64,000 nt of DNA from Methanocaldococcus indicus (GTDB lineage: Archaea; AGJL01; Methanococci; Methanococcales; Methanocaldococcaceae). A model generated the notes under the pieces. It worked only from the letters and a program-made list of their open reading frames with translations, had not been told where the DNA came from and did no database searches. The stretch covers positions 480,001-544,000 of the forward strand of contig NZ_CP186926.1 of the NCBI RefSeq assembly GCF_049554935.1, given 5' to 3'. Below are positions 1 to 64,000 of this stretch, piece after piece. Numbering within the stretch: position 1 is the first letter of the stretch; every line of letters begins with the position of its first letter. Both the position numbers and the translations under genes were made by a program.

Positions 1-289
1 TTAGCCCAATATCTGGAGGATTTTTTTCAGCCCATTCAATTAAATATTTAGCAAATTTTCCAATATTGACTCCTTCTTTTTCTAAACTCTTCATTAAAGC
101 AATTGCTTGCTCAGTATCATCTGTCCATTGTCCTTTTTTTAGCTTTCCTTTTAAATAATTCTTTGGTTCAACATAATCATCAACATATCCATACAACTCT
201 TTTATTTCCTCTTTTCTTAAATTTTCAGTTGGCATTCCTAATGCATCTCCTACAACAGCTCCAAACACTGAATAATAAATTTTATTCAT
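1..289 (-). CDS. ADP-ribosylglycohydrolase (DraG/ARH family), 5' part; runs off the window edge
   Basis: Manual minus-strand translation from ATG 289: [24 protein letters not shown]...[13 protein letters not shown]...PPDIGL. GDALG, WTDDT and DIG motifs are typical of the family. AGGTGAG RBS at 294-300. Confidence 0.9.
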
Positions 290-310
290 TAAACTCACCT
301 AATCCAATCC

Positions 311-330
311 AGGAAGGAAATTTCCTTCCT
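311..330. promoter_or_regulatory. Perfect 20-bp palindrome containing two overlapping NrpR operators (GGAA-N6-TTCC)
   Basis: AGGAAGGAAATTTCCTTCCT. GGAA-N6-TTCC occurs at 312-325 and at 316-329, upstream of an ammonium transporter. Confidence 0.85.
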
Positions 331-338
331 AAATAACC

Positions 339-347
339 GTTATATAC
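339..347. promoter_or_regulatory. TATA box, possibly bidirectional (amt / draG-like)
   Basis: TTATATA on +, TATATAA on -, centred between the divergent starts. Confidence 0.55.
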
Positions 348-368
348 CTAATTAGGAATTAGGACGTA

Positions 369-382
369 GGTAAAATAGTTCC
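369..382. promoter_or_regulatory. Near-consensus NrpR operator over the expected amt transcription start
   Basis: GGTA-AAATAG-TTCC (one mismatch), about 25 nt downstream of the TATA box. Confidence 0.6.
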
Positions 383-398
383 TATGGGTGGTTATGTT

Positions 399-1550
399 AT
401 GAAAGGGATAGATGTATTTTTCTTTTTATGGGCAGCATCATTAATATTCTTTATGAAGGCAGGATTTATAGCATTAGAAATAGGACAATTTAGAGCTAAG
501 AATGTTGCATATCATTGTGTTTTAAAATTGTTGGATTTAGCTGCTGTTTTTATTGCCTATCTTTTTATTGGTTATGGTATTTCCTATGGTTTTGAATATA
601 TATATCCACTTATAACAGGTAATTTTGATGCTGAGTTAGGGGCTTGGTGGATGAAGATGGTTATGTTTGCAGCTGCAGCTGTAACAATTATAACTGGTGG
701 TGTAGCTGAAAGAATAAAAATATTACCTTACTTTATTGGTGCTTTAATTGTAGGTGGTATTTTATATCCTATTGTTGAACATTTGGCATGGGGAGGAGGA
801 TTTGCAAGTTTAGGAATTAATTACCATGATTTTGCTGGAAGTGGAGTAGTTCATTTATTTGGAGGGTTAGTAGGATTGATGGCTGCTTATGTTTTAGGTC
901 CAAGAATTGGAAAGTATATAGATGGAAAACCAAGAGCAATTCCAGGACATAATATACCAATAGCAGTTTTAGGAGCATTTATATTGGCTTTTGGATGGTA
1001 TGGATTTAATATAGGAAGTGCTTCAGCTGTGGGAGATGGTTTAGAGTTAGTAAGTGTAGCAATAGCAACCACAATGGCATTAGCTGGAGGAATTATTGGA
1101 GGTGCTTTAAGCTCAAAAAATGACCCTCTCTATACTGCTAATGGTATGTGTGCTGGATTAGTAGCTGTATGTAGTGGAGTTGATTTATTCACACCTATTG
1201 GAGCATTTATAGTAGGATTAATAGCAGGATTTCAACAACCATTTACATTTAAATTTATTGAAGAAAAATTAAAGATTGATGATGTTTGTGCTATTGGTCC
1301 TGTTCATGCTATGAGTGGTTTTATTGGTGTTGTATTAGCTGGAGTTCCATTTTTATTGAAGAATGCAAATGAAGTTTCATTAATTGGGCAAATAATAGGA
1401 GCAATAGTTATAGCATTAGTTGCAATTGTTGGAGGGTTAATTATTTATAAAGGTTTAGATATTATAATGGGGTTAAGAGTTGATAAAAAATCTGAAGAAG
1501 AAGGGTTGGATATTGCAATCTTACAAACTTCTGCCTATTCCAATGAATAA
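399..1550 (+). CDS. amtB: Ammonium transporter (Amt family)
   Basis: DFAGSGVVH, FGWYGFN and DDV..GPVH motifs, multiple TM helices. ATG 399 preferred (RBS GGGTGG). Confidence 0.95.
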   Translation: MKGIDVFFFLWAASLIFFMKAGFIALEIGQFRAKNVAYHCVLKLLDLAAVFIAYLFIGYGISYGFEYIYPLITGNFDAELGAWWMKMVMFAAAAVTIITGGVAERIKILPYFIGALIVGGILYPIVEHLAWGGGFASLGINYHDFAGSGVVHLFGGLVGLMAAYVLGPRIGKYIDGKPRAIPGHNIPIAVLGAFILAFGWYGFNIGSASAVGDGLELVSVAIATTMALAGGIIGGALSSKNDPLYTANGMCAGLVAVCSGVDLFTPIGAFIVGLIAGFQQPFTFKFIEEKLKIDDVCAIGPVHAMSGFIGVVLAGVPFLLKNANEVSLIGQIIGAIVIALVAIVGGLIIYKGLDIIMGLRVDKKSEEEGLDIAILQTSAYSNE

Positions 1551-1568
1551 TTTTATTTTTGTGAGACT

Positions 1569-2813
1569 ATGGAACTGATATTAGGCATATTCTATTTAGG
1601 GGTTACATTAGTTTTTGGAGCATTAGTAGCTAAGTTGGCTGAAAAATTTGATATTCCAGATATTCCATTATTACTTTTAGTTGGAGTATTAATTGGTCCA
1701 ATTCTTCATATTATGCCCACTAAATCAGCAATGGACATTTTTGATATTGTTGGTCCAATTGGGCTAATTTTTATATTGTTAGGTGGAGCTTTCACTATGA
1801 GGATGTCTATTTTAAAAAATGTTATGGGTCCTGTTATTAGGTTAGATACTATTGCATTGGTTATTACTTTATTAATTACTGGCTTAGCTTTTAATCTTAT
1901 AGCTGGTTTGGATATCTACAATCCAGCAGGATATCTTATTGGAGCTATATTATGTGCAACTGACCCAGCTACATTAATTCCTGTCTTTTCCAAGGTAAAA
2001 ATAAATCCTGAAATAGCAATAACATTAGAAGCAGAAAGTATATTCAATGACCCTCTTGGAATAGTTGCAACAACTCTTGTTTTAGCAACATTAGGATTAG
2101 GAAAATCTGTAAATCCAATAATTGATTTAATTTCTTTAGCTGGAGGAGCAATTATAGTTGGATATATTGCAGCAAAAATATTCAAATGGGTAATTACAAG
2201 AGCTAAATTCTACGAGTATGTTGCACCTCTTGTATTAGGAGGGGCTATGATTCTATTATATTTAGGTGAATATCTATTCCCAAAAATAATAGGTTATGGT
2301 TTTTCAGGATATATGGCCATAGCAATAATGGCATTGATATTGGGAGATGATTTATCAAAAATAGCTGAAGAAAAAGAAGACTATGAATGTATTGTTAAGT
2401 TTTCAGATGTTTTAGCATTATTGTCAAGAATATTTATATTTGTTTTCTTAGGTGCTTGTGTGCAATTAGATGTATTATTCAAGTACTTTGTTCCTGGTTT
2501 AATAGTTGCATTAGTATCTATACTAATAGCAAGACCAATAGGTGTATTTATAGCATTGATAAAAACTAAATTTAATTTTGGAGAAAAGCTGTATATTGCC
2601 TTAGAAGGTCCAAGAGGAGTAGTTCCAGCTGCTTTAACAGTTACAGCTGCTATATTGATATTGAAACATATTGATGTTATATCAAGATTTGTTCCAAATC
2701 CTACTGAATACTCTCATTTAATATTAGTATCTGGTTTCTTAACAATATTAGTTAGTGTTATTTTAGAGGCATCTTGGGCTGGAATTTTAGCTGAGAAGTT
2801 GTTGAAAAAATGA
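1569..2813 (+). CDS. nhaP1: Na+/H+ antiporter, CPA1/NhaP1 type
   Basis: [12 protein letters not shown] and GPRGVVP motifs, hydrophobic. Confidence 0.9.
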
Positions 2814-3196
2814 TTATTGAAGGAAAAGTAGTATCTGGATTGGGAGAGGGAAAAAAGTATTTATCCATAAAGAAGTATAAGGAAGATATTAAAAAGTATT
2901 TAGGATTTTATCCTTATGAAGGCACTTTAAATATTCTTTTAAATAATGAAATTGACTTTTCCAATTTTAAATATTTTGAGACAGAGGATTTTACCCACAA
3001 CAATAAAAAATATTATGGAATTAGATTAATTCCAGTTAATATATTAATAAATGATACTAAAATTTCTGGTGGAATAGTTTTACCAAAAAAAACAAAACAC
3101 AAAAAAAATATATTAGAAATAATAGCTCCTATAAAGTTAAGAGAGAAATTTAACTTAAAAGATGGTGACACTATAAAAATAGAAGTGAAAAGATGA
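2810..3196 (+). CDS. ribK: CTP-dependent riboflavin kinase
   Basis: [17 protein letters not shown] and EIIAP.KLR motifs. Confidence 0.92.
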
Positions 3197-3882
3197 ATAA
3201 CGTAGAGAAAGCTATTAAACATTTAAAAGCTGGAAAGATTGTCTTAGTTTATGATGCTGATGATAGAGAAGGAGAAACTGATATGGTTGTTGCCTCAGAG
3301 TTTATAACTCCTGAACATATAAAAAGGTTAAGAAAAGATGCAGGAGGATTAATTTGTGTAGCTATACATCCAAAGATAGCTGAAAAATTAAGAATTCCTT
3401 ATATGGTTGATATTTATGATGTAGCAAAAGAAAAATTTAGAGTTTTAGAAGAACTCTATCCAAATGATATTCCTTATGATGAAAAATCTTCTTTCTCTAT
3501 ATCCATAAACCATAGAGAGACATTTACAGGAATAACTGACAAAGATAGAGCTTTAACAATTAAAAAACTATCTGAATTGGTTAAAGAAGAAAGATTTAAT
3601 GATTTTGGGAAAGAGTTTAGAAGTCCAGGTCATGTATTCTTATTGAGGGCTGTTGAAGGATTAGTTAAAAATAGGAGAGGTCATACAGAGATGACAGTTG
3701 CATTGGCAGAATTGGCAGGACTTACCCCGATAACAACAATATGTGAAATGATGGGAGATGATGGTTATGCTCTCTCTAAAAATGAAGCTAAAAAATATGC
3801 TGAAAAACATAATTTAGTGTTTTTAGAAGGTGAAGAATTAATAGATTATTATCTATCTCAATCAGATAACTCTTCTAAGTAA
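3193..3882 (+). CDS. ribB: 3,4-dihydroxy-2-butanone-4-phosphate synthase
   Basis: [22 protein letters not shown] and RRGHTE motifs. Confidence 0.95.
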
Positions 3883-4796
3883 TCTTCTAACTTTATACCT
3901 TGATTTTCAATAATATCCATCAATCTTTTAGTTATTATATTTAAACATTCTTCAACTGTCTTGCTTATTTTAATATTTTCAACAACTGGAATACCTTTCT
4001 GCTTAGCTGTTTTTACCATATAATCATTAATTAACCTAATAATTTTAAAGTGTTTTAAATATCTCTCTGTTGGTCTGCTTGAAACTTTACCTCTTGAATA
4101 AAATCTCATTTTGTGTAGTTCCTCATCACTAACAGTTAAAACAATAGGGATAATATATGGATTTTCAAGATATTTATCATCTAACAGAGATGGGACTATG
4201 TGAGTTCCTTCTATAATAACACTTTGCCCCTCTACCAAACATCTATTAATAACTCCTCCTACTCCTGTTAAAACTATCTCACTGTGTCTTTCAAATCCAA
4301 TAATATACTTATTGTCATTTTGGATATTTTCTTTTAAAACTTTCCATGCTGTATAACTTGATTCAAATAAAGTAGGGACTAAATCTCTTGTTATTGTTTT
4401 TCTCATAACTTCTCTTATAGAATCTGTTCCAATAACACTTGGTATTCCTAACCTTGATGCTATCTCAAAGGCAATTGTGGAAGTTCCTACACCACTTGCT
4501 CCTCCAATAAGAATAGCTAATGACATCTTAGATAAAACTATCCTCCACAGTAAGTATCTTTTGGCTATATCTTCAAAACCTTTTGATAGTAGATAGTAAT
4601 ATACTCTTCTTCTTAGCTCATTTTTTTTAATTTCAGTTATATTTTCCTTTTTTAAAATATCATATATTTCCAAAGCCAACCTGTAAGCGACAGATGGTTT
4701 TAATCCAGCAGCTGTTAAGGACCTTGCTAAAATTCCCTTTGAAAATGGGATTTTAACTCTCTTACCAACAACAATTATATCATCATTCAATGTCAT
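3858..4796 (-). CDS. pgk2: 2-phosphoglycerate kinase with N-terminal ATP-cone domain
   Basis: [14 protein letters not shown] cone, [10 protein letters not shown]-loop, TDSIREVMR. Confidence 0.9.
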
Positions 4797-5397
4797 CAAT
4801 ATCTACCTTCTCAGCATTATAAAGCTCCTTAGCTCTTCTATAAACTTTTAAATCATCCTCATCAGAAACAACAAAATAAATCTTTTCTGGATTAATCTTC
4901 TTTATAAATTTTTCAATGTTCTTTTTAGTTATTTCAATTTTCTTCTTGATTCCTAATAATGCCTTTTCATCTTTGATAATACTCTTATAATCTTCAATAT
5001 CTAAGAATCCATCTGTTGAGACAACATACAACCCTTTATTTTTAAGCTTTCTGAATAATTTTTTACTTGATACAATATATAATGCATTTTTATTTAGTTC
5101 TTTTTTTTCATAATGATAGCCAAAGTTAGATAATAACTTATTCAATGAATTAATACTTTTTATTATCAATTTACAAAATTCTTTTGCTTCATCTTCATTT
5201 AAATAGTGATTAGGGGCTTTTTTATAAAGATAGTCATCTGCCTCTAATAAACTATATATAGCATTTCTAAATTCATTAATGTCTATTTTTCCTGGCTTAG
5301 CATCTTTGTAAGATATTTTCTTTGTCTCTACTCTTTTCATCTTCTTTAACTTTGTTATTGTCTCTATCCCCTTCTTTATTAGTTCCTTTTCTCTCAT
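4783..5397 (-). CDS. Conserved methanogen protein (DUF2100-like)
   Basis: [11 protein letters not shown] and LYKKAPNH.L motifs. Sits in an operon with pgk2. Confidence 0.7.
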
Positions 5398-6631
5398 TTT
5401 CTAACCTCTCTAACTCTTCAACCAACAATAATAAAAAAGTTCCTACATCTGTAACAACACCAATAGCTTGGGAAGTTCCTCTATCCATCAACTTAGTTAC
5501 AACTGCCTGATTAATATCTACACATATTGTTTTAACCCATGATGGTAATAAATTACCTGTTGCAATTGAATGGAGCATAGTTGAAAGCATAATAACCATA
5601 TCTTTTCCTTTTAATAGTTCTCTCATCTTGTTTTGTGCTTCAACAACGTCAGTTATAACATCTGGTAGAGGACCATCATCCCTAATACTTCCTGCTAATA
5701 CATAAGGAATATTGTTTTTTATAACTTCATACATAATCCCATCTTTTAATAATCCCTCTTCAACTGCCTTTTTTAAAGAACCAGCTCTCATAATTCTATT
5801 TATAGCTCTCAAATGATGACTATGCCCTCCTGGAACTGATTTCCCTGTTTTTAAATCTATTCCCAAAGATGTTCCAAAAAAGGAAACTTCTGCATCATGA
5901 GTAGCCAAAGCATTTCCTGAAAATAGTGCTTGCACATATCCCATTCTTATTAACTTTGCTAATGCATCTCTTGCACCTGTATGCACAACAGCAGGTCCTG
6001 CAACTACAACAATTCCTCCCTTTCCTTCTCTTCTTACTTTTTCTCTAATCTTATACATCTCCTCTGCAATATTTCTTATAATTGTCTTTTTAGGTTTTTC
6101 AGATGATGCCTCAGATTTCATAAACTCAAATAATCCCTGTTCTCTTGGCTTTTCTGGTGGAATAACCCTAATTCCTTTATACCCTACAACTACCAAATCT
6201 CCTTTTTTTATCTGTCTAATTGTTTTTACTTCTACCCTCATCTCTTCTGGATAGACAACAATAGCTCCATCCATTTTTTGGTTTTCAACTTCTATCCATT
6301 GTCCTCTAAATCTAATAAATGTCTTATGATTTGTTGTAGAGTAAAAATTTTCTGGTAAGACCCAATCTCTCTCAGCAGGTTGTAGTTCAACCTCCTCTAT
6401 TTCAGGAATTTCAGCACCAAGTTCTCTTAATTCATTTAGAATAGTGTCTAAATGTTGTTCATCTTTTCCTATAACTAATATTTTTGCATAACTTGGGTCT
6501 ATCTTTCTCTTACCAATTTCAAACTCTAAAACTTTATAATCTCCTCCTAATTCTAAGATTTTATCAAAAACTTTTGGTAAAATTAAACTATCAATAATAT
6601 GTCCTCTTAGCTCAATCTCTCTCATAAACAT
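5297..6631 (-). CDS. TIGR00300 family protein (LOR/SDH-related, probable non-canonical ornithine cyclodeaminase)
   Basis: [31 protein letters not shown] and KLMDRG motifs. Confidence 0.88.
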
Positions 6632-6644
6632 TTAAAATCCCTCA

Positions 6645-7532
6645 TCACAAGTATTTTTTAAGAATTACATTATCTCCAACATTAACTCCTAAATTGTTTG
6701 CTACTGGCTTACATTTAGCTTTTAAAATAAAATAGACCTTTTTATTTATCTTATATTCTGGGAGAGATTCATAATTACCCATACCTTTAGCAATAATAAT
6801 GTCTGAATCATTCAGATGTTTTTTAAATTCCTCTGAACATTCCTCTAATAAAATTCCAATAACATCAGAGCCAGTTGTAATTATTTTAGCTACTTCATCT
6901 ATTTTAGCTACTTTAGCATCTTCTAATGTAGCATCATTTAGAATAGGTTTTCCTTTAACTACTACTACAACTTCTTTATTGTATTTTTTAAATTCTTCCA
7001 TTAATAACTTATCAAAAACTATCTCCCCAGCATTATCACAAATATATAAAATTTTTTTAATTTTATCATTTTTTAAATCCTCTAATAAATCTCTTGTATA
7101 GTCAATTTTTAAATCTTCATTTAAAGTTTTAAATATTAAATTCTCAATATCTACATCAGTACTGTATGCTCCATAATCAATAACATTTCCTGCTATTGTT
7201 GAAAGTATAATTTTTCTTAATCTTAAATAACTATCCTCTAAATTACACTCTTCCTTAACAATATCATAATATTTTAAAGCTATTTTGTTGGCTATCTCTT
7301 TCAATCTTTTGTAAGGGTCTTCACATCCACTTATCTCTTTTAGATACCTATGAACTCTTGTCCCCATCTCAGCAGGAATTATATTTTTGTGATAATATTT
7401 TTTTATTACATCAAAACAGTTATTTACTAATTTAAATTGTTCATCTTCATTGTCAGTTATCTCTTTTACTGCATCAACTACTTGTCTAACTATGCAAATA
7501 GCACATTCTGGTTTTATATACAAATCTTTCAC
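6645..7532 (-). CDS. Damage-control phosphatase, DUF89/ARMT1 family
   Basis: CxxC, GNVID, DNAGE.VFD, KGMGNYE and KAKC motifs. Confidence 0.9.
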   Translation of the reverse strand: MKDLYIKPECAICIVRQVVDAVKEITDNEDEQFKLVNNCFDVIKKYYHKNIIPAEMGTRVHRYLKEISGCEDPYKRLKEIANKIALKYYDIVKEECNLEDSYLRLRKIILSTIAGNVIDYGAYSTDVDIENLIFKTLNEDLKIDYTRDLLEDLKNDKIKKILYICDNAGEIVFDKLLMEEFKKYNKEVVVVVKGKPILNDATLEDAKVAKIDEVAKIITTGSDVIGILLEECSEEFKKHLNDSDIIIAKGMGNYESLPEYKINKKVYFILKAKCKPVANNLGVNVGDNVILKKYL

Positions 7533-7535
7533 CTT

Positions 7536-8000
7536 CTAAAATATTTTTTTTCCTAACACTATTGGGAGTATTGCTAAGGAATGTTTAATTAACCTACTAA
7601 TAAATACTGCTAACATGTATTTAGGAAATGGCATTTCAAAACTTGCACAGACCCAACATATTACCTCAAAGGGAATAGGTGTAAAGCTTGCTATAACAAC
7701 TCCTAAAACACCATACTTTTCTAAAAATTTTCTACCTTTAATTATTTTTTCTTTATCAAAAAGTTTATACATTAATTTTTCTCCATACCTAACTGCTAAA
7801 AAGTAAGTTACACATGCTCCCAAATTACTTGCTACTGTTGATACAATTATTGCCAATCTCCAATCTAAACCTAACAAAACTCCTGTAGCTAAAAAAATCT
7901 CTACTGGAAAAGGTTGAAATATAGGTTCAGAAAATCCAATAATAAATATTCCAATATATCCATATTCTTTAACCAAATTTATAAAAAATTCTTTTAGCAT
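7536..8000 (-). CDS. DedA/YqaA (SNARE-associated) membrane protein
   Basis: E..FQPFP.E and FTPIPF motifs, TM pattern. Confidence 0.85.
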   Translation of the reverse strand: MLKEFFINLVKEYGYIGIFIIGFSEPIFQPFPVEIFLATGVLLGLDWRLAIIVSTVASNLGACVTYFLAVRYGEKLMYKLFDKEKIIKGRKFLEKYGVLGVVIASFTPIPFEVICWVCASFEMPFPKYMLAVFISRLIKHSLAILPIVLGKKIF

Positions 8001-8054
8001 TTAATATCCCAATTAGGTAAATAATTAAATAATAAATATTTATTAGGTAATATC

Positions 8055-9428
8055 ATGTTGTTCTTATTAGGAGGAATTTTAGAGCTTTTGGGGTATATAA
8101 CACTCTTACCATCATTAGTTGGAATAATATATAATGAATATTACTGTTCAATAATATTTATTATTTTGGGAATTTTTACAATATTTTTAGGAAAAATACT
8201 AAAAAAGTTCAAAACCAAAAAAAAGATAACACTAAAAAATGCTATGATTGTATCTGCTTTATCTTGGTTGATAGCTTCACTAATTGGTGGAATTCCATTT
8301 TATCTATTACTACATAATTTTGGATATATTGATGGTGTTTATGAAAGTATGTCTGCATGGACTACAACTGGAATGACTTTAATATCCAATGTTAATGTTG
8401 TTCCAAAAACAATTTTATTTTGGAGAAGTTTAGAGCAGTGGATTGGTGGAGTTGGGATATTAGTATTTTTTTCATTAATTGCAGGTAATTTAGCAAATAT
8501 TTTATATGTTTCTGAGGCAAGGCAGGAGAAGATATTGCCAAGTTCCATAAATACAGTAAAAGCTATTGTAAAGATATATGTGCTATATACTGTTGTTGGA
8601 ATCTTGCTTTTGTTTTTCTCAGGATTGAGTTTATTTGATGCAATAAATTTAACCTTTACTGGAATATCTACTGGGGGGATGAGTGTTAGTAATTATAGTT
8701 TCCCATACAATGATTTAGCTAAGATAGTTATGATATTTATAATGCTTGTTGGTGGAGTTATCTCATTTAATGTTCATTATAAATTATTAACAGGAAAATG
8801 TTGTAATGATTTACAGCTTAAATATGCTATGATTGTTATCTTCATAGTCTCATTAATTATCTATTTCCATGACCATGTAGATTTTTTAGATTCTTTGTTT
8901 TTAGTTACTTCTGCTTTAACATCAACTGGATTTACAACTTTCAATATATCAACACTCTCTAACTTTTCCCTATATTTGTTAGTTTTTGTTATGTTAATTG
9001 GAGGAACAACTAACACAACAACTGGAGGGGTAAAAATTATTAGATTTTTAGTTATTTTAAAGACAGTTTATTATGAAATAAAAAAACATTTCTATCCAAA
9101 ATCAGCAGTTTTTTATGAAAAATTGGGAAATGAAGAGCTAAAAATAGAAAGTATAAGAGAAGCTTTTACTATGTTTATATTATATTTGGGCACTTCCTTT
9201 ATAATTTCATTATATCTAATATATGCTGGAATTAATCCATTATGTGCCATTTTTGATGGAGTTTCTTTTGTTTCAAATATTGGACTATCCTTAGGAGCTG
9301 TAAATTTAAATTCTCCTATCTTAGCAAAAATTTTAGGTATTTTTGGTATGTGGGCAGGAAGATTAGAATTTTTCCCAGTGTTAATATTAGTAGTAGAGTT
9401 AATAAGAATTATTTATAAAAAACTTTGA
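8055..9428 (+). CDS. trkH: TrkH-family potassium uptake membrane protein
   Basis: SAWTTTG, STGG, STTGF-like, GGVKIIR and GRLE pore motifs. Confidence 0.92.
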   Translation: MLFLLGGILELLGYITLLPSLVGIIYNEYYCSIIFIILGIFTIFLGKILKKFKTKKKITLKNAMIVSALSWLIASLIGGIPFYLLLHNFGYIDGVYESMSAWTTTGMTLISNVNVVPKTILFWRSLEQWIGGVGILVFFSLIAGNLANILYVSEARQEKILPSSINTVKAIVKIYVLYTVVGILLLFFSGLSLFDAINLTFTGISTGGMSVSNYSFPYNDLAKIVMIFIMLVGGVISFNVHYKLLTGKCCNDLQLKYAMIVIFIVSLIIYFHDHVDFLDSLFLVTSALTSTGFTTFNISTLSNFSLYLLVFVMLIGGTTNTTTGGVKIIRFLVILKTVYYEIKKHFYPKSAVFYEKLGNEELKIESIREAFTMFILYLGTSFIISLYLIYAGINPLCAIFDGVSFVSNIGLSLGAVNLNSPILAKILGIFGMWAGRLEFFPVLILVVELIRIIYKKL

Positions 9429-9429
9429 A

Positions 9430-9448
9430 AGGTTGTCAAAAAATTATA
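9430..9448 (+). repeat. Orphan terminal repeat of the IS5-like element at 58526
   Basis: AGGTTGTCAAAAAATTATA matches 58526-58544 at 18/19 positions. Confidence 0.6.
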
Positions 9449-9462
9449 ATAGTATTATGTTG

Positions 9463-9674
9463 ATTTAATTGTTTGTATCCCGATTAAAATTCCAACCAAA
9501 CAGTAATCTACCAAGTCATCCGAATTGGCTATACCTAAAGTATTTTAAATTATTAACGAATAATTCTTTAAGTGCTGGTAGTATGGTTTAATCACCGTTT
9601 TTTAATAAGGTATTTAAATCGATACTATTTTATTGTTTTAGTTTATAATTGATAATGAGAATTCATACTATCTT
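9463..9674 (-). mobile_element. Truncated, inverted left end of the IS4/IS701-like element
   Basis: Reverse complement aligns with the element's reconstructed left end (GATAGT.TGAATTCTCATTATC...AAAGAATTA...CAATTCGGATGACTT.GTAGATTACTG). Confidence 0.85.
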
Positions 9675-9703
9675 ATAAGTAATGAGAAAATAGAGGGGTT
9701 GTT

Positions 9704-9823
9704 ATGGTGATTAACAACTTTTACATTGGATTTGTTAGCTTAGCAATTTTTATTTTTGGAATTACACTTATGTTTTATCTTTGGGCGGTTAAGTTTGATA
9801 AAAAGTATTTTGCTAAGTTCTAA
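9704..9823 (+). CDS. Small 39-aa single-pass membrane protein
   Basis: MVINNFYIGFVSLAIFIFGITLMFYLWAVKFDKKYFAKF. GAGGGG RBS upstream. Confidence 0.6.
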   Translation: MVINNFYIGFVSLAIFIFGITLMFYLWAVKFDKKYFAKF

Positions 9824-9877
9824 ATTCCCATTGTGTTATACTTTTTTTATGATGTGATTATGTATCAGGTGAAAAAA

Positions 9878-10131
9878 ATGAAGATAGAGGATTATATTGA
9901 AAACTTACAAATTACAAAAAATGAAATAGGATTTTACAAATGTCCATTTGTGATTACACAAATGCTGATATTAAGACAGTAAAAAAGCACATAAAAAGAG
10001 TTGAAAAGTTGAACAAACAAAAGAAAAAGTCCCTAAAGAAGCAGATTAAAAAACCACAGAAAAAAGATAATTACAAGAATTATATGTTGTTATTTGCACA
10101 TATTGTTGCTTTGATACCGTTGGAAGAATAA
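9878..10131 (+). pseudogene. Frameshifted C2H2 zinc-finger protein, probably a decayed zinc-finger-Hfq/Sm fusion
   Basis: AGGTGA RBS. MKIEDY...GFYKCPF, then a -1 shift at about 9949 gives CDYTNADIKTVKKHIK...YMLLFAHIVALIPLEE. Confidence 0.7.
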
Positions 10132-10372
10132 ACCTATGGAGAGAGTTGCTGCTATTGAGTTAATAAAATTACTATTTGTAGTTAAATAAATATTCCTACT
10201 GGTTGTAAAATTTTTTAGACTGATAGTGTGAATTCTCATTATCGATTTTAAAACCAAAAAAATAAAATAGTATAGTTCTAAATATTTCATCAAAAAACGG
10301 TGAAACATCTATGCTAACCACACTTAAAGAATTACTCGTTAATGGTTTAAATACTTTAGGTATAGTCAATTC

Positions 10373-11075
10373 GACACTGTCAAGTTAACGACTTCAACCA
10401 ATTGTAGAACATCATGAAACTTTTAATCCAGCTAACAACTGTATCGAATTTGCTGTTATTAGGAAACCTATTATAAAATGCTTTAGTTCTTCGTTTGAGT
10501 AGTGAGAAAAAGCTTTCTACACAATTTCTCAGTCCGAATCGGACTCTTTCAAATTCTAAACCCAATCTTTGCAATGCCCACGGATACCATCTTCCACCAT
10601 CGACCAAAATCTTCGGCTTATTAGAGCAAAATTTTAATATGCTCTTAACGAATAATATAGTATCGAGGTAGTTTCTTGTTTCAGAAATATAAACTCCCAA
10701 GCACTCTTTCGATTCAACATCAATAGCAGACCATACGTAAATAACTTCATTTCCAATCTTTAGTTTGGTCTCATCGATTGCAATTGCGTATCTTTCCTTT
10801 CTTTCAGGTTCGTTTAAAACCTCTTTAACCTTGTGATAATAAGTCCTAACCGACTCATGGCTTATACTTTCGAATTGGGAAAGAAACAAACTTACTTTCC
10901 TCAACGATAGTCCAAGGTAATACAAAATCCCAGCTAAGATTTTAACTTCTATCGACTTCTTATTCCTTTTAAAAATCTTCTCCTCTTCGATTCTCTCCTT
11001 TAAGACTTCTATCGTGAGCTTCATATTTTACTATTTTTTATCGATATATTAATAAAAGCTTAACTTGACACTCTC
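10373..11075 (-). mobile_element. IS6-family element, 703 bp (ISMja1-like)
   Basis: 16-bp TIRs GACACTGTCAAGTTAA and TTAACTTGACACTCTC (14/16). 9-bp TSD AGTCAATTC at 10364-10372 and 11076-11084. Confidence 0.95.
10380..11024 (-). CDS. IS6-family DDE transposase, intact
   Basis: IDETK, WSAID, LVDGG.WY and RNCVESFF motifs. Confidence 0.95.
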
Positions 11076-12200
11076 AGTCAATTCGGATGACTTAGTAGAT
11101 TACTGCCTGGTTAGAACTTTAACCAAGATAAAGACAATTAAAGTAATATCTGAAGAGATTTTAAAAATTCATCGAACAACTCTAATCAAAAAACTTCAAA
11201 AGCTATCGGAAATTGAGAACTGCTTTTATACTCATCTACTAAACCTTCCCAACATTTTAAATAATCGTAAATTTAAATTTTCAATAATAATTGATTCAAC
11301 CTTATTGAGAAGATATAGTAAAAATGTATTTGTTTGGCAGTTCTATTAGATACAATTACGTAGAAAATCATAAAAAATTATATCAAGAACAAATAAACTG
11401 CTGTATTTTTAATAAAAAAAAAGGATTATACGATATACACCACAATAAAACCAAGGAATATTAAATCGACTGATGTATATTTAAGAATTATAGAATCAAT
11501 ATCTAAAATTATTAAGGGGACGGTCGTTGGTGATGGTTCTATAACAATAAAGAGAATTTTGAAGAGATGTAAAGAATTGGGAGTCGATTATATTGGTAGA
11601 ATCAGAAAAAACATAAAAATTGAGGTTTTTGGTAAAGAAGTTAAAATAGAAAATATGTTTAAAAAGGACTTCAACAAAAATAAAACTAAACTAAGGACTA
11701 TTAACGGAAAAAAGTTCAGAATATCCGAGAAAGTAGTTAATATTTCCGATGTTGGAAAGGTTAAAATAGTTGCAGTGTTAATGAAAGGAAAGAAAAAGAT
11801 TAAGTATTTGGTCTCGACAAATTATAAAAAGAAAGCTGAGGATATTATAAACGAATATTTAAAAAGATGTAAGATAGAAGAATCAAACGAAAAACCTACG
11901 GTTTTTCGTAACTCGCCTGTTATCACAGGCGAAAGCATAGAAGGGATAAGTCGATTTTGGAGGTTGAAGGAAATTATTTATCCTCAGAAAGTGGGAATAT
12001 AGGATTTATTAAGTTAAGAGGAATACTATTTAATTGTATCGAATATTTAAGCTACAAAAATGGAATATCATTTTATAAAGTCATTAAAGAGTGTAGTAAA
12101 GAACTAATAAAGAACGGGTTATCGTAATCACACTGTCAGAAATAAAAATTTTTATATTCATTATACATAAAAATATTTAAAAAGTTTTTGGGGGAGAGAT

Positions 12201-13421
12201 ATGAACAAATATACCAAAGTCATTGGATTTGTTGCTTTATTTGGATTAATGAGTTGTGTGTTTGCTGAGGTCGTCAGTCCAAATAATGATGATATAGGGG
12301 AATTATTAAATAAAGCAGAGATATTTAAAAATAAAGGAGAATATGACATTGCAGTTGAATACTATAAAAAAGTTCTAGAAAAAGATGATAAAAATTTGGA
12401 AGCATTAAAATATATGGGATATTGTTTAAAGAATTTAGGAAGATTTAATGAAGCATTATACTATTTAAATAAATATTTAGAATTAAATCCCAATGATTCC
12501 TATGTGTTGGTTGATAAGGGATTTACACTTTGTGGTTTAGGCAAATATGATGAGGCAATTAAATGTTTCGATAAAGCGTTAGAATTAAATCCTAATAACC
12601 CTTATGCATGGATAGGTAAAGGGTTAGCATTTGGAAAATTAGGAAAATATGATGAAGCAAATGCATGCTTTAATAAAGCATTAGAATTAAATCCAAATAA
12701 TGCAAATATAATATTCAATATTGGGAATATGTATAAGAGTTTAGGATTGCCTGAAGTAGCAATTAAATATTACGATAGAGCATTGGAATTAAATCCAAAC
12801 CATTTTCTAGCATGGAAACACAAGGGTCTCGCACTTTATAGTTTAGGAAAATATGAGGAATCAATTAAATGTTTTGATAAGGCATTAGAACTAAAACCAG
12901 ACGTTTATTATCTATGGTACTATAAAGGTCGTTCTCTTGAAAAATTAGGAAAATATGAAGAAGCTCTGAAATGCTATGAAACAGCACTGAAATTAAACCC
13001 AAACTTTGAAAAAGCAAAAGATAGTAAAGAGAGGGTATTAAAAATACTAAATGAAAAAAACAAAGGAACACTAGAAATAACATCAAATCCTCCAAATGCT
13101 GACATATACATTAACGGAGAGTATAAAGGAACCACTCCAAAAACATTAACTCTTGAAAAAGGGACATACCAAATTAAAATTTTAAAAGATTATAGTTCAT
13201 ATACAAAAGTAATTGAAATTAAACCTGAAGAAACAAAAATAATTGATATAAGTCTTAAAGAAATTCCAAAAGAAACAGAAATAACAGAACAAGCATCAAC
13301 AAAAACAGCTCCTACAGAAACACAAACATCATTATACTTAATCTATGGAGGAATAGGATTATTAGCAATTTTCCTAATCTTAGGAGTAATCATCGCAACT
13401 AAAAAATTCAAATCCAAATAA
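12201..13421 (+). CDS. Secreted, membrane-anchored TPR protein with PEGA domain
   Basis: Signal peptide (..VFA), about 7 TPRs (ALELNP), PEGA (ITSNPPNADIYING...GTTP), Thr/Glu linker and C-terminal TM with basic tail. Confidence 0.9.
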   Translation: MNKYTKVIGFVALFGLMSCVFAEVVSPNNDDIGELLNKAEIFKNKGEYDIAVEYYKKVLEKDDKNLEALKYMGYCLKNLGRFNEALYYLNKYLELNPNDSYVLVDKGFTLCGLGKYDEAIKCFDKALELNPNNPYAWIGKGLAFGKLGKYDEANACFNKALELNPNNANIIFNIGNMYKSLGLPEVAIKYYDRALELNPNHFLAWKHKGLALYSLGKYEESIKCFDKALELKPDVYYLWYYKGRSLEKLGKYEEALKCYETALKLNPNFEKAKDSKERVLKILNEKNKGTLEITSNPPNADIYINGEYKGTTPKTLTLEKGTYQIKILKDYSSYTKVIEIKPEETKIIDISLKEIPKETEITEQASTKTAPTETQTSLYLIYGGIGLLAIFLILGVIIATKKFKSK

Positions 13422-13469
13422 AAGAAACAATATAAATCATAAAAAAACACTAAAGTCAATAATCTTAAT

Positions 13470-13625
13470 TAATTTAATCCCCAATTGTTGCTTTCAGCCA
13501 ATTATTTTTTAATAATAAATCTAAAGCATCATTTATATCTTAACAACTAATCTGAACTTAACAAGGTTTTTATCCAATCTCTTTCATCACCAATAACACA
13601 AATTCCTAAATCAGCATTTTTTAAT
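13470..13625 (-). pseudogene. C-terminal relic of a HAD-family (soluble P-type ATPase-like) gene
   Basis: Minus strand with frameshifts reads KNADLGICVIGDE..W.KTLLSSD.VV.DINDALDLLLKNN.LKATIGD*. Truncated by the IS end at 13626. Confidence 0.6.
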
Positions 13626-13858
13626 CTGATAGTGTGAATTCTCTTTATCGATTTTAAAACCAAAAAATAAAATAGTACTGACCTAAATACTTCATCATTA
13701 ATAACATCATTAATAAAAATTAATAAAATGGTAATAAACCTATGCTATAAAGAATTACTTGTTAATAGTCTAAATACTTTAGATTTGGCAAATTCGGATG
13801 ACTTGGTAGATTACTATTTGGTTAGAACTTTAACTGAAATAAAAAAACTATTAAAGCA
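13626..13858 (+). mobile_element. Truncated left end of the IS4/IS701-like element
   Basis: Begins CTGATAGTGTGAATTCTC and aligns with 10220-10372 plus 11085-11145. Confidence 0.88.
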
Positions 13859-13994
13859 ATAAAAGATTTGAATTATTAGTCTTTAAAATAATGGAGAATG
13901 TTTTATTTTATATTTATTTAAATGAGGATAAAGTTTTAATAATTTATTTAACTATTTTTCTCAAATTAAATTTTATATTAAACATGTGAGAACA

Positions 13995-14894
13995 ATGATA
14001 GCAACAGTAGGGCATACAGCTTTGGATTATATATTTAATGTAGAAAAGTTTCCTGAGCCAAATACCTCTATACAAATACCAACAGCAAAAAAATACTATG
14101 GAGGAGCAGCTGCTAATGTAGCAGTGGGAATAAAAAAGTTAGGAGTAGATTCTAAGCTTATATCTTGTGTTGGTTATGATTTTGAATATCTTAATAACTA
14201 TAAAAAATACTTAGAAGATTTAGGAGTTGATATATCTTCTTTATACTATTCAAATGAAGAAGAAACACCAAAAGCTTGGATATTCACAGATAAAGATAAT
14301 AACCAGATGACTTTCTTCCTATGGGGAGCAAGTAAGCATTTTGTTGAATTGAATCCAAAAATAGATAATGCAAAAATAATACATTTAGCAACAGGTGAGC
14401 CAAAATATAACTTAAAAGTAGCTGAAACTAACAACAAATGTATAATTTCTTTTGACCCTGGGCAAGATTTACCAAAGTATGATAAAGATTTATTATTAAA
14501 TATTATAAAAAATACTAACATTTTATTTTTTAATAAGTATGAATTTGAAAGAGCTTCAAAATTGTTGGGGTTTAATAAAGAGGATTATTTAGAATATGTT
14601 GATGTATTTGTAATTACTAAGGGTTCAGAAGGTTCTGAGATAATAACAAAAGACAAAGAGAAGATATTTATCCCAGCTATAAAAACAATAGCTATTGACC
14701 CAACAGGAGCAGGAGATGCTTATAAAGCAGGATTTTTAGTTGGTTATTATAAAGGATATGATTTAGAGAAATGTGGTTTGATTGGAGCTGCAACTGCTTC
14801 TTTCGTTGTTGAAAAGAAAGGATGCCAAACAAATTTACCAAGTTGGAAGGAAGTTATAGAAAGATTAAAAAAACATGGATATGTGATAGAATGA
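13995..14894 (+). CDS. PfkB-family nucleoside kinase
   Basis: GGAAANVA and DPTGAGD motifs. Confidence 0.9.
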   Translation: MIATVGHTALDYIFNVEKFPEPNTSIQIPTAKKYYGGAAANVAVGIKKLGVDSKLISCVGYDFEYLNNYKKYLEDLGVDISSLYYSNEEETPKAWIFTDKDNNQMTFFLWGASKHFVELNPKIDNAKIIHLATGEPKYNLKVAETNNKCIISFDPGQDLPKYDKDLLLNIIKNTNILFFNKYEFERASKLLGFNKEDYLEYVDVFVITKGSEGSEIITKDKEKIFIPAIKTIAIDPTGAGDAYKAGFLVGYYKGYDLEKCGLIGAATASFVVEKKGCQTNLPSWKEVIERLKKHGYVIE

Positions 14895-15796
14895 TAGATA
14901 AAATTTATCAGCTAAAAGAAGAAAAAAATGCAGTTATATTAGCTCATAACTATCAACCAGCAGAAATACAAAAAATAGCTGATTTTGTTGGAGATTCTTT
15001 GGAATTATGTATAAAAGCAAAAGAGACAGATGCAGATATTATAGTTTTCTGTGGAGTAGATTTTATGGCTGAAACAGCAAAAATTTTAAATCCTGAAAAA
15101 ACTGTCCTCCTTCCAGAAATAAAAAATACTCAATGCCCTATGGCACATCAACTACCTAAGGAAACTATTTTAAAATATAAAGAAAGATATAAAGCTCCTT
15201 TAGTTGTATATATAAATACAACTGCTGAAACAAAGGCTTATGCAGATATAATTTGTACATCAGCAAATGCTCCAAAGGTTGTAGAGAGTTTAGATTCAGA
15301 TATTGTTTTATTTGGCCCAGATAAAAATTTAGCTTATTATGTTAAAAAAGAGACAAAAAAGGAAGTAATTCCAATTCCAGAGGATGGAGGTTGTTATGTT
15401 CATCAAAAATTTACATTAGAAGATGTAAAAAGAGCTAAAAAAGAGCATGATGCTATATTGTTGGTTCATCCTGAATGTAACCCAGAAATTCAGGAAGAAG
15501 CAGATTATATACTAAGTACAAGTGGTATGGTTAAAAAGGTTTTAGAACTTGATAACAAGAAGTTTATTATTGGAACTGAAATAGGATTAATAGATAGAAT
15601 TAAATTAGAGTTAGAAAAGAAAGGATTAGAAAAAGAACTTATTCCATTAAATAAAAATGCTATTTGTAATGAGATGAAACAAATAACTTTAGAAAAGCTA
15701 TATAATGCATTAAAAGAAGAAAAATATAAAGTGGAATTAAATAGAGAGATTATGGATAAAGCAAGAGTAGCTATTGAAAGAATGCTTAACTTATAA
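14891..15796 (+). CDS. nadA: Quinolinate synthase
   Basis: LAHNYQ, FCGVDFMAE, CPMA, C.VH and HPEC motifs. ATG 14891 overlaps the upstream stop. Confidence 0.95.
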   Translation: MIDKIYQLKEEKNAVILAHNYQPAEIQKIADFVGDSLELCIKAKETDADIIVFCGVDFMAETAKILNPEKTVLLPEIKNTQCPMAHQLPKETILKYKERYKAPLVVYINTTAETKAYADIICTSANAPKVVESLDSDIVLFGPDKNLAYYVKKETKKEVIPIPEDGGCYVHQKFTLEDVKRAKKEHDAILLVHPECNPEIQEEADYILSTSGMVKKVLELDNKKFIIGTEIGLIDRIKLELEKKGLEKELIPLNKNAICNEMKQITLEKLYNALKEEKYKVELNREIMDKARVAIERMLNL

Positions 15797-15815
15797 AATT
15801 TTAAAAACTTCTTTT

Positions 15816-15873
15816 TCCGATGATGAGATTCATAAGCTGATTTATGATGAACCCTTTCGGGGTATCTGAGGGA
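15816..15873 (+). ncRNA. Box C/D 2'-O-methylation guide sRNA
   Basis: C ATGATGA 15820-26, D' CTGA 15837-40, C' ATGATGA 15844-50, D CTGA 15866-69. Short TCC/GGA terminal stem. Confidence 0.9.
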
Positions 15874-16059
15874 TGTAATTAATACATATTGATAAAATAA
15901 TTTATATTTTTATCTGTCTTTATCATTAGATGTATTAAAATAATAATTGTTAATGTTAATATAGTTATTAAAATTAATATATGAAGTTGCAAATGTATAA
16001 AAACACAAATAAGATAAACTATAAAAATGGCTAAAAATAAAACTATTAATGTGATTATT

Positions 16060-16908
16060 ATGGTGAGAAAAGCAATTATACCAGTAGCTGGATTTGGGAC
16101 AAGGTTACTTCCTCTAACAAAAGCACAACCAAAAGAAATGTTGCCAGTTGTTGATAAACCAGTTGTTCAGTATGTAGTTGAAGATTTGGTTTCAGCAGGA
16201 GTTAATAATATTTTATTTGTTACTGGAAAAGGTAAGCAAGCTATTGAGAACCATTTTGATAAAAACTATGAGTTAGAATGCAAATTAAAAGAATCCAATA
16301 AGTTAGATTTGTTGGAGAAGATTAAGAAGATTGACGAAATGGTAAATATATTTTATGTGAGACAGAAAGAACAGAAAGGATTGGGAGATGCTATTTTATA
16401 TGGAAAGGAATTTGTTGGAGATGAGTATTTTGTTGCTATGGTTGGAGATACTATATACTCTAAAAATATTGTTGAAGATTTAATAAAAGCTCATAAAAAA
16501 TATAATTGTTCAGTTATTGCCTTAGAAAGAGTCCCAAGAGAGGTAGTTCATAAGTATGGTGTAGTTGAAATTAAAGATAATAACAATGGTGTTTATGAGA
16601 TTGTAGATATGGTAGAAAAGCCAAGTGTTGAAGAAGCTCCATCAAATTTAATAATAACAGGAGCTTATATACTATCACCTAAGATATTTGAAATATTAAA
16701 AAATACTAAACCTGGTAGAGGTGGAGAGATACAACTTACTGATGCCATGAGAACTCTATTAGAAGAGGAGAAAATTGTTGGAGTTGAGATTAACTGTAAG
16801 AGGTATGATATTGGAGATATTTTTAGTTGGTTAAAGGCAAATGTTGAAATAGCTTATGAAAAATATCCAGAGTTTAGAGAATTTTTAATAAATCTTATAA
16901 ATAAGTAG
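16060..16908 (+). CDS. galU: UTP-glucose-1-phosphate uridylyltransferase
   Basis: PVAGFGTRLLP.TKAQPKEMLP, VEKP and GEIQLTDA motifs. Confidence 0.95.
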   Translation: MVRKAIIPVAGFGTRLLPLTKAQPKEMLPVVDKPVVQYVVEDLVSAGVNNILFVTGKGKQAIENHFDKNYELECKLKESNKLDLLEKIKKIDEMVNIFYVRQKEQKGLGDAILYGKEFVGDEYFVAMVGDTIYSKNIVEDLIKAHKKYNCSVIALERVPREVVHKYGVVEIKDNNNGVYEIVDMVEKPSVEEAPSNLIITGAYILSPKIFEILKNTKPGRGGEIQLTDAMRTLLEEEKIVGVEINCKRYDIGDIFSWLKANVEIAYEKYPEFREFLINLINK

Positions 16909-16962
16909 AATTTATTTTTAATTTCAAACTTTTTTAATATATCTTTTTTAGGGGAGATAATA

Positions 16963-18417
16963 ATGAATATTTTGAGAAGAGGTAGATTAAAAAATATTAG
17001 AGAGGATGTGGCAAAATATACAACAAGCTTAGAATTTGATAAAGAGATTTTTGAAGCAGATATTTTATGTGATATTGCCCATGTTATTATGTTGTATGAG
17101 CAGGGAATAATAAAGAAAGAGCATGCTAAAAAGATTATTGATGGTTTAAGAGAGATTTACAAAAAAGGGATGGAAAACTTAAACTTAGACCCTTCTTTGG
17201 ATGATATTCATATGGTTATTGAATCAGAATTAATTAATATGCTTGGAGAAGATGTAGCTGGAAGATTACACACTGGAAGAAGTAGAAATGACCAAGTTGC
17301 AACTGATTTAAGATTAGCTTTAAGAGAGAGAATTTTAGAGATATTAGAGTTGTTAGTTGATATGTTAAAAGATATTTTAGAGCTTGCAAAGGAGCATAAA
17401 GAAACTATAACAGTTGGATATACTCATTTACAACATGCTCAGCCAACAACTTATGCTCATCATTTATTAAGCTACTTTTCATCATTAGAGAGAGATATAC
17501 AGAGATTGTTAGATTGCTATAAAAGAATAAATATTTCTCCTCTTGGTTCTGGTGCATTAGCTACAACAGGATTCAATATAAGTAGAGAGAGAACTAAGAA
17601 GTTATTGGGATTTGATGCTTTAATAGAGAACTCTATGGATGCAGTATCAACAAGAGATTTTATTTTAGAGACATTATCTAATTTATCTATTTTAGGAACT
17701 AACTTATCTAAGATTTGTGAAGAGTTAGTTTTATTTTCAACTTATGAATTTAATACATTGGAAATAGATGATGCATTTTGCTCAACATCCTCAATAATGC
17801 CCCAAAAGAAGAATCCTGATGTAGCAGAGATAGCAAGAGCTAAACTCTCTAAATTAAATGGAAATTTAATATCTGCATTAACAATTTTAAAAGCTCTACC
17901 TAATACATACAATAGAGATTTGCAAGAAATCTCACCAATATTATGGGATTCAATTAATATAGTAAGAGACACAATTAAGATGGTTAATGGAATGTTAAAA
18001 ACAATAAAGGTTAATAAAGATAGGATGTTAGAACTTGCCAATGCAAACTATTCTACTGCAACAGAGTTGGCAGATACATTAGTTAGGGAGTTAGATATTC
18101 CTTTTAGAAAAGCTCATGGAATTGTTGGAGAAGCTGTAAGAAAAAGTCTTGAGAAGAAAAGAGATTTAGAAGAGGTAGTTGTTGAAGTATTAGAAAAATA
18201 TAATTTAAAAATAGATAAGGAAAAAATTAAAAAAGCTTTAAATCCTTATGAAAATGTTAAAATGAGGAAAGTTATTGGAGGACCTTCTCCAGAAGAAGTT
18301 GAAAAAAGAATAAAAATTTTTAGTGAGAGAGTTAATAACTATGATGACATTATTAAGAATAAGTTAGAAAAGATAAATGAAGTTAAAAATAATTTAATTA
18401 ACTTTAATATTGAATAA
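16963..18417 (+). CDS. argH: Argininosuccinate lyase
   Basis: HTGRSRNDQ, GYTHLQ.AQP and SSIMPQKKNPD motifs. Confidence 0.96.
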   Translation: MNILRRGRLKNIREDVAKYTTSLEFDKEIFEADILCDIAHVIMLYEQGIIKKEHAKKIIDGLREIYKKGMENLNLDPSLDDIHMVIESELINMLGEDVAGRLHTGRSRNDQVATDLRLALRERILEILELLVDMLKDILELAKEHKETITVGYTHLQHAQPTTYAHHLLSYFSSLERDIQRLLDCYKRINISPLGSGALATTGFNISRERTKKLLGFDALIENSMDAVSTRDFILETLSNLSILGTNLSKICEELVLFSTYEFNTLEIDDAFCSTSSIMPQKKNPDVAEIARAKLSKLNGNLISALTILKALPNTYNRDLQEISPILWDSINIVRDTIKMVNGMLKTIKVNKDRMLELANANYSTATELADTLVRELDIPFRKAHGIVGEAVRKSLEKKRDLEEVVVEVLEKYNLKIDKEKIKKALNPYENVKMRKVIGGPSPEEVEKRIKIFSERVNNYDDIIKNKLEKINEVKNNLINFNIE

Positions 18418-18537
18418 TATAATTTTATGCAAATAGTTTTAATACTTTTTATTTGCTATTTTATTCATAAAAAACTGGAAATTTATATAATAAATGACTA
18501 TTATAATTTTTAAACTCTAAATATTTAAGGTGATACA

Positions 18538-19770
18538 ATGGGAAGAAAAAGAGTAAAACAAGCAGAGGTAAATATTGGAATGGTTGGACATGTTGACCAT
18601 GGTAAAACAAGTTTAACAAAGGCATTAACAGGAGTATGGACAGATAGACATAGTGAAGAGCTAAGAAGAGGAATATCCATAAGGTTAGGTTATGCTGATT
18701 GTGAGATAAGAAAATGTCCTGAATGTGGAACATACACTACAAAACCAAGATGTCCAAACTGTTTAGCTGAAACAAAATTTTTAAGAAGAGTTTCTTTTGT
18801 AGATTCACCAGGACATGAGACATTAATGGCTACAATGTTGTCAGGAGCTTCTTTAATGGATGGAGCTATCTTAGTTATAGCTGCAAATGAACCTTGCCCA
18901 CAACCACAAACAAAAGAGCATTTAATGGCTTTGGAGATTTTAGGGATTAAAAATATTGTTATAGTTCAAAATAAGATTGATTTAGTAGATGAAGAACAAG
19001 CTTTAAAGAACTATGAAGAAATTAAAGAGTTTGTTAAAGGAACAGTTGCAGAAAATGCACCAATAATTCCTGTTTCTGCACACCATGAGGCAAATATTGA
19101 TGTTCTATTAAGAGCTATTCAGGAGTGTATTCCTACTCCTAAGAGAGACCCAAAAGCAACTCCAAGGATGTATGTTGCAAGAAGTTTTGATATAAACAAG
19201 CCAGGAACTCCAATAAAGGATTTAAAAGGTGGAGTTTTAGGAGGAGCTATAATTCAAGGAGAGTTTAAAGTTGGAGATGAAATTGAAATAAGACCTGGAA
19301 TTAAAGTAACAGAAGAAAATAAAACATTCTGGAAACCTTTAAGAACAAAAATTGTCTCATTAGCTGCTGGAAATACAATTCTTAAAAAAGCTCATCCAGG
19401 AGGATTAATTGGAGTTGGAACAGAGTTAGACCCCTATTTAACAAAATCAGATGCTCTAACAGGTAGTGTTGTTGGATTACCTGGAACTTTACCTCCTATA
19501 AGAGAAAAAATAACAGTAAGAGTAAATCTATTAGATAGAGTTGTAGGTAGTAAAGATGAATTAAAGATAGAGCCATTAAGAACAGGAGAAGTATTGATGT
19601 TAAATATTGGAACTACAACAACAGTAGGGGTTATTACATCAGCAAGAGAAGATATAGCAGATATTAGATTAAAATTACCTGTTTGTGCAGATATTGGAGA
19701 TAGAGTGGCATTAAGTAGGAGAGTAGGCTCAAGATGGAGACTAATTGGTTATGGAACTATTGAAGGATAA
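18538..19770 (+). CDS. eif2g: Translation initiation factor aIF2 gamma subunit
   Basis: GHVDHGKT, zinc ribbon, DSPGHE, NKID and WRLIG.G motifs. Confidence 0.97.
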
Positions 19771-19865
19771 TGTCTATGGCATTTCCGAGCGTAGCGAGGC
19801 AATACATCCATGGGGGTATGCCAATAGGCGGAGCCCTATGGTTGGTGGAACTATTGAAGGACAAT
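19752..19865. repeat. 74-bp GC-rich palindromic insert (19772-19845) flanked by a 20-bp direct repeat
   Basis: TGGAACTATTGAAGGATAAT (19752-71) and TGGAACTATTGAAGGACAAT (19846-65). Internal hairpins surround CGAGCGTAGCGAG and ATAGG-CGGAGC-CCTAT. Confidence 0.85.
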
Positions 19866-19899
19866 TTTTAAATTTTTTAAATTTTGTGAGGGTAGATAA

Positions 19900-20916
19900 A
19901 TGATAGAGTTCCTACTAAAAAATAAAGAAAATATTTTAAAAAAAATTGATGATATGAAAAATATAAAAGAAGATGTATATAAACATTGGAATGTTGAAGA
20001 ATTTAAATGCAAAGATTTATATTTTGCTGGAGGAGACGGAAGTTACAATAAAATTGACTATATTTCCTTTACTTTTTATGGAGTTGGGGCTATATCTTAT
20101 TTACATAAAGAAAAGATAAATAAAATTAAAGAATTTTTTGAGTTTAATGTGGGAAATCCCTTAGATATTGAAGAAAGATTAAAAATATATATGCAAATAT
20201 TGGAGTTAAAATTGGCATATTATACTTTAAAAAATTATGATATTGACTACTATCTCTATGATGGTTCCTTATTTTCTCTTTTAATTTCAGCTAAAACAGA
20301 ACTCCCCAAAGAGGTTGAAGAAAAATTTAATAAGTATTATGGTGAGATAAACAACAAAATAGATGATGAGATTGAAAAAGGAGATTTTAGTATAGATGAA
20401 GAGCTTTGGGATGTGGAATATCTATGTATTTTAAAGAAATTAGTAGAAGATTATAGAGACAAGTTGGTTGGAATATCAAAAACATCAAAGATAAATATAT
20501 ACTTTGATGAAAAAATTCCAGATATGTCTATATTTGCACATTATACTAATGAGGAGGGATATACTACACCTATAGATTTTTATATGAGATTAGGAGAGGA
20601 AAAGAAAGAAAAGCATAGACAGCTTAGTAGTGTTTTAAGAGGGATTCATTATTTAGAAAAAAACTTTAATATAAAAATAAATAATGCATTTATCCAATTT
20701 GTAAGATTAGAAAAAAATAAATGTATTTTAGGATTAACTTCATTCTCAAAACCAAATAAAGATATACTCTATGGACTCAAAAGAATTAGTGTTAATGGAT
20801 ATCCTTATCTTTTGAAAGTTGCTCATGAAAATGTAGAGATAAATAATAAGAAGATACACTCTTTTGCTAAGATTGTGGGAATTAATGAATTAGAAGCAAG
20901 ATATATGCTAAAATAA
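19900..20916 (+). CDS. nurA: NurA 5'-3' nuclease
   Basis: GGDGS, YDGSL, ISKTS and GYPYLL..AH motifs. Confidence 0.88.
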   Translation: MIEFLLKNKENILKKIDDMKNIKEDVYKHWNVEEFKCKDLYFAGGDGSYNKIDYISFTFYGVGAISYLHKEKINKIKEFFEFNVGNPLDIEERLKIYMQILELKLAYYTLKNYDIDYYLYDGSLFSLLISAKTELPKEVEEKFNKYYGEINNKIDDEIEKGDFSIDEELWDVEYLCILKKLVEDYRDKLVGISKTSKINIYFDEKIPDMSIFAHYTNEEGYTTPIDFYMRLGEEKKEKHRQLSSVLRGIHYLEKNFNIKINNAFIQFVRLEKNKCILGLTSFSKPNKDILYGLKRISVNGYPYLLKVAHENVEINNKKIHSFAKIVGINELEARYMLK

Positions 20917-21039
20917 CTATTTTTAATTTTTTTAATCTTAAGTTTAAAATTACTGATTTAATTTATTAAACAGAAATTTTATTAAATACTTTAAAGTAAA
21001 TTTCTATTGCTACAAAATAAAAAGTTCAATGTGAGAATT

Positions 21040-22467
21040 ATGTTCCATATAGATGAAAAAAGAGTTTTAAAAGAATTTCAAGATAAAGGAAAGGATATAT
21101 TAAAGTTAGAGGAGTTTAATCTACCTAAGGAGAAAGTTTTAAGAGTATCTTTGTGGTTGGAAGGGAAAGATTTAGCTAAAAGAACTGAGAAAGTTAAAAA
21201 AAGAGTAAAGGTAATAAATAAAGAGCCATTTCCAGAGAGAAAGATAGCCAACTATCTAAAAGAGAGAAATTTAAAGGAAATAGAAATTAAAAATCTGAAA
21301 GATGTTTTAAAGAAAGATGAAATAAATGCTGCCTTAGGAGCAATTAAAAGAAAAAATTTGGCTAAAATAGAAAAAGGCAAAATTATTTTTAATAATTTGG
21401 ATTACAAAGATGAAGAGGAAGAAATATTAAAAAGAATTGATGGAAAATATTTGGATGAATTAACCGAGGATGAGAAGAAATATTTAGACATTTTAAGAAA
21501 AAGAAAGTATGTAGATATTGATGAAGAGAAGGAAATTCTTATAGAACTAACTGACAAAGGAAAGGAGATTATAAAAGAGCCTATAGAAATTGAAGAAGAA
21601 ATTAATCAATTAACAAGAGATATTATTATTAGTGGAAAATGGAAAAAAGCACATATTAGAGAGTATAATATAACAGCTCCAACTAAGGAAGTTTATCCTG
21701 CTAAACTTCATCCTATAACAAGATTAATTAGAGAAGTTAAAGAAATTCTTATATCTATGGGTTTTAAAGAGGTTAAAAGTCCTATTGTAGAGAGTGAATT
21801 CTGGAACTTTGATTTATTGTTTGAGCCACAAGACCATCCAGCAAGAGAAATGCAAGACACATTCTTTTTAAAGTATCCTAATGTTGGAGAAATTCCAAAA
21901 AATTTAGTTGAGAAAGTTAAAGATGTTCATTTAAGATGTTGGAGACAGTTTGATGAGGAAATTTCAAAAAGATTAATTTTAAGGACACATACAACAGCAT
22001 CATCTATAAGATATTTGGCATCTCTATCAGATGAGGAAAAAAATAAACCACACAAAGTATTTTGTATTGACAGAGTTTTTAGAAATGAGGCAATAGATTA
22101 TAAACATCTTCCAGAGTTTTATCAATGTGAAGGAATAATAATGGATGAAAATGTTAATTTTAACCATTTGATTGGTGTATTAAAAGAGTTTTTAAATAGA
22201 TTAGGATTTGAAAAAGTTAGATTTAGGCCAGCATATTTCCCATTTACAGAGCCTTCTTTAGAAGCTGAGATATATTTAGAAGGTAAGGGTTGGTTAGAAA
22301 TTTTAGGAGCAGGGATATTTAGAAAGGAAGTTTTAGAGCCATTGGGAATAGATAAACCTGTCTTAGCTTGGGGTATTGGATTTAGTAGGTTGGCTATGCT
22401 TAAATATAATGTGAAAGATATTAGAGTTCTACATAGAAATGATTTATCATGGCTAAGAAGGGTATAA
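21040..22467 (+). CDS. pheS: Phenylalanyl-tRNA synthetase alpha subunit
   Basis: [26 protein letters not shown] and YFPFTEPS motifs. Confidence 0.97.
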
Positions 22468-22468
22468 T

Positions 22469-23050
22469 ATGAAAAAATTTTTTATCTGCTTTTTAATAAT
22501 TTTTTTACTAATTTGTGGATGTATTGATAACAATTCAAAAGATATAGATAAAAATAACAAAAATAATGTAAATAATAGTTCTCTAAATGAGAGTATTATC
22601 ACGAAAAATCTCAATAAATCTATATTAAATACTACAAGTAAAACTACAAATATAACAGAAATAAAAAGAAATGTTAAAAAAATTAATCTTGAAAATATAA
22701 ACTTGAATGTGTCTATTGATAGGTTGTTTTTAAATTTGAATTATAGTAACACAATAATTGGAAATAATATTATTGTAAAGAAATATAAGAATATAAGTTT
22801 TGTTGTTAGTATGTATCCAATAAATTTAAGAGATGCATATAAATTTAATAATGTTAAGGAATATCCTCAACAAGATATTTATGGAAAATATTACTACTAT
22901 GAATTTTATTCTTTATCAAACTCCCAAGTAAGTTATTGTTATTATAGAAAGGTTGGGAATTATTATATTATCTTACAAGGATACAATAAAAAAGAGTTAT
23001 CAAAATTCTGGGATGATTGGATTAACTACCTTGCAAATCTTAAAAAATAA
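22469..23050 (+). CDS. Putative lipoprotein
   Basis: Lipobox LICGC followed by an Asn/Thr-rich linker. Confidence 0.7.
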   Translation: MKKFFICFLIIFLLICGCIDNNSKDIDKNNKNNVNNSSLNESIITKNLNKSILNTTSKTTNITEIKRNVKKINLENINLNVSIDRLFLNLNYSNTIIGNNIIVKKYKNISFVVSMYPINLRDAYKFNNVKEYPQQDIYGKYYYYEFYSLSNSQVSYCYYRKVGNYYIILQGYNKKELSKFWDDWINYLANLKK

Positions 23051-23052
23051 AA

Positions 23053-23829
23053 TTAACTTTTTTGAACATAAGTTAAAAATTTATCCAATAACTCTAAACC
23101 TCCTCCATAATTTACAGCTCTTGGATGGATGGATAAACAAAATAAATTTTTTGTTTTGTTGTAGTCATTAATAGCTTCTTTTAATTTGATATCTACCATA
23201 TTTTTAGGTAGATACCAAGTGTATTCTTTGTTTGTTATAGGAATTTCTATTATTGTATTGTTATATTTAGTTATAATCTTATTCCCAACAATTATAGTAA
23301 AATTGTCATTTATAAAAACATTTTCTGCTTCCTTAGATAGTGCATATCTTGGAGGAATAAAATAATCTATATTTTTAGGATTAAATCCACAATCTTTAAA
23401 TATTTTTAATGATTTCTTAAGCTTTTCTTCAGCAGTTTCTTTATTACAATTAAATTCTTTGCCAATATGGTTATATCCATGATACTCAATATGATATCCT
23501 TCTTTTTCTAATTCATGCAAATACTTAACAAACTTAGAATATTTCTCTAAGTTATATTCATTAGCATGATTGACAATAACAAATAAATATGTTCTATCCT
23601 GAAAATTATGATTATCAATAATTTTAACAATATCTTTTAAATCTTGATAATATTTGGGACTAACATCATGAACTAATATAACAAAACTTTTATTTGTTGT
23701 ATTGTTTTGTATATATCCATATATATAGTCATACAAATAATCAGTTTTATTATATTGGGAACTACCTAATGTTAAAATAACAAATGCAAAAAATACTATT
23801 AAAACAAAAAATAAAAGTTTAGTTTTCAT
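23053..23829 (-). CDS. Exported polysaccharide deacetylase-like protein (DUF2334)
   Basis: N-terminal TM, VHDVSP, HGYNH, FIPP.Y and SIHP motifs. Confidence 0.8.
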   Translation of the reverse strand: MKTKLLFFVLIVFFAFVILTLGSSQYNKTDYLYDYIYGYIQNNTTNKSFVILVHDVSPKYYQDLKDIVKIIDNHNFQDRTYLFVIVNHANEYNLEKYSKFVKYLHELEKEGYHIEYHGYNHIGKEFNCNKETAEEKLKKSLKIFKDCGFNPKNIDYFIPPRYALSKEAENVFINDNFTIIVGNKIITKYNNTIIEIPITNKEYTWYLPKNMVDIKLKEAINDYNKTKNLFCLSIHPRAVNYGGGLELLDKFLTYVQKS

Positions 23830-23832
23830 AGT

Positions 23833-24213
23833 CTATTCTTTCTTTTTTTCAATTTCTTTTTTAAATTTCTCAAAGAGTTTAACAATTTTTTCATCTTTCT
23901 TTATAGTTTTTGGTTTTTTAGAAAGATATTTTTTCCACCCTTCTCTTGGTCTAAATAAAGTAATTACATGTCCTACTAAACTTACAACTTCTGAGTCTGT
24001 CTCTTTTGCTAATTTCTCAGCAATATCTTTTTTATCTTCATACATTAATGCTGTTTTTCTTATCTTAACTTTTATTAAACCTTTTGCAGATAACTGTCTA
24101 TCCACTTCTTTAATAACTTTACTACTACCTTCTTTTCCTATCCAAACTACTGGCTCTAAATTATGGGCTTTTGCTCTTAACACTTTTTTCATTTTTCCTG
24201 TTAATCTTACCAT
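23833..24213 (-). CDS. YhbY/CRM RNA-binding protein
   Basis: LR..AH.L.PVV.IGK.G, LIKVKI and VG.VITLFR motifs. Confidence 0.9.
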   Translation of the reverse strand: MVRLTGKMKKVLRAKAHNLEPVVWIGKEGSSKVIKEVDRQLSAKGLIKVKIRKTALMYEDKKDIAEKLAKETDSEVVSLVGHVITLFRPREGWKKYLSKKPKTIKKDEKIVKLFEKFKKEIEKKKE

Positions 24214-24285
24214 ATCTAACAACCTATCAAAATTTTTAAATGAAAATTATTAAATTATTATTTAATTTAAATAATGCTAACTACT

Positions 24286-25902
24286 TTAAAAAGATATATC
24301 CACTATTTTATTATCTTTTACTAAACCTTTGTCAGTTATTTTCAATTGAGGAATAACTGAGAGAGTGAAAAAACTCATCTTTAAAAAAGGATTTTCAAAT
24401 TTAACATAATCTTTAACTATTTTATTCATCTCTTCTAAATCTTTTGATATATCCTTATCTGCCATAATGCCTGCTATTGGCATTTTAACGTATTTTAAAA
24501 TCTTTCCATCTCTTACAGCTATAAATCCTCCTCCAATATCTTTTAAAGTATTAACAGCTAAAACAATATCTTTATTGTTGTTTCCTATAACAACTATATT
24601 ATGTGTGTCATGAGCATAGGAAGATGCTAAAACAATATCTTCCAAAAAATTGTATATAAATCCTTTTCCAATATTTCCAGTATTTTTATGTCTCTCAACA
24701 ACAAAGATTTTATTTATTTTATAGTTATCCAAGTATTTATTAATTTTGTCTTTTTTAATTATTTTTTCTTTTGTTATTAAGCTGTCTTCAATTGGTTCAA
24801 TAACTCTAACATTATCTTTTTTTAGCTCTATGTTAAAATCATCTTCTTTTTTATAAGTAAAGTTCATAGTATTTTTAAACTTTGTAGGAATAGCATTAAC
24901 TTTTTTGTTTTTTAAAAGTTCTGATAAATTTTTACCTTTAATAAATATCTCCTTAATTTTGAAGTTTTCTAAGTCCTCAAATATTATAAAATCAGAATAG
25001 TTTCCTGGTTTTATTCCTGTCTCTAATTTAAAGTATTCTGCTGGATTTATAGTAACCATCTGTATAGCTTCAATTGGGGATATATATTTTAAAGCTTTTT
25101 TTAATATATTTAGCATGTATCCTTTTTTTAATTCTTCAATTGAGATATCATCACTTACTAACATTATGTTTCTTTTATCTTTAATTTTTTTGCATATATT
25201 CAATAAATATATATTTTTTGCAACTGTTCCCTCTCTAACCATTAGTTTTAATCCTAATCTTATTTTTTCTAATGCTTCCTCTTCCTCAACACACTCATGG
25301 TCTGATTGTATTCCTTTCTCAATATATTTATTTAATTCTTCTCCTCTTAAAAGAGGACAATGTCCATCAACTAACTTATTGTATTTTTTAGCAACCTCTA
25401 TCTTTTTTAAAATTTCCTCATCTTCATTTATAACTTCAATATAGTTCATTACTTCTCCTAATCCTAAGACATTTTTATAGTAGATAAGTTCTTCAATATC
25501 CTTGTATGTTATTTCTGCTCCAGAAGTTTCTAAATCTGTTGGAGGCACACAGGAAGGTAGCATTACATAAACTTCTAAAATATTTGAATTATTTAACATA
25601 AATTTAATTCCATCCTTTCCTAAAACATTAGCTATCTCATGTGGGTCAATAACTACCTTAGAAACTCCTGATTTTAAAGCATAATTTTCAAAAATGGATG
25701 GAATTAAATGAGATGACTCAATATGTATATGTGCATCTATAAATGTTGGAGATAAATAACATTTATCTAAATTATAAACTTTTCCTTTCTCAACTTTACA
25801 ATCAAAATCAACAACTCTAATTTTTTCATCAAAAACAACATTAGCTCTAACAATTTCTCCTGTATAGACATCAACAACCTTTATATCTTTTAGAGTTATC
25901 AT
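24286..25902 (-). CDS. ade: Adenine deaminase
   Basis: [30 protein letters not shown] and AHD.HN motifs. Confidence 0.93.
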
Positions 25903-25941
25903 ATTCACTCACAATTTATAAAAAAATTTTTGAGGATGATT

Positions 25942-26442
25942 ATGATAAGCTTAGCAACTGCTGAATGCTTCACACATGGAAAAATTGGGATAACAATACA
26001 TAAAGCAGCCTCAGGATATGAAGATTTTGAATATAAATATTTATTTACAAATGAAGATTTAGAGAGAGTCAGAAAGGTTAGAGTTCTATGCTCTATGTTT
26101 GTCCCTTCTTTATATGCTATTAAAACCTTATTAAATATAAATCTACCTGAACCAGATTATCAATACAGATATGCAAAAGCTTATAGTGAGAAAAATGATT
26201 TAATTGTTGCTGAAAGAGTAGCTAATGCATTAAAAAATAAATTGAATGTAGATATTGCTGTTGGAACAACTGCAGGAGTTGGTAGAGGAGCAATATGCAT
26301 AGTAACAAATAAAAATAAATATCTTTTCACAACTGATATATATGCAAATCTAATAACATTTGAAAATATAAAAGAAAGACAAAAAAATGGAATTGAAAAA
26401 GGCATTAAAAAAATTTTGGAGATATTAAAAGAGGAATTTTAA
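25942..26442 (+). CDS. hcgF: FeGP cofactor biosynthesis protein HcgF (UPF0254)
   Basis: ATAECFTHGKIG and GTTAGVGRG motifs. Confidence 0.85.
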   Translation: MISLATAECFTHGKIGITIHKAASGYEDFEYKYLFTNEDLERVRKVRVLCSMFVPSLYAIKTLLNINLPEPDYQYRYAKAYSEKNDLIVAERVANALKNKLNVDIAVGTTAGVGRGAICIVTNKNKYLFTTDIYANLITFENIKERQKNGIEKGIKKILEILKEEF

Positions 26443-26598
26443 TTTTTTTATTTTTTAATAGTAATACCAAATTTTTTGATTCATAAATATTTTTTAGACA
26501 TAAATAGTAAAGTATTTATTATACTTTCACCTTTTAAGAAATAGAATTTAAATTTTAAGGAGAATTTCCTATAACAATTTACCAAATAAGGTGAAAAT

Positions 26599-27351
26599 TT
26601 GAAAGCATTTAATTTTTTATTAAAAGATATTGATAGAGGAATAACCTTAGTGTTGGATAAAGGTTTGCCTTTGAAGTTTGTTGAAGATTATTTAAAAGTT
26701 TGTGGAGAATATATAGATTTTATAAAATTTGGTTGGGGAACATCAGCAGTAGTTGATAGAGAGCTAATAAAAAATAAGATAAAAATTTATCAAGATTGGG
26801 ACATTAAAGTTTATCCAGGAGGAACATTGTTTGAATATGCATATGTAAATAAAAAATTTAGAGAGTTTTTAGAGGAGTGTAAAGATTTGGGATTTGATGC
26901 TGTTGAAATTTCTGATGGTTCTATAAATCTAAGTTTAGAAGATAGAAAAGAATGTATTACAAAATCTAAGGAAGAAGGATTTTTAGTTTTAAGTGAAGTA
27001 GGAAAAAAACTTCCAGAAAAAGACAAAGAACTAACAATAAAGGATAGAGTAAATCTTATAAATTATGACTTAGATTGTGGTGTAAATTATGTTATTATTG
27101 AAGGAAGAGAAAGTGGTAAAAATATTGGTATATATGATAAAGATGGAAAATTAAAAGTTGATGAACTTGAATACTTAGCTAATAATGTAGATATAAAAAA
27201 GGTTATATTTGAAGCACCTAATAAAAATCAACAAGCCTCATTAATATTAAAGTTTGGTAGTTCTGTAAATCTTGGTAATATTGCTTATGATGAAGTTATT
27301 AGCTTAGAGACATTAAGAAGAGGTCTAAGAGGAGATACTTTTGGAATATAA
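26599..27351 (+). CDS. comA: Phosphosulfolactate synthase (coenzyme M biosynthesis)
   Basis: LDKGL, KFGWGT, EISDG, EVGKK and LE.LR.GLRGDT motifs. Confidence 0.95.
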   Translation: MKAFNFLLKDIDRGITLVLDKGLPLKFVEDYLKVCGEYIDFIKFGWGTSAVVDRELIKNKIKIYQDWDIKVYPGGTLFEYAYVNKKFREFLEECKDLGFDAVEISDGSINLSLEDRKECITKSKEEGFLVLSEVGKKLPEKDKELTIKDRVNLINYDLDCGVNYVIIEGRESGKNIGIYDKDGKLKVDELEYLANNVDIKKVIFEAPNKNQQASLILKFGSSVNLGNIAYDEVISLETLRRGLRGDTFGI

Positions 27352-27850
27352 AGGAAGCTATTTTATTTATAAAGGACTAAAAGATAGTGGAATAACTTTT
27401 ATCTCTGGAGTTCCCTGTGCAAATCTAAAACATCTTATTAAATACTTGGAAGAAGATAAAGAAATAAAATATATTCCAGCAACAAGAGAAGAGGAAGCTT
27501 TTGGAATATTAACAGGAGCATATTTAGCTGGAAAAAAAACAGCAATAATTATGCAAAATTCAGGTTTAGGAAATAGTATAAATGCTCTTGCCTCTTTATA
27601 TAAAACTTATCAAATACCTACATTAATAATTATAAGTCATAGAGGTCTTTTAAAAGAGCAAATTCCTGCTCAGATTCCTATGGGTTTATGGACAGAGAAA
27701 ATTTTAGATATCTGTGGAATTCCATATTTTAAACCAAAAAATCCAGAAGAAGCTCACAAAATAATTAAATATTCTGCAGATTATATGGAAAAACTATCTT
27801 ATCCTGTTGCTTTGTTGTTTGATGCTCTATATTGGGAGTATGATAAATAA
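27341..27850 (+). CDS. comD: Sulfopyruvate decarboxylase alpha subunit
   Basis: GVPC, TREEEA.G, MQNSGLGN and EQIPAQ motifs. Confidence 0.93.
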   Translation: MEYKGSYFIYKGLKDSGITFISGVPCANLKHLIKYLEEDKEIKYIPATREEEAFGILTGAYLAGKKTAIIMQNSGLGNSINALASLYKTYQIPTLIIISHRGLLKEQIPAQIPMGLWTEKILDICGIPYFKPKNPEEAHKIIKYSADYMEKLSYPVALLFDALYWEYDK

Positions 27851-27857
27851 AAATTTT

Positions 27858-28622
27858 TTATTTTAGTTTAAACAAGTTTATAGCATTTAAATAAGATACT
27901 TTATCAATAACCTCTTTTTCTATATTATTTAATTTCAATTTTAATACAGTCCTTGGCACAGCTAAAACATCTGAAAAGTTTGAAGATGTATCACTATTTA
28001 ATAGTATTTTATCTGAAAAATCTTTATACTCTTTTATTATTTCAACAGCTTCTATATGTGTTAATTTTCCTGGCTGAACTGTTAAACCTGCATAAAAGTT
28101 GTTATCTAACACTTCTTTAACAGTATTTTTATTACAGTGGTCTATAACAATTGGAATATTTGTATCTATGGTATTTATCTCTTCTAAGATTAATTTTGTT
28201 ATTTCCTCTTTATTGCTTCTTGGAGTATGAACTATTGCTGGATAGCCTAAATTATTAGCCAACTCTAACTGTTTAATAAAAGTTTCTTTTTCTCTTTTAT
28301 CTCCTTTCTCTAAACCAATTTCACCAATAGCTACAACTCTATCCTCTTTAACAAAATTTTTTATATATTCTAAGGCTTTATCAACATCTGGAGGAATAGC
28401 TCTTGGATGTATTCCTACACCAATATATACATTTAATCCTATTTTTTTTCCTCTTTTAATTTCATTAAATACTTTTTCTATATGAGTAATCCAAACATCC
28501 AAAGTTTTCATTTCAAAGGGGTCATGAGCTAATGTAATAACACAATCTAATGTTAAAGCCATCAACTCTAAATCTTCCATCCCTCTTGTATCTATATGTG
28601 TGTGGGTATCTATCATATCCAT
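27858..28622 (-). CDS. TatD-family metal-dependent hydrolase
   Basis: DTHTH, GIHP, GEIGL, VHTP, DH and NSD motifs. Confidence 0.88.
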
Positions 28623-28625
28623 CCC

Positions 28626-29027
28626 TTAAAATACATATATTGGAATATCCTTTATTTTTATTATCTCATAGTCATCAGGTAGTTCTTCAGCTAAATTAAG
28701 ATATTCCTTATTTGCTACATCATTGATAATCTTACTCAATATATATCTAATATTTTCATCATCAACATAAATATTTACCTTTAATTTATGTCTTCTTCCC
28801 ATTCTTGCCAAATCTCTTAATAAAAGTTTTAGTTCAGTTATAATAGATAGAAGTTTTTTAGCTTTTTCTAAATTTTCCTCTTTCCCAACTAATACCATAT
28901 ATTTTGTATTATTTATTTCATCTTCTTTCACATCAAACCTAACATTACACATCTCTACTACTCTTGCTATAACACTTTCAGGAATTCCTGGGGGAATGAT
29001 TAGTTCCTTATCATCTAAATCATACAT
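28626..29027 (-). CDS. Conserved hypothetical protein overlapping mmp7
   Basis: 133-aa ORF with an IPPGIPE motif. Its start overlaps the mmp7 stop. Confidence 0.7.
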   Translation of the reverse strand: MYDLDDKELIIPPGIPESVIARVVEMCNVRFDVKEDEINNTKYMVLVGKEENLEKAKKLLSIITELKLLLRDLARMGRRHKLKVNIYVDDENIRYILSKIINDVANKEYLNLAEELPDDYEIIKIKDIPIYVF

Positions 29028-29940
29028 TTTTATGTTCTCTCTCATATTCAACCTCTGATTTTGGCTTTATCTTTATAAGAATATAGTTTTTCATTTCACT
29101 TCTTCTTATATCTGCAATATCCTTTAAAAGATAATTTTTAATTTTTACATTTTCAATTTTATCTTTATATCTATCATAATCTAACTTAACTCTTAAACCA
29201 TCTAACTGTGTAACTATAGGCATTGGAGATAGAATATTAAAAACATCCTCAACTTGTTTCTCTATCTCATCCTTAACAACAACAGGGGGAACTACTGGAG
29301 GGTCATAAGATAACTCTCTCCTTTTTTTGTTTATAAGTTCTGTTATCTTATCAACCATATTTTTTAAAGCTCTCCTTTCATCACCATGTCTCAATCTGTG
29401 GCTTCTTCTTCCCAAATTTCCAACATAAGTATATGGAATATCTAAACTCTCTGGCCCTCCTGTTACAACTACTGGAACTTCTACATCAAAAAGATGTGTC
29501 TTATTTTTTATACAGTCCTCAAAGTTTCCCATAACATAAACAGCTAAATCATGCTCTTCAATTAATCTCTTTTCTTTTTCTCTTAATTGAGATATATCCC
29601 TCCCCACTCCTCTTGCTAATCCTATCATATTACTTTTAGCTCCAAATCTTCTTAAATATTCTGCTATATCACAAGCTGTGTGTGGAAGATGATGCCTTGA
29701 TAAACTTGGTGCTACAACAGCAATCTCAGTCCCAGCCAAGGGAGTCTCAATAACTTTACCTTTATATTTTTTAGCTTCTTTTTTTAGATTTTCAATTTCA
29801 TTTTGAGGAATTGCTAATGTCATATAAACATCTAACTGCATAACATGCTCTTGTAAAACAAATCCACCAATATCTTCAATCCACTCTTTAAAAATATTAT
29901 TTTTATAAACTCCTCCTTCATATCTAACTATCTCATACAT
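29020..29940 (-). CDS. mmp7: Methanogenesis marker protein 7
   Basis: GGVYK, HHLPH.ACDIAEYLRR.G, GLARG.G and GNF..C motifs. Confidence 0.88.
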   Translation of the reverse strand: MYEIVRYEGGVYKNNIFKEWIEDIGGFVLQEHVMQLDVYMTLAIPQNEIENLKKEAKKYKGKVIETPLAGTEIAVVAPSLSRHHLPHTACDIAEYLRRFGAKSNMIGLARGVGRDISQLREKEKRLIEEHDLAVYVMGNFEDCIKNKTHLFDVEVPVVVTGGPESLDIPYTYVGNLGRRSHRLRHGDERRALKNMVDKITELINKKRRELSYDPPVVPPVVVKDEIEKQVEDVFNILSPMPIVTQLDGLRVKLDYDRYKDKIENVKIKNYLLKDIADIRRSEMKNYILIKIKPKSEVEYEREHKNV

Positions 29941-29943
29941 AAG

Positions 29944-30699
29944 TTATCCCTCCAATTTTTTAGGTGGTTCTCTTTTATGCTTATTTTTCTCTATTAGGTT
30001 AAAAACATGTTCAACCTTCTCCTTAGAAATGTTAAGCTCTTCAACAATTTCATTAATTCCTTTTCCACTTTCATATAACTCTAATATTTTATCTAATTCA
30101 TCATAACTAATTCCAAGTTCTTCCTCATCAGTCTGTCCTTCCCATAATCCAGCAGAAGGTTTTTTATTTATTATCTCCTCAGGAACTCCTAATTTTTTGG
30201 CTAATTCCCTAACTTCTGTTTTAAATAAATGGGCTATAGGCATAAAGTCACATCCTAAATCTCCATATTTTGTTCCATAACCAACATAACACTCAGATTT
30301 ATTGGCAGTTCCAACAACCAAATAGTTGTATTTATTTGCATAGTAGTAGAGAATACACATTCTAACTCTTGCTTTTAAATTACCATCAGCTATTTTATCA
30401 AACTCTTTAGTTGGAACATAACCTCCTGCTCCAAAAGCTTTTAAGACATCTGTTATATCTGCTATTATATACTTAATTTCTAACATTTCAGCTACTTTTT
30501 TAGCATGCTCTATATCCTCTTTTTTAGTATCTCTTTCAGGCATTATTATACCTAAAACTCTATCTTTTCCAAGAGCTTTAACACATAAAAAAGCTGTTGT
30601 TGAACTATCTATACCCCCACTCAATCCTATAACAACTCCTTTTGCCTTTGCTTCTTCAACAACATCCTTTATAAATTTAATTATTTTGTCTATGTCCAT
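29944..30699 (-). CDS. nadE: NH3-dependent NAD+ synthetase
   Basis: GLSGGIDS, N.KAR.RM, GY.TKYGD and PSAGLW.GQTDE motifs. Confidence 0.96.
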   Translation of the reverse strand: MDIDKIIKFIKDVVEEAKAKGVVIGLSGGIDSSTTAFLCVKALGKDRVLGIIMPERDTKKEDIEHAKKVAEMLEIKYIIADITDVLKAFGAGGYVPTKEFDKIADGNLKARVRMCILYYYANKYNYLVVGTANKSECYVGYGTKYGDLGCDFMPIAHLFKTEVRELAKKLGVPEEIINKKPSAGLWEGQTDEEELGISYDELDKILELYESGKGINEIVEELNISKEKVEHVFNLIEKNKHKREPPKKLEG

Positions 30700-30711
30700 A
30701 TCAATCACAAA

Positions 30712-31173
30712 TCATTTTCTATTTATTATTAAAACTGGCTTTGATGTATTTTTAATTACATGCTCTGTTACTGAACCCATTAATATTTCTTTTAAATTTG
30801 TCTCTCCATGAGAACCCATAATAATTATATCAACATCTTCATTTTCAGCAATTTCTACAATCTTACTATGAGGAGAACCTACCACAATAATGCCTTTAAC
30901 ATTATAACCCAACTCTTCCAATTTAGATTTAATGTCATCTAACTTCTCTTTTGCTTCATTAATTAATTTATTTTCTATATCTTTTTCCAACTCTTCCTTA
31001 GATTTTAAAATAAATCCCAACAGCATAGATAATAAACTTTTCTTTTTCTTTTCTTCAACAACATGTAAAAGAACTACTTCTTCTCCACCTAATTCTCTAA
31101 AAGCTTCTAAATGAGGAATAACTAATTCAGCTGTCTCAGAGAAATCAGTTGGATACAAAATTTTTTTATACAT
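30712..31173 (-). CDS. Universal stress protein
   Basis: ILYPTDFS and MGSHG...ILMGSVT motifs. Confidence 0.93.
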   Translation of the reverse strand: MYKKILYPTDFSETAELVIPHLEAFRELGGEEVVLLHVVEEKKKKSLLSMLLGFILKSKEELEKDIENKLINEAKEKLDDIKSKLEELGYNVKGIIVVGSPHSKIVEIAENEDVDIIIMGSHGETNLKEILMGSVTEHVIKNTSKPVLIINRK

Positions 31174-31269
31174 TTACACTCCTCCAATAAATTTATTAAT
31201 TATTAAATATTACAATCATTTTAATTTATTATGTTGTTTGTAAAACTTAAAACTTTTGATGTGAAATTT

Positions 31270-31971
31270 ATGAAAGAGCTCTACTCTGGAAAGGCAAAAA
31301 CAATTTATGAGTATGATAAGGATAAGGTTTTAATAGAATTTAGGGATGATATTTCTGCTGGAAATGGAGCTAAAAAGGATGTTAAGGAAGGTAAAGGAGC
31401 TCTTAATGCAAAAATTTCTGCCAAGATGTTTGAGCTCTTAGAGAAGGAAGGAGTTAAAACTCACTTTATAGAATATATTGAGCCAAATAAAATTTTAGCA
31501 AAAAAAGTTGAAATAATCCCTATTGAGGTTATAGTTAGAAATATAGCAGCTGGGAGTTTGTGTAAGAGATATCCATTCAAAGAAGGGGAAGAACTAAAAG
31601 AGGTTATAGTTCAGTTTGATTATAAAAATGATGAATATGGAGACCCAATGATTAATGAAGATATAGCAGTTAATCTAAATTTAGCTACAAGAGAAGAATT
31701 AAAAAAGATGAGAGAAATAGCTTTAAAAGTTAATGACATCTTAAAGAAATTTTTTGATGAAAAAGGAATAATATTAGTTGATTTTAAAATAGAAATTGGA
31801 AGAGATGAAAATGGAGAGCTGTTAGTTGCTGATGAAATATCTCCAGATACAATGAGGTTGTGGGATAAAGAAACAAGGGAGAGATTAGACAAAGATGTAT
31901 TTAGGAGAGATTTAGGAGATGTTATAGCTAAATATAAGATAGTTGCAGAAAGAATTTTTGGAGGGAATTAG
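31270..31971 (+). CDS. purC: SAICAR synthetase
   Basis: YSGKAK, PIEVIVRN.AAGS, DFK.E.G and DEISPD motifs. Confidence 0.96.
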   Translation: MKELYSGKAKTIYEYDKDKVLIEFRDDISAGNGAKKDVKEGKGALNAKISAKMFELLEKEGVKTHFIEYIEPNKILAKKVEIIPIEVIVRNIAAGSLCKRYPFKEGEELKEVIVQFDYKNDEYGDPMINEDIAVNLNLATREELKKMREIALKVNDILKKFFDEKGIILVDFKIEIGRDENGELLVADEISPDTMRLWDKETRERLDKDVFRRDLGDVIAKYKIVAERIFGGN

Positions 31972-31974
31972 ATT

Positions 31975-32223
31975 ATGTATAAAGCAACAGTAATAATAAA
32001 ACTAAAAAAAGGTTTGTTAAATCCAGAAGGTAGAACTATAAAACAGGCATTAAACTTTTTAGGATTTAAAGAAGTGAAAGAAGTAGATAGCTATAAAATG
32101 TTAGATTTGATTATAGATTTAGATGATGAAGAAGAGGTTAAGAAGAGAGTTGATGAAATGTGTAAAAAACTCCTTGCAAATCCTGTTATACACAACTATA
32201 ATATAAAGATTGAGAAATTATGA
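31975..32223 (+). CDS. purS: FGAM synthase subunit PurS
   Basis: L.PEG and MC.KLLANPVI motifs. Confidence 0.95.
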   Translation: MYKATVIIKLKKGLLNPEGRTIKQALNFLGFKEVKEVDSYKMLDLIIDLDDEEEVKKRVDEMCKKLLANPVIHNYNIKIEKL

Positions 32224-32789
32224 GAATGATAGATTTATCCCATGAGATTATAAATTTTCCATATCCAGGAGATTTTGGATTGAAAATAAGAGAGGAGATT
32301 GATGAATATATAACCTCTATTATTTGTTTTTCTTCTCATTTATCTACTCATATAGATTATCCTAAGCATGTTCATCTAAAAAATAAAGAGTATGATATTG
32401 TTAAAGGTGTTGGCTATTGCATAAAATTAGAAGATTTAGATAAATTAAATAATATAGATAATAATATAGATATTCTCCTTATATATTCAGGATATTCAGA
32501 ATTATGGAGAAAAGAGGAATATTTTAAAAAATATCCTAAAATTGATGTTAATAAAATTTTAGAACTAAATATAAAATGTGTTGGAGTTGATGCATGTTCA
32601 ATTGGTGATTTTGAAGAGCACTATGTTTTACTATCTAACAACATCCTAATTATTGAGAATCTAAATTCCAATCTTAAACATCTAATAAATGAAAAATTCT
32701 ATTTTTTAGGAGTTCCTCTAAAAATTAAAAATGTTGATGCTTCTCCAATTAGATGTTTTGCTATTAAAAACTTTAATTACAGGTTTTAA
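32220..32789 (+). CDS. Cyclase / kynurenine formamidase-like metallohydrolase
   Basis: DLSH, YPGD, H..THID.P.H, IENL and DASP.R motifs. Confidence 0.85.
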   Translation: MRMIDLSHEIINFPYPGDFGLKIREEIDEYITSIICFSSHLSTHIDYPKHVHLKNKEYDIVKGVGYCIKLEDLDKLNNIDNNIDILLIYSGYSELWRKEEYFKKYPKIDVNKILELNIKCVGVDACSIGDFEEHYVLLSNNILIIENLNSNLKHLINEKFYFLGVPLKIKNVDASPIRCFAIKNFNYRF

Positions 32790-32875
32790 TTTTTCCAATG
32801 GATATTAATATTTATATACCTACTAAACGGATTATATAATATTAGGAAATAATAAAAAATTTTTTTGGTGATAGA

Positions 32876-33907
32876 ATGAAAGTTGCTGTTTTAGGAATAG
32901 GATGTTACAGAACTCATGCTGCTGCAGGAATAACTAATTTTATGAGAGCTTCACAAGTTGCTAATGAAGTAAATAAACCAGAAATAGCTATGACACACTC
33001 CTCTATAACAATGGCTGCTGAATTATTACACTTATGTGATGAAGTTGATAAAGTAGTTGTATCTGACCCATGTTTTAAAGAAAATCCAGGATTAGTTATT
33101 ATTGATGAATTTGACCCTAAAGAAGTTATGGAAGCACATTTAAATGGAGAACCTGAAAAAGTTATGCCAAAAATTAGAGAAACTGTTTTAGCAAAAGCAA
33201 AAGAATTGCCAAAACCACCAAAAGCATGTATTCACTTTGTCCATCCAGAAGATGTAGGTTTAGAAGTTGCTGAAAGTGATAAAGAAGCTGTAGAAGATGC
33301 AGATTTAATAATAACATGGTTACCAAAAGGTAAAAAACAACCAGATATTATTAAAAACTTTATTGATGCAATTCCAGAAGGAGCTATAATAACACATGCA
33401 TGTACTATTCCAACAGTTAAATTTGCAAAAATCTTCAAAGATTTAGGAAGAGAAGATATAAATGTTACTTCCTACCACCCAGGATGTGTTCCAGAAATGA
33501 AAGGACAAGTTTATATTGCAGAAGGATATGCATCAGAGGAAGCTGTTAATAAAGTATATGAATTAGCTAAAAAAGCAAGAGGTAATGCATACAAATTACC
33601 AGCTGAGTTAATAAGTCCTGTCTGTGATATGGGTTCAGCTGTTACAGCAGTTGTATATGCAGGATTATTAGCTTATAGAGATGCAGTAACTAAAATATTA
33701 GGAGCTCCAGCAGATTTCGCTCAAATGATGGCAGAAGAGTCATTATCTAAATTGTTAGATTTAATGAAAGAAAAAGGTATATCAAATATGGAAGAAGTTT
33801 TAAACCCAGCTGCTTTATTAGGAACAGCTGACAGTATGTGCTTTGGACCATTAGAAGATATATTACCACATGCTCTAAAAGTTTTAGAAAAGCACAAAAA
33901 AGAATAA
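32876..33907 (+). CDS. hmd: H2-forming methylene-H4MPT dehydrogenase ([Fe]-hydrogenase)
   Basis: G.GCYRTH...GITNF, HACTIP (Fe-ligating Cys), HPG.VP and PVCDMGS motifs. Confidence 0.97.
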   Translation: MKVAVLGIGCYRTHAAAGITNFMRASQVANEVNKPEIAMTHSSITMAAELLHLCDEVDKVVVSDPCFKENPGLVIIDEFDPKEVMEAHLNGEPEKVMPKIRETVLAKAKELPKPPKACIHFVHPEDVGLEVAESDKEAVEDADLIITWLPKGKKQPDIIKNFIDAIPEGAIITHACTIPTVKFAKIFKDLGREDINVTSYHPGCVPEMKGQVYIAEGYASEEAVNKVYELAKKARGNAYKLPAELISPVCDMGSAVTAVVYAGLLAYRDAVTKILGAPADFAQMMAEESLSKLLDLMKEKGISNMEEVLNPAALLGTADSMCFGPLEDILPHALKVLEKHKKE

Positions 33908-33910
33908 AAA

Positions 33911-34948
33911 CTAAATTAACTCTCTGATTATTTTTAATATTTCCTTACCTACTTCTTCTGTTTTTAAAGTTCCACCTAAATCAGGAGTTACTTTTTTGTT
34001 TAAGATACATCTTTTTACACTCTCCCTTATTATATCTCCTTTTTCTTTTTCATTTATATAATCAAAAATCATAGCTACTGATAAAATAGTAGCAAATGGA
34101 TTAGCTATACCTTTTCCAGCTATATCAGGAGCTGAACCATGAACTGGCTCAAATAAAGCTTTACCTTCACCAATATTAGCTGATGGAGCTAAACCTAAAC
34201 CTCCAATTAAAGCAGATGCTTCATCAGATAAAATATCTCCAAACATGTTAGTTGTTAGTATTATATCAAAATTCTCAGGATTTAATATAATTTTTAGAGC
34301 TGTAGAATCTACTAAACTGTCCTCAACCTCTATATCTTTATAGTTTTTAGCTACATTATAAAAACTTTCTAAAAATAGTCTATCAGTTAATCTTAATACA
34401 TTTGCCTTATGCACACAAGTTATTTTTTTTCTTTTGTTCTTTTTTGCATATTCAAATGAAAATTTAGCTATCCTTTCTGATGCCTCTCTTGTTATAACTC
34501 TTTTAGCTACTGCCTTATCTTCTCTCTCTTCCTCTTCCCCAACATACAAACATTCAGTATTTTCTCTTATAATAATAAAATCAATATTTTTAGCTGATAG
34601 ATATTTATATTCACCTAAATATCCCTCTATCCTTCCAATGCCAAAATTGTTTATTGGTCTAACATTTGCATAAAGGTTAAATATCTTTCTTAATGTTATT
34701 ATTGGGCTCTTATAGTTTTTAACTTCCCAAGGTTTAGGGGATGTTATAGCTCCAAATAAAATAATATCTGCTTTTTTAGCTTTTTCTATTGTTTCATCTG
34801 GGAGAAAAGAATTATTTTTTTTATAACATTCATATCCAGCTTCTCCAAAATCAATTTTAAAATTTCCTAACTCTTCTAAAACTCTTACACCAATTGGGAC
34901 TACTTCCTTTCCAATACCATCTCCTTCAATAACTAAAACTTTCTTCAT
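33911..34948 (-). CDS. aksF: Homoisocitrate dehydrogenase (isocitrate/isopropylmalate dehydrogenase family)
   Basis: GDGIG.EV, RENTE, HKANV, N.FGDILSD and EPVHGSAPDIAG motifs. YKSPIITLR favours AksF over LeuB. Confidence 0.75.
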   Translation of the reverse strand: MKKVLVIEGDGIGKEVVPIGVRVLEELGNFKIDFGEAGYECYKKNNSFLPDETIEKAKKADIILFGAITSPKPWEVKNYKSPIITLRKIFNLYANVRPINNFGIGRIEGYLGEYKYLSAKNIDFIIIRENTECLYVGEEEEREDKAVAKRVITREASERIAKFSFEYAKKNKRKKITCVHKANVLRLTDRLFLESFYNVAKNYKDIEVEDSLVDSTALKIILNPENFDIILTTNMFGDILSDEASALIGGLGLAPSANIGEGKALFEPVHGSAPDIAGKGIANPFATILSVAMIFDYINEKEKGDIIRESVKRCILNKKVTPDLGGTLKTEEVGKEILKIIRELI

Positions 34949-35766
34949 ATTTCTAAACCTCTTTTTCTTAGTTCTTCATAAATTTCTTTTGGAACTTCTG
35001 GCTTTTTTATATGCTCCTTTGCCTTCTCTTTATCCAACAACCCTAACCTTACTAATGTTGCTACCCTATCTATTTCAAAACTAAAACCATACTTTTCATA
35101 AAATCTTTCTAATGCTACTCCTAAAACTAAGCAGTTAGTTGTATATCCATATAAATTAGGTTTTTTAAAAGGTAAATTTTCTAATAACTTATATTTTTCA
35201 TCTTCCTTAATTTTGTAAGGTGAGAGTAATCTAACCATCTTTATTCCTTCTTTCATATCTCTTATTGCAGAATGTCCAAAAGGTATCTCATGCCCAGTGA
35301 ATATATACTTTATGTTAAATCTTTTAGCAACTCTCCACACTTCTCTTAAAATTAACCTTGAACATCTCCTACAAGGACTTTCTCCTTTCTTTATAACTTC
35401 ATTAAATAGTTGTGTAAAATCTTTATTAATAATAAATAAGTCTACTCCATAGTAGTTAGTTATATTAATGGCATTCTCAATAGCATTTTGAGATAAATAT
35501 TTGTTATTAACTAAGACACATAATGGTTTTATTTTAAATTTTTCAACTAAAATTTTTAGAGCTATAATACTATCTTTTCCTCCAGAAAAAGCTAAAATAC
35601 ATGGATATTTTTTATTTTTATCTAAATTCTTTATAACCTCTTCAACTTCTTTTTTTAGTTTATCAAAATCTATTGGATATTTTTTATATGTGAGACAATC
35701 AATACACAAATCTCCAATTATCTTTTTAGTTTTTTCAGTGTGAATACAAATTTTACACTCTTTCAT
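34945..35766 (-). CDS. PP-loop ATPase with Cys motifs, function unknown
   Basis: CKIC..CIDC, AFSGGKDS, PCRRC, TGHE and TTNC motifs. Confidence 0.8.
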   Translation of the reverse strand: MKECKICIHTEKTKKIIGDLCIDCLTYKKYPIDFDKLKKEVEEVIKNLDKNKKYPCILAFSGGKDSIIALKILVEKFKIKPLCVLVNNKYLSQNAIENAINITNYYGVDLFIINKDFTQLFNEVIKKGESPCRRCSRLILREVWRVAKRFNIKYIFTGHEIPFGHSAIRDMKEGIKMVRLLSPYKIKEDEKYKLLENLPFKKPNLYGYTTNCLVLGVALERFYEKYGFSFEIDRVATLVRLGLLDKEKAKEHIKKPEVPKEIYEELRKRGLEI

Positions 35767-35786
35767 TATGGTTCACTCTTAAGGTT

Positions 35787-35823
35787 GGTTGTTGAAAAAT
35801 TATAGATATGGCAAAAAATTTAG
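35787..35823 (+). repeat. Degenerate end of the IS5-like element (possible MITE relic extending to about 36003)
   Basis: GGTTGTTGAAAAATTATAGATATGGCAAAAAATTTAG resembles 58527-58561. Confidence 0.55.
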
Positions 35824-36044
35824 TTTTCAGGACACATATTATAGCTTTTAATTTAGATTTTTCATTTGATTATGTTTTATTTCAGGTTGGTTGAAAAATT
35901 GGAAATAAAGTATTAAAGAATTATTGTCAATTAGGATTTATCATAGTTAATTAAAAGGCTATTAAAGATTTAGAGGTAAGGATATAAATTATAAGATAAC
36001 CTTAAAATTATGCACATTCCATAAAAAAATTTTTGTTGATAAAT

Positions 36045-37172
36045 ATGAAGTTTTATGCAACACTCTCACCAGGATTGGAAGAGATAGCAAAGGAAGACGT
36101 TATTAACTTAGGAGGAAAGATTTTAGAGGTTAGGGAAGGAAAAGGTAGGATATTTTTTAAAGGTAAAGAGGAGTTAATAGCAAAAACAAACTACTTATCA
36201 AGGACATTAGAAAGAATAAACATTCTTCTACATAGAGAAAAAGTGGAAAACTTAGAAGATATATATAAAATAATATATAATATAGATTGGAGTTTTATTG
36301 ATGAAAATCAAAGTTTTGCTATAAGACCTTTAAGAGTGGGGGTGCATAACTTTACATCAATAGATATCGGAAGAGTTGCAGGAGAAGCTTTAATAAAATC
36401 ATATCAAAAAGACAAAAATGTAAGATTGAAAGTAAATTTAGATAATCCTGATGTTATTGTTAGGGTAGAGTTAATATTTAATGAGCTATTAGTTGGTTTA
36501 GATACAACTGGGGATGTAGCATTAGATAAAAGAGGATGGAGAGTTTTTAATCATCCAGCACATTTAAATGCTACAATTGCTGCAAGTTTAGTTTATTTCT
36601 CAAATTTCAAAGATGATGAAACTTTGTTAGATGTTATGTGTGGTAGTGGAACTATTCCAATTGAAGCAGCTCTTTTAAAGAGAAATATCCCTCCTGGAAT
36701 ATTTAGAGAGAAAAAATATTCTTTTCAATTTTTAAAATTGTTTGGATATAACCTTTTAAATAAAATAAAAGAAAACATCTCAATGAATAATAATATTTAC
36801 AATATATATGGTTTTGATAAAAATCCTAAGTTTATAGATGGAGCTAAAGAAAATGCAAACAATGCAAATGTGTTAGATACAATTAATTTTGATGTAGGAG
36901 ATGCCGAACATTTTAATATGAAGTTTGATATTATTATAACAAATCCACCTTATGGTATAAGAATGGGAAGAAAGAAGTATATAAAAAAGCTTTATGAAAA
37001 TTTTTTATCATCAGCAAAGAAAAATATGCATGGAGATGCAAGAATTATTGTAATAACTGCTGAAACAAAACTGTTTAAAGATGCTATATATAAAAATAAT
37101 TTAGAAATAAAAAAGAATTTCAAAGTTATGTTTGGTGGTTTATTAACTGAGGTTTTTTATTTGACTTTATAA
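36045..37172 (+). CDS. trm14: tRNA (guanine(6)-N2)-methyltransferase Trm14 (THUMP plus methyltransferase)
   Basis: THUMP domain, D.MCGSGTI.IE and NPPYG motifs. Confidence 0.85.
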   Translation: MKFYATLSPGLEEIAKEDVINLGGKILEVREGKGRIFFKGKEELIAKTNYLSRTLERINILLHREKVENLEDIYKIIYNIDWSFIDENQSFAIRPLRVGVHNFTSIDIGRVAGEALIKSYQKDKNVRLKVNLDNPDVIVRVELIFNELLVGLDTTGDVALDKRGWRVFNHPAHLNATIAASLVYFSNFKDDETLLDVMCGSGTIPIEAALLKRNIPPGIFREKKYSFQFLKLFGYNLLNKIKENISMNNNIYNIYGFDKNPKFIDGAKENANNANVLDTINFDVGDAEHFNMKFDIIITNPPYGIRMGRKKYIKKLYENFLSSAKKNMHGDARIIVITAETKLFKDAIYKNNLEIKKNFKVMFGGLLTEVFYLTL

Positions 37173-37607
37173 TAATCTAATATCAAATTGACAAAAATCA
37201 TGTCCTAAACCTGCACAATGTGTCTCCTTTGCAATTACTTTCTTATTTAATAAGTTCTCTAAACAACCTGCAATAAATCCTCCTTCAAAATAGCATAAAG
37301 TTTCACCCACATCTGGAAGTCCAGAACAAGATATACATTCATATACTCTTATCTTTAAAGGTTCTTTATTAACTATCTCAACCTTACCAATTTTAAACTT
37401 TTCACAAAATTTTATAATATCTTCAATAGATGATAACTCCAAAGATTTCCCAAAACTTTTTCCACACTGATAAATAATCATATTAGCACTTTTTCCTAAA
37501 TATCTATCTAAGTCCATATATCTAATAATCCTAAATATTGCAATGTCTATATTATTTCCAAATGACTTTCTATTATTTTTAGATAACTCATGAACATTAA
37601 ATTTCAT
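37167..37607 (-). CDS. V4R-domain protein
   Basis: ECISC, C.FEGG and ET.C...G...C.F motifs. Confidence 0.88.
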   Translation of the reverse strand: MKFNVHELSKNNRKSFGNNIDIAIFRIIRYMDLDRYLGKSANMIIYQCGKSFGKSLELSSIEDIIKFCEKFKIGKVEIVNKEPLKIRVYECISCSGLPDVGETLCYFEGGFIAGCLENLLNKKVIAKETHCAGLGHDFCQFDIRLL

Positions 37608-37678
37608 AATATCCTCTATAAAAATATTTGTTAAAATTTTCTTTAGATTTTATATATAAAGTTTATCATGTGTTAAAT

Positions 37679-38977
37679 ATGACAATCTTAGACTTAACTA
37701 AGTATAAAATGATTACAAATGTGGAAAATAAGGGAAGTAAATTAATTTTAGAAATAAACAAGAATTATTTTGTTGAAGTAGAAATTTCTTATGAAGAAGT
37801 AGAAATTTTAGATAATGGTATTTTAAAGATTAATGCTCATCCAAAAAGAGCTGAGAATTTAAAGATGGGAATTTTAAATTTGATATCTTACAAAATAGCC
37901 AACAATTTAAAAAGTAAAATTACAAATAGAAGAGTTATTTATATAAATGAACCAATTCCATTAATAGGGCATACAGCTTTTGGTTTAATAGACAGGGGAA
38001 GAAATATAATTCAAGTTAGAGGGCACTGTGGATGCAATATGAACTGTATATTTTGCTCAGTTGATGAAGGGAAATACTCTAAAACAAGGAAAAATGATTA
38101 TTATGTTGATTTAGATTATTTAGTTAAAGAATATAAAAAATTAGCTGAATTTAAAGGAAATTATAAATTAGAGAGTCATTTAGATGGACAGGGAGAACCA
38201 TCACTTTATTATCCTTTAGTTGATTTAGTTCAGGAGTTGAATGATATTAATAAAGATGGAATTGTAACAATGCAAAGTAATGGAGTCCCTCTTACTTATA
38301 AGTTAATTGATGAGTTGGAAGAGGTAGGACTACATAGAATAAATCTCTCTATTAATGCAATTGATGAGAAAATGGCTAAACTTTTAGCAGGAGATAGAAA
38401 TTATAACATAGAGAAAATATTAGATATAGCTGAATATATAAAAAATTCTAAAATTCATCTTTTAGTAGCCCCTATCCTTTTACCAAATATAAATGATGAA
38501 GAATTTAAAAAAGTAATAGATTACACTATAAATTTAGATTTAAGAATAAAACAAAATGTTATAAACCCATTAACAGGAAAAAAAGACCCTATTTTAGGAT
38601 GTCAATTGTGTGAAATATACCCATTAGGAAGAAAGCCTAAAAAAATGAAAGTATGGAACTATAAAAAATTTTATTCATTGTTGGAGAGTTATGAAAATGA
38701 ATACAAAAAAAAGGGAATAGATGTAAAGTTAAAACTAAAACCAGAAGATTTTGGAACACATAAAAGGAAAAAATTACCTTATGTATTTAAATTAGGTGAG
38801 AAGGTTTTAGTTGATGTAGTTTTAGATGGGAGAGTAAAAGGAGAAGTTTTAGGAGTAGCAAATAATAGAATCATTCAAATAATCAACTGTAAGAATGAAG
38901 ATAAATTAATAGGAGAAAAGGTAAGAGTTAGAATTTTAAGAAATAAAGATAATATATATGTTGGAGAGATTTGTTGA
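37679..38977 (+). CDS. Radical SAM protein with C-terminal TRAM-like domain
   Basis: CNMNCIFC, DGQGEP and a C-terminal beta-rich (IGEKVRVRI) region. Confidence 0.85.
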   Translation: MTILDLTKYKMITNVENKGSKLILEINKNYFVEVEISYEEVEILDNGILKINAHPKRAENLKMGILNLISYKIANNLKSKITNRRVIYINEPIPLIGHTAFGLIDRGRNIIQVRGHCGCNMNCIFCSVDEGKYSKTRKNDYYVDLDYLVKEYKKLAEFKGNYKLESHLDGQGEPSLYYPLVDLVQELNDINKDGIVTMQSNGVPLTYKLIDELEEVGLHRINLSINAIDEKMAKLLAGDRNYNIEKILDIAEYIKNSKIHLLVAPILLPNINDEEFKKVIDYTINLDLRIKQNVINPLTGKKDPILGCQLCEIYPLGRKPKKMKVWNYKKFYSLLESYENEYKKKGIDVKLKLKPEDFGTHKRKKLPYVFKLGEKVLVDVVLDGRVKGEVLGVANNRIIQIINCKNEDKLIGEKVRVRILRNKDNIYVGEIC

Positions 38978-38986
38978 GGGAGAATT

Positions 38987-39541
38987 ATGAAAAAACTAAT
39001 TATCCCTTTAATATCATTTTTAATGTTGTGTGGCTGTTTAAATAATCATCATGAGTTAAGAGTAGATGGGCATGAATTTAAATACTACTACTATGGAAAA
39101 GTTGTTAAAGTTGTTGATGGAGACACAGTATATGTTGATGTTAATGGAGAACTTTGGAAAATAAGACTTTTAGGAGTAGATACTCCTGAAATACACAAAA
39201 AAAATAATCCTTATGAATACTATCTCCTAAATGGAACTCCTATAACAAACACAACCTACCTAAAACTTTGGGGATATAAAGCAAAGCATTTTGCTGAAAG
39301 AGAACTTTTAAACAAAGAAGTCATAATAGTATTTGATAAAAATCTTCAAAAAGATAGATATGGTAGATACTTAGCATATATCTATTTAAATGAATCTGGA
39401 CATTTAGTTAATTTTAATGAACTTCTTCTAAAAGAGGGATATGCAAGAGTCTATATTTCTGATTTTTCTCTAAAAAATGAGTTTTTAAAAATTGAGAGAG
39501 AAGCAAAAGAGAGAAGAGTTGGCTTATGGGGATATAACTGA
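38987..39541 (+). CDS. Thermonuclease (SNase-like) lipoprotein
   Basis: Lipobox LCGC, VVDGDT, IRL.GVDTPE and DRYGR.LAY motifs. Confidence 0.93.
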   Translation: MKKLIIPLISFLMLCGCLNNHHELRVDGHEFKYYYYGKVVKVVDGDTVYVDVNGELWKIRLLGVDTPEIHKKNNPYEYYLLNGTPITNTTYLKLWGYKAKHFAERELLNKEVIIVFDKNLQKDRYGRYLAYIYLNESGHLVNFNELLLKEGYARVYISDFSLKNEFLKIEREAKERRVGLWGYN

Positions 39542-39553
39542 ATAAGGGAAACT

Positions 39554-40324
39554 ATGAACCTTTTAGATGTTCTTATACTATCTTTTGTAGAGGGAGTAAC
39601 TGAATTTTTACCTATATCTTCAACTGGACATTTAATTGTTATAAGTTATTTAATGAATATTAAGAGTAATATTACTTTTGATATTGTTATTCAATTGGGA
39701 GCTATTTTGGCAGTTATATATGAATACTCTAACTATTTAAAGAAAGATTTAGATATATGGATTAAGGTATTAATCTCTTTTATACCAATAGGTATTTTAG
39801 GATTCCTACTAAATGACTTTATTGAAAAATATTTATTTAATCCAATAGTTGTGAGTTTTGCCTTTATAGTTGGAGGAATTATTTTTATTATAGTTGAGAA
39901 ATATTATAAAGAGGAGAATAGAATTAACAACTTAAAAGATATTAGTTATAAAAAAGCTTTTTTTATTGGAATTTTTCAAGCATTTTCTTTAATTCCAGGA
40001 ACTTCAAGGAGTGGAGCTACAATAATAGGGGGATTATTACTAAATTTAAATAGAAAAGTAGCTGTAGAATTTTCATTTTTATCAGCTATTCCTGTTATGG
40101 TTATTGCTTCTTTATATATTATAGTTAAAAATTATCACTCTCTAAATTTTAATGAGAAATTTAATATACTCTTAGGATTTATATTGTCTTTTGTTATTGC
40201 TCTGATAACAATAAGAATATTTTTAAGATATATCAAAAATCATAGTTTTGTAATTTTTGGTATTTATAGGATTCTGTTTGGAATATTGATTTTGCTATTG
40301 TATTATAGAATTTTAGGGTTTTAA
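39554..40324 (+). CDS. uppP: Undecaprenyl-diphosphate phosphatase (BacA family)
   Basis: EG.TEFLPISSTGH and PGTSRSG.TI motifs. Confidence 0.93.
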   Translation: MNLLDVLILSFVEGVTEFLPISSTGHLIVISYLMNIKSNITFDIVIQLGAILAVIYEYSNYLKKDLDIWIKVLISFIPIGILGFLLNDFIEKYLFNPIVVSFAFIVGGIIFIIVEKYYKEENRINNLKDISYKKAFFIGIFQAFSLIPGTSRSGATIIGGLLLNLNRKVAVEFSFLSAIPVMVIASLYIIVKNYHSLNFNEKFNILLGFILSFVIALITIRIFLRYIKNHSFVIFGIYRILFGILILLLYYRILGF

Positions 40325-40326
40325 TT

Positions 40327-42432
40327 ATGATAATTAATGAGGAAGATTTTAGAATAAAATACGAGATTCCTATAAAAAGATTCATAAAAGAAGAGTTATC
40401 AAGGAATATTATAGATAAAGTTTTTGTTTTTGACATAAAAAAATTTTTAGAAGAATTTCCTGAACTTGGAGAGCTAAATGATATAATTATTAAATATCCT
40501 AAATTTTCAGAAGATATTATTTTAGATATTTTCAAAGAGGCATATTATGAGCTTTTTGGAGAAGAAAATAACTTAGAAAAGATGCAAATAGCATTTAAAA
40601 ATCCTATTGGATGCTATAAATTAATTGATGAAATTTCAGCAGAGGATATTAATAGATTGGTAGAATTTGAAGGAAATATTATAAAAGCTGGAAAAGTTTG
40701 TGCTCTATTAAAGAGAGCTTGCTTTGTTTGCCCAAAATGTGGAAAAATAATTTACAAAAACATATACAACTACTTTGAAAAAATATCTTCAACATGTATT
40801 GAATGTAATGAAAAAATGTTATTAGATGAAGATGAATCAACATATATAAATATCCAAGAATTAGAAATACAGCAACCAATTGATTTAATGAAAAATCCAG
40901 ATGACCCACCAAGGAGTATAAGAGTGTTTTTAGAAAATAGTAATGGGATATACTCTGGAAGAGTAAATGTAGTTGGGACAGTCTTAAAAAAAAGAAGTAA
41001 AAGCAACATTCCTGTTTATGAGATATTTGTAAGAAGTAATTTTGTTAGGATATCTGAAAGCTATCAGAAGATAGAAGTTAGAGATATCCTTTATAAAGAA
41101 GATATTTTAGAGACACTATATGAGTTAGGTAGAAAGAAAAATATTGTTGATATTCTATCAGAATTTTTAATATCACAAATTAAAGGCTATGAACTTGTAA
41201 AAAAATCTATTTTCTTACAACAAATTAAAGGTGCCTTTAAATATCTCCCAGATGGCTCACCTTTAAGGAGAGACAGTCATATTTTACTAATAACTGACCC
41301 AGGAATTGGAAAAACTACTATGCTTAAAAGGATAGCAAGACTCTTTCCACAGAATGCTTATGCATCAGTAACAACAGCAACAGGTGGAGGATTAACTGCA
41401 ATAGTAACAAGAGAATCAACAGAGATAGGTGATGGTTGGGTTGTAAAGCCAGGTGTTTTTGTTAAGGCAAATGAAGGAACAGCATGTATTGATGAGCTAA
41501 CAGTAGATAAAAATGTTATGAGGTATATTTTAGAGGCTATGGAAAATCAGACAATCCATATAAATAAAGGAGGTTTAAATGTAAAACTACCTGCAAGATG
41601 TGCTGTTTTAGCAGCATGTAATCCAAAAAGGGGGAGATTTGATAGGAACTTAACTGTTATAGAACAGATAGATATTCCAGCTCCTTTATTAAGTAGATTT
41701 GATTTAATCTTCCCACTAATGGATATACCAAATAAAGAAAATGATGAGTTAATAGCTGAGCATATATTGGAGACACATATAGAAACAGCTAAGAAAGAAT
41801 ACAATATTTTAGGAGAGATTGAAGTGGATGGAATAAAGGTAGATGAAAATCTTCTAAAATATTATATAATATTTGCAAGAAGTTGCTCATATATTGAAGA
41901 AAACCAGGAGATATATTTGGGAGAATTTGATGAAAAAAAGCTTATTATGCCTTATCTAACTAACGAAGCAAAAAAGATAGCTAAAAAATACTACTTAGAA
42001 ATGAGAAAGTTAGGAGAGGGAGATAATCCAATACCAATAACTGCAAGACAGTTAGAGGCAATAGTAAGATTGGCTGAGATGCATGCTAAGGCAAGATTGT
42101 CATATACAGTAGATAAGGAAGATGTAGAAAATGCTATAAATATTATTGATTATTGTTTAAAAGAGATAGCTTATGACCCAGAAACTGGAACAATAGATTT
42201 AGATAAAATATCTGGAACTCCAAAATCAAGAAGAGATAAAATGGATTTAGTTTTAGGGATTATAAGAGAGTTATGTAGTTTGAGAGATGATAAATTAGCT
42301 CCTGAGGAAGAGATTGTGGAGAAAGCTATAAATGAGGGGTTATCTGAGGATGATGTATATAAAGCATTAGAATATCTAAAAAAAGCAGGAGATATTTATC
42401 AGCCAAGATATGGATTTTATGCATTATTGTGA
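40327..42432 (+). CDS. mcm: MCM replicative helicase
   Basis: CxxC..CxxC finger, DPGIGKT, CIDE, LLSRFD and TARQLE motifs. C-terminal winged helix, no intein. Confidence 0.96.
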   Translation: MIINEEDFRIKYEIPIKRFIKEELSRNIIDKVFVFDIKKFLEEFPELGELNDIIIKYPKFSEDIILDIFKEAYYELFGEENNLEKMQIAFKNPIGCYKLIDEISAEDINRLVEFEGNIIKAGKVCALLKRACFVCPKCGKIIYKNIYNYFEKISSTCIECNEKMLLDEDESTYINIQELEIQQPIDLMKNPDDPPRSIRVFLENSNGIYSGRVNVVGTVLKKRSKSNIPVYEIFVRSNFVRISESYQKIEVRDILYKEDILETLYELGRKKNIVDILSEFLISQIKGYELVKKSIFLQQIKGAFKYLPDGSPLRRDSHILLITDPGIGKTTMLKRIARLFPQNAYASVTTATGGGLTAIVTRESTEIGDGWVVKPGVFVKANEGTACIDELTVDKNVMRYILEAMENQTIHINKGGLNVKLPARCAVLAACNPKRGRFDRNLTVIEQIDIPAPLLSRFDLIFPLMDIPNKENDELIAEHILETHIETAKKEYNILGEIEVDGIKVDENLLKYYIIFARSCSYIEENQEIYLGEFDEKKLIMPYLTNEAKKIAKKYYLEMRKLGEGDNPIPITARQLEAIVRLAEMHAKARLSYTVDKEDVENAINIIDYCLKEIAYDPETGTIDLDKISGTPKSRRDKMDLVLGIIRELCSLRDDKLAPEEEIVEKAINEGLSEDDVYKALEYLKKAGDIYQPRYGFYALL

Positions 42433-42444
42433 GGGGATAACTAA

Positions 42445-42804
42445 ATGATATTTGACAACTATAAAAGATATTTAGAGTTTATAGAGAAAAAAAAGGTAGA
42501 ATTAAGAGGGGAGTATGGAAGTATATTAACTATGGAAGGATATGTTAGAAACTACCATGTAAAAGATGGAAAAAAGATTCCTGCTGAAAAGATGGTTATA
42601 AATAAAGAGGTTATAGATAAAATAAAAGATATCCCTCAAATTGCAAAAGAGAAATATAATTTATTGGAGGTTGTTATCTTTCATAATTATGGGGAGTTAA
42701 AGGTTGGGGAGAGAATAACATCTATAACTATATTTTCAAGACATAGATATGAGGCATTTGAAGCTATAAAGTATATAATAGATGAAATTAAAAAATTTCA
42801 TTAA
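42445..42804 (+). CDS. moaE: Molybdopterin synthase catalytic subunit (short archaeal type)
   Basis: G.VRN, H..G.LKVGE and HR.EAFEA...IID..K motifs. Confidence 0.85.
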   Translation: MIFDNYKRYLEFIEKKKVELRGEYGSILTMEGYVRNYHVKDGKKIPAEKMVINKEVIDKIKDIPQIAKEKYNLLEVVIFHNYGELKVGERITSITIFSRHRYEAFEAIKYIIDEIKKFH

Positions 42805-44024
42805 ATTTTTTTATAAATATCTTCAATAATTTCTACTTTTTTTACAACTTCTAAAATATCTTTTCCTAAAACTCTTATTATTGGTTCTTTTCCAATATCT
42901 CCTGTATCATAGACAATATCAGCATCTTTATTTCTTGATAATGCCTCTTTTATTCCCCATTCCATAGTAGATACATTCTTTGGTTCTTTTTTTCTGTCAA
43001 AGTAAGATACTTTAAACTTATCTTCTAATTTTTCTATAAGTTCTTCACTATATTTTATATTCATCCCTGCTCTAATTGAAGGATTTATTTTATTGGCTGA
43101 TAACACTAACCTTGATACATGCCCTCTAATACCAAATTTAAACCTACCACAAACATAAAATTTATTTTCTTCTTCTTTATTTTTTACAATTCTACCTGTT
43201 AATGATGCTATATCTTCATAACTCTTTGGTAAAATTAAGCATTCAGCTAAATTACTTCCAATCTCTGGAATTAAAGAGAAATTTATTTTTCTTAGGTATT
43301 CTAATGCATAATATAAATTTTTTAAAATCTTTTCTTTATTTATATGTTTTGGATTTGAGTTGTATCCAAATTTTGTTTTTTCTGCATATATAACTGATGA
43401 TATAGCCAATTTTTTAGCTTCTTCAATACTTTCAAATAAGTTATAACCTAAAAATAAAAATGAAGTTATTGCTGTTGAATACACACAACCAGTTCCATGA
43501 ACATCTCTATCCAACTTAACTCCATAAAACTCCTTTATTAGTTCATTATTCTTTATCAATTTATCATTTATTCCAGTTATTAGAATATAGTTTTTATAGT
43601 CACTAAGATAGTCCTTTAATACTCTGTATTCTTTCTCATTTGGGGTTATTAAATAAGATGAATTGATTAACTCTAAATATTTATCTAAATTTTCTATAAA
43701 CTTATACTTTGTAGAAGACTCTAAAACAGGGTCTAAAATAACCTTTAAATCATATTTTTTTATATATTCAACAATTAAGTCAATACATTCCCCACTAACA
43801 ACTCCAACTTTTACCCACTTTATATAATACTCTTCAAAAATTGATTTTAGCTGATTTTCTATATTCTCAATTGGTAAGTCATATTTTTCATAAACCTTTA
43901 AGTTATTTTGTGGGATGATTGATGTTGTTACTACTCTTGGATTTATATTTAGTTCTCTACAAACCTTTAAATCTGCTAATACTCCTGCTCCACCACTTGG
44001 GTCATAACCAGCAATTATAAGCAA
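42801..44024 (-). CDS. thiDN: Bifunctional ThiD-ThiN (HMP-P kinase / thiamine-phosphate synthase)
   Basis: AG.DPSGGAG, DPV, TPN..E and HGTGC, followed by the ThiN domain (LIPEIG.N, GDIGKEP). Confidence 0.9.
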   Translation of the reverse strand: MLIIAGYDPSGGAGVLADLKVCRELNINPRVVTTSIIPQNNLKVYEKYDLPIENIENQLKSIFEEYYIKWVKVGVVSGECIDLIVEYIKKYDLKVILDPVLESSTKYKFIENLDKYLELINSSYLITPNEKEYRVLKDYLSDYKNYILITGINDKLIKNNELIKEFYGVKLDRDVHGTGCVYSTAITSFLFLGYNLFESIEEAKKLAISSVIYAEKTKFGYNSNPKHINKEKILKNLYYALEYLRKINFSLIPEIGSNLAECLILPKSYEDIASLTGRIVKNKEEENKFYVCGRFKFGIRGHVSRLVLSANKINPSIRAGMNIKYSEELIEKLEDKFKVSYFDRKKEPKNVSTMEWGIKEALSRNKDADIVYDTGDIGKEPIIRVLGKDILEVVKKVEIIEDIYKKI

Positions 44025-44028
44025 AATC

Positions 44029-44709
44029 TCACCAAAAATCAGTTAAACTCTTCTGTTTATACTTACTTTTTATTTTTTCTAATGTTTTCCACTTCTCTCT
44101 AACTATTTCAGGAAATTTATCATGTTTTTTATAATAATCCTCTAAAAATTTTATAGTTCTCTCATCAGAAGGATATCCACTTCCAAAATCTCCATATTTA
44201 TTTTTATAATCCTCAATTATTTTATCTCTAACAACCTTAGCAATAATAGATGCTGCTGAAACAACTGGATACTTATCATCTGCCTTATGCTCAGCAATAA
44301 TATTAATTTTAATATTTCTCTTCTTTACTTCATCATCAACTAACTTTAAAAACTTCTCTTTTAATTTCTCTGAATTTGTTGAGCATGAATCTATTACAAC
44401 AGTTATATTTTTATTTTTAATATTTAAATCTTTTATTAAATTTTTAAAAGCTTTTGAAAATAGCTCTATTTCAATATCATTTAAATTTTTTTGTTCCATT
44501 AACTCATTCAATTCCTTAGGAGATAGAACAATAATTTTATAATTTCCAATATTTTCCAATAGTTTCTTTAATTCTTCTCTTTTCTTTTTTGTTAGCTTTT
44601 TACTATCTTTTATTATTGAGCTATCTAACTCCTTATCTGTTGTGTAGCAACATACAACCAATGGCCCTATAACTGGCCCTCTTCCAGCTTCATCAATACC
44701 AAAAATCAT
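44029..44709 (-). CDS. rnhB: Ribonuclease HII
   Basis: GIDEAGRGP, DSKKL, AASIIAKV.RD and GSGYPSD motifs. Confidence 0.96.
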   Translation of the reverse strand: MIFGIDEAGRGPVIGPLVVCCYTTDKELDSSIIKDSKKLTKKKREELKKLLENIGNYKIIVLSPKELNELMEQKNLNDIEIELFSKAFKNLIKDLNIKNKNITVVIDSCSTNSEKLKEKFLKLVDDEVKKRNIKINIIAEHKADDKYPVVSAASIIAKVVRDKIIEDYKNKYGDFGSGYPSDERTIKFLEDYYKKHDKFPEIVREKWKTLEKIKSKYKQKSLTDFW

Positions 44710-44710
44710 A

Positions 44711-46165
44711 TTAGATTACCTTACTCAATATTGAAACTATATTATACACCTTAATATTTGTATCTTCCAAAATATCTTTTAATTGATATTCACAAAATGG
44801 ACAGACAGTTATAACCCCTTCTACATCTAACTTCATAATGTCTTTTTTTCTTTTAGTTCCTATAATTTTAGATAACTCTGGATTGCCACTTCTAACTCCT
44901 CCACCAGCTCCACAACATTTGGCTGGAATTTCAACATATTCTAATTTAGGAATTGATTTTAAAATCTTTATTGGCTCATCTTTTATTTTTTGTCCTCTTA
45001 ACAGATGGCATGGATGGTGATAGGTAACTCTCATTTTTAGAGGTTTGTATTTTAAAAATCCTACTTCATTTATCAATTCAGTTATATCTCTAACATCCTC
45101 CAATTTATAATCATTTTTTAATGTGCTTCCACATCCAGCACATATAGTTACTATATATTTATAGTTGTATTTTTCTTTATATTCATTAAATATTCTTTTA
45201 TTCATCTCAATTAATTTATTTGCTATATCTCTCTGTCCAACTCTCAACATTGGAGATAAACAACATACTTGATTTTTAGGGACAACAACTGAAATATTGT
45301 GAGCATTCAAAACTTTTATTGTTTCATAAGCCAAATTTTTTAATCTGTAATCAACCAAACATCCTGTAAAAAATAGAACTTTAAATTTTTCATTTTCAGC
45401 TTTAAAATACTCTTTGTCTATCTCTTCCAAAAATGGAATATCTTCTTTTACAACACTTCTATTATATTTTAAAAGATTTTCTCTAACTTTTAAATGATTA
45501 TCTAAGTATAATCCTTTTTTAAAACTATATTCTCTTAATTTTTCAATAGCTTTTTTAACTATATCTATGTCCATTGGACAAACTTCAACACATTTGTGGC
45601 AAGTTGTGCAATTAAACAAATTCTCAAAGAATGCAATTTTTTCTCTATCTTCCTCATCCCTTACATCTTCTAAAAACCTTGCCAACTGTCTCATTATTGT
45701 AGCTCCAGGATAGTTTGAGTTTTCTCTTGCAGGACATAGAGATAAGCATGATAAACATTCAATACATGATTTTAGATTTTTTACTTTTTCAACTACATTA
45801 TCATCTATTTTTTCAATATACTCAGGATATTTTTTCCTAATTAAAAAGTTTCTTATATTTAAAAGCTTTTTATTATAGCTTTCTCTATCAACTATTAAAT
45901 CTCTAATTACTCTAAATCCCTTTAAAGCTTCTATAAGCATTCCATCTTTAACTTTTTCTACACATGCAAGTTTTGGCTCATTGTTTATTGTTAATGAACA
46001 ACTACCACACTGACAATTCCTACAAGAGTATCTAAATGCTATATCTGCATTATACTCTTTATTTATATATTCTAATGCTTCTAAGACAGTTAAGTTTTCT
46101 GGGACTTTATACTCTTCTATCCACTCCTTACCATCTTTAAATCTCTTTATTTTAATATTAATCAT
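44711..46165 (-). CDS. tfrB: Thiol:fumarate reductase subunit B
   Basis: 2Fe-2S (SCR..QCGSC), two 4Fe-4S clusters and two CCG-type domains. Confidence 0.88.
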   Translation of the reverse strand: MINIKIKRFKDGKEWIEEYKVPENLTVLEALEYINKEYNADIAFRYSCRNCQCGSCSLTINNEPKLACVEKVKDGMLIEALKGFRVIRDLIVDRESYNKKLLNIRNFLIRKKYPEYIEKIDDNVVEKVKNLKSCIECLSCLSLCPARENSNYPGATIMRQLARFLEDVRDEEDREKIAFFENLFNCTTCHKCVEVCPMDIDIVKKAIEKLREYSFKKGLYLDNHLKVRENLLKYNRSVVKEDIPFLEEIDKEYFKAENEKFKVLFFTGCLVDYRLKNLAYETIKVLNAHNISVVVPKNQVCCLSPMLRVGQRDIANKLIEMNKRIFNEYKEKYNYKYIVTICAGCGSTLKNDYKLEDVRDITELINEVGFLKYKPLKMRVTYHHPCHLLRGQKIKDEPIKILKSIPKLEYVEIPAKCCGAGGGVRSGNPELSKIIGTKRKKDIMKLDVEGVITVCPFCEYQLKDILEDTNIKVYNIVSILSKVI

Positions 46166-47187
46166 AGACAATTCCTCAACAGTTTTTCTTCAACTTTTTC
46201 TTTAATAACTCTTCCAGATATACCTTTTGATATACAATAGACAGCTAATCCTCCAGCACCTACACCTTCCTTAACAGAGCCATAGCAATAATTTTTTAAT
46301 CCCTCTATTTTAGATTCTTCAAAGTATAATTTAGCTCCATAAACAGGAATTTTTCCAATTTCATTAACTAATCCTAATAAATCAGAGTTCTTATCATTAA
46401 TAACAAATTCAGTTGTAGCTAAGCAGATATTTTTTAAAGCTTTTTTATCAATCTCCTTAATAACTGATAAAACAGCAGCCATCTGTGTTCCTCCTGCCAA
46501 CATAACTTTTTTATTTTCTTCTGAGAAAGAGATAGATAAACCTGCAACAACAGGCATCATTTTGTCTCCAACAGCATTTAATACACTAAAAACATCTCCT
46601 CCTTTAATTTTTTTTAGACCTTCGTTGACAATCTTTAATTTTAAATCATGAGGATTGTTAATAGAGCCAGAGCTCACTTTTCCTTCAGCATTGTATCCTA
46701 AACCTAATAAAACACCTAATGCTGTTGTTGTTCCGCCAGGCACACATTCCCCCAATATTAAACTTTCACAATTTAAATTCTTTCCTAATAAATAAGATTT
46801 ATAGAAAAGTTCTTCACTATCTTCAATAGCTTCTCCTTTTTCAATCCTTCCAGTAGGTTTTTCATCCATATCTATATATGGAAGTTTTGGCTTAACAAAA
46901 GAGCCTGCATCTACAACAAGAGATTTAATATTTTTTAGTTCTATACACACTCTACTTATTATAGCAGGAGTAGGAGAAAAAGAGCTATCAAAAGGTATCT
47001 TTTTTAAAGTTTTTACTTCACCATAAAAAACTAATTCAGCATCTAAGGCTGGAGTATATCTAATAATATCTTTATGAACCCCAGAGATAGGATAATAAAG
47101 AGTTGTCTCAATAGATGATAATGTTAAAATAAAAAGGGGATTTTGAAAATCCTCTAAAAAATTAGAATCATTAAATTTCAAAATCAT
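46162..47187 (-). CDS. cobT: Nicotinate-nucleotide:DMB phosphoribosyltransferase, archaeal type
   Basis: TP..DAE, PTPA, GECVPGGTTTA, LAGGTQM and KEGVGAGG motifs. Confidence 0.9.
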   Translation of the reverse strand: MILKFNDSNFLEDFQNPLFILTLSSIETTLYYPISGVHKDIIRYTPALDAELVFYGEVKTLKKIPFDSSFSPTPAIISRVCIELKNIKSLVVDAGSFVKPKLPYIDMDEKPTGRIEKGEAIEDSEELFYKSYLLGKNLNCESLILGECVPGGTTTALGVLLGLGYNAEGKVSSGSINNPHDLKLKIVNEGLKKIKGGDVFSVLNAVGDKMMPVVAGLSISFSEENKKVMLAGGTQMAAVLSVIKEIDKKALKNICLATTEFVINDKNSDLLGLVNEIGKIPVYGAKLYFEESKIEGLKNYCYGSVKEGVGAGGLAVYCISKGISGRVIKEKVEEKLLRNCL

Positions 47188-47208
47188 TCCTTTCACTCAA
47201 AGAACAAT

Positions 47209-47697
47209 TTAGAGCTGTTCTAATAACTCTTTCAATTTTTCTTTAACTAACTCTAACTTCTTAGATAGCTCTTCATTTTCTTTTTTAACTTTTTCTAATT
47301 CATCTTGTAGTTTTTTAATTTCTTCTACATCTTCTTTTATTTTTTCTCTTAAAGATACTGCTTCTAAGAATTTCTCAACTTCTTCAATACTCAACTTACC
47401 TTCTTTTAACAACTCATAAGTTTCCATAACCAATTTTCCAGCTTTTGTCTCTCCCTTTAAATGTTTTCTAATTGTTTGTTCAGTTCTACCAAGCTCTTCA
47501 GCTATCTCACTAACAGTATATCCTGCCTTAGCCCTTGCCAATGCACCTGCAGCAATAGCTAAAGAATCTACCCATGTAACTTTTTCTATTGGGTCTTTAA
47601 TTAACTCTAATATTTCTGGTCTGAAAAGAGTCCCTAATATTAAGACATGCTCTAACTTATGAATATCTGATTTTGATGTAGGAATTAGTGGAAGCAT
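47209..47697 (-). CDS. HTH transcriptional regulator with C-terminal coiled coil
   Basis: TWVDSLA.AA.A and TVSEIAEELGRTEQTIRKHL motifs. Confidence 0.85.
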   Translation of the reverse strand: MLPLIPTSKSDIHKLEHVLILGTLFRPEILELIKDPIEKVTWVDSLAIAAGALARAKAGYTVSEIAEELGRTEQTIRKHLKGETKAGKLVMETYELLKEGKLSIEEVEKFLEAVSLREKIKEDVEEIKKLQDELEKVKKENEELSKKLELVKEKLKELLEQL

Positions 47698-47759
47698 ATT
47701 TTATCACCTAATATTTCTACTACCTTATATTTTTATAACTATATTATATAATTTACTAT

Positions 47760-48398
47760 TTATTTCATTATAAAATTAATCCAATATTTCTCTTCATTCT
47801 CAATAACGCCTATTATTTTAGTTTTTCCATATTTTTCAATAGTTTCAAATGTTTTCTCATAAAATAAAACATCTTTTAAAGGAGTTATGCAGTTGATAAT
47901 AACTCCTTTCACATTAATGCCTTTATTTCTTAGATGCTCAATAGTTAATAAAGTATGGTTTATTGTCCCTAAATTTGGTCTTGAAACTATAACTGCATCT
48001 AAATCTAAAAATTTAATTAAATCACTCATTAGAAAGTTATCTTTTATAGGGACACAAACACCTCCAGCTCCTTCAACAATTAGAAAATCATATTTATTTT
48101 TTAAATATTCAAAACTTTCTTTTATTTTATTTTTTATTTCATCTAATGTTAAATGAGAATTTTCAACTTCAAAAGCAATATTGGGGGAAAGTGGAAGTTT
48201 TAAGTTTATTGGATTTATAATATTTAAATCATCATCTAAATTTAAAGCTTTTTTTAAAGTTATAGTGTCTTCTCTACCTCCTGTTTCTATTGGTTTTAAA
48301 TATCCAACATTTATTCCTTCTTTTTTTAGTTCTTTACCTAAAATTTTAGATGTATATGTTTTACCAACCCCTGTATCAGTTCCAGTAATAAAAATCAT
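47760..48398 (-). CDS. bioD: Dethiobiotin synthase
   Basis: TGTDTGVGKT, KPI.TG, EGAGG and LGTINHT motifs. Confidence 0.96.
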   Translation of the reverse strand: MIFITGTDTGVGKTYTSKILGKELKKEGINVGYLKPIETGGREDTITLKKALNLDDDLNIINPINLKLPLSPNIAFEVENSHLTLDEIKNKIKESFEYLKNKYDFLIVEGAGGVCVPIKDNFLMSDLIKFLDLDAVIVSRPNLGTINHTLLTIEHLRNKGINVKGVIINCITPLKDVLFYEKTFETIEKYGKTKIIGVIENEEKYWINFIMK

Positions 48399-48451
48399 TT
48401 TTTAATCACCAAAAGTTGCTAAAAATTGTAATATATAATGATATAACTCTT

Positions 48452-49819
48452 TTATCTATTCTTAACTTTTTTAAAGTTTATTTCTGTTGGATATTCTCCT
48501 GTTAGACAAGCTAAACATAAATCTTTTCTACCAATTGCTTTTAATAAACCTTCAATTGATATATAACCTATAGAATCTACACCAAGTTTTTTTCTAATTT
48601 CTTCTAAACTTTTATTATGTGCTATTAACTCCTCTTTTGTGGCCATATCTATTCCATAGTAACAAGGGGATATTATTCTTGGACATCCAATTCTTAAATG
48701 GACTTCTTTAGCTCCAACTTTCCTAACCATATTTACTATTCTTTTTGATGTAGTCCCTCTTACTATACTGTCATCTACCAATACAACTCTCTTATTTTCT
48801 AACAAACTTCTTACTGGGGCTAACTTTAATCTTACAGCTAATTCTCTCTCATTTTGAGAAGGCAAAATAAAGGTTCTTCCAGTGTATTTATTTTTTATTA
48901 AGGCTTCATAGTATGGGATATTTGACTCCTCAGCAAATCCAATTGCAAAAGCATTCCCAGAGTCAGGTATAGGAGAAACTAAATCAGCTGAAACTGGATG
49001 TTCCTTAGCCAACATCTTTCCTATATCTCTCCTAACTTTATATACACTTATCCCATCTATTGTAGAGTCTGGTCTGGCAAAGTATATGTATTCAAACATA
49101 CATGTTGTAGCTTTATTATTGTTAGAAATTTTATAACTCTCCATACCATCTTTATTTATAACTACTATCTCTCCTGGTTGAACATCTTTTAAAAAAGAGA
49201 CATCCAAAGTAGTTAAAGCACAATCTTCTGATGAGACATATATATTTTCTCCATCTTCTCCAATACATAATGGTTTAAATCCATGTTTATCTCTAACAGC
49301 AACTAAACAATCTTCAAACATAATTAACAAAGAATATGCTCCAACTAATTTATCTAAAACATTTTTTATAGCTTCAATTCTATCATCTGTTTTTAATAAC
49401 TCTCTAACTAAGAGTTGAGCTATAACCTCAGAGTCAGAAGTAGATGTGAATATATGCCCCTTCTTTTCTAATTCTATTCTTAACTCCTCAGAATTTACAA
49501 TATCTCCATTATGGGCTATTGCAATCTGCCCAAAAGAGCTTTTGACAACAAATGGCTGACAATTCTCAACAGATTTTATTCCAGTTGTTGAATACCTAAC
49601 ATGTCCTATTCCAATATGTCCAAACAAATTTTGTAAAATATCATCTTTGAAAACTTCTGTAACTAAACCTATATTTTTATAATACCCTATATTCTTCCCA
49701 TCACTTACTGCTATCCCAGCACCTTCTTGGCCCCTATGTTGTAAAGCAAACAATCCATAGTAAATCTTTTTAGATACATTTAAATTTTCATAAGAATATA
49801 TTCCAAAAATCCCACACAT
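48452..49819 (-). CDS. purF: Amidophosphoribosyltransferase
   Basis: MCGIFG, LQHRGQE, GHVRYST and VDDSIVRGTT motifs. Confidence 0.97.
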   Translation of the reverse strand: MCGIFGIYSYENLNVSKKIYYGLFALQHRGQEGAGIAVSDGKNIGYYKNIGLVTEVFKDDILQNLFGHIGIGHVRYSTTGIKSVENCQPFVVKSSFGQIAIAHNGDIVNSEELRIELEKKGHIFTSTSDSEVIAQLLVRELLKTDDRIEAIKNVLDKLVGAYSLLIMFEDCLVAVRDKHGFKPLCIGEDGENIYVSSEDCALTTLDVSFLKDVQPGEIVVINKDGMESYKISNNNKATTCMFEYIYFARPDSTIDGISVYKVRRDIGKMLAKEHPVSADLVSPIPDSGNAFAIGFAEESNIPYYEALIKNKYTGRTFILPSQNERELAVRLKLAPVRSLLENKRVVLVDDSIVRGTTSKRIVNMVRKVGAKEVHLRIGCPRIISPCYYGIDMATKEELIAHNKSLEEIRKKLGVDSIGYISIEGLLKAIGRKDLCLACLTGEYPTEINFKKVKNR

Positions 49820-49821
49820 AT

Positions 49822-50109
49822 CTACTCACTTTTAAACAATTTTTCAATAACCTTGTTATCAATATAAAAATTAAATTTTTTAGCTTTGTATATTCTTTTT
49901 GTTCTGTTATTCTCTACAATTAAATTAGATTCTATTAAATTAGCTTTTTCTAATTTTTTTATATGAGCATATAGAACAGGCCTCGAAAGGTTTAAAATTT
50001 TTGATAGTTCATAGATGCTCATTGGTTTATTATCCAAAATATATAAAATCTTTAATCTTATGGGATTAGATAATGCATCACAAATTTTTACAACATTTTC
50101 TAAATCCAT
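49822..50109 (-). CDS. ArsR-family winged-helix regulator
   Basis: ALSNP.RLKIL and ELSK.L.LSRP....H.KKL motifs. Confidence 0.9.
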   Translation of the reverse strand: MDLENVVKICDALSNPIRLKILYILDNKPMSIYELSKILNLSRPVLYAHIKKLEKANLIESNLIVENNRTKRIYKAKKFNFYIDNKVIEKLFKSE

Positions 50110-50113
50110 ATAT

Positions 50114-50329
50114 TCACTCAATTTCTTCCCATTTTTTCTCTAATTTTTTAGTTGTTTCTTTTATCTCTTCTATATCTTTCTCTATCTTTGTTAGTTTTTC
50201 ATGGTTTCTATTTATTTGTATGATTATATAAATTGATATTATGATTAAGATGAGTATTAAAATTTCCCATATAATACCTAAACCTCCAACTCCAAAATCA
50301 TGATTTATATATGGAGGAATATAAATCAC
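50114..50329 (-). CDS. Small single-pass membrane protein with coiled-coil tail
   Basis: 71 aa, one TM helix then a heptad-rich tail. Tightly linked to the ArsR gene. Confidence 0.7.
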   Translation of the reverse strand: MIYIPPYINHDFGVGGLGIIWEILILILIIISIYIIIQINRNHEKLTKIEKDIEEIKETTKKLEKKWEEIE

Positions 50330-50340
50330 CTTTTTTTAAT

Positions 50341-51381
50341 TCACTTTAATACTATATGTTTATTGTTATACTTTATAATAGAGCAATCCTCATATTCTTT
50401 ACCATCAATTTCTAACTTGTTATATACTCTACCAATTATATAGGCATCAATATCATATTTTTTAGCAATATCTATAATTTTCTTTACATCTTTCTCACTA
50501 ATTATAACACAAAAACCAATTCCCATATTAAAAGTTCTAAACATCTCTTCATCTGGAACATTTCCTAATCTTTGAATTTCTTTGAAAATTGGTAATGGTT
50601 CTGGTAGATTATCAATATAATAAACCATACTTTTTAATCTTCTTAATTTCCTAAAACTTCCTCCTGTTATGTGAGCAAGTCCTTTAACATTAACCTTCTT
50701 AATCATTTCTAAAACAGGTTTTACATAAATTTTTGTTGGAGTTAATAACTCTTCTTTTAATGTTTTTCCATAAGATAATTTATCATCCAACTTCATTTTA
50801 GCTATATCAAAAAATACCTTTCTTGCTAAACTAAGCCCATTACTATGTATCCCTGAACTTCTTAATCCAACTATAGCATCTCCTTCCTCTATTTTCTCTC
50901 CTGTTATAACAGCATCTTTTTTAACAATAGCTAAAACAGTCCCTGCCAAATCTATTCCATTTATTAAATCTGGAAGTGTTGCTGTTTCTCCACCTAAGAT
51001 GTTTATATTTGCTTCCTCAGCCCCTTTATTTAAACCTTCTCCAATTTGTTTGGCTATCTCTTCATCAATATATCCAACAGCTAAATAATCTACCAAAGCA
51101 ACAGGTTCAGCTCCTATACAGATAGCATCATTTACATTCATTGCTATCATGTCAATAGCAACTGTATCAAACTTCTTAGCTTTTTCAGCTATAATCATCT
51201 TACTTCCAACACCATCAGTTGATAAAACCAAATAATAGTCTCCAAACTCAATTCCTCCTGCATAATGTCCTAAAAAATTAGGTTTATAGTCATCTCTCTT
51301 AAATTTTATTTGTGAAATTAATGCCTTTATTACTTTATCCTCCTTATCAATATCTACTCCTGCATCTTTGTAGGTAACCAT
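50341..51381 (-). CDS. purM: AIR synthase
   Basis: Y.DAGVD, TDGVGSK, GGETA, SSG.HSNG and TFNMG motifs. Confidence 0.97.
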   Translation of the reverse strand: MVTYKDAGVDIDKEDKVIKALISQIKFKRDDYKPNFLGHYAGGIEFGDYYLVLSTDGVGSKMIIAEKAKKFDTVAIDMIAMNVNDAICIGAEPVALVDYLAVGYIDEEIAKQIGEGLNKGAEEANINILGGETATLPDLINGIDLAGTVLAIVKKDAVITGEKIEEGDAIVGLRSSGIHSNGLSLARKVFFDIAKMKLDDKLSYGKTLKEELLTPTKIYVKPVLEMIKKVNVKGLAHITGGSFRKLRRLKSMVYYIDNLPEPLPIFKEIQRLGNVPDEEMFRTFNMGIGFCVIISEKDVKKIIDIAKKYDIDAYIIGRVYNKLEIDGKEYEDCSIIKYNNKHIVLK

Positions 51382-51409
51382 AAAATATTACCTCCTAATT
51401 ATATTGTCT

Positions 51410-52723
51410 ATGATAACTATGAGAGTTGTTATATACACTCCAAAAATATATACTTATGGAGCTATGCTAATTGGAGGTATTTTGAAAGAGAAAGGTTATA
51501 AAGTTCATTTATCTAAAAATTTTGATAAAACACTATTTTTAAAAGCTGATGTAGTAATATATAGTTTATACTCAACACTTCATATTTTAGATGATAATAT
51601 AAAAAACTCTATAAAATATTTAAAAAATATTAAAAAAAAGTTAAAGATATATGTTGCTGGATGTGTTTCCACATATCCAGAGATTATTTTGAATGAGATG
51701 GATGTAGATGGAGTTATAATTGGAGAAGGAGAACTAATAACTCCAAAAATTTTGGAAGGAGATAATGAAGGATTAGCTTATAAAGAAGGAGATGAGATAG
51801 TTATTAACTATCCAAAAGAAAAACCTGAGTTAAATCATCCTATTCCTCTAATACCAAATGATATAGGAAAACAGAATATTAGAGGTGCTAATGTTTATAT
51901 TGAGACACATAGAGGTTGTTTAGGAAATTGCACATTTTGTCAAGTTCCTAAGTTCTTTGGTAAAAGTATTAGAAGTAGAGAGATAGATGACATAATAAGA
52001 GAGGTCTTAGAATTTAAAAAAAGAGGAGCTAAGAGAATAGCAATTAGTGGTGGGACTGGAAGTTTATACAACTTTAAAAAGTCAGTTGATAAAAATAAAT
52101 TTTTAGAATTGTTAGAAAAATTATCATCTATTTTGGGAAAAAATAATATATCTGTTCCAGATATGAGAGTTGATTATGTTGATGAGGAAATCTTAGAGGG
52201 AATTAAAAACTATACTATTGGATGGGTGTTTTTTGGATTAGAAAGTGGAAGTAATAAAATTTTGAGAGATATGAAAAAAGGAACTAATAGAGAGAAAAAT
52301 TTAAATGCTATTAAATTGGCAAAAGATTGTGGTGTTAAAGTTGCTGGAAGCTTTATAGTGGGATATCCAACTGAAACAGAGAAAGATTATCTTTTAACAA
52401 AGGATTTTATTGTTGATGCTGAATTAGATGACATTTTTGTTTCTATTGCTGAGCCAATACCAACAACAGAATTAGCTAAATTAGTAGTTGATACTCCAAA
52501 AGAAGAAAATCCAATTTTTATAGAATATAAAAATAATATGAGTTTAGCAGAATATAGATGTTTTGATTTATATCTACATGCTGAAATGTGGAAATCTAAT
52601 CCAAGAATATTAACTAAGCAACTTGTAAATATCTATTTAAATGATGCAAAACAACAAGGAGAAGATATAAGAAAAATTACAAATCTCTTGTTTAAATATA
52701 AAGAATATATTAAGAGATATTAA
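51410..52723 (+). CDS. Cobalamin-dependent radical SAM enzyme, probable MCR glutamine C-methyltransferase
   Basis: N-terminal B12-binding domain and RGCLGNCTFC. The YTYGAM.IGG N-terminus fits the methanogen MJ0865-type family. Confidence 0.75.
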   Translation: MITMRVVIYTPKIYTYGAMLIGGILKEKGYKVHLSKNFDKTLFLKADVVIYSLYSTLHILDDNIKNSIKYLKNIKKKLKIYVAGCVSTYPEIILNEMDVDGVIIGEGELITPKILEGDNEGLAYKEGDEIVINYPKEKPELNHPIPLIPNDIGKQNIRGANVYIETHRGCLGNCTFCQVPKFFGKSIRSREIDDIIREVLEFKKRGAKRIAISGGTGSLYNFKKSVDKNKFLELLEKLSSILGKNNISVPDMRVDYVDEEILEGIKNYTIGWVFFGLESGSNKILRDMKKGTNREKNLNAIKLAKDCGVKVAGSFIVGYPTETEKDYLLTKDFIVDAELDDIFVSIAEPIPTTELAKLVVDTPKEENPIFIEYKNNMSLAEYRCFDLYLHAEMWKSNPRILTKQLVNIYLNDAKQQGEDIRKITNLLFKYKEYIKRY

Positions 52724-52736
52724 AGATTTAAATTTT

Positions 52737-53315
52737 TTATTTTTCCACCCTTTTAATAAGAGGAACAAACTCATAAATTAACTTAGGATTATATTTTTTT
52801 AGCTCATTTATTGTTATTATAGCATAATTATTAAAGTTCTCAAAAAGATTTAAAAGAATAGTATATTTATTATCTGCTTTTAAAATTAGTTTAGCTAATG
52901 TTTTAGCATATATCTCATTATCTAAGTTCTTTATTATTTTAGGATATGCATAAATTGCTACTTTTGAATCTATATTACCCAAAGCTTCTGCTGCTTTTTC
53001 TCTAATTTCTTTAAAATCACTATCTAAAAGCTTTATTAAGTATGGAATATATGGGGAAACAACATCTCCATAATTTTTTCCTACTTTTTCTATAATGTTT
53101 ATGCACAATATTATTATTTCTCTATTTCTTTCAGATGAATATAAATTATCTGAAATTAACTCCTGGAAACTTCTCTCTTTTGTAGATTCTAAAAGTTCAT
53201 ATACAACATCTAAAAAAGGAATAATTTCATCTACCTCTAATTTGTATATCTCTTTTAAAGCATTTATCTTCTCTTCATCTGAATAATTTAAAGTTAATAT
53301 TTTTATATAGTCCAT
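52737..53315 (-). CDS. HEAT-repeat protein
   Basis: IPYLIKLL.....IRE.AAEALG motif. Confidence 0.75.
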   Translation of the reverse strand: MDYIKILTLNYSDEEKINALKEIYKLEVDEIIPFLDVVYELLESTKERSFQELISDNLYSSERNREIIILCINIIEKVGKNYGDVVSPYIPYLIKLLDSDFKEIREKAAEALGNIDSKVAIYAYPKIIKNLDNEIYAKTLAKLILKADNKYTILLNLFENFNNYAIITINELKKYNPKLIYEFVPLIKRVEK

Positions 53316-53327
53316 AATATCTCATTT

Positions 53328-54452
53328 TTAAATTTCATTTAATAAATTTTCAATATATAAATTGAAATCCTCAGTTTCTTTTAAAACTTTATCAATAAAG
53401 TCAGTTGAACAATTTTTTAGCTCAGCTTCTCTTTTAATCTTTTTTAGTTCTAATCTAATCTTAGCCATCTTACTTAATATCTCAATCATCTTGTTGTAAT
53501 CTTTCTTACAAAGCTTTATTTTATTGACATCAATATATTTTAGCTCATTTTTTAAATTTTCAATAATTGCTAATTTTTCCAAAACATCTTCATAATACTT
53601 ATTTATATGTCTAAATACAATTTTAGAAACTTTAAAGAACTCATCTGGCTCATTCCAAAATATATGTCTTAATATATCCAAATCATTTACATCTGCTTTA
53701 TCCTTCCCATTTAGATATGCATAACTCTTAACTGCCTTAACTGATTTCTTTAATCTCCTATCTGATATATACACATGATTCTGTTGAAGAATCTTTTTTA
53801 TATCAATAATATAGCCTAATACACCATCAACTTCAACATATTTAGCTTCTTCTTGCAACTTTTTTAATTTATCTATATTAATGATAGTTTTTGGATTGTA
53901 CTCTTCCTCTAAAAGTAAAAGCTTTTTTAAGTTATTATCTCCTCTAATCTCTGAAACTATCTTCCTAAATAAGAATCTATCATAGAAAGCTAAAAGTTCA
54001 TTCTCCTCAGGGAGTTCATTAGATGCTGAAAATAAACTTATTAATGGAACTTTCTCTATCCTATCTCCATTGTGATATATCCTCTCATTTATTATTGTTA
54101 ATAGTGAGTTTAATATTGAACTATTCGCCTTAAACACTTCATCTAAAAACGCTATCTCGGCTGTCGGTAGATAATTATCTGTTTTCCTTACAAACCTATC
54201 GTTATCTTTCAATTCTTTAATACTTAACGGTCCAAATAACTCATCTTCTGTTGTAAATCTTGTTATTAGTTTTTCAAAATATTTAGCGTTGAAGTGAAAA
54301 GAGATAGCTCTAATTAATTGAGATTTAGCAGTTCCTGGATTACCTAAAAAAATAGTGTGCTCACTACATAATAAAGATGTTAATGCTATATCTATCTCTT
54401 CTCTCCTCTCTATAAAATAGTTATTCAACTCTTCCCTTATTCTATTAAGCAT
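53328..54452 (-). CDS. MoxR/RavA-type AAA+ ATPase
   Basis: G.PGTAKS, RFTT.DELFGP, FLDEVFKA, ASNELP, DRF and ISDRR motifs. Confidence 0.92.
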   Translation of the reverse strand: MLNRIREELNNYFIERREEIDIALTSLLCSEHTIFLGNPGTAKSQLIRAISFHFNAKYFEKLITRFTTEDELFGPLSIKELKDNDRFVRKTDNYLPTAEIAFLDEVFKANSSILNSLLTIINERIYHNGDRIEKVPLISLFSASNELPEENELLAFYDRFLFRKIVSEIRGDNNLKKLLLLEEEYNPKTIINIDKLKKLQEEAKYVEVDGVLGYIIDIKKILQQNHVYISDRRLKKSVKAVKSYAYLNGKDKADVNDLDILRHIFWNEPDEFFKVSKIVFRHINKYYEDVLEKLAIIENLKNELKYIDVNKIKLCKKDYNKMIEILSKMAKIRLELKKIKREAELKNCSTDFIDKVLKETEDFNLYIENLLNEI

Positions 54453-54456
54453 AGTT

Positions 54457-55032
54457 TCACAAATCTATTTTAAATCTTTTTATCTCATCTAAGGACATTC
54501 TATTTTTTAAAAATTCCTTAGGGATTAGATATAAAAATTTTGGCTCATAAACTTCTCCTTTTAAACCTAAAATTACAGCATCTATATCCTCAGGATACTC
54601 TAATTTAATTATTTCATTGAGTGGATAACTTTTCTTATAAATTGGATATACTTTATATCCTTTAAAATAATATCCATCTTCCTTAATTTCTAAACCTTTC
54701 TTTTTTAAATATAAAATAAATGGTTTGAGATTTTCATCAATATTTATAATATTAGAATTAGCTTCTTCATTTTCAATAGGTATCCTTTTTGGAAAATGAA
54801 TAGAAATGTCTCCTTTACTATCAATATACTCAATCTTTATTTTTTTCTTTCTTAAATTCCTTATGAAATTTTTTATTTTCTTTTTAAATATAAAACTTAA
54901 AATAATTATTAGAATAATTAAAAAGATAATAATAAATAAAGGTAAAAATAAAATAAATAGAACTATCAATATAGCCAAAAATACTAAAATAAATAGTATA
55001 AATGTTAAACCACTTATTCTATAAATTCTCAT
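54457..55032 (-). CDS. Membrane-anchored hypothetical protein
   Basis: Very long N-terminal hydrophobic hairpin and a soluble C-terminal domain. Confidence 0.7.
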
Positions 55033-55036
55033 TGTT

Positions 55037-55192
55037 TCACTTAAAAATTATATATAGAATAAATATTACCCCTCCTATAAATACAGCAAGCCATACCCAT
55101 ATATTTATAATAAATAATATTTTAAATAATTTTTCTCTATACTCTTTCTTAGAAAGTATCTTTTTTATTGGGTCTTTACCATAATACTTCAT
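55037..55192 (-). CDS. Small 51-aa membrane protein (not in ORF track)
   Basis: [59 protein letters not shown], 4 nt before the next gene. Confidence 0.7.
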
Positions 55193-55275
55193 TATTAAAA
55201 ACCTCAAAATTTAATTAGTATTATTTATTTAATTTATTAATATTACTTAAAATATTTTTTATGTATGGTGATTTA

Positions 55276-55791
55276 ATGACAGATATAAAAACATTTGCTA
55301 AGATATTTTTAATAGGATTTTATGAGAACTTAGAAAAAATTATTTTTGGTTCAGGTAGATATACAGATGAAGAGCTAAAAAAAGCTATTTTAGAAGGAAA
55401 ATTAAAAGTTCCTAAAACTGTCTTAGAGGAGTTGTGTATTGGATGTGGTGGTTGTGCAAATGTCTGTCCAACAAATGCCATAGAAATGGTTCCAACAACT
55501 CCTGTAAAGATAACTGAGCACTATATAAAAGACAAAATTCCAAAAATTAACCATGAAAGATGTGTATATTGTTTATATTGCCATGATTTTTGTCCAGTCT
55601 TTTCCATATTTGGAGAAATCTCCCCAATACATCCAAGAGATGTAGGAGAAGAGATTGAAATAAATATATCAAAAATACTAAAAAAGAGAATTACTATTTC
55701 AGAGGAACAAATTAATAGAATTAGTTCTATCTTATCAATAAATTTAAAGAGGTTTTTAGATGAAGGAGATAACAGAGGAAAAACTAAATAA
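55276..55791 (+). CDS. 2x[4Fe-4S] protein, probable energy-converting hydrogenase B subunit EhbL
   Basis: CIGCGGC...CP and CVYCLYC...CP motifs, RYTD and HPR.V. Confidence 0.75.
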
Positions 55792-56053
55792 ATACTTTAA
55801 ATTGACAGAGGAGGCAATAAACATTATTAAAAAAGGTCTTCCACCAAAAAGAAGTTTATTGTATGATGTTGCAAAAGATTTTTTAGTTATGATAGAAAGT
55901 TACTACAAAGATGCAAAAGCTTTTAAAGAAAAAGGAGATTATGTTAATGCATTTGCATCATTGAATTATTTGTATGGTTGGATAGATGCTGGTGTTAGGT
56001 TAGGATTATTTGATGTTGGAGATGATGATATAAGATTTACATTAGCTAAATAA
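55760..56053 (+). CDS. DUF357 protein
   Basis: Y..DA..F.EKGD.VNA.A...Y..GW.DAG.RLG motif. Confidence 0.88.
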
Positions 56054-57091
56054 GCTCAAATATATAATTAAAGATAAAAGATGTAAGATATAAACAATGA
56101 TACTAAAAAATAAGAATGCTCCTATTGAAACATTTCTATTTGATAACCTCAAAGTTATTAAATTTGCAAAAGATGCAATTAATGTCCCATTTCCTCCAAT
56201 ATTAACTCCATAGGCAATTGGTATCCAATTGTTGTATATGTTAGATAATAATACAGTTGCTGGAACATTTGAGATAATTTGAGATAATAATGAGGAATAT
56301 ATCATTATAGTTATGTCATTTCCTTTAATGTCAAATAATTCTATAATCCCAAGCTTTTTAAGTCCATATATATCTATAAATAAAAATATGAATGTTACTA
56401 AAAATAGATAGTCAATTTTAGGTCTTTTAATAATTATTAAAGCTAAGATTATTGGCAAAATATATAGATAATTAATAACTCCAAAAATGCTAAATATAAC
56501 TAATAAAAATATAAAGATATAGAGAATCCATTCTTTTTTAAATGAAATATTAACATTTATGTTGTATCTATATTTCTTATACTCTAAGAAGAATAAAAGA
56601 ATAAATACACCTAAAATTTCATAAGGAAGCATATTTTTTAAAAATTCCAAAACTCCAATATGGTAGAAGTGATACAAAAATAAATTTTGTGGATTTCCAA
56701 TTGGTGTGAATCCACTACCTATATTAGCAGAAATGCCCTCAAATATTATAAGTTTTTCAAGGTCTTTCTTATCCTCAATACTTTCAAACATAATTAAAGT
56801 TAATGGAACTATAACAAACAAAACAACATCATTTGTTAAAAACATAGACAAAATCAAAGTTAAAAATATAATTGCTATAAAAACTCTTTTTGTTTTTCTT
56901 AATATAATTAAAGAGATATAATCTAAAAACTTAGAAGATTTTAATATCTCAACAACAACCATTAAGTAAAATAAGGATAGAATAGTTTTCCATTCTACAA
57001 TATAGACAATTTGAGATATATTCACGACAAAAAATAACATTAAAATGCCAATGAATATAAAAATTGAGAATATGAGTGTATCTGCTCTCAT
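56042..57091 (-). CDS. Ion-transporter superfamily permease (SLC13/CitMHS/YbiR-like)
   Basis: [25 protein letters not shown] and GGNG...AS.ANL motifs. Confidence 0.88.
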
Positions 57092-57172
57092 ACAAATCCT
57101 AATTTACTAAATATATTAAAAAATATTATTGAACTATTATTAAATTTAGAGAGAATAATTAAATACTTAGAT

Positions 57173-58453
57173 TTATTCTAATTCTTTAAACACATCTTCC
57201 ATAGCCTTTATTGTTTTATCAACAACTTCATCATCATGTTTTATTGATGTAAAGCAACATTCAAATTGAGAAGGAGGAATAAAAATACTTCTCTTTAACA
57301 TCCCCCAGAAGTACTTCATGAATCTATCAACATTGCTTTGCTTAGCAATCTCATAATTCAAAACTTCTTTATCATTAAAGTATATTTGGAACATTGAAGC
57401 TATTTGATAAACCTTAGCTGGAATATTGTATTTATCAGCCAACTCTCTTAAAGTATCTGCCAATATTTTAGCTACTTTCTCTGTTTGTTTGTAAAAATTA
57501 TCATCTAACTGTTCAAGTGTAGCAATTCCAGCTGTTATTGAAATTGGATTTCCATTGAATGTTCCAGCTTGATATACACTACCTAATGGAGAGAAGTTAT
57601 CCATTATTTCCTCTTTTCCTACAATTGCTCCAATTGGGAAACCTCCTCCTAATATCTTTCCTAAAGTTGCTAAATCAGGAACTACTCCAAAATATTCCTG
57701 AGCACCTCCTTTGGATAATCTAAATCCTGTTATAACTTCATCAAAAATTAATAATATGTCATTTTCTTCTGTTATTTCTCTTAAAAATTTTAAATAACCT
57801 TCTTTTGGTAATATACATCCAACATTACCCATTACTGGCTCAACTATTATACATGCTAAATCATCCTTATGCTCTTTGACAGCTCTCTCAACTGCTTCCT
57901 CATCATTGAAAGGAACTAAAATTGTGTTTTTTGTAGTTTCCTCTGGGATTCCTGCTGAGTTAGGTATCCCCAATGTTAATGAGCCACTCCCACTCTTAAC
58001 TAATACATAGTCATGAGCCCCATGATATGCTCCATCAAACTTAATAATCTTTTTCTTTTTTGTATATCCCCTTGCTAATCTTATAGCAGACATTGTTGCT
58101 TCAGTCCCAGAATTAACAAATCTAACCTTCTCAGCACATGGAACACAATCAACTATCATCTTAGCTAAAATAATCTCCTTCTCTGTAGGACAACCATAAG
58201 AAAATCCTTTATAAAGTTGTTCTTCAACAGCTTTAGCAACTTTTTCATTTGCATGTCCTAAAACCATTGGACCATAAGCTAAACAATAATCAATATATTT
58301 ATTACCATCAACATCAAATAAATAGCAATCCTTAGCTTTCTCAACAAAAAAAGGATATGGCTTTATATATCTAACTGGACTATTTACCCCTCCAACTAAA
58401 TACTTTTTAGCCTCTTCAAATAATTTTTTTGATTTTTCTATATTTAATTGCAT
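57173..58453 (-). CDS. hemL: Glutamate-1-semialdehyde 2,1-aminomutase
   Basis: [29 protein letters not shown] and QAGTF.GNP motifs. Confidence 0.97.
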
Positions 58454-58525
58454 TTTTATCACCATACTTTATTTGATTATTTTTAACATAAAATTACCTA
58501 ATTAATATTTTATACTATTCAGCAG

Positions 58526-59081
58526 AGGTTGTCGAAAAATTATAGGATGGAAAAAATTTAGTAATACTGATAGGTTAGAATATATAAGTAAGTGATAAGA
58601 TATTATGAGAAATTGCGGTTGATAATAAACAAATATCTCTACTTTTTTCTAATTTCTCGTTTAATTTTAGTCTGTCTTTTGTTTCAAATCCTCCAAATAT
58701 CGCTTCAATAACTCCTCTAAGTTTATATATCTCTTCATTAAAAAATTCTCTCGCTTTTTTTCTGAATTTATTTTCTTTACATTTGTGTTTAAACTCTCTT
58801 ATTTTTATTATTGGTTTTATTTCGTTATTAAACAAAAATTTAAGTAATTCAACATTATCATATGCACCATCAGCTAATAAATAATCTGATTTGAAATTAT
58901 TCAATTGTTTTTAACATTTTTAGTAACGTAGTACTATCTGAGCTGTATCCACCACCTCGTTGAGCTATATCTATTGAAATAATTCCATAATCCCTAAAAT
59001 AACACGACAAAATGTGTAATTTCTCCTCCGCTCATATTTTTTAATACTACCTTCCACATTTTTATGTTTTTTCGACAACCT
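58526..59081 (-). mobile_element. Internally deleted IS5-like element, 556 bp
   Basis: Perfect 14-bp TIRs AGGTTGTCGAAAAA (58526-39) and TTTTTCGACAACCT (59068-81). Confidence 0.88.
58575..59030 (-). pseudogene. C-terminal remnant of an IS5-family DDE transposase
   Basis: KLH upstream in a shifted frame, then LADGAYD and Y..R..IEA.F. The N-terminus is missing. Confidence 0.8.
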
Positions 59082-59091
59082 TATTTTATTT

Positions 59092-60702
59092 TTAGTTTAT
59101 TTTTTGACACTCTTCTAATTCTTTATAAGCTTCATCCATAATAATTTTAATTTCATTTTCTGGAATGTTAAATTCTTTTTGAATATATTTTATTCTATCT
59201 TTTAAAGAAGGATGAGTCATAAAAATATTTAAGACACCTTCTTTTGGAATGTACGAAGCAAAGTGTATCTTAGATAATGCTTTAATATATATTTTTGGTT
59301 CAACTACTTTTGTAGCCAATAAATCAGCATCTTTTTCTATTCTCCTAGATATATATCTGCAAATAAGATAATCTAGAAAGTAAGAGATTAAAAATATGCT
59401 CATAAATATTACAGGACCCTCAAAATTAATAACTTTTAATAGATATATAGCAATAGAATAAATGACAGCTCCAATGATTATAAAGCCAATAAATCCAATT
59501 TTTATATGCATTCTTTTTTTGTGTGCTAATTCATGGGCAATTATTGCTTTTAACTCATCATCAGATAAAATTTCCAATAATTTTGAAGTTATTATTAACT
59601 TCTCTTTAAAAAGACCTTCAACAAAAGCATTTGCTACACTACTTTTTATAATCTCAATTTTTTTGAAAGGTTTAACATTTAATTTTTCAGATATTTCATT
59701 AACCATAGTCTTAATCTTGTTCAATTTATCCTTATCTTCCACATAATTTGAAATTTTTAATAATCTTAACACTGAATTAATAATTTTAAAAAATGCTTCT
59801 GCAACAAAATAATAAAATGTTATCCAAAATGCAACTCTTAAAACCACTGGAAGTTTATAAAACTCATTTTTAAATGGTTTTATTATTATATCTGGTATAT
59901 TATATAATATCATTAAAAATATTAAAATCATTGGAGCAAACATCAATAATAAGGATAATGCTACTATTAATGGAGATTTTTTTATTTCTTTTTCAAAATC
60001 TTCCTTATTTTTTGTTGAAAAAAACTTAACCATGTTTTTTGCTGATAATACTGGTGGTAATATAACAAAGAATAGCAGAATAAATATGTATATTAACATA
60101 GATAATTCTAAGCTTATATTTAGTATATATGCAAAAAATATTGGAGCATCACAATATATTAATGTAATTAAAAAAATTCCTGCTATATACAAAGAATATA
60201 TGAACATTGACCTGGTGTATTTTTTCATAACTTTTGATTTTTCTTTTATAGATGTTGCTTTATTTTTAAATAATTTATTTAAATATTTGGTATAATATAC
60301 TACACCAACAATCATTGAAAAAATTCCTAGGATAAGAAGAGATATTGAGAAGTAATTATATGAATATTTAACATCAATAATCCCATTTTTTACTTTATAA
60401 CTATCTATCTTTAAAAAATTTGATGATTCAACTTTATTTACTTTGAAATTTCCTATAGGTGATAAATTGTAAATTAACTGTTTGTGTTCTTTATCTAATG
60501 GAACCTTTAAGTTAAACTTATAAGTACCATTCTCTTCAAACTTATAAATATCTAAATAATTTAAATTATTTATCTTTGCAGATATATTTTTTTCGGAACT
60601 AATTTTTATCCATCCATAATTATCAATATACACACTAACATTAATTCCAAAATTATAGCTAATTACAAACAATACAAGTAAAAAATATAAAATTTTTCTC
60701 AT
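59092..60702 (-). CDS. M48 (HtpX/Ste24-like) membrane zinc protease with extracellular N-terminal extension
   Basis: ANAF, AHELAH, E..AD and THP....RI motifs. Signal peptide and multiple TMs. Confidence 0.88.
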   Translation of the reverse strand: MRKILYFLLVLFVISYNFGINVSVYIDNYGWIKISSEKNISAKINNLNYLDIYKFEENGTYKFNLKVPLDKEHKQLIYNLSPIGNFKVNKVESSNFLKIDSYKVKNGIIDVKYSYNYFSISLLILGIFSMIVGVVYYTKYLNKLFKNKATSIKEKSKVMKKYTRSMFIYSLYIAGIFLITLIYCDAPIFFAYILNISLELSMLIYIFILLFFVILPPVLSAKNMVKFFSTKNKEDFEKEIKKSPLIVALSLLLMFAPMILIFLMILYNIPDIIIKPFKNEFYKLPVVLRVAFWITFYYFVAEAFFKIINSVLRLLKISNYVEDKDKLNKIKTMVNEISEKLNVKPFKKIEIIKSSVANAFVEGLFKEKLIITSKLLEILSDDELKAIIAHELAHKKRMHIKIGFIGFIIIGAVIYSIAIYLLKVINFEGPVIFMSIFLISYFLDYLICRYISRRIEKDADLLATKVVEPKIYIKALSKIHFASYIPKEGVLNIFMTHPSLKDRIKYIQKEFNIPENEIKIIMDEAYKELEECQKIN

Positions 60703-60798
60703 ATTAATATCACCAATAGTTTTATAGATTAAATATTGAATATAATCAAAATTATATATATTATATATATAAGATTACTTAAAAAAGAATGTGAGAGT

Positions 60799-63783
60799 AT
60801 GATTGTAGAGAGTATAAGTTTAATGAACTTTAAAAGCCATAAAAGTAGTGAAATTAAATTTAATAAGGGAGTTGTTGTAATAGTTGGAGATAATGGAGCT
60901 GGAAAATCCTCAATATTTGAGGCCTTATATTTTGCACTATTTGGAAAATTACAAGACCAAACAATTGAAGAAATTATAACAAAAGGGAAAAATAGAGTTA
61001 GAGTAGTTGTAGAGTTTAGTGTTAATGGAAATAAATATAAGATTATAAGAGAAAGAGAGAAGAGAGGAAGAAATATTGATTTCTTGTATAAAAATGGGAA
61101 ATTAATTGCAAGAACTGCAAGGGATGTTAATAGAGAAATAGAAAACATTTTGGGAGTTGATAAAGATATATTCTTAAATTCAATTTATATAAAGCAAGGA
61201 GAGATAGCTAAATTTTTGTATGAAACTCCTGCTAGAAGAAAGGAAATGATTGCAAAACTTTTGAATTTAGATAGCTATGAAAAATGCTATGAAAAATTAA
61301 AAGATGTTATAAAAGATTATGAATTAAAGTATAATCAACTAAATGAAAAGATAAAGATTTATGAAAAATATAAAAAAGATTTAGATAATAAAAAAGAGGA
61401 ATTAGATAAACTAAGAAATGAAAAGGAAGATTTAGAAAAAGTAGTAGAAGAAATTAACAAAAAGAAGTTAGAAGTTGAAAATAAACTAAATATTCTTTTA
61501 GAGAAAAAATCAAAATATGAGAAATTTTTAAATAAATTAGAGCTTAGATTTTTAGAAATTGAAAAAAAAGAGGATAAACTAAATAGATACAAAAAAATTT
61601 TAAATGACTATAATTTCTACAACAATGAAACTGAAAAATTAAGACCATATTATAAAGAATATTTGAATATAAAAAATAATTTGAGTAATTTACAAAATGA
61701 ATTAAAAAAATTAGAAAAAGATTATTATGAATATCTAAAACTATATGGAAACTATGAACAACTTTTAAAAGAATATGAAAAATATAAAAATCTTAACTTT
61801 GATGAGAAAAATGTTGAAGATGAAATAAAACATTTAAAAAATAGAAAAGATAATTTACTTGAAATAAAAAACAAAATAATGGAATACAATAACTTAAAAA
61901 CTAAATTAGATGAATATAACAAACATAAGGAAATTTTAGATAAGTTAGAAGATAATTATAATGAATATATAAAAATTAAAGATGAGTTGGAAAACATTTC
62001 AAAAATTAAAGATGAATATATAAAAATATGTGAAAAAGAGAATAACTTAAAAGAAAAATTAAAAGATTTGGAAAGGAAAATAAATGAGCTAAATGATAAA
62101 CTAAAAAATTATAATGAAGAAGAAATAAAAAATAAATTAAAAGAGATAGAAAAACTAAAAGAAGAAAAAGAGATAATACAGAAAGAAATTGAAAACTTAA
62201 AAGCTAAAAAAGGAGCTATTGAAAATGAAATTAAAAATATAAAAAAGATACTAAATGAGTTGAAAGATGTTAAAAATGTATGTCCTTTATGCAAAACTCC
62301 AATAAATGAAGATAAGAAAATAAAACTTATAAAAGAGTATGAAAAAGAGTTAAATAACTATAACAATGAACTAACTAAAATTGAAAATAAGATTAAAGAA
62401 CTAACTAATAAAATTGAATATATAAATAACTATATAAACAAAGAAATTGAGTATATCAATCTTTTAAATACTATTCAAAAGCTAAAAGAGGATATACATA
62501 ACTTAGAAAGTGAAAAAAATAGATTAATTAAAGAATTAGATAATTTAACCAAAGAAAAAGAAAAATATAATATCAATGGAAAAAACATTATTGAGTATAT
62601 AGATGAGTTAAGCAACAAATTAAAAAACTTAGAGGATGATTATAAAAACTATATAACCTCTGAGCAATTTATTAAAAGTGTTGATTTTGATAAAATTAAG
62701 GAAGAATATAATAATTTATATAACTATATTAAGGACTACTTGAATTTAAATATTGATGAAGAAATAAAGAACATTGATAAAAAAATAGAAGAAAAAAATA
62801 ACCTCTTAAATAATATTAGAAGAAAAATTGAAATAGAAAAGGAAATAAGTGAAATTAAAAATAAATTAAATTTATTAAAAGATAATTATAATAAATATTT
62901 AGAAGTTAGAAAGGAGATTGAGAAATTAAATAAAAAACTTGATGAGTTAGAGGAACCTTATAAAGACTATACAAAATACAAAAGTTTATTAGATGAAATA
63001 ATTAGAAACTATGGAAATATAGATAATATAAAAAATAAAATATCTTCTCTTGAGAATGAACTTAATGAACTAAACTTAAAAATAGATGTTATTAAGAAAA
63101 ACTTAGAAAAACACCTATATAGTGAGATTGAAATTGAAAAAGTAAATAAAGAACATGATGAATTAGATAAAATTTATAATAATAAAAAATCTAAATTAGA
63201 CGAAATTAGAGGTAGAATAGAGACTATCAAAAAGGATATTGAAGAATTAGAATCCAAATTAAATGAACTTAACAATCTATACAAAGAAAAAGAAAAATTA
63301 GAAAAATTTATTAACTACCTAAAAAAAGTTAGAGAAATTTTTGGTAAAGATAAGTTCCAAAGATATTTAAGGATGATATATATCCCAACAATTAAAAAAT
63401 ATATGTTTGAAATCTTTGAGAATTTTGACTTAAACTATCCATATATAAATATTGATGAAAACTTTGATATACAACTACAAACACCAACAGGAGATTATCT
63501 ATCATTTAAAAATTTAAGTGGAGGAGAGCAGATAGCTGTTGCTCTATCTTTAAGATTGGCAATTGCTAAGGCATTAGTTAAAAATATTGGTTGTTTAATA
63601 GTTGATGAGCCAACAGTTCATTTAGATGAAGATAGAAGAGCTAAACTAATTGAAATATTTAATAATGTAAAAAATATTCCCCAACTTGTTATTATTTCCC
63701 ACCATAAAGAGATTGAAGACATAGCACACCAAGTAATCCTTGTTGAAAAAATTGGAGGATATTCTAATGTAAGAGTTATTTAA
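60799..63783 (+). CDS. rad50: Rad50 DNA repair ATPase
   Basis: NFKSH, GDNGAGKSS, Q-loop, CPLC zinc hook in the coiled coil, LSGGE, DEPT..LD and H-loop. Confidence 0.93.
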   Translation: MIVESISLMNFKSHKSSEIKFNKGVVVIVGDNGAGKSSIFEALYFALFGKLQDQTIEEIITKGKNRVRVVVEFSVNGNKYKIIREREKRGRNIDFLYKNGKLIARTARDVNREIENILGVDKDIFLNSIYIKQGEIAKFLYETPARRKEMIAKLLNLDSYEKCYEKLKDVIKDYELKYNQLNEKIKIYEKYKKDLDNKKEELDKLRNEKEDLEKVVEEINKKKLEVENKLNILLEKKSKYEKFLNKLELRFLEIEKKEDKLNRYKKILNDYNFYNNETEKLRPYYKEYLNIKNNLSNLQNELKKLEKDYYEYLKLYGNYEQLLKEYEKYKNLNFDEKNVEDEIKHLKNRKDNLLEIKNKIMEYNNLKTKLDEYNKHKEILDKLEDNYNEYIKIKDELENISKIKDEYIKICEKENNLKEKLKDLERKINELNDKLKNYNEEEIKNKLKEIEKLKEEKEIIQKEIENLKAKKGAIENEIKNIKKILNELKDVKNVCPLCKTPINEDKKIKLIKEYEKELNNYNNELTKIENKIKELTNKIEYINNYINKEIEYINLLNTIQKLKEDIHNLESEKNRLIKELDNLTKEKEKYNINGKNIIEYIDELSNKLKNLEDDYKNYITSEQFIKSVDFDKIKEEYNNLYNYIKDYLNLNIDEEIKNIDKKIEEKNNLLNNIRRKIEIEKEISEIKNKLNLLKDNYNKYLEVRKEIEKLNKKLDELEEPYKDYTKYKSLLDEIIRNYGNIDNIKNKISSLENELNELNLKIDVIKKNLEKHLYSEIEIEKVNKEHDELDKIYNNKKSKLDEIRGRIETIKKDIEELESKLNELNNLYKEKEKLEKFINYLKKVREIFGKDKFQRYLRMIYIPTIKKYMFEIFENFDLNYPYINIDENFDIQLQTPTGDYLSFKNLSGGEQIAVALSLRLAIAKALVKNIGCLIVDEPTVHLDEDRRAKLIEIFNNVKNIPQLVIISHHKEIEDIAHQVILVEKIGGYSNVRVI

Positions 63784-63788
63784 GTTAC

Positions 63789-64000
63789 TTAAATTTTTGT
63801 TATAAAGTCCCAGAAAGATTTTACTGCACTTGGGTTTTTTGTTTTTTTATTTTTAACTAAATATAAATTCCTAACAAGTTCTAAATCTTTTATTGGGACT
63901 ATTTTTACTAATCCTGCATTTTCAGCTTTTTTTGCTGGAATCTCTGATATTACACTCACTCCATAACCTTCTGAAACAGCTGTTATAACAGCTGAACTAC
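63789..64000 (-). CDS. LysR-family regulator, 3' part (possibly selenium-responsive HrsM type)
   Basis: Manual translation SSAVITAVSEGYGVSVISE...RNLYLVKNKKTKNPSAVKSFWDFITKI* fits a LysR substrate-binding domain C-terminus. Confidence 0.8.
   Translation of the reverse strand, partial: SSAVITAVSEGYGVSVISEIPAKKAENAGLVKIVPIKDLELVRNLYLVKNKKTKNPSAVKSFWDFITKI

Follow-up and report, generated by a model that had tools for sequence, protein, structure and literature searches.

Gene organization of the ARH-amt1 locus

In the 64,000-nt stretch of the Methanocaldococcus indicus genome analysed here (the window), positions 1 to 1,550 carry two divergent genes, an ADP-ribosylglycohydrolase gene (ARH) on the minus strand and the ammonium transporter gene amt1 on the plus strand, separated by a short spacer with putative operators of the nitrogen repressor NrpR. 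The 5' part of ARH (96 codons; positions 1..289, minus strand; PF03747 match, E 4.5e-21) starts with an ATG at 289-287, and a ribosome binding site (RBS), AGGTGAG, can be read 4 nt before it (294..300, minus strand); because the window edge truncates the gene, it was absent from the ORF track. The whole gene encodes 294 aa and extends to the left beyond the window (G000:C1:479408-480289; L001:905-1789). Its product matches the PF03747 profile over the full-length domain (218.6 bits, profile positions 3-287) and, in sequence, PDB entry 1T5J over residues 2-288 (451 bits), matches that identify it as a full-length ortholog of Methanocaldococcus jannaschii MJ1187, the 'hypothetical protein' with an ADP-ribosylglycohydrolase fold in 1T5J. 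The residues invariant over ten aligned Methanococcales orthologs (G14 D15 ... T56 D57 D58 T59 ... G246 D248 T249 D250) are all intact, and presumably include the metal-binding motifs of the ADP-ribosylglycohydrolase family. A full-text literature search on 'MJ1187' and a literature search on ADP-ribosylglycohydrolase with Methanocaldococcus returned nothing relevant. The ARH stop codon is overlapped by the GTG start of a thioredoxin reductase gene (trxB), which is preceded by a GGTGA RBS, and trxB is therefore predicted to be translationally coupled to ARH; this placement of the hydrolase gene between the amt1 promoter and trxB sets the locus apart from other MJ1187-type loci.

The amt1 gene (399..1550, plus strand; 383 aa) matches PF00909 over its full length (E 2.2e-105; 353.1 bits, profile positions 2-399 of 399), and its orthologs at 21 other loci are 78-87% identical. 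There are two candidate ATG codons, at 384 and 399; since the orthologs align from 399 and GGGTGG (386..391, plus strand), read in the sequence and part of a leader of the same form as in genome G008, can serve as RBS, the start was placed at 399, which puts the ARH and amt1 start codons 109 nt apart. Downstream of amt1 in the window are a Na+/H+ exchanger gene and then genes for riboflavin kinase and DHBP synthase; amt1 has no adjacent glnK here.

Within the spacer, a double operator, GGAAGGAAATTTCCTTCC (312..329), forms a perfect 18-bp palindrome composed of two overlapping GGAA-N6-TTCC sites (GGAAGGAAATTTCC and GGAAATTTCCTTCC), separated by 22 nt from the ATG of ARH and by 69 nt from that of amt1. 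It is followed by a near-palindromic TATA core, GTTATATACC (339..348), which aligns with the TATA found in congeners' amt1 promoters and can be read as GTTATATA toward amt1 (339-346, plus strand) or as GGTATATA toward ARH (348-341, minus strand). A one-mismatch operator, GGTAAAATAGTTCC (369..382), lies at the predicted transcription start of amt1, and between it and the TATA an alignment with congeners (A1) reveals a conserved element, GGAATTAGGA (355..364, plus strand), which may perhaps supply extra NrpR half-sites. Thus every element that the earlier note had described, i.e., the ARH/amt divergence, the perfect double operator, the central TATA and the one-mismatch operator, is present in the sequence. 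That the junction arose in assembly is excluded by an independent metagenome contig (X3 record 17), which spans the ARH start, both operators and the amt1 ATG with 0 differences. An exact 18-mer scan of genome contigs for the palindrome gave 36 loci, all in unrelated bacteria and at about chance level, and the perfect 18-bp palindrome was found in no other species representative.

The NrpR regulon in this genome

The gene for NrpR was found as a 547-aa ORF with two NRD domains (PF01995). The window has 4 perfect GGAA-N6-TTCC sites against 1.08 expected, a number reached by 4 of 100 shuffles, and the evidence for operator enrichment from the window alone is weak. The genome-wide evidence for non-chance operators is strong: 12 of the 56 perfect sites fall in the approximately 8% of the genome outside ORFs, a share that rests on crude ORF calls, and intergenic perfect sites precede glnA, nifH, modA, glnK-amt2, two ABC-transporter genes and one gene without assigned function, at 21-47 nt from the gene starts. 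With NrpR encoded and GGAA-N6-TTCC present at the canonical nitrogen genes, the reading of the ARH/amt1 spacer as an NrpR-type control region, made in the earlier note, is upheld. The second glnK copy is preceded by a GC-rich element, for which an Rfam search gave no match. Lie et al. (2010) reportedly found overlapping operators, like those in the spacer, at the glnK1 operon of M. maripaludis.

At nifH, modA and one ABC-transporter gene of this genome, a perfect operator precedes the ATG by 36-47 nt, and a one-mismatch operator lies 63-66 nt upstream of that one. As the nifH promoter is not divergent and still bears an upstream auxiliary operator, a double operator such as that in the ARH/amt1 spacer is explainable without a second gene. 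The operator-bearing gene set agrees with the NrpR regulon of M. maripaludis (PMC2723118), which has operators at nif, glnA, glnK-amtB and mod operons: the GGAA-N6-TTCC consensus is the same, the repressor gene is present, and the targets in this genome, nifH, glnA, modA, glnK-amt2 and amt1, are of the same kinds. Unlike in that regulon, the operators here flank the TATA at several promoters, about 55-66 bp apart, the start-site operator of amt1 is degenerate (GGTA), and one flank of the amt1 module abuts a non-nitrogen operon, ARH-trxB.

The amt1 promoter in related methanogens

By comparison with its relatives, the operator-TATA-operator module belongs to amt1 and is conserved in related methanogens. 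In alignment A1, which includes 8 congeners, homology runs from the double operator through the TATA and the GGTA operator to the amt1 start; to the left it does not reach past the edge of this genome's double operator. Among the nine congeners in which glnK is divergent from amt1, seven have two overlapping operators, neither with more than one mismatch, at the corresponding position upstream of the amt1 TATA, and all nine have a one-mismatch site (GGTA or GGCA ... TTCC) 36-53 nt upstream of amt1; this genome is alone in having a perfect sequence at both overlapping operators. Perfect sites lie at most 90 nt upstream of the amt1 ATG at 10 of the 11 loci L052-L062, which come from other genera and from Methanocaldococcus genomes G003 and G015 (L058 has one only at -227). 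Of the 21 other amt1 loci, 17 have a perfect site no more than 260 nt upstream, and the remaining 4 have one-mismatch sites.

The partner gene across the promoter is more variable. The glnK gene is the divergent partner at 9 of the 21 loci and lies downstream at 8, and in G008 the divergent partner is glnA with its own operator and TATA, while amt1 keeps a single perfect operator at -86. The locus studied here resembles the glnK/amt1 divergon of other Methanocaldococcus species (MJ0059/MJ0058 in M. jannaschii): the amt1 orthologs are 83-87% identical, the operator-TATA-operator module is shared, and a Na+/H+ exchanger gene follows amt1 in 8 of the 9 divergon loci (none was found in L048). It differs in that ARH-trxB stands in place of glnK, of about 100 nt of the glnK leader and of a third operator, and in that it lacks a 29-nt stretch to the right of the TATA, in which congeners have a good BRE for reading toward glnK.

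Genomic context of ARH and its relationship to DraG

The comparison of ARH/amt synteny across Methanococcales, proposed in the earlier note, turned out against a conserved association. None of the 29 other Methanococcales ARH loci has amt, trxB or an intergenic operator beside ARH, and among 79 more distant loci ARH/amt adjacency was seen in one, there only at 2 kb. The usual neighbour of ARH is a xylose-isomerase-like TIM-barrel gene (15 of the 29 loci), divergent from ARH with no operator in G004, which is laid out like M. jannaschii, and in 14 others; in this genome the TIM-barrel gene lies elsewhere. A perfect operator approximately 210 nt upstream of ARH in L029 was rejected as an ARH operator because it falls inside a 62-aa zinc-finger-like ORF, and operator sites in L023 and L024 were rejected because they are more than 1.1 kb from ARH. 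On this synteny, ARH was placed beside amt1 by a one-off rearrangement seen only in this species, an outcome that the earlier note had itself listed as counting against its reading.

DraG is sequestered by AmtB-PII in the DraG/DraT-AmtB-PII switch of Rhodospirillum and Azospirillum, and the earlier note suggested that a DraG-like hydrolase here may act in a nitrogen-responsive de-ADP-ribosylation circuit linked to Amt and on a new substrate; in the form weighed here, the hydrolase would be sequestered at the membrane in the proteobacterial manner. The likeness to that switch consists in the PF03747 superfamily and a nearby amt gene; DraG is among the closest characterised homologs of ARH (in sequence, 86.5 bits with 2WOC and 71.5 bits with 3G9D, 3O5T being also matched), the ortholog-invariant residues are intact, nifH-nifI1-nifI2-nifDK lies 11 kb from the ARH/amt1 locus in this diazotrophic organism, and the position of the double operator would fit repression of ARH. 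However, the name 'DraG-like' holds for the family (PF03747) and fails at the equivalog level, where ARH scores 111.9 bits against TIGR02662 with a cut-off of 337.05. The distribution of ARH, as judged from gene content, is independent of nitrogenase: all 17 genomes of the genus carry ARH, 12 of them without nifD (nifD orthologs in 5/17), and in genus g3 ARH is found in 3 of 13 genomes against nifD in 7 of 13, with four of the seven nifD-positive genomes devoid of ARH. A search of the genome, which is 99.25% complete, for an ADP-ribosyltransferase detected no DraT (PF07357, no match at E <= 1) and no ART, SIR2 or Tpt1; the PARP search had no valid control, as the control matched nowhere. Furthermore, ARH is adjacent to amt in this genome only and has the TIM-barrel gene as its conserved partner elsewhere, the amt1 gene concerned has lost its adjacent glnK, and in congeners its promoter module has glnK or glnA on the other side. 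Methanogens, according to PMC12439982, switch off nitrogenase through NifI1/NifI2. A dedicated nitrogen-linked de-ADP-ribosylation circuit is unlikely, since the module is an ordinary amt promoter and ARH was relocated in this species alone, and we give its Amt-tethered form hardly any weight; the substrate of ARH is probably unrelated to nitrogenase. The DraG-Amt association is thereby corrected to a lineage-specific rearrangement combined with a family-level name.

Proposed regulatory capture of the ARH-trxB operon

In M. jannaschii, the distance from the TATA's 3' edge to the transcription start is 23 +/- 2 nt in 126 of 134 promoters, as given in PMC2699501, whose main text makes no mention of MJ0058, MJ0059, MJ1187 or MJ1536. 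Applied to the central TATA, the rule predicts starts at about 370, in the GGTA operator, for amt1 and at about 317, in the centre of the double operator, for ARH, with leaders of about 29 nt each and the RBS at about +16 to +22. By this geometry, both genes would be predicted to begin transcription at an operator, as the earlier note had supposed.

A BRE/TATA position weight matrix (PWM) trained on 19 tRNA promoters of this genome scored the central TATA at +0.2 bits toward amt1 and at -3.9 to -5.9 toward ARH, against 17.6 for nifH, 10.9 for modA and 7.5 for glnA. Since the central TATA is poor in both directions and the tRNA-based PWM does not discriminate between them, the PWM was used only to scan for alternative promoters. 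It found no promoter-like site of at least 5 bits on the minus strand inside ARH, and no alternative minus-strand promoter between the spt5 promoter and amt except a 5.0-bit site inside amt, which is also upstream of both operators.

We propose that the 109-nt spacer is a conserved NrpR-repressed amt1 promoter, with an upstream double operator, a TATA and a degenerate operator at the start, in which glnK, the divergent partner in most congeners, was swapped for ARH-trxB, an operon led by the housekeeping MJ1187-type hydrolase gene, by a rearrangement in this species alone. ARH-trxB now occupies the glnK slot without room for a promoter of its own, and for this reason it has probably become NrpR-repressed by promoter capture. 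Since only 22 nt separate the ARH ATG from the double operator and the sequence shows no further promoter, the operon would most likely be read from the near-palindromic TATA in reverse, starting inside the double operator, a start at which NrpR would repress it; repression would prevail under plentiful nitrogen and be relieved by 2-oxoglutarate. From the sequence features we infer the transcription starts, the binding of NrpR and the nitrogen regulation of ARH-trxB, and regulatory capture, as opposed to an ancestral DraG-Amt circuit, seems to us the probable account, held with some reserve. The weak central TATA, the missing 29-nt stretch and the auxiliary operator at non-divergent nifH are observations that sit uneasily with it, and for a redox gene with a housekeeping role, such as this sole trxB, tight repression would be unexpected.

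In another explanation the operators serve amt1 only, and ARH-trxB has a low, constitutive level of transcription that begins at the reverse TATA or at some other weak start, so that the adjacency has no regulatory consequence and nitrogen control is not meaningful. This fits the retention of the module with amt1 whichever gene is its partner, the auxiliary nifH operator, the very poor reverse TATA/BRE score and the single-copy state of trxB (17 of 17 genomes of the genus), a gene presumably required at all times. Against it, transcription could reach ARH from the spacer only by initiating at the double operator or by reading through it, and the scan for alternative promoters up to the spt5 promoter gave none, the 5.0-bit site inside amt being the sole exception. 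We consider this explanation unlikely, though it is the one that competes most seriously with capture.

The pairing with trxB allows one more interpretation, namely that hydrolase and thioredoxin reductase (TrxR) form a redox-linked (ADP-)ribosyl-hydrolase module, and that the operon fusion and NrpR recruitment are adaptive, e.g., in support of nitrogenase under nitrogen limitation. In its favour, the overlapping stop and start codons couple the two genes, and a true TrxR gene (395.9 and 371.9 bits against TIGR01292, cut-off 343.45) is tail-to-tail with ARH homologs at 9 of the 79 distant loci, mostly in Archaeoglobales; at the two of these loci that were inspected, the remaining flanking genes differ. 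However, in all 16 congeners trxB is found at another place, following other genes, the Archaeoglobales genes are convergent and thus not co-transcribed, and their pattern may reflect the inherited synteny of one clade. We find the module doubtful, and equally improbable an adaptive rewiring in which the sole TrxR and the MJ1187-type hydrolase took over GlnK1's place in the NrpR regulon; in that case, redox and de-ribosylation capacity would rise with nitrogen limitation, e.g., for nitrogenase, and the independent ARH/TrxR adjacency in Archaeoglobales would point to a common substrate of both enzymes.

Under the capture reading, the locus would represent regulon rewiring in an archaeon, with one NrpR amt1 module facing three divergent partners within a genus (glnK, glnA and ARH-trxB) and probably imposing nitrogen control on a thioredoxin reductase operon in this species. 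The operators flanking a TATA are a recurrent promoter design in this genome, and one that can be tested in the well-developed in vitro transcription system of M. jannaschii.

Results and Discussion

The ARH/amt1 junction

In Methanocaldococcus indicus (1.41 Mb plus 22 kb, G+C 28%), the source of the window (C1:480001-544000), the ADP-ribosylglycohydrolase gene (ARH) and the ammonium transporter gene amt1 are divergently oriented. The 5' part of ARH at 1-289 (minus strand) encodes the first 96 residues (PF03747, E 4.5e-21) of a gene that is cut by the window edge; the whole ORF, at 905-1789 of the extracted locus L001, encodes 294 aa, and its ATG (289-287, minus strand) is preceded by AGGTGAG. 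For amt1 (plus strand; PF00909, 353 bits) there are ATGs at 384 and 399; the latter is the one from which amt orthologs align and has a suitable ribosome binding site (RBS), GGGTGG at 386-391, so the two start codons are placed 109 nt apart. The earlier note had described the spacer as a central TATA flanked by two operators of the nitrogen repressor NrpR (GGAA-N6-TTCC), and this anatomy is right: the double operator at 312-329, GGAAGGAAATTTCCTTCC, is an 18-bp palindrome of two overlapping perfect sites, followed by the TATA core GTTATATACC at 339-348 and the one-mismatch operator GGTAAAATAGTTCC at 369-382.

Metagenome data confirm that the junction is genuine. Contig record 17 of the independent run X3 matches L001 1731-1886 with 0 differences, from the ARH start through both operators and the TATA to the amt ATG, and record 14 spans the junction of ARH with trxB, the thioredoxin reductase gene. 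Contigs of X3 and a further run (X4) fuse the first amt1 codons to the last ~100 nt (L001 1903-2950, window about 403-1450), skipping 1029-1043 nt, with 25 other letters in between in X4; these contigs represent either an unmapped divergent amt1 allele or a population deletion variant.

The operators as part of an amt1 promoter module

Orthologs of amt1 are present at 21 other loci (78-87% identity). In nine of them, all from this genus, glnK stands to the left in divergent orientation; it lies 3' of amt1 in eight and is missing from the locus in four, among them G008, a congener in which glnA, with its own TATA and operator, is divergent from amt1. The glnA operator there (L050, 1-1500) has the same sequence as that of M. 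indicus glnA. Within one genus, the amt1 upstream region faces three partners: glnK, glnA, and ARH-trxB. Alignment of upstream regions and motif positions define an amt1 module that is conserved in the genus. It begins with an overlapping operator pair (at most one mismatch per site; 7/9 glnK-divergent congeners) and continues with TATA, GGAATTAGGA, a one-mismatch operator (GGTA/GGCA...TTCC, in all nine), a leader, and GAGGTG. At loci L052-L062, from other genera plus the congeners G003 and G015, a perfect operator precedes amt1 by no more than 90 nt in 10 of 11 cases and at -227 in L058. Since glnA of G008 has an operator of its own and amt1 there nevertheless retains a single perfect one at -86, the comparison indicates that the upstream operator belongs to amt1. 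The homology of M. indicus to its congeners reaches leftwards precisely as far as the double operator; beyond it, ARH-trxB takes the place of glnK, ~100 nt of its leader, and a third operator. On the 3' side of amt1 (1569-3882) are genes for a Na+/H+ exchanger (PF00999), which follows in the same order in most congeners, a CTP-dependent riboflavin kinase (PF01982), and DHBP synthase (PF00926), the last two overlapping by 4 nt.

NrpR-type operators in the genome

Four perfect sites occur in the window against 1.08 expected, a number reached in 4 of 100 shuffles, and enrichment within the window alone is weak evidence. Genome-wide, the evidence for operators beyond chance is strong. The genome has 56 perfect sites, 12 of them in the ~8% of the chromosome outside crude ORF calls; apart from the pair at 312-329, these non-ORF sites are found 21-47 nt 5' of the start codons of glnA, nifH, modA, the glnK-amt2 operon (two sites), two ABC-transporter genes, and one unknown gene, and two more fall within long gaps. 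NrpR itself is encoded by a 547-aa ORF with two PF01995 domains, and the site set agrees with the NrpR regulon and consensus of M. maripaludis (PMC2723118).

The design of the ARH/amt1 spacer recurs at nifH, modA, and one ABC-transporter gene: the perfect operator lies 36-47 nt from the ATG, and 63-66 bp beyond it, on the far side of the TATA, is a second operator with one mismatch. Two of these sites lie between divergent genes, modA and a metallo-beta-lactamase-fold gene (C1:473063-473194) and an ABC binding protein gene and an NTPase gene (C1:819423-819540); in each, a central TATA separates a perfect operator from a one-mismatch operator, 63 bp apart start to start. At nifH, which lacks a divergent partner, the distance is 66 bp. 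With a position weight matrix (PWM) trained on 19 tRNA promoters of M. indicus, the shared TATA at modA scores well in both orientations (16.4 and 10.9 bits).

Predicted control of ARH-trxB

The gene after ARH is trxB (TIGR01292, 345.7 bits, cut-off 343.45), which is single-copy in 17/17 genomes of the genus and located elsewhere in 16/16 congeners, in several cases closely following another gene. Congener comparison places its start at a GTG preceded by a GGTGA RBS and overlapping the ARH stop (GTGTATGA); ARH and trxB are thus translationally coupled. No minus-strand promoter site of at least 5 bits was detected by PWM inside ARH; the sole strong one (12.1 bits) lies after trxB, before spt5-rpl11, and a 5.0-bit site lies within the first amt codons. 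The ARH-trxB promoter must therefore be in, or read through, the operator region.

In M. jannaschii, protein genes have the TATA sequence TWTATATA; in 126/134 promoters, 23 +/- 2 nt separate its 3' edge from the start, and 130/134 have leaders of 10 nt or more (PMC2699501). By analogy, amt1 transcription from GTTATATA (339-346) would start near 370, on the GGTA operator, and ARH transcription from GGTATATA (348-341, minus strand) near 317, in the centre of the double operator; in both directions the leader would be ~29 nt and the RBS would fall at about +16 to +22. On the favoured reading, NrpR bound to the sites flanking the TATA would turn both directions off when nitrogen is plentiful, and ARH-trxB, in displacing glnK, would have acquired NrpR control along with its position. 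Several observations count against such dual control: the tRNA-promoter PWM gives the central TATA/BRE poor scores in either direction (+0.2 bits for amt, -3.9 to -5.9 for ARH), M. indicus lacks the 29 nt that carry a good glnK-direction BRE in congeners, an auxiliary upstream operator is also present at nifH, where no gene is divergent, and tight repression of the sole trxB would be odd. On balance, we lean slightly towards nitrogen regulation of ARH-trxB. Of the NrpR-controlled divergon proposed earlier, the NrpR-type operators stand, as an amt1 module, while the ARH side would be a one-off capture; this broader account, which includes a hydrolase other than DraG, we regard as fairly likely.

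That NrpR regulates amt and glnK genes is known, and overlapping NrpR operators have reportedly been found at the M. maripaludis glnK1 operon. The new element is modest: a predicted lineage-specific addition of ARH-trxB to the regulon by rearrangement, with loss of the amt1-paired glnK.

Identity of the hydrolase

The top NCBIfam match of ARH is DraG, the ADP-ribosyl-[dinitrogen reductase] hydrolase (TIGR02662), but its 111.9 bits are far under the cut-off of 337. ARH is a full-length ortholog (451 bits) of M. jannaschii MJ1187 (PDB 1T5J, titled hypothetical protein), and DraG structures rank after 1T5J, at 72-87 bits. It retains the residues that ten Methanococcales orthologs share without exception, and so is probably an active enzyme. 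ARH occurs in 30/40 genomes of the order and 17/17 of the genus, nifD orthologs in 5/17 of the genus; in genus g3, ARH is absent from 4/7 nifD-positive genomes. A search of the M. indicus genome for ADP-ribosyltransferases found no DraT, ART, SIR2, or Tpt1 family members, a negative that covers these four families (the PARP search lacked a working control). In methanogens, NifI1/NifI2 switch nitrogenase off (PMC12439982), and both genes lie 3' of nifH in M. indicus. Given these scores, the MJ1187 orthology, the nif-independent distribution, the lack of a detected DraT, and NifI1/NifI2 switch-off, the term "DraG-like" used in the earlier note is true only at the superfamily level and does not extend to DraG proper.

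ARH neighbourhoods in other genomes

Neither amt nor trxB adjoins ARH at any of 29 other Methanococcales loci (1.5 kb each side); the draG/amt adjacency described earlier is a one-off rearrangement missing in relatives, one of the two outcomes, beside a draG transcript that does not respond to nitrogen or NrpR, that the earlier note had named as refuting its claim. Perfect operator matches in a few other ARH loci were rejected, being more than 1.1 kb distant or inside a small ORF. Among 79 distant homolog loci (4 kb each side; Archaeoglobales, Methanoperedens, ANME-2, and others), amt is near ARH in one, from a congener (L128, 4001-8495), where a DUF4013 gene separates ARH from the glnK-amt2 operon by 2 kb; no other case of ARH near amt was found, and the two are not adjacent there. 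In Methanococcales, ARH usually stands in divergent orientation to a xylose-isomerase-like TIM-barrel gene (PF01261), an arrangement present at 15/29 loci of two families (L012-L018, L020-L022, L030-L034). In M. indicus the TIM-barrel gene is ~870 kb distant. The pairing is a better lead to ARH function than amt.

A bona fide thioredoxin reductase (TrxR) gene is tail-to-tail with an ARH homolog in 9/79 distant loci, mostly Archaeoglobales (L138, L143, L145, L150, L151, L154, L199, L202, and L205; about 4000-5900 each), with a 9-nt gap in L154 and a 14-nt overlap in L205. Together with the coupled pair of M. indicus, these pairs hint at a functional link between ARH and TrxR; it is just as likely that a single clade has inherited the adjacency as synteny. 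Two of the nine loci were inspected, and their remaining flanking genes are not the same.

The glnK copies and a candidate small RNA

M. indicus has lost the glnK beside amt1 but carries a second glnK copy elsewhere. The two copies (C1:973316-973666 in L009, C1:977737-978093 in L090) encode an identical protein and share 98.8% nucleotide identity over 343 nt, in the coding part only. One is the first gene of the glnK-amt2 operon and is preceded by three operators, two perfect and one with a single mismatch; the other lies directly 5' of rpl1-rpl10, without an operator. Just 5' of the second copy is a 96-nt G+C-rich element (C1:978133-978228, minus strand; L090 about 1634-1729) that has no Rfam match, and of which only the first 32 nt recur, once, near C1:96113 (a 35-nt match beginning 2 nt upstream). 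It has its own TATA-like box and a T-run at its end, folds into two hairpins (-44.2 kcal/mol, computed), and is a candidate small RNA.
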